This document shows, one piece after another, positions 1 through 12,054 of a stretch of DNA of 12,054 bases. How positions within the stretch are numbered: position 1 is the stretch's first letter; each line of letters opens with the position of its first letter. The position numbers were made by a program, and so were the translations under genes. The notes beneath the pieces are model-generated. The model did not search any database. It was not told the origin of the DNA and worked only from the letters and a program-made list of their open reading frames with translations. Origin of the DNA: Candidatus Heimdallarchaeota archaeon (lineage in GTDB: Archaea; Asgardarchaeota; Heimdallarchaeia; Heimdallarchaeales; Kariarchaeaceae); assembly GCA_015523565.1 (NCBI GenBank), contig WAKA01000018.1, positions 1-12,054 of the forward strand, written 5' to 3'.

Positions 1-396
1 TTATATTATTTGGCAGATAGTTACAGAAATACCAAAAAAATAGTTTTTTATCTTAATTACATTTTGTATTTCTTCCAGAATATCTTTTTGAAAAAAGAAA
101 TTGATTTCAATTTTAACACAAAAGCTTGTTGAAATTACAATGAATTAAGACAAAAAGGATTATTGAAAATTAAACCTTTTTTTGCGTTATGATTGTTAAT
201 TGCAATTTCAATTCATTGGAAAAACACTGTTATTTTGTTTTAGTCAAAGTAAATCAAGCTTTTAGAAAACCAGAAATATAAAATTTAGAGCGTCCGATGA
301 AAGAAAAAGATCGATTTTTGATTTGAAAGGCTTTGAAAAAGCATAAGCTAATTCAAAAATATCGCAATAAATAAATTTACATCAATTAGAAACTAT

Positions 397-1215
397 TCAA
401 CCAATTTGTCTCAGACGTTTCTTTTTGTACCAGATAATGGCAAAGAAAGGAATCAAAATGTCAATTGCCAAGGGACTTTCGTCAACACTTGCAGTTGATG
501 TGGGACTGCTTGTTGAGATGTTCTGTGATGTTTCTACCTGTGAAGACGCAAGAATGCCACCCGATACATGAAAAATATCCAATTTCAGAGTTACAGGAGG
601 GGTTTTCATATAATACAGAACCACCTTGAATGCATAGGGATTGTCCTTCTCGAAGTTAAAATAGTCATCTGGTAATGAATTTGGTACATTCATGCATTGT
701 GGATATGTTTTGTACCAAATTTTATTTTCAAGTACATATTCGTATTGTTCCTTCCAAAGTTGATAATATGGGATTGTCCCATTGGTCATGACCGAATAGG
801 GGAACGGAATGTCTTGATATAATGAACTACCCATGAAGAAAGTCTCAGATTCATTCATGTCACCATAGGTCCAATTTATTCTATCCAAATGCCTGAACAC
901 CAACGCGTCCTGACGGTCTGCATAATCATAAATACTGTTCGCAGGCTCTACTGTTTCATTATAGAGGACAACCAGAGCGAAATCATCCCAAGTGACACCC
1001 GACGGCAAAGTCGTGGTGTTTAGAACATTTATTGCAATGCTATCACAAAAAGGCGGTGAATATACGACACTTGTTTGGTAAACCAACTGTTGATAGCCCT
1101 GATTTTTCAGAGGGACATCATATGACCTGAAAATTTCATCATCCGATTTGGCAGATGCAGATATTAGAAGTATAGATATTATTATCAATGACAGGAGATA
1201 ATGCTTTTTGTTCAT
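397..1215 (-). CDS. Secreted/cell-surface protein of unknown function with Ser/Thr linker and C-terminal membrane anchor (CTERM-like)
   Basis: The ORF track starts at TTG 1233, but a GAGGTGA RBS (1221-1227, minus strand) precedes ATG 1215. That start gives a signal peptide MNKKHYLLSLIIISILLISASA. The C-terminus has an S/T-rich linker (SSQVETSQNISTSSPTSTAS), then SPLAIDILIPFFAIIWY and KKKR. Several NxS/T sequons. No recognisable catalytic motif. Confidence 0.8.
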   Translation of the reverse strand: MNKKHYLLSLIIISILLISASAKSDDEIFRSYDVPLKNQGYQQLVYQTSVVYSPPFCDSIAINVLNTTTLPSGVTWDDFALVVLYNETVEPANSIYDYADRQDALVFRHLDRINWTYGDMNESETFFMGSSLYQDIPFPYSVMTNGTIPYYQLWKEQYEYVLENKIWYKTYPQCMNVPNSLPDDYFNFEKDNPYAFKVVLYYMKTPPVTLKLDIFHVSGGILASSQVETSQNISTSSPTSTASVDESPLAIDILIPFFAIIWYKKKRLRQIG

Positions 1216-1340
1216 GTTTTTCACCTCAAACAATAGTTGGGAGTGACGTGATATCCAAAAATTCCATATTTTTGTCTGTTACAACATGAATTTAGTGCCA
1301 TTATTTTAGTCAACTCTTTTGTGTACTTCCTGAAAGTGTG

Positions 1341-1357
1341 CAAAAACCCTTATTAAA
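1341..1357 (+). promoter_or_regulatory. Candidate archaeal BRE/TATA promoter element (CAAAAACCCTTATTAA) in the divergent intergenic region
   Basis: A purine-rich BRE-like run followed by TTATTAA, between divergent genes. The AT-rich background makes chance matches plausible. Confidence 0.35.
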
Positions 1358-1546
1358 TTTTTTATGAACAAAAAAATTTCAAATAGAGTGTAGAGTAGTC
1401 ATATTATCATATCTAAAATAAAACAATGTTGAAGAATCAAGGGTCATCATAAGAAATGAAATGTGTAGAAAAACTATAAAAAACACCAAAGGATAATAAA
1501 ATTTTAAAGCATCCATGGGGAATGACATATAGTGAATCCAAAACAT

Positions 1547-1855
1547 ATGAATAACGAAATGGGCAAAATGGAAAAGCAAGAAAGAATTAACAGGATCGTT
1601 CAAGAAGAGATGTCAAAACTCCACAAAAGGAAAAAACTGGACAAATTTTGGGTAAATCTAACACTTGGATTTTCAATCTTGGTAATTTTGATTTATTCAG
1701 CTATCCTTCTTGGAGGTCACGCAGATGGTTATTTCGCTAGAAAATCCTTATTTATGATTATCATGTTTTTAATTATTATCTATTTTGTAGTTCATTCACC
1801 TTATTTACGCTCGTGGATTGTCGGAGTTGATGACAGGGGCAGAAAAGAATATTAA
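1547..1855 (+). CDS. Small hypothetical membrane protein (charged N-terminal helix plus two TM helices)
   Basis: ORF 1532..1855. The start is uncertain (GTG 1532, ATG 1547 or later ATGs). Two hydrophobic segments, FWVNLTLGFSILVILIYSAILLGG and SLFMIIMFLIIIYFVVH, follow a basic stretch (KLHKRKKLDK). Confidence 0.7.
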   Translation: MNNEMGKMEKQERINRIVQEEMSKLHKRKKLDKFWVNLTLGFSILVILIYSAILLGGHADGYFARKSLFMIIMFLIIIYFVVHSPYLRSWIVGVDDRGRKEY

Positions 1856-1987
1856 GGGGTTATCTGTGCAGTGGTTAAAAATGCAAGTTATGAAAACAAC
1901 ATGTTTCGAAATATCTACAAATGCTTTTTTGGGTTTATGTATTCCTTTCAATTTCATTTTAGTTTCAAAAATCAAGTCACACACTCC

Positions 1988-2011
1988 AAAGCTTCTTAAA
2001 AAAATCAGAAA
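1988..2011 (+). promoter_or_regulatory. Putative promoter for a leaderless transcript (AAAGCTTCTTAAA...TCAGAAA)
   Basis: AAAGCTT begins 34 nt upstream of ATG 2022, followed by an AT-rich TATA-like stretch. There is no SD sequence. The same motif and spacing occur upstream of ATG 4227. Confidence 0.5.
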
Positions 2012-2021
2012 AATTTAGCGC

Positions 2022-4178
2022 ATGAAGCGCATGGGTTTCATTTTGTTGGGAATTATGCTTTTATTCGCAGGCATGGCAAAAGCCAATCCAGCAATTACAA
2101 TGAAAAATGACATTACAAGTAAGTCATATGAACAGCCAAAAGGTGTAGTCTTAATTGATGACATTCACAGTAACGATTATGCAGACGGTAATTTGGATTT
2201 GGTTTATGATGATCTGGAAAACATGGGTTATGTCCCGATGTATGCCTCAAATTTTTCCACATTTGAGGAAGGGCTTTCACATGCACACTATCTTGTCATG
2301 ACAGCCCCATACATGAATATTTCAGATACGGATATTCAAGCGATTTCATCATGGATGGGGAATGGCAGTAAAAATTTACTGATTGCATCCCGTGGTGACT
2401 TCAGTAGTATTTCCCGTTCTTCAATCAATGAGATTCTTTCTAGTGTGGGAGTCGAGATGAGGACCAATGATGACAATGTATACACAACGGATTCGAGTGC
2501 AAGAAAACCATGGTACATCGAGACAAATAATTTCAATACAGATTATGCAAACTTGTTCACAGGGGTTGATACAATAAATTTCTTCAGTCCCTCATCTGTT
2601 GTTACGGGAAGCAATACTATAGTATTGGTCAATGCAGAGGCACCAGCCTATCAATCCGATGAAAATCCACCAGAACCAAGTGTGATTTATGACAACACCC
2701 AAGATGGGGAGGGAGGTGAAAGGATACCGCTTGCAGGAATGGAATTTGTGAATGATGACAGAGTGGTTCTTGTAGGCACAACATTGTGGAGTGATTTTGA
2801 TTATGGGGATTCATCAGCAGAGGATACGGTCTTTTTTGGAAATTTGATGGAATATTTCACTGAACAGACAAGACAGCATGAGGAAATTGTCATTGACCTT
2901 CCCGATCCGAATCCACCTGTCATTAAAGTGGACAATCCCAGAAATGGAGGCACAGTTAAAGGGACGGTTCCTATAAGGTTTGACATCAAAGAGCCATTTG
3001 GCTTGAAATCAGTTGAGGTATGGATAGATGACAACTTTATGGGCAATGCTTCAGAATTCGATTGGGATACAACCACATATTCTGATGGAGGACATACCAT
3101 TAACATTACGGCAGTTGACAATTCAGGCAATGTTGCCACAAAACTAGTCAATGTCATTGTTGACCAAAATTTGGTTCCAAAAACTCGCAACCCTGTCAAA
3201 ATAATGACTTACAATATCAAGGAATCAGGAATTTTCCCCCAATGGTTAGATGTAGTTAAAGAAGAGAATCCAGACATTTTGGTGCTTGTTGAAACAGGTG
3301 ACTTTGACAATAACAACAATGAATTGATGAACAAATATTTGGATGAATTGAATGTTTACTTCATGGATTTTGCAAAATACGAGGGATATACCCAGCAGAA
3401 TATACAGGCACCATATAGTGGCATTACCATTTTCTCTAGATTTGGTATTTTGGATGCAGAGACAATTAGCTCTGTGACATTGGATTCAGGGGCAAGAAAA
3501 ACAGTTGCACTGCCGTTCCTTCATGCACAAGTGAATGTGTTTGAACAGACAGTGCATATCATTGGCGGTCACTTGACCTGTTGTCCAGGGGAGGACAATG
3601 AGAAATCAAGAGAGGAAGAGCAGGAAGGAATCATGAATTTCATGGATGGATTGGGCAATGTTCCAATAATATATTTGGGAGACATGAACAGTAATTCACC
3701 AATGGATCCAGGAACGCATGACCTTGGAACAAAGCCCATAGAAATAGTTGTTGATCCCAGTAATCCCCAAACTGCAATCAGGCACGAATTCAAGGATGTA
3801 TATCTTGAAACAAATCCAGACAAGATAGAACCGACCTACATTGCATCAGGTCTTGAGTCAAGAATTGATTTCATTTTTGTCAATCAATGGTTCTTTAATA
3901 GAATTATTAATTCAACAATTGGAGACACGCCCAGTGCAAGGGAAGGAAGCGATCATGTCCCAGTGGATGTATTTTTGGATATGAAGAATTTGACAAAGCC
4001 TGCAGAGATTTCACATACGTTTTCGACACAAACACCAGAACCATCCAGCAGTGAATTTATTGAAAGCTCCGCAGTAACCCCGTCTCCAATTGAGTTGACA
4101 TTCATGTTTACCGCAATTGCAATTAATTTAATAATTAATGGAAGAAAGAAGAAATACCTTGCAAAAACTGAAAAATAG
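2022..4178 (+). CDS. Cell-surface endonuclease/exonuclease/phosphatase (EEP) family protein: signal peptide, GIFT/DUF4350-like domain, Ig-like (Big) domain, EEP domain, CTERM-like anchor
   Basis: Signal peptide MKRMGFILLGIMLLFAGMAKA. VVLIDDIHSNDY...RVVLVG..LWSD resembles the GldG/IFT52 (GIFT) fold. PPVIKVDNP...WDTTTYSDGGHTINITAVDNSGN is a typical Big/Ig repeat (about 2901-3168). EEP motifs in order: IMTYNI, DILVLVE, GHL, LGDMN, RIDFIF, GSDHVPV. Ends with an S/T/P linker, TPSPIELTFMFTAIAINLII and RKKK. Confidence 0.9.
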   Translation: MKRMGFILLGIMLLFAGMAKANPAITMKNDITSKSYEQPKGVVLIDDIHSNDYADGNLDLVYDDLENMGYVPMYASNFSTFEEGLSHAHYLVMTAPYMNISDTDIQAISSWMGNGSKNLLIASRGDFSSISRSSINEILSSVGVEMRTNDDNVYTTDSSARKPWYIETNNFNTDYANLFTGVDTINFFSPSSVVTGSNTIVLVNAEAPAYQSDENPPEPSVIYDNTQDGEGGERIPLAGMEFVNDDRVVLVGTTLWSDFDYGDSSAEDTVFFGNLMEYFTEQTRQHEEIVIDLPDPNPPVIKVDNPRNGGTVKGTVPIRFDIKEPFGLKSVEVWIDDNFMGNASEFDWDTTTYSDGGHTINITAVDNSGNVATKLVNVIVDQNLVPKTRNPVKIMTYNIKESGIFPQWLDVVKEENPDILVLVETGDFDNNNNELMNKYLDELNVYFMDFAKYEGYTQQNIQAPYSGITIFSRFGILDAETISSVTLDSGARKTVALPFLHAQVNVFEQTVHIIGGHLTCCPGEDNEKSREEEQEGIMNFMDGLGNVPIIYLGDMNSNSPMDPGTHDLGTKPIEIVVDPSNPQTAIRHEFKDVYLETNPDKIEPTYIASGLESRIDFIFVNQWFFNRIINSTIGDTPSAREGSDHVPVDVFLDMKNLTKPAEISHTFSTQTPEPSSSEFIESSAVTPSPIELTFMFTAIAINLIINGRKKKYLAKTEK

Positions 4179-4190
4179 TTTATTTTTTGT
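4179..4190 (+). terminator. Putative archaeal oligo-T terminator
   Basis: TTTATTTTTTGT immediately follows the TAG stop at 4176-4178. Confidence 0.4.
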
Positions 4191-4218
4191 CGAAAGCTTG
4201 ATTAACAATTTTCAGAAA
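4191..4218 (+). promoter_or_regulatory. Putative promoter of the three-gene operon (CGAAAGCTTGATTAA...TCAGAAA)
   Basis: BRE-like CGAAAG plus TATA-like TTGATTAA at about -29 to -22 from ATG 4227. No SD, consistent with a leaderless mRNA. Confidence 0.5.
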
Positions 4219-4226
4219 TATAACCT

Positions 4227-6347
4227 ATGACCAATGAACTAGAAGATTTAGATGCAAGATTCAAGCAAATTGCAACTGTTGTCATGGCAGCGGTTTATGC
4301 TACAATCAAGGATCTTGCACCAGATTCCATCACAATATTGCCAAATGTTGTAATCAATAGCGAAAGTTTTGGCTTGTTGATGTTGGGAACTGGCGCTTTA
4401 ATTTTCGGAAAAGGCATAGGTGCAACCTCAGCAGGTTTGGGGGTAATTTTTGATGAGTTTAAAGTAGTATTGGATGGGCAACCCTTGCCAGCGATTAATA
4501 TAGGATTGATCTTTTCAACAGTTGCACTATCCGTAAGCACTTGGTTGACTGGATTTTTGGAGAACGCAAGAATTGGAGATTATATCCCAGAAAACTTCCA
4601 AGAAATATTTTCTGGAAGGGAACTTGTCAAAGTCTCAAGGAAAACTGTAGTTTCAGTGGTCGGATTGTCATTGGCGAACAACTTCTTTTATGCATTTGGT
4701 GGTCAATTGATGGAAGGGGCACCAATAGGAAATGCGACAATGTTGTTTTTGACAGCTTTCTTGAGAGACGCCATTTTGCTGGTTGTTGGCATGCCTATTC
4801 TTTTGATAAGCTATGAATTCATTGAAGTTTACAATCAAAAGAAAGAAAGAATAATAGAAGAGCTGAATAAGGATATCCTATACAAAATAGAGGTCATGAA
4901 ATCGGCAGAGATAATCAATGTAGAACTTCCAGAAAATGCATTGAAAGAAGGTGTTTGGACACCCATTTCGGTAGAACTTATGAATCCCTCTAAAAAGAAA
5001 ACAGCCTACAACATTGAAGCTGTTTTCACGGCCAATTTTTATCCAGAACTGGATGCAACACCTGTATTGGATCCTGGAATGGGATGGAGACAGAATTTTT
5101 ACGTACTTCCACGAAAACAGGAAAAAATAACGGGGAGAATAAGAATCACACCGAAAAAGCCAAAGAAATTCAAATTTTCAGAACCAGAGGAAACCATTGT
5201 AGAAATTGAAGCGAATTCAAGAAAAAAAGGGGGACCCTTGGTAGCTCTTTTGGGACTTTCTGGATTGAACTTTGGTGCTTTGGGACTTTCTCTTGTATGG
5301 GAGCAAATTCAGGAGTATGTCAAAAATCCAAATCTTCTGCAAAAACAAGTTTTAGAATCATTGCAAGTTATCTCAAATGTCCTTATTGCGGAAATATTGT
5401 TGTTCATTGGTGCAATATCTACCCAATACTTTATGGCCAAAAGAAAATCAAAAGTATATTCCTCGAAAATTAGTTTTGCCTCAGACATTGATGATCAAAA
5501 AATAGAAGCAGTTAAGGAAAAGGCATTAAAACTGTTCATGAAAAAATATGGAAAACCATTAGCAATCATGTTTAGATCTCTGATAGGAATTGGTACAATC
5601 ATAACTTTTGCATATTTTGGTTATAACGCATTCATGATATCTGTAAATCCAGATTCCAGATTATCAAGCAACAATGATTTTGCCATCATTTCAGCCATTG
5701 GTTTGGGATTATGGGTATTTGGGTTTAGAGGCATGCAGATCCTTAATGAAATCACCACGGGTAAATCGACAAGAAATGCCAATAATTTCATTAGAGAATT
5801 CATACCTCTTGGAAATATTGAAGCTAACATTCCAACAGAAGTGATTCTAAGAATAGTGAATATTTCGGAATACCCTGGAATGAGGGTGTTGTTAAAATCA
5901 GATTCAGCCATTTCGCCACCAATGATTGAGTTGCATACTGAACCTGGAGAACTTGCACAGGTGAAAATTGTATTGACTGCGGATATGGGAGACTCACAAA
6001 ACATTCTTGCACTGGCATATCCATTTTTTGATAAAAACAAAAAGCTAATTCCATTTGAAGAGGCTGAACCATTGGCAAAGCAGGAGATTGACTTTAAGAT
6101 TACCCCGCCTGGCACAATGGGGATGTCCAAAGAACAAGAAAAGAAAGTCAAGACAGTGGGGGCCATGGTGACAGGATTTGCAGGAATTTTGACTGTATTG
6201 GGCCAAGTACTCCAAATCGGAAACACATTCGATTTTATCATAAATAACGCACCTACCATTTTAGCCTTGCAGGTTCCACTTATGGCAGGTTATTTCCGCG
6301 TTTCTTCACTTCTGAAACGTTCAAAAGCAGGAGGTATTGATTTATGA
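4227..6347 (+). CDS. Polytopic membrane protein: ECF transporter S-component-like N-terminal domain, two Ig-like beta-sandwich domains and about six further TM helices
   Basis: The first ~200 aa (KQIATVVMAAVYA...GALIFGKGIGATSAGLGVIFDEF...STWLTGFL...) follow the S-component helix pattern. Two beta-rich soluble segments (GVWTPISVELMNPS...LDPGMGWRQNFYVLP; ANIPTEVILRIVNIS...TEPGELAQVKIVLTA) are each followed by TM hairpins. The stop overlaps the next start (ATGA). Confidence 0.75.
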   Translation: MTNELEDLDARFKQIATVVMAAVYATIKDLAPDSITILPNVVINSESFGLLMLGTGALIFGKGIGATSAGLGVIFDEFKVVLDGQPLPAINIGLIFSTVALSVSTWLTGFLENARIGDYIPENFQEIFSGRELVKVSRKTVVSVVGLSLANNFFYAFGGQLMEGAPIGNATMLFLTAFLRDAILLVVGMPILLISYEFIEVYNQKKERIIEELNKDILYKIEVMKSAEIINVELPENALKEGVWTPISVELMNPSKKKTAYNIEAVFTANFYPELDATPVLDPGMGWRQNFYVLPRKQEKITGRIRITPKKPKKFKFSEPEETIVEIEANSRKKGGPLVALLGLSGLNFGALGLSLVWEQIQEYVKNPNLLQKQVLESLQVISNVLIAEILLFIGAISTQYFMAKRKSKVYSSKISFASDIDDQKIEAVKEKALKLFMKKYGKPLAIMFRSLIGIGTIITFAYFGYNAFMISVNPDSRLSSNNDFAIISAIGLGLWVFGFRGMQILNEITTGKSTRNANNFIREFIPLGNIEANIPTEVILRIVNISEYPGMRVLLKSDSAISPPMIELHTEPGELAQVKIVLTADMGDSQNILALAYPFFDKNKKLIPFEEAEPLAKQEIDFKITPPGTMGMSKEQEKKVKTVGAMVTGFAGILTVLGQVLQIGNTFDFIINNAPTILALQVPLMAGYFRVSSLLKRSKAGGIDL
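6329..6335 (+). promoter_or_regulatory. Shine-Dalgarno site for the 6344 gene
   Basis: AGGAGGT ends 8 nt before ATG 6344, inside the upstream CDS. Confidence 0.7.
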
Positions 6348-8137
6348 AAATTTATGTAATTGCAATATTTCTGATCATTTCAATTGGAGCAGGGGGGACA
6401 TTCACATATCTCGCATATTCACAGCCAAAGATCAAATTAAATCCAACAATAGAGACAGAGGCATTCGAATCTGTGGAAAACTTGAGCATTATTGTCCAAG
6501 ACAAATTAAACACAAAAATAAAAGAATATGAGGAATTAGGAACCCTGCTTAAAAATTACTTGAAAAGCTCGTTGCTTTTCAAGATAAGACCAGAAAATAA
6601 GGAAGCTTATTACCATAACAAGGCATTTGAAGATTCAATTCCAGGACTCGGATATGATGAGATCTACAATAATACAATCTCAAAAGATGTGGCCGCGATA
6701 ACATTTTCCCCAAGTGTTTTCGATGAAAGTTATCAAAAATCCTATCTTTCAAATTCAACAGAACCAGAGAGCCCATACAAACATGTTCCAACAAATTTGT
6801 TGGATGAGATCAATAAAACATCAAGCCTGGTTGATTTGTGGAAGTCAATAGACAGAAGTGACATTAGTTACATGCAGTTCGGGTCTTCTGATGGATTTTT
6901 ATTGACATATCCATATACAAAACTTTCAAAATCGTATGACTTCAAGACAGATCCATGGTATGAAAGTGGACTTACAGGGTCAAAAGACATTGTAATTGCA
7001 ATAGATGTTTCAGGGTCGCTTAATCAGACCCAATTTGAAAGCATCAAAAATTCCACTTCCAAAATTGTTGATTCATTTTCCACATCTGACAGGTTTACGA
7101 TCATTGCATTTTCTGACAAAATCAATTACTTTTCCCAAAACTTGGTTGTTGCCACAGATGAAATTAAATTAGACGCGATTAATTTTATAAAACGATTGGA
7201 ACTTGGGGGATTATCCGATATTTCAGAAGGAATTGTTTCTGGACTTAAGATTCTTGGCAATGATGGATATGAAAGAAACCAAAAAATCATGATTGGCATT
7301 ACAGACGGTTTTCCCAATACAGGAATATTGGATAACATAACCTTGGCAAAAACCATCTCAAAGGAAAATGGGCTTGCCAAATCCACAGTGCTACTTTACG
7401 GTGTTAATGACAAAACCAACGATGATTTACTTGGCTTAATTGCGAATCAGACAAATGGATACTATGTAAATGCAAATACATCAAGGAAAATCATTGAAGA
7501 AATACCAAACTACAATAAGTTTTTTGAAAATAGTACGAATGAATTCATTTCATGGAGCCTTCCTTTTGTCAACAAGAGAATGAACAGAATAGAGGTAAAC
7601 CTTTCACTTTCTGTTTCCTTGGAAAACAAGGCATTGGGTGTTTTCAATTTAGAAATAGACATTCGACCAATTGTAGACATACTCATTGAAAGCAGAAAAT
7701 ATAAAGATCAAGAGATTTTCATTTCAAATGTAGGAAAGGGGATATTTGCCCATCCTGTCTTCAATGAGTTTTTCATCAATACAAAAACAAATGAAGATAT
7801 CCAAAAATCGTTTTTAGAGTTTACAAATGACGCTCCAGAACTTGAAAATAATTTCAACACATTCTTACGTACAAAACAACAAAAACTGTCATTTGAGGAT
7901 ATCAATGGAAGAAAATACTTCAATACATTCAGGTATCTTGAACAGACAGGACTTATTCTCGGGATCATTGTACCTTACGACAGTATCATACCGCAATCAA
8001 TAACGAATAAACTCAAAGGGTTGGATTTGAATTTTCAAACATTCCAAAACTTATTGCCAACCTATGCATTTGCAATTTTTGTGTCGCTGGTTATTATTGC
8101 ATTAAGAAAAAGAATATTTGAGGAGGCAGAGCAATGA
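6344..8137 (+). CDS. alpha2delta (CACNA2D)/CACHD1-like protein: VWA_N/dCache_1 domain with inserted MIDAS-type VWA domain and N- and C-terminal membrane segments
   Basis: Ordered motifs YYHNK, ISKDVAAI, LLDEINKTSSLVDLWK, YMQFGSSDGFLLTYP, YDFKTDPWY, SKDIVIAIDVSGS (DxSxS at 7004-7018), DRFTIIAFSD, ITDG (7298-7309), WSLPF, LGVFNLEID and IFAHP parallel the alpha2delta-1 motifs as I recall them. Hydrophobic N-terminus; C-terminal TM YAFAIFVSLVIIAL followed by RKR. Confidence 0.88.
   Translation: MKIYVIAIFLIISIGAGGTFTYLAYSQPKIKLNPTIETEAFESVENLSIIVQDKLNTKIKEYEELGTLLKNYLKSSLLFKIRPENKEAYYHNKAFEDSIPGLGYDEIYNNTISKDVAAITFSPSVFDESYQKSYLSNSTEPESPYKHVPTNLLDEINKTSSLVDLWKSIDRSDISYMQFGSSDGFLLTYPYTKLSKSYDFKTDPWYESGLTGSKDIVIAIDVSGSLNQTQFESIKNSTSKIVDSFSTSDRFTIIAFSDKINYFSQNLVVATDEIKLDAINFIKRLELGGLSDISEGIVSGLKILGNDGYERNQKIMIGITDGFPNTGILDNITLAKTISKENGLAKSTVLLYGVNDKTNDDLLGLIANQTNGYYVNANTSRKIIEEIPNYNKFFENSTNEFISWSLPFVNKRMNRIEVNLSLSVSLENKALGVFNLEIDIRPIVDILIESRKYKDQEIFISNVGKGIFAHPVFNEFFINTKTNEDIQKSFLEFTNDAPELENNFNTFLRTKQQKLSFEDINGRKYFNTFRYLEQTGLILGIIVPYDSIIPQSITNKLKGLDLNFQTFQNLLPTYAFAIFVSLVIIALRKRIFEEAEQ
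8120..8126 (+). promoter_or_regulatory. Shine-Dalgarno site for the 8134 gene
   Basis: GAGGAGG ends 7 nt before ATG 8134; ATGA start/stop overlap at 8134-8137. Confidence 0.7.
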
Positions 8138-10635
8138 GCGAAAATAATGATAAACCAGATAATATTGTCAAAAATACAGTTGAGGAAAACCAACAGCAAG
8201 TCGAGGAACCCCAACAAGTGGAAGAGCAACAGCAAGTCGAGGAACCCCAACAAGTGGAAGAGCAACAGCAAGTCGAGGAACCCCAACAAGAGGAAGAGCA
8301 ACAGCAAGAGGAAGAACCCCAACAAGAGGAAGAGCAACAGCAAGAGGAAGAACCCCAACAAGAGGAAGAACCTCAACAAGAGGAAATGAAAGACAAAGAA
8401 ACAGATCAAAAGCAAGAAAGCGAAATGGTGAACATTGATGAGTTAATAGAAAAGAGTATAGAAGAAACAAAGACAAGCATTCCCAAATTCTACCATTTAG
8501 GAGAATTGAAAATACAAAGTAAATTTCAAAAAAGACTAAGGAATTTCAATAAGCTTATTGCATATGCCTTAATTCCATTGCTCATTATTGTCTTTGGAAC
8601 TATTTTCAATTTATATGGCATTAGTCAATACGTTCAGGTCAACAATACAAATGATGCACATCAAATCATGATCAATGGAACACAATCAGTTATTCTTCCT
8701 GTTGCCAAAAACATTGATTCAAAATTTTCATCAATTCTTGATTCTATTCAAGACTTTCAAGCTAAACTTAATTCAAATTGGACTTTTCCTGTTATCAAAA
8801 GTTTCCCTGCCAATGATACAGGATTAACACCTGGTTCGTATTTTTCAGAGAAGCATAATGGGACAATCGATTTGCTTGTTTCCTCATATTTCCTTTGGAT
8901 GAATTCAACAACGGGGAACCAGACAATAGCAGAGACATCTGCATTGACAGGTTTTTTCCAGTCATTGTATTTTGCAAATCCAAATATTCTCTATCTTCGT
9001 ACAATCTTTGATGATGGAGTTGTAAGAACATTTCCACATTTGGAAGAAAACACAAGCAACTTCAAACCATTAACCTACAAATGGTATAATGAAACCAAAC
9101 AGTTGAATTCAACAAATACAATTTTAAAAACGGTGTGGGTGGATCCCGTCACCAATAAGCATAGCATAGTCCTGTCTAAAAAATTTGAAATGAAAGGAAA
9201 AGAAAGAGGAATAATTGAATTGGTTGTTGACTTGTCATTTATTGACTCCTTGTTACGTAAATATTCTTCCAAAAATGAAGTGCCAATTGTCCTTAATCGA
9301 GACCATAAAGTTGTGTTTCATCCATCCTTAAAATTAGGAGCTTTTGATTGGAATGAAACATACATAAACCAGACATTGACATCATTGGAAAACACAACGG
9401 AATCAAAGATGTTGGAAAGTTTAGCCAGCCAACCATTTAATTCCTCTTCTTATACAGAAATGAAGACCAATGACACGACATCTCTTGTATGGAGATTGAA
9501 AATTAATTCAACAGATTTCATTTTCCTCTTCCAACTGAAGTTATCGAATAATAAGGTGATCTCCACATTTGATTCTACAGAGTTATTTGGGATACCTGGA
9601 ATAGTGGCATTTATGCTTTCTCTTGTTGCTCTGTTACTCCATGTCAATTATGGAATTATGGAGAATGTCGATTTTGAAAAAATGATTGATAAAATCAACA
9701 AGAAAATAAAAAGCAATAAGTTAATTGACAGCTTCAAAGGCTCAATAGACTCGTTGACGTCTGGAGTATTGCTTCAAGAAGTGACAGAGAAAGTATCTGA
9801 AGAAATTGAGAGCAAAGGAGAGGAATTACGCGAAAGCATTGAAGAAAAAATAGATGAGAAAGTCAAGAGTGTGCAGAGTGCAATTGACGAGAAACTTGCA
9901 CTTCTTGAAGAGGAAGAGGATGAAGATTCCCATCAAATTGTCAATGAAGTCTTTGACAAACCTAAAATCATTTCCAGAGTTCTTGATGGATTTGCCAAAA
10001 ATCCTGTACTTTACCTGAAAAATAAGATAGAAACCAAAGGCATTGACTTAAATGCAATCAAGAACGGAGATTTCTCATCTCTTCAAAATCTTGCAACCGA
10101 GCCAGAAAAACTGATTACAGTCTTAATTTCTGGAGGTCCAATTCCCTTGTCTGAACTGGCAAAAATCAGCAAGGTAAGCAAAGCGAAAATGGAACATTTC
10201 TTAGGGAGCTTGCCTGCTGAATCAGGTGTCTATCTCGACGAGAAAAATGATCAAGTGGAGGTGGACAAGGATCGGTTTGTCACTAACTTAAAAGACATAG
10301 GACCTCGTTTCAAATTGTTTTTCAAGGATCCCGATAAATACCTGCAAATGGTTCCAGGCAACAACTTTGAAAAGATTGAGAACTACAGAAGCAATATCAA
10401 GCAAGTTATCAAACCATTGATTGCAGGAGATGAAATGCCCTTGGAAGATGTTGCCAAATTATTGGGATTAAAACAGCAAGATGCCAAAGACCTTTTACTT
10501 TATAGCCAGAAAAAGGCAGACGTCGGATTGAAAATAAAGCGAAAGAAAGTTAGGGCGAATCCTGATAAGTTGAAAGAAAACCTGCAACCTTTTGTTGGCT
10601 CAATGCTAAAAGAACTTGTCACAAAATACGTTTAA
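8134..10635 (+). CDS. Two-TM dCache_1 sensor protein with acidic Glu/Gln repeat N-tail, cytoplasmic acidic coiled coil and duplicated winged-helix-like C-terminal domain
   Basis: TM1 at about 8554-8622, TM2 at about 9583-9657. Between them lie the Cache motifs NPNILYL..FDDGVVRTFP, FKPLTYKWY, VWVDPVT, GIIELVVDL and LNRDHKVVFHP. The C-terminus has two repeats (LISGGPIPLSELAKISKVSKAKMEHFL; LIAGDEMPLEDVAKLLGLKQQDAKDLL) with an HTH pattern. Confidence 0.82.
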   Translation: MSENNDKPDNIVKNTVEENQQQVEEPQQVEEQQQVEEPQQVEEQQQVEEPQQEEEQQQEEEPQQEEEQQQEEEPQQEEEPQQEEMKDKETDQKQESEMVNIDELIEKSIEETKTSIPKFYHLGELKIQSKFQKRLRNFNKLIAYALIPLLIIVFGTIFNLYGISQYVQVNNTNDAHQIMINGTQSVILPVAKNIDSKFSSILDSIQDFQAKLNSNWTFPVIKSFPANDTGLTPGSYFSEKHNGTIDLLVSSYFLWMNSTTGNQTIAETSALTGFFQSLYFANPNILYLRTIFDDGVVRTFPHLEENTSNFKPLTYKWYNETKQLNSTNTILKTVWVDPVTNKHSIVLSKKFEMKGKERGIIELVVDLSFIDSLLRKYSSKNEVPIVLNRDHKVVFHPSLKLGAFDWNETYINQTLTSLENTTESKMLESLASQPFNSSSYTEMKTNDTTSLVWRLKINSTDFIFLFQLKLSNNKVISTFDSTELFGIPGIVAFMLSLVALLLHVNYGIMENVDFEKMIDKINKKIKSNKLIDSFKGSIDSLTSGVLLQEVTEKVSEEIESKGEELRESIEEKIDEKVKSVQSAIDEKLALLEEEEDEDSHQIVNEVFDKPKIISRVLDGFAKNPVLYLKNKIETKGIDLNAIKNGDFSSLQNLATEPEKLITVLISGGPIPLSELAKISKVSKAKMEHFLGSLPAESGVYLDEKNDQVEVDKDRFVTNLKDIGPRFKLFFKDPDKYLQMVPGNNFEKIENYRSNIKQVIKPLIAGDEMPLEDVAKLLGLKQQDAKDLLLYSQKKADVGLKIKRKKVRANPDKLKENLQPFVGSMLKELVTKYV
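8191..8385 (+). repeat. Coding tandem repeat: five 36-bp units (each two 18-bp subunits) plus a partial unit, encoding QQQ(V/E)EEPQQ(V/E)EE
   Basis: CAACAGCAAGTCGAGGAACCCCAACAAGTGGAAGAG occurs identically at 8191 and 8227, with variants at 8263, 8299 and 8335. Units are contiguous, have no spacers and are in frame. Confidence 0.95.
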
Positions 10636-10651
10636 TCCATTTCATGCCAAA

Positions 10652-11914
10652 TCAAAATTCATTCTTTTTTTTTCTATAAATGACCATAATCCAAACACCA
10701 ACCAACAGGTACTCCAAATAAGTTTTCTGTGATGTCGTTTCAGAGACAGTTTCCTGTTTCTCTTTTGTTGTTTCATAATGGATGCCATCAACCAAAATTT
10801 TGTCAGGACTTTCAAAAACAATTGTTCTGAAACCATTTAATGGATCATATTTTCCTGGTTCAAATGAATTGTACATCTCAACCCATAAGGAATTACCGAC
10901 ATATTCCACTTTTGACACATGGTCATGTCCATAAAGGAATAAAGAAATGTTCAGTGACACGACATTGTTCCGAATTTTTTGATCATAGTCGTAATGTGCA
11001 AACAATATTTTCCGCTTGCCATGCCCATTTTGAAGCCGTTCACTTATTTGGTTCAAATAGCCATAATCAATCCCTGTAATATTGGAATTATAGCCGACAA
11101 AATAGAATTCATTCCATTCAAAATCAATTATGTTTTCAGGATACATGTATTGCTTCCAAATGTTTGAGGAGTGTTTCCTTGTCGGATAAAGATTCATCCA
11201 ATCATGATTGCCAGAAACCAAAAAGATCGGGAAGTTCCACATATCAAGGAAATCCAGACCTATATTGATAACCTGTTCGAACGTATATTTCGGTGGCTTG
11301 CCAGTTGTCTCATTGGTAAAATATGTCACACCCCCTTCAAGAAAATCACCAGTGATGATAACAAAATCAACCCCAGTACTTTCTATTTTTTGAAATACTT
11401 TTGTCACATTTTCCAGTGTAGACTTCCCTTCAATAAACATCGGTAAGTGAGTGTCTGAAACATGGGCAATTGTCAATGGCAAATCCTTTGCTTCTACAAT
11501 GTGAACAGAATGTGCCTGTGCATCAACGATTTGGGTGTTACCTGTCAAGAGAACAAGATCATAAGTTCCAATGGGCAATCCAAGGGGAAGAGACAGCTCG
11601 AAGTCCACCCCTTCTCCAGAAAGGTCTTCAGCAACAACGGTCAATGTTTTCTCTCCTTTCTTGCCTATTGCAACCGTAAACAGTTCACCTACAGGCTTTA
11701 ACAATTGAAGATGAATTATTCCATCTTGCAGAAGAATTGCAGGAAATGTTGCATGAGGGGATTTAATGTAATTATTTTTGTGATTGACAAAGTCAAAGGA
11801 CGTTGTTTCACGATAAGGTTTGTCAAAAGAAATTTTTGAAGGAGACGAAATGACAATCTGCGGAGAAATATATCCAATTAAAAGTAGAACGATTATGAAA
11901 AATTGCTTAAGCAT
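10652..11914 (-). CDS. Secreted, membrane-anchored calcineurin-like metallophosphoesterase
   Basis: All five metallophosphoesterase motifs are present: HVSDTH, ITGDF, SGNHD, FAH, GHDH. N-terminal signal (MLKQFFIIVLLLIGY) and a beta-rich N-domain. Thr/Glu linker, then YLEYLLVGVWIMVIY and RKKK. GAGGT (11924-11928, minus strand) favours ATG 11914 over TTG 11920. Convergent with the operon across a 16-bp gap. Confidence 0.9.
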   Translation of the reverse strand: MLKQFFIIVLLLIGYISPQIVISSPSKISFDKPYRETTSFDFVNHKNNYIKSPHATFPAILLQDGIIHLQLLKPVGELFTVAIGKKGEKTLTVVAEDLSGEGVDFELSLPLGLPIGTYDLVLLTGNTQIVDAQAHSVHIVEAKDLPLTIAHVSDTHLPMFIEGKSTLENVTKVFQKIESTGVDFVIITGDFLEGGVTYFTNETTGKPPKYTFEQVINIGLDFLDMWNFPIFLVSGNHDWMNLYPTRKHSSNIWKQYMYPENIIDFEWNEFYFVGYNSNITGIDYGYLNQISERLQNGHGKRKILFAHYDYDQKIRNNVVSLNISLFLYGHDHVSKVEYVGNSLWVEMYNSFEPGKYDPLNGFRTIVFESPDKILVDGIHYETTKEKQETVSETTSQKTYLEYLLVGVWIMVIYRKKKNEF

Positions 11915-12054
11915 ATCCAAACTACCTCTTATTTAGGATATACATAACATTAAAAACCATTAAGATAAAAAAATCATCATTCAATGATTAAAATGCGGTT
12001 ATTTAGGCTTATCATCCATAACAACATAAAACAGGTATTGCAAAATTTAAATAA

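Follow-up and report, generated by a model that had tools for sequence, protein, structure and literature searches.

A conserved dCache gene pair of Heimdallarchaeia with ancestry in common with alpha2delta and CACHD1

In the window, i.e. the whole stretch of 12,054 nucleotides that was analysed, genes C, A and B form a coupled series of three on the + strand (Table 1). Gene C overlaps the start of A by an ATGA and the start of B lies in the stop codon of A, again as an ATGA overlap (8134-8137). A preliminary description of this DNA had noted two overlapping genes, and both are present as open reading frames A and B; the pair had been thought to end at 9657, whereas B extends to 10635 and includes a cytoplasmic part of about 330 residues. 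A promoter scan stayed at chance level.

Table 1. Positions of the genes and of the features of their products in the window
Feature	Positions	Strand	Description
Gene C	4227-6347	+	706 aa; ECF S-component-like fold at aa 6-201, two Ig-like domains, more TM helices
Gene A	6344-8137	+	597 aa; TM/signal anchor, stalk helix, dCache_1 split by a VWA, TM
VWA insert of A	6983-7540	+	about aa 214-399; MIDAS-like DxSxS at aa 221-225
Gene B	8134-10635	+	833 aa; dCache_1 without VWA between two TM helices, preceded by an acidic N-tail and followed by a cytoplasmic region
Glu/Gln/Pro-rich tandem repeat in the N-tail of B	8182-8385	+	36-nt unit, 5.2 copies, 95% matches
Ectodomain of B	8626-9573	+	aa 165-480; predicted stalk-helix partner of the A ectodomain
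Cytoplasmic region of B	9640-10632	+	about 330 aa; begins with a charged, helical segment, followed by two candidate winged-helix-like repeats

The product of gene A consists of an N-terminal TM/signal anchor, a stalk helix, an enlarged (VWA_N-type) dCache_1 domain that is split by a VWA domain, and a C-terminal TM helix; a cytoplasmic output domain is absent. Pfam recognized the VWA at residues 215-382 (E 3.6e-14) and found none in B, in agreement with the earlier observation that only the first gene carries this domain. The DxSxS and TDG elements were present in every A examined; at the MIDAS Thr position, the window copy has a Ser and Hodarchaeales A has the Thr. Pfam did not detect dCache_1 in the window's own A and B proteins. 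This domain was found in 9/10 members of the A family and 7/11 members of the B family; VWA_N was recognized in 4 sequences of either family. A and B both lack Cys, both have two hydrophobic segments, and both display the TM-stalk-distal-proximal-TM layout of prokaryotic dCache_1 receptors. The best PDB matches of the A profile were CACHD1 and alpha2delta (E 9e-40 and 2e-39), and that of the B profile was CACHD1 (E 1.5e-18).

The two genes had also been described as paralogous on the basis of five pairs of short segments, among them DGFLLTYP/DGVVRTFP, YDFKTDPWY/FKPLTYKWY and IFAHP/VVFHP. Direct comparison of A with B by BLASTP was not significant (E 0.36). Comparison of the two family alignments by hhalign gave a probability of 99.9 and an E of 3.2e-36 over 371 columns, with a single gap, at the VWA, and aligned all five pairs of segments to each other. 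Smith-Waterman alignment of A, with its VWA removed, to B scored 89, compared with 43 ± 7 for 1000 shuffles, none of which scored as high. These sequence comparisons confirmed that A and B are paralogs.

The acidic repeat in the N-tail of B is lineage-specific and most orthologs are without it; in genome G001 the repeat is an assembly gap (a run of N, L032:9555-9908), because of which the gene is falsely split there. The matches of the C-terminal region to HTH domains were weak (E 0.046-0.07), and a search of the ESM Atlas with this tail gave no usable match. None of the known output families that were looked for (MCP, kinase, GGDEF, phosphatase) matched A or the window B tail. Across loci the tails vary, from 8 residues (B3_Heim) to a zinc ribbon, a TIR domain (the Hodarchaeales ortholog P0158, L058:7001-9151), and the long helical region of the window. 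We infer that this region is the output of the pair.

Among 400 Asgard genomes, full-length A was found in 12 (one of them cut by a contig end), all of which fall among the 83 genomes of class Heimdallarchaeia, where its presence is patchy (12/83). B orthologs were found in exactly the same 12 genomes, directly after A in every one, and A and B never occurred apart in the set of 400. The same order was seen at 8 further loci, one of them in a planctomycete. An assembly artefact could be ruled out, as the pair recurs in 20 loci. The window genome belongs to an order of Heimdallarchaeia that differs from Hodarchaeales, its family probably being Kariarchaeaceae, and its copy is divergent, which is why a first scan of the genome contigs with the window protein as query gave no match. 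In one Hodarchaeales copy (L066:1808-3592, G079:C161), a single stop codon interrupts A while B is intact, which may be due to a sequencing error or to decay. At four Hodarchaeales loci, a protein with a Cys/His-rich N-terminus and LRRs is encoded after B on the same strand (e.g. L066:5099-6550 and L037:10262-11743).

The survey of gene neighbourhoods, which had been proposed as a check for conserved pairing or fused versions, thus disclosed strict pairing, and fused versions exist as well. At four loci the stop codon of A is in frame with the start of B. The protein P0008 (L056:1416-4397; P0154 in a second assembly) joins A and B in 993 residues with loss of both middle TM helices, and P0020 (L057:2619-5210) joins them with the middle TM helices but without the VWA. 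These two proteins indicate that fusion of the A-B operon does happen. The neighbouring genes of P0008 appear to be archaeal; the contig of P0020 carries a sigma-70 gene and looks bacterial. Read-through references from the in-frame loci guided the alignment of B, as MAFFT by itself matched unfused B sequences to the A portion of the fusion. In the Planctomycetota MAG OFTM357 (L068:5821-11035), A and B are followed by an overlapping gene for a Ser/Thr kinase with a TM helix, and this A-B pair was probably transferred from archaea. The bacterial copies, those of the planctomycete and of another bacterial contig, were nested inside the archaeal A and B clades of the dCache tree, and show that lateral transfer of the module occurs.

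Homodimers are the usual form of bacterial dCache receptors, and we considered the possibility that A and B likewise form separate homodimers that are merely co-expressed in one pathway. When the ectodomains of the window copies were modelled as an A-B heterodimer, the complex scored 0.76 (best control, 0.00), the mark on this score being one that is reached by 58/80 solved pairs and 2/110 mismatched pairs, though also by close cousins of a true partner. Runs agreed in at least 97% of the contacts and the pLDDT of the partner was 85. The predicted interface is made of parallel, in-register stalk helices with their proximal ends together, and contains no VWA residue. This is a receptor-type dimer, and the passing score may reflect its likeness to solved dCache dimers. 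The model provides the confident heterodimer that had been anticipated for the two proteins. Two independent fusions, the absence of an output domain from A and the unbroken association of the two genes also speak against separate homodimers, which we regard as distinctly unlikely. A-B is predicted to work like a dCache receptor dimer.

The preliminary description had gone further, in proposing that this heterodimer is equivalent to the intramolecular dCache pair of alpha2delta and that fusion of such an operon could explain the eukaryotic architecture. This started from the premise that alpha2delta contains two tandem dCache_1 domains, which is incorrect: the two are nested in alpha2delta and CACHD1, the second dCache harbouring the first as an insertion (PMC8915833). 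We relied on this publication for the nesting because our HMM of the stalk helix lacked the sensitivity that eukaryotic proteins require. The natural fusion offered a comparison. The AlphaFold2 model of P0008 (pLDDT 84, pTM 0.82) keeps the stalk of B in the middle of the chain (helix 546-593; 36 bits), so that the fusion is tandem and not nested. Its best structural matches were CACHD1 and alpha2delta (E 6e-38), with a TM score of 0.41-0.44 and an rmsd of 20-25 Å for the whole protein, while the first half alone superposed on alpha2delta with an rmsd of about 6 Å over 489 residues. P0008 therefore matches alpha2delta domain by domain, not as a whole.

If the models are right, archaeal A and B probably pair side by side and are not nested as in the animal protein. 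The archaeal subunits would be tied to the membrane proximally, whereas the first dCache of alpha2delta would sit at the distal end of the stalk of the second. An A-B pair with the geometry of alpha2delta, turned into the eukaryotic protein by plain operon fusion, would fit the order of the genes, which matches that of the binding modules in alpha2delta, as well as the in-frame loci, the real fusions and the predicted heterodimer. Yet, the nesting of alpha2delta, the predicted parallel stalk interface and the failure of the fusion to superpose as a whole indicate that head-to-tail fusion by itself does not give the eukaryotic architecture, and this scenario is improbable.

The insertion of the VWA and the nesting of the two dCaches have been placed around LECA, with no prokaryotic source named (PMC8915833). 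In A, the spacing between the WY of the pocket and the DxSxS was 14 residues in 20/20 scored sequences, and it is 14 or 15 in eukaryotes. The VWA inserts of A and of eukaryotes are of similar length, and the junction spacing and a post-VWA helix are common to both. In the VWA tree, A and the eukaryotic VWAs were sisters (93/91), with VIT-type and cytoplasmic Asgard VWAs apart; an AU test did not reject the grouping of the A VWA with VIT-type VWAs (p 0.405). Eukaryotic sequences formed one clade with A outside, in both the dCache and the VWA tree, the eukaryotic set having been gathered with the A profile and labelled by Cys content, length and architecture rather than taxonomy, which biases the trees. 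The loop of A is 36-38 residues long, that of the eukaryotic first dCache mostly 17. Among the matches listed in a metagenome scan, the dCache-VWA junctions were Cys-rich and eukaryote-like.

These data could also be taken to mean that dCache[VWA] reached archaea from early eukaryotes or via bacteria, or that a VWA entered the same loop independently, in which case A-B would be uninformative on the archaeal ancestor. The patchy presence of A, the bacterial copies and the neutral AU test are compatible with this, as are three bacterial sequences that adjoin the eukaryotic first dCache in the dCache tree (98/91). Transfer from eukaryotes is disfavoured by the single eukaryotic clade outside of which A falls and by the long A loop. 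The nesting of the bacterial copies within the archaeal clades, the identical junction spacing and the shared helix also count against such scenarios. We consider transfer or convergence rather unlikely. The best reading is that a single VWA insertion, shared by A with alpha2delta and CACHD1, took place before LECA, contrary to the published placement (PMC8915833), which suggests that an alpha2delta-like module predates eukaryotes. The prokaryotic dCache[VWA], whose junction is identical and which occurs mostly in Heimdallarchaeia, shifts the VWA insertion to a time before eukaryotes; the bacterial copies and the weak trees limit claims of vertical descent.

The origin of the second, VWA-less dCache of eukaryotes was less easily traced. 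In the dCache tree, A, B, other enlarged dCaches (termed X) and both eukaryotic dCaches split from generic dCaches on a branch with support 99/96. The backbone of the full tree was unresolved: neither A with the first dCache nor B with the second was recovered. A with the first dCache appeared in only 59/200 bootstrap trees, and AU tests, applied to four groupings, rejected no alternative. The profile of the second dCache scored 100 bits with A, 87 with B, 82 with X and 54 with generic domains, and B fitted the first eukaryotic dCache profile better than the second in 17/18 cases. Profile scoring did not, therefore, single out B as the closest to the second dCache.

A local signature was more informative. 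In the loop that follows K-I/V-A-P, an aromatic residue is present at +6 from a conserved F/Y in 40/49 second dCaches, in 9/10 B orthologs that keep the loop and in 5/9 X; it is rare at this position in A (1/17), which has an aromatic residue at +8 in 17/17 cases. The Pro at +3 is found in 31/49 second dCaches and 5/10 B, but in 0/9 X and 0/17 A. A tree that included the loop grouped B with the second dCache (82/60; 248/300 bootstrap trees). Window B has lost the long loop, and this evidence thus comes from its orthologs; furthermore, the occurrence of the +6 spacing in 5/9 X means that the signature may be ancestral. It favours a B-type source, if weakly, and argues against duplication of an A-type domain. 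That B lies closer to the eukaryotic second dCache than generic sensors do is borne out by the profile scores, the 99/96 branch, the loop signature and the loop-included tree. That B is its specific ancestor is favoured by the loop signature, while the AU tests leave every alternative standing.

One such alternative is that A is indeed the prokaryotic relative of the single dCache[VWA] module of eukaryotes and B only a local paralog, the second dCache having come from X or from a duplication that preceded the loss of the loop; the look of a split gene would then partly be a coincidence. The grouping of B with the second dCache was not recovered in the full tree and is neutral by the AU test (p 0.4), the scores of X and B with the profile of the second dCache are close to each other, and Asgard archaea often have enlarged dCaches in tandem pairs (matches in 109/400 genomes). 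Furthermore, eukaryotes also have proteins with a single dCache[VWA] (PMC8915833). Against it stand the Pro at +3, shared by B and the second dCache and found in neither X nor A, and the bootstrap trees that include the loop. We see this as a serious possibility that falls somewhat short of an even chance. A tentative idea, to which we give similar weight, is that the two-gene precursor itself survives: the archaeal ancestor of eukaryotes would have had A and B, and insertion of A after the stalk of B would have produced the nested chain. A side-by-side, amino-acid-sensing heterodimer would thereby have become a nested single chain.

The motif that defines amino-acid-binding dCaches (dCache_1AA; YxxxxRxW ... 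Y ... D) is not kept in the window proteins: R, Y and D are replaced by D, F and E, respectively, in A and by Y, W and V in B. In contrast, it is intact, or changed from Y to F only, in both pockets of the Hodarchaeales, planctomycete and fusion orthologs. The ancestral form, as kept in Hodarchaeales, would sense amino acids in both pockets. Since both motifs have decayed in the window lineage, the ligand there is probably a protein or a surface structure.

A-B resembles three kinds of known proteins. It shares with alpha2delta (CACNA2D1-4; 7vfs_B, 8x90_B, 6jp5_F) and CACHD1 (8s7c_A, 9eq6_A) the enlarged VWA_N-type dCache_1, a VWA with a MIDAS-like site that is inserted at the same place and splits the amino-acid motif, and the presence of another dCache that lacks a VWA and has a related loop. 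It differs from them in being encoded by two genes, with two TM anchors per subunit, a predicted parallel dimer and a cytoplasmic tail on B; unlike in alpha2delta, Cys residues are absent, as are the cleavage that yields a disulfide-linked delta chain, the GPI region and the combination of a signal peptide with a single C-terminal anchor, and in the window copy the motif is degenerate. Eukaryotic proteins with a single dCache_1 and a VWA insertion (protists, invertebrates; PMC8915833) have the same domain layout as A, which is however prokaryotic, has an N-terminal membrane anchor, is always coupled to B and keeps the long loop. Finally, the bacterial amino-acid chemoreceptors PctA, Mlp24 and CtaA have the same TM-stalk-dCache-TM arrangement, a stalk dimer like the one predicted for A-B, and a motif that is intact in the Hodarchaeales orthologs. 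A-B is set apart from them by the lack of a HAMP/MCP/kinase output, the enlarged distal module, the VWA insert, the predicted heterodimer and the separate 99/96 branch. Neither an Asgard dCache[VWA] protein nor an A-B pair turned up in our literature search, outside of which lay the supplements of PMC12962969. A-B is a real, conserved two-gene module of common ancestry with alpha2delta/CACHD1, but its architecture places it outside that family.

The reading that we favour, with a probability of about 0.65, is that A and B form a heterodimeric dCache receptor of the alpha2delta type, that the VWA insertion antedates LECA, and that the second dCache of eukaryotes is B-like, with A inserted into B. 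Each subunit would be anchored by two TM helices and the two would pair through their parallel stalk helices, as in a bacterial dCache receptor dimer. A would contribute, through its VWA, a metal-dependent site of adhesion at the tip farthest from the membrane, and B a variable cytoplasmic output; binding at the VWA of A or in the Cache pockets would be relayed through the pair of stalks to B. The eukaryotic second dCache would most likely stem from a B-like domain that was joined to the first by insertion of A into B, not by plain fusion. The strict coupling of B to A, and the loop signature that B orthologs have in common with the second dCache, make B a candidate source for the nesting event. 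Furthermore, A-B provides small, soluble and testable models of what the gabapentin-binding module originally did, prior to its acquisition by voltage-gated calcium channels.

Alpha2delta is an animal calcium-channel subunit and the target of gabapentin, association with a voltage-gated channel or with Wnt receptors being a trait of the alpha2delta/CACHD1 family, and A-B might similarly be an auxiliary subunit of an ion channel. Homology to alpha2delta and the MIDAS-like site are in keeping with this, as is the presence of the multi-TM gene C, translationally coupled upstream of A. Yet, the N-terminal fold of gene C resembles an ECF S-component (Z 14.5, rmsd 3.0, 160 aligned residues; S-components occupied the top nine rows) and not a channel, and C is not adjacent to the Hodarchaeales copies of A-B. 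The window genome, which is 90% complete, gave no match to Ion_trans (PF00520), a circumstantial argument. A role as a channel subunit therefore seems very improbable. No whole-protein match to gene C was found with Foldseek, no match in Pfam and no usable one in the ESM Atlas. Its family is present, full-length or split, in 29/400 Asgard genomes, with a paralog in the window genome itself (G000:C40:387-2498, L051). It adjoins A in the order to which the window belongs and is also found without A-B; in G005 it adjoins A on the opposite strand. C is therefore a possible, not an obligatory, membrane partner of the pair in the window lineage.

A few minor observations concern other genes. Upstream of C, the window encodes a secreted 718-residue protein with Ig (Big_7) and endonuclease/exonuclease/phosphatase domains (2022-4178), a gene that also precedes C in two genomes of the same genus. 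A secreted metallophosphoesterase (10652-11920, - strand) converges on B, and its C-terminal K/R-rich anchor resembles those of open reading frames 397-1233 and 2022-4178. Two bacterial loci (L070:4669-6984 and L074:4459-6639) encode Ser/Thr kinases that carry an enlarged dCache of the VWA_N type at the C-terminus; bacterial domains of this sort branch near the eukaryotic first dCache. The window genome contains a second tandem pair (G000:C3:2-3883, L050), made of a dCache-HAMP-TPR-VWA protein (881 residues, cytoplasmic VWA) followed by a dCache-HAMP protein, for which we found no published family. This pair has tandem genes and enlarged dCaches in common with A-B but differs by the presence of HAMP and by a cytoplasmic VWA that is far from that of A in the VWA tree; pairs of this type are widespread in Asgard archaea.

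Follow-up and report, generated by a model that had tools for sequence, protein, structure and literature searches.

A translationally coupled three-gene operon

The window, that is the whole stretch of 12,054 nucleotides analysed from contig WAKA01000018.1 of Candidatus Heimdallarchaeota archaeon, contains three consecutive genes on the forward strand, each a complete open reading frame. Gene 1 (P0001, 706 aa; positions 4227-6347, +) encodes a 12-helix membrane protein. Gene 2 (P0002, 597 aa; 6344-8137, +) encodes a dCache_1 domain with an inserted VWA domain, flanked by two transmembrane (TM) helices. Gene 3 (P0003, 833 aa; 8134-10635, +) encodes an acidic low-complexity N-terminus, a TM helix, a dCache_1 domain, a second TM helix, a coiled coil and two winged-helix-like repeats.

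Both the gene 1/gene 2 and the gene 2/gene 3 junctions are ATGA overlaps (6344-6347 and 8134-8137), and both internal starts are preceded by a ribosome-binding site located within the 3' end of the upstream gene. The first, GGAGG (6330-6334, +), lies 9 nt upstream of the first internal ATG and doubles as codons for the conserved C-terminal Gly-Gly of gene 1; the second, GAGGAGG (8120-8126, +), lies 7 nt upstream of the second internal ATG. Start/stop overlap or abutment is found again between the trio genes of related loci. A GGAGG-type site is present 6-10 nt upstream of the gene-2 start in eight of nine loci (L029 has AGGAGA instead) and precedes the gene-3 start in all ten.

About 25 nt upstream of the gene-1 ATG, the sequence contains a TATA-box-like element, TTGATTAA (4198-4205, +). 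The same octamer is found at equal distance from gene 1 in two relatives of the same genus (L003 and L027) and, judged by sequence, would be compatible with an archaeal TATA box in front of a possibly leaderless first cistron. A scan for bacterial sigma-70 promoters returned 25 matches against 23.2 expected, which is chance level for a consensus that is bacterial and not applicable to an archaeon. Downstream, a convergent gene for a membrane-anchored metallophosphoesterase (P0005; 10652-11920, -) closes the unit 16 nt after the gene-3 stop and lies outside the conserved trio.

A domain scan of the trio proteins and of the other scanned open reading frames of the window identified no kinase, MCP signalling domain, cyclase, ABC ATPase or channel domain. 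The first-pass annotation, made from the letters alone, had described a unit with strong internal Shine-Dalgarno sites at both overlaps, a promoter-like element of its own in front of the first gene, a convergent gene at its end and neither histidine kinase, MCP, cyclase, ABC ATPase nor pore-loop channel. The layout at the window agrees with this description, the promoter remaining a candidate, and the overlaps and internal GGAGG sites recur in the relatives. Taken with the synteny described below, they confirm that the three genes form a conserved, translationally coupled unit.

Genes around the trio differ from one related locus to another. The flanking phosphoesterases (EEP, metallophosphatase) were considered as functional partners and rejected because their synteny is confined to the genus. 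A VWA system of the Bat/MoxR type was likewise rejected, as MoxR ATPase and DUF58 are found in none of the loci.

Gene 1 combines an S-component-like domain with two Ig-like modules

Gene 1 consists of an ECF S-component-like domain fused to two modules, each comprising an Ig-like domain and a TM hairpin. Its family has 60 representatives among 1.8 billion proteins. An AF2 model computed from 5 sequences only was unusable (pLDDT 42); with 41 sequences the pLDDT is 70, and the predicted S-component domain reaches 75-87. This six-helix domain (residues 1-215; 4227-4871, +) is assigned from its predicted fold and from family-level Pfam matches. In a VIA-align wide comparison with 48,161 chains, S-components take each of the first 12 places (Z 10.5-14.7, 150-176 residues covered), the best being ThiT (4tkr_B, Z 14.7, rmsd 3.7, 169/186 aligned), followed by EcfS (4hzu_S, Z 14.6). 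Among 34 N-domains of the family, 21 are matched by Pfam ECF-ribofla_trS (PF07155; best 2.7e-8) and 13 by ECF_trnsprt (PF12822). The N-domain of the window's own gene 1 has no match to the Pfam S-component models up to E 1, and appears too diverged for them; searched against PDB sequences, the family profile retrieved no S-component. The match of the predicted fold to ThiT and the 21 ECF-ribofla_trS matches in the family support the earlier proposal that gene 1 contains an S-component-like domain.

The likeness to ECF S-components (ThiT 4tkr/3rlb, RibU 3p5n/5kbw, BioY 4dve, FolT, PanT) thus concerns a predicted six-helix fold that spans nearly the whole S-component, as well as the Pfam matches of most family members. 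Unlike these proteins, gene 1 carries two additional modules, each of an Ig-like domain predicted to be cytoplasmic plus a TM hairpin, has Cache receptors as genomic partners, and lacks an EcfT/EcfA module at its locus. Such a module is adjacent in none of the loci examined; one CbiQ/EcfT-type match is found elsewhere in the genome.

The first Ig-like domain (residues 218-332; 4878-5222, +) is CARDB/transglutaminase-barrel-like, with a Z of about 10 to Ig-like domains. It has K/R-rich flanks and zero sequons. The second (residues 520-625; 5784-6101, +) is the most conserved part of the family and also stands alone in 2TM-Ig-2TM proteins (P0047, P0055). Both large soluble domains are predicted to be cytoplasmic on the basis of the positive-inside rule, the S-component topology and the near-absence of N-glycosylation sequons; the outer loops of the protein are only 1-14 residues long. 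A Foldseek search of the PDB with the whole model returned only matches of TM 0.1-0.3 to two-sandwich proteins (AmoB/PmoB, transglutaminases, arrestin), which we take as generic Ig-like likeness. The ESM Atlas shape search gave weak rows only, with the exception of archaeal CARDB-plus-TM proteins for the second Ig-like module.

Gene-1 copies linked to the operon differ from the rest of the family at a few positions. The family's FGP turn is changed to FGK in this clade, and the outer-loop residues E163 and N367-P368 are invariant solely there. Position 163, where helix 5 ends on the outer side, is occupied by Glu in all 14 operon-linked copies and varies among the 27 others. Long paralogs of gene 1 carry coiled-coil tails of about 370 aa.

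Gene 2 is an alpha2delta-like protein with an intact MIDAS

Gene 2 carries a single dCache between its two TM helices and has almost no cytoplasmic part. Its VWA domain (residues 215-385; 6986-7498, +; Pfam VWA 3.6e-14) is inserted inside the distal dCache_1 module, which it splits after the ...WY motif, and the region preceding it is matched by Pfam VWA_N in 4 of 11 orthologs. In all 11 orthologs the MIDAS residues D221-x-S223-x-S225 and D321 are invariant, with Ser or Thr at the Thr position. The family profile matches CACHD1 at 1.8e-39 and alpha2delta-1 at about 1e-37 in a single stretch that runs through Cache-VWA-Cache: profile residues 153-549 align with alpha2delta-1 171-600 in one piece. 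A phmmer alignment of P0002 148-322 with alpha2delta-1 149-338 also spans the Cache/VWA junction. Profile E-values of 1e-37 to 1e-39 and the intact MIDAS leave the first-pass description of gene 2, an alpha2delta-like subunit with a VWA/MIDAS, in place.

As in alpha2delta-1 to -4 and CACHD1 (PDB 8s7c_A, 7mix_D and 6jp8_F among others), a VWA with intact MIDAS is located in the distal dCache_1 module after ...WY. Gene 2 further resembles alpha2delta as an ectodomain protein without enzymatic output, here encoded beside a polytopic membrane protein. The architectures differ in that alpha2delta and CACHD1 nest two dCaches in one chain, whereas here each chain has one and the second is supplied by the separate paralog gene 3. 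The products of genes 2 and 3 are, in addition, both anchored by two TM helices, and gene 2 of the window has a degenerate amino-acid motif. The partners differ as well: alpha2delta associates with the alpha1 subunit of voltage-gated calcium channels and CACHD1 with Frizzled/LRP6, whereas the polytopic neighbour here is S-component-like. Channel-type domains are absent from the window and from related loci.

The amino-acid motif, YxxxxRxWY ... Y[x27-34]D, has Arg replaced by Asp, Tyr by Phe and Asp by Glu in the window's gene 2. Because this amino-acid-binding Cache motif is absent from the window copies, an alpha-amino acid is an improbable ligand for the window proteins. L035 and L036, two relatives from a neighbouring family, f5, have the complete motif, as does their gene-3-like partner.

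Published work (Gumerov et al. 2022, PMC8915833) dates the insertion of VWA into Cache to the last eukaryotic common ancestor and makes no mention of Asgard archaea. The same work reported single-dCache[VWA] forms from protists and invertebrates (PMC8915833).

Gene 3 is a VWA-less paralog with a winged-helix-like tail

The dCache ectodomain of gene 3 (residues 163-483; 8620-9582, +) is a paralog of the gene-2 ectodomain minus the VWA. Aligned with hhalign, the two families match at 99.6% (E 8e-25), with a gap corresponding to residues 211-399 of gene 2. TM helices near residues 137-162 and 484-506 give the same TM-dCache_1-TM topology. Pfam dCache_1 is found in 4 of 9 gene-3 orthologs (best 2.7e-9) and VWA_N in 3 of 9; against the PDB, the gene-3 profile matches CACHD1 (2.4e-9) and a bacterial chemoreceptor dCache (1e-8).

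The cytoplasmic tail ends in two winged-helix-like repeats, the first at residues 646-738 (10069-10347, +) and the second, which has a basic wing and is missing in 2 of 9 orthologs, at residues 744-833 (10363-10632, +). The two are homologous to each other (hhalign 98.5%, E 2.4e-15). A profile of 16 repeats gave weak matches only against the PDB, about 11 of 24 of them to wHTH proteins, led by the Lrp-type PH1519 (5e-3, best natural protein) and MarR 3nrv (6e-3), then ArsR, Z-alpha and PCI. Within its own genome, the repeat profile matches the N-terminal winged helix of PheRS-alpha and a TrmB-like protein. Across the nine orthologs, no Pfam or NCBIfam match was obtained for HAMP, MCPsignal, HisKA/HATPase, GGDEF or cyclase domains. 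The Cache and winged-helix architecture read earlier from gene 3 is thus recovered as a dCache and two winged-helix-like repeats with no known enzymatic output, the winged-helix matches being weak.

In uniting an extracellular sensor, a membrane anchor and, on the cytoplasmic side, a putative winged-helix-type domain within a single chain, gene 3 resembles ToxR and CadC. It differs from both in that its putative DNA-binding repeats are C-terminal, duplicated, placed behind a long coiled coil and cannot be assigned to a named DNA-binding family. A homologue search with the whole protein scored nothing, probably because the acidic low-complexity N-terminus crowded the candidate list. Searched by itself, the tail (residues 600-833) retrieved only the ortholog P0010 and, by that route, no other architecture carrying the tail; an Atlas feature search with the tail gave scores below 0.8.

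The trio is inherited together within one Asgard class

The gene-2 search for related loci in genome contigs gave no confirmed relative, and a separate genome search was used instead. The synteny and co-occurrence check suggested in the first-pass annotation was run on the related loci: the trio is found again in every related locus with sufficient DNA, across at least five genera and two families of one Asgard class, and is inherited together. Seven loci (L003, L027, L028, L029, L030, L032, L042) have the three genes in collinear order. In L031, gene 1 adjoins the pair and is divergently transcribed; in L004, L005 and L033, contig ends interrupt the locus and gene pairs are kept. The operon-linked copies of gene 1 form one clade (SH-aLRT 99), and gene 2 is adjacent in all ten of those with known context.

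Sister clades of this operon-linked group consist of solitary gene-1 relatives from many genomes. Family f5 has a gene-2/gene-3-like pair without any gene-1 relative, so such pairs do not require gene 1. A divergent 723-aa gene beside the f5 pair was considered as a hidden gene-1 relative and rejected; it encodes an Eco57I-type methylase and has no gene-1 HMM match. The gene-3 tail accompanies gene 1 in families f1 and f4 and both are missing in f5, a correlation based on two or three lineages only.

This distribution bears on whether the three proteins belong to one complex. Gene 1 could act alone in uptake, as S-component-type proteins can, and genes 2 and 3 could form a separate, co-expressed receptor, for example for the same nutrient. 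BioY and BtuM are solitary S-components able to transport without an ECF module, which together with the S-component homology of gene 1, its solitary relatives, the existence of a gene-2/gene-3 pair without it and its divergent orientation in L031 favours such an arrangement. The 4-nt overlaps between genes 1 and 2 and the internal ribosome-binding sites in most loci suggest, in contrast, a fixed stoichiometry. The operon clade also has E163 and N367-P368 invariant and its FGP turn changed to FGK, and gene 2 by itself provides no output; all of these count against separate systems, which we consider quite unlikely.

Predicted pairing of the gene-2 and gene-3 ectodomains

In complex predictions, the gene-2 and gene-3 ectodomains pair with an ipSAE of 0.70 (runs 0.70, 0.71 and 0.63), compared to 0.00 for the best control; a score at this level was obtained for 58 of the 80 solved complexes, and for 2 of the 110 mismatched pairs, that serve as calibration, which is rough here since custom alignments were used. 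At least 89% of contacts are common to the runs and partner pLDDT is at least 84. The pairing is predicted to occur through the stalk helices and membrane-proximal ends, in parallel, with both membrane ends on the same side and the VWA outside the interface. This contact between the two paralogous Cache ectodomains, the one that the computations favour, did not figure in the first-pass proposal. As close cousins of true partners also pass the test, it is blind to the difference between a heterodimer and two homodimers, and the predicted pairing may stem from resemblance to Cache dimers of known structure or to alpha2delta. The ectodomains of genes 2 and 3, 861 residues together, contain 27 N-glycosylation sequons, 16 of them in the gene-3 dCache ectodomain; the cytoplasmic parts contain none.

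The parallel stalk-helix pairing resembles the dimer of dCache_1 sensors. Chemoreceptors and kinases of this type (PctA/B/C 5ltx, 5lt9, 5ltv; 6iop; 6pxy) share the order of TM, stalk helix, distal and proximal modules and TM, and give significant profile matches. The trio departs from them in lacking HAMP, MCP signalling, kinase and cyclase domains, and in pairing different paralogs, one chain being tailless and the other ending in a coiled coil and winged-helix-like repeats.

The position of the VWA outside the predicted interface leaves an intact MIDAS unused, and the first-pass annotation had proposed that it docks on the polytopic gene-1 protein, where an Asp or Glu of an acidic outer loop would complete the site, as alpha2delta docks on Cav alpha1. 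E163, conserved as Glu in every operon-linked copy, is the sole candidate for such a contact. No outer loop of gene 1 is longer than 14 residues, and prediction places the large domains of the protein in the cytoplasm; moreover, the VWA belongs to the membrane-distal Cache module, from which it would need to extend all the way to the membrane, and f5 gene-2-like proteins retain the MIDAS without any gene 1. Docking of the MIDAS on gene 1 is weakened by these observations to the point of being very doubtful.

An adhesion complex rather than a transducer can be envisaged, in which genes 2 and 3 form an integrin-like two-chain adhesin whose MIDAS grips an acidic residue borne by another cell, by a partner organism or by a polymer of the matrix, and in which the gene-3 tail and gene 1 serve as internal anchors. 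Integrin MIDAS sites bind an acidic ligand residue, and integrin alpha/beta resembles the pair in working, not in descent, with two membrane-anchored chains of which one has an inserted VWA-type domain. The trio differs by its Cache scaffold in place of propeller and hybrid domains and by its two TM helices per chain; it is not known to bind a cytoskeletal adaptor. Adhesion would suit an invariant MIDAS on a VWA left free in the predicted pair, heavily sequon-decorated ectodomains, f5 pairs without any cytoplasmic output, the loss of the amino-acid motif from the window's Cache pockets and the long coiled-coil tails of gene-1 paralogs. It sits less well with the dCache_1 domains, which are small-molecule sensors in the solved cases matched by the gene-2 and gene-3 profiles, with the complete amino-acid motif in both chains of f5 relatives, which points to ligand sensing, and with a winged-helix-like tail that suits a regulator or adaptor better than an anchor. 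We regard this explanation as unlikely.

A putative three-subunit receptor

Our preferred reading is that the trio encodes the subunits of one undescribed membrane (surface) receptor of Heimdall-group Asgard archaea, to which we assign a probability of about 0.5. In this receptor, sensing would fall to a gene-2/gene-3 heterodimer as its head, which would offer two Cache pockets along with a single metal-dependent MIDAS for an acidic group of a ligand or partner. Because gene 2 is tailless, the signal could exit only via gene 3 or gene 1. The gene-3 route would run from the second TM helix through the coiled coil to the two winged-helix-like domains, which may function either as a DNA-binding regulator tethered to the membrane, much like ToxR and CadC, or as a protein-docking module. 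Gene 1 would be the third subunit, touching the pair within the membrane or via its cytoplasmic Ig-like domains, and its S-component-like domain could provide a small-molecule binding site at the outer leaflet; gene 1 would then be a co-receptor or 'transceptor'.

Some observations are counted against a single receptor. The f5 pair occurs without gene 1, gene-1 relatives occur alone, and gene 1 is divergent in L031. The winged-helix assignment is based on weak matches, and the second repeat is gone in two orthologs.

We found no paper describing this three-gene system. The operon joins Cache receptors with an S-component-like protein and a winged-helix-like tail, and as a receptor it would represent an undescribed wiring without kinase, chemotaxis or cyclic-nucleotide output. 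For experimenters, the trio offers three defined proteins, a MIDAS site and a candidate contact residue, E163.

The trio also means that, in the archaea most closely related to eukaryotes, a VWA-in-Cache module and its paralog without the insertion are encoded side by side by coupled genes. As the target of the gabapentinoids, alpha2delta is of major pharmacological importance, and the predicted two-chain state provides a concrete reference for testing the origin of alpha2delta and CACHD1. It is conceivable, if improbable, that the double-dCache ectodomain of alpha2delta/CACHD1 has a two-chain archaeal counterpart, perhaps its precursor, in the gene-2/gene-3 pair, which in the Heimdall group would already serve the polytopic, transport-type gene 1 as an auxiliary extracellular subunit. 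If true, the VWA-in-Cache design and the 'auxiliary subunit' mode would be older than eukaryotes, contrary to the published dating to the last eukaryotic common ancestor.

Genomic setting and operon structure

The window is one entire contig (12,054 bp) of a 3.57-Mb, 90%-complete genome, which also encodes a true actin (E 1e-136) and an ESCRT-II protein (E 7.8e-21; 0 matches across 14 control genomes); these two proteins identify the genome as that of an Asgard archaeon. Three forward-strand open reading frames, gene 1 (4227-6347), gene 2 (6344-8137) and gene 3 (8134-10635), are joined by ATGA overlaps, with ribosome-binding-type sites 9 nt ahead of the gene-2 start (GGAGG) and 7 nt ahead of the gene-3 start (GAGGAGG). 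In the related loci, gene 2 is preceded at 6-10 nt by a GGAGG-type site in 8/9 cases and gene 3 in 10/10, and the conserved C-terminal Gly-Gly of gene 1 is itself encoded by the GGAGG site of gene 2. The translational coupling proposed in the first-pass annotation is borne out by these overlaps and sites, present in the window and in most related loci.

The octamer TTGATTAA, found about 25 nt ahead of the gene-1 ATG and also in two same-genus relatives, fits an archaeal TATA box with gene 1 as a possible leaderless first cistron. Downstream, a convergent metallophosphoesterase gene adjoins gene 3, 16 nt beyond its end. Oligo-T runs at 4179-4188, directly past the stop of the upstream gene, and at 10660-10677, just beyond gene 3 and within the 3' end of the convergent gene, could be archaeal terminators.

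Directly 5' of gene 1 (2022-4178, forward strand) lies a gene whose 718-aa product starts with a signal peptide and ends in a TM anchor, with a Big_7 Ig domain and an endonuclease/exonuclease/phosphatase domain in between. This gene precedes gene 1 in the window and in three same-genus loci (L003, L027, L028); among the related loci compared, it is not adjacent to gene 1 in L029 nor outside the genus. A 278-aa open reading frame on the reverse strand (397-1233) weakly matches an MCP-like PDC sensor domain (E 6e-4).

Conservation of the three genes

Synteny was surveyed in 400 Asgard genomes using full-length matches to each gene. The check agrees with the proposed unit: matches to all three genes lie at neighbouring coordinates on the same contigs in three genera of one family (g1, g4 and g6 of f1) and one genus of another (g13 of f4), and in genus g2 genes 2 and 3 stand at a contig start. 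Gene order and 4-nt overlaps are the same in L003, L027, L028, L029, L030 and L042; in L032 genes 1 and 2 abut and genes 2 and 3 overlap; in L031 gene 1 adjoins the pair and runs divergent; and in L004 and L005 (34% identity) the gene-1/gene-2 overlap is present, then the contig ends. Because flanking genes vary between genera, what is conserved as a unit is the trio. The most distant variant of the operon carries just 5' of gene 1 a gene (L004 8453-9829; L005 3470-4846) for a 458-aa protein that combines a signal peptide and a beta-rich ectodomain with a single TM helix and, at the C-terminus, a MarR-type winged helix; by its predicted domains this is a second, unrelated membrane-tethered winged-helix protein beside the operon.

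In a further family (f5; L035 6042-10746, L036 1324-6022, L037 and L038), a gene-2-like dCache gene with inserted VWA overlaps a short, tail-less gene-3-like dCache gene, in the order of the trio. No relative of gene 1 was found in four f5 genomes (74-93% complete), searches with the family profile included. The next gene after the f5 pair is every time that of a ~490-aa protein that combines leucine-rich repeats with a Cys-rich (RING/zinc-ribbon-like) segment at its N-terminus.

Gene 2 resembles alpha2delta and CACHD1

Two TM helices flank the 540-residue ectodomain of gene 2, and what lies in the cytoplasm is a few N-terminal residues and a tail of about 10 residues past the second helix. 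Its closest solved relatives by sequence are alpha2delta-1 (E 3e-11 from the single sequence, ~1e-37 from the family profile) and CACHD1 (1.8e-39 from the profile), with one aligned stretch that covers the VWA and the Cache parts on both sides of it. Of 11 gene-2 orthologs, nine match dCache_1 and four the eukaryotic VWA_N model. The residues of the MIDAS, the metal site of the VWA, are invariant among orthologs. The amino-acid motif of Gumerov et al. (PMC8915833) is degenerate in the window's gene 2 but complete in the f5 relatives, in both chains of the pair.

The same genome holds a second tandem pair of alpha2delta-type Cache membrane proteins (contig C3 1-3883, reverse strand). In the 881-aa member the dCache is not interrupted and a VWA lies close to the C-terminus; the dCache gene that comes next is partial (412 aa). 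Such tandem pairing of Cache proteins seems to recur among Asgard archaea.

Gene 3: a VWA-less paralog of gene 2 with a cytoplasmic tail

From first to second TM helix, genes 2 and 3 are paralogs (profile-profile comparison, 99.6%, E 8e-25), with gene 3 cleanly lacking an equivalent of gene-2 residues 211-399, the VWA. Its acidic, low-complexity N-terminus, Glu/Gln/Pro-rich and different in length and sequence in every ortholog, is encoded in the window by a 36-bp tandem repeat (8182-8369; 5.2 copies, 95% matches). Past the second TM helix, the chain continues with a coiled coil and two mutually homologous repeats of ~85 residues (98.5%, E 2.4e-15). A profile made from 16 copies of the repeat gave weak matches, in which the natural proteins were mostly winged-helix regulators (Lrp-type PH1519, 5e-3; a MarR protein, 6e-3; followed by ArsR, Z-alpha and PCI domains); within the window's own genome the profile matched PheRS-alpha, at its winged-helix N-terminus, and a TrmB-like protein. 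The description 'winged-helix-like' is thus reasonable, not established. The second repeat is absent from two orthologs, and in the f5 forms the tail is missing altogether.

The gene-2 and gene-3 ectodomains are predicted to pair

Complex prediction with gene-2 residues 27-566 and gene-3 residues 163-483, each with its alignment, gave a reported ipSAE of 0.70 (0.70, 0.71 and 0.63 in three runs), the best of three controls scoring 0.00. At this mark the benchmark counts are 58/80 solved complexes versus 2/110 mismatched pairs, figures that apply roughly here because custom alignments were supplied. Contacts common to the runs were at least 89% and partner pLDDT at least 84. Predicted contacts follow the stalk helices (gene 2, 28-84; gene 3, 169-197) and link the membrane-proximal ends as well (548-557 with 473-481), so that all four TM helices would enter one membrane side by side. 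The model supports binding of the two ectodomains to each other, with the caveats that Cache sensor dimers and alpha2delta are already solved, so that the pass may stem from likeness, and that the prediction does not tell one heterodimer from two homodimers. Independent support comes from the pair's recurrence in three families and from gene 2 having no output of its own. The multimer check supports a complex between these two subunits; the VWA lies outside the predicted interface.

Gene 1 is S-component-like

Relatives of gene 1 are scarce: 4 in a word-indexed search and 60 representatives by profile among 1.8 billion proteins. Its model, predicted from 41 sequences, has a pLDDT of 70 overall and 75-87 over the first 215 residues. 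In an exhaustive structural comparison against 48,161 chains, the top twelve matches were ECF S-components (ThiT, Z 14.7, rmsd 3.7 over 169/186 residues; EcfS, Z 14.6; also PanT, BioY, RibU, FolT and CbiM), and no other helical family appeared among the 50 matches listed. Across the gene-1 family, Pfam ECF-ribofla_trS matches 21/34 N-terminal domains (best 2.7e-8) and ECF_trnsprt 13/34; the window's own domain matches neither, so that S-component homology is supported via the family, of which this gene 1 would be a diverged member.

Behind the S-component-like domain the model places Ig-like sandwiches at residues 218-332 and 520-625 and three TM hairpins, one behind each sandwich and one between. 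Lys/Arg-rich loops all lie on the side of the S-component termini, the cytoplasmic side; the opposite loops have 1-14 residues and 0-1 Lys/Arg. N-glycosylation sequons number 1 in 250 Ig-like residues, versus 27 in 861 residues of the gene-2 and gene-3 ectodomains. Given the loop charges and this scarcity, both Ig-like domains are predicted to be cytoplasmic. The second carries the motifs YPLFD and EAEP, and no other stretch of the family is as well conserved. Besides stand-alone paralogs, the family has long forms (~1,070-1,110 aa, of which a coiled-coil tail makes up ~370 aa) and, in other Asgard classes, short 2TM-Ig-2TM forms (~260 aa; P0047, P0055); further members of these forms are among P0021, P0023 and P0025-P0027.

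A quick maximum-likelihood tree groups the operon-linked copies of gene 1 in a single clade (SH-aLRT 99), and gene 2 adjoins gene 1 in 10/10 members of known context. The sister clade and the remaining clades are stand-alone genes, among them a paralog in the window's own genome (contig C40 384-2498, L040).

Does gene 1 act with the pair?

Evidence on a function shared by gene 1 and the pair stands on both sides. It is favoured by the translational coupling and single operon-linked clade, by three outer-loop positions (E163, N367-P368) invariant solely in that clade, and by the cytoplasmic tail of gene 3, present where gene 1 is present and absent where it is absent, a pattern drawn from no more than two or three lineages. 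The counter-evidence is that gene 1 and the pair each occur alone as well. The specific docking once envisaged, of the gene-2 MIDAS on an acidic outer loop of gene 1, is disfavoured by how little of gene 1 faces outward and by conservation of the MIDAS in f5, where gene 1 is absent; the sole candidate left is E163.

A proposed heteromeric membrane receptor

The three-gene membrane system is confirmed as observed, and its first domain calls largely held (S-component-like gene 1, alpha2delta-like gene 2, Cache gene 3), the winged helix being weakly matched. Of the readings considered, a heteromeric membrane receptor has the best support. Its head would be a pair of paralogous alpha2delta-type Cache ectodomains, one with a free MIDAS; its sole sizeable inner part would be the coiled coil and winged-helix-like repeats of gene 3; and the S-component-like polytopic partner would have been acquired in one lineage. 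Each part belongs to a known kind; their combination and wiring are undescribed. Gumerov et al. (PMC8915833), on the dCache_1 architecture of alpha2delta and CACHD1, make no mention of Asgard archaea, and our literature search found no paper connecting these archaea to a dCache_1 with inserted VWA. The operon matters for the link between Asgard archaea and eukaryotes.
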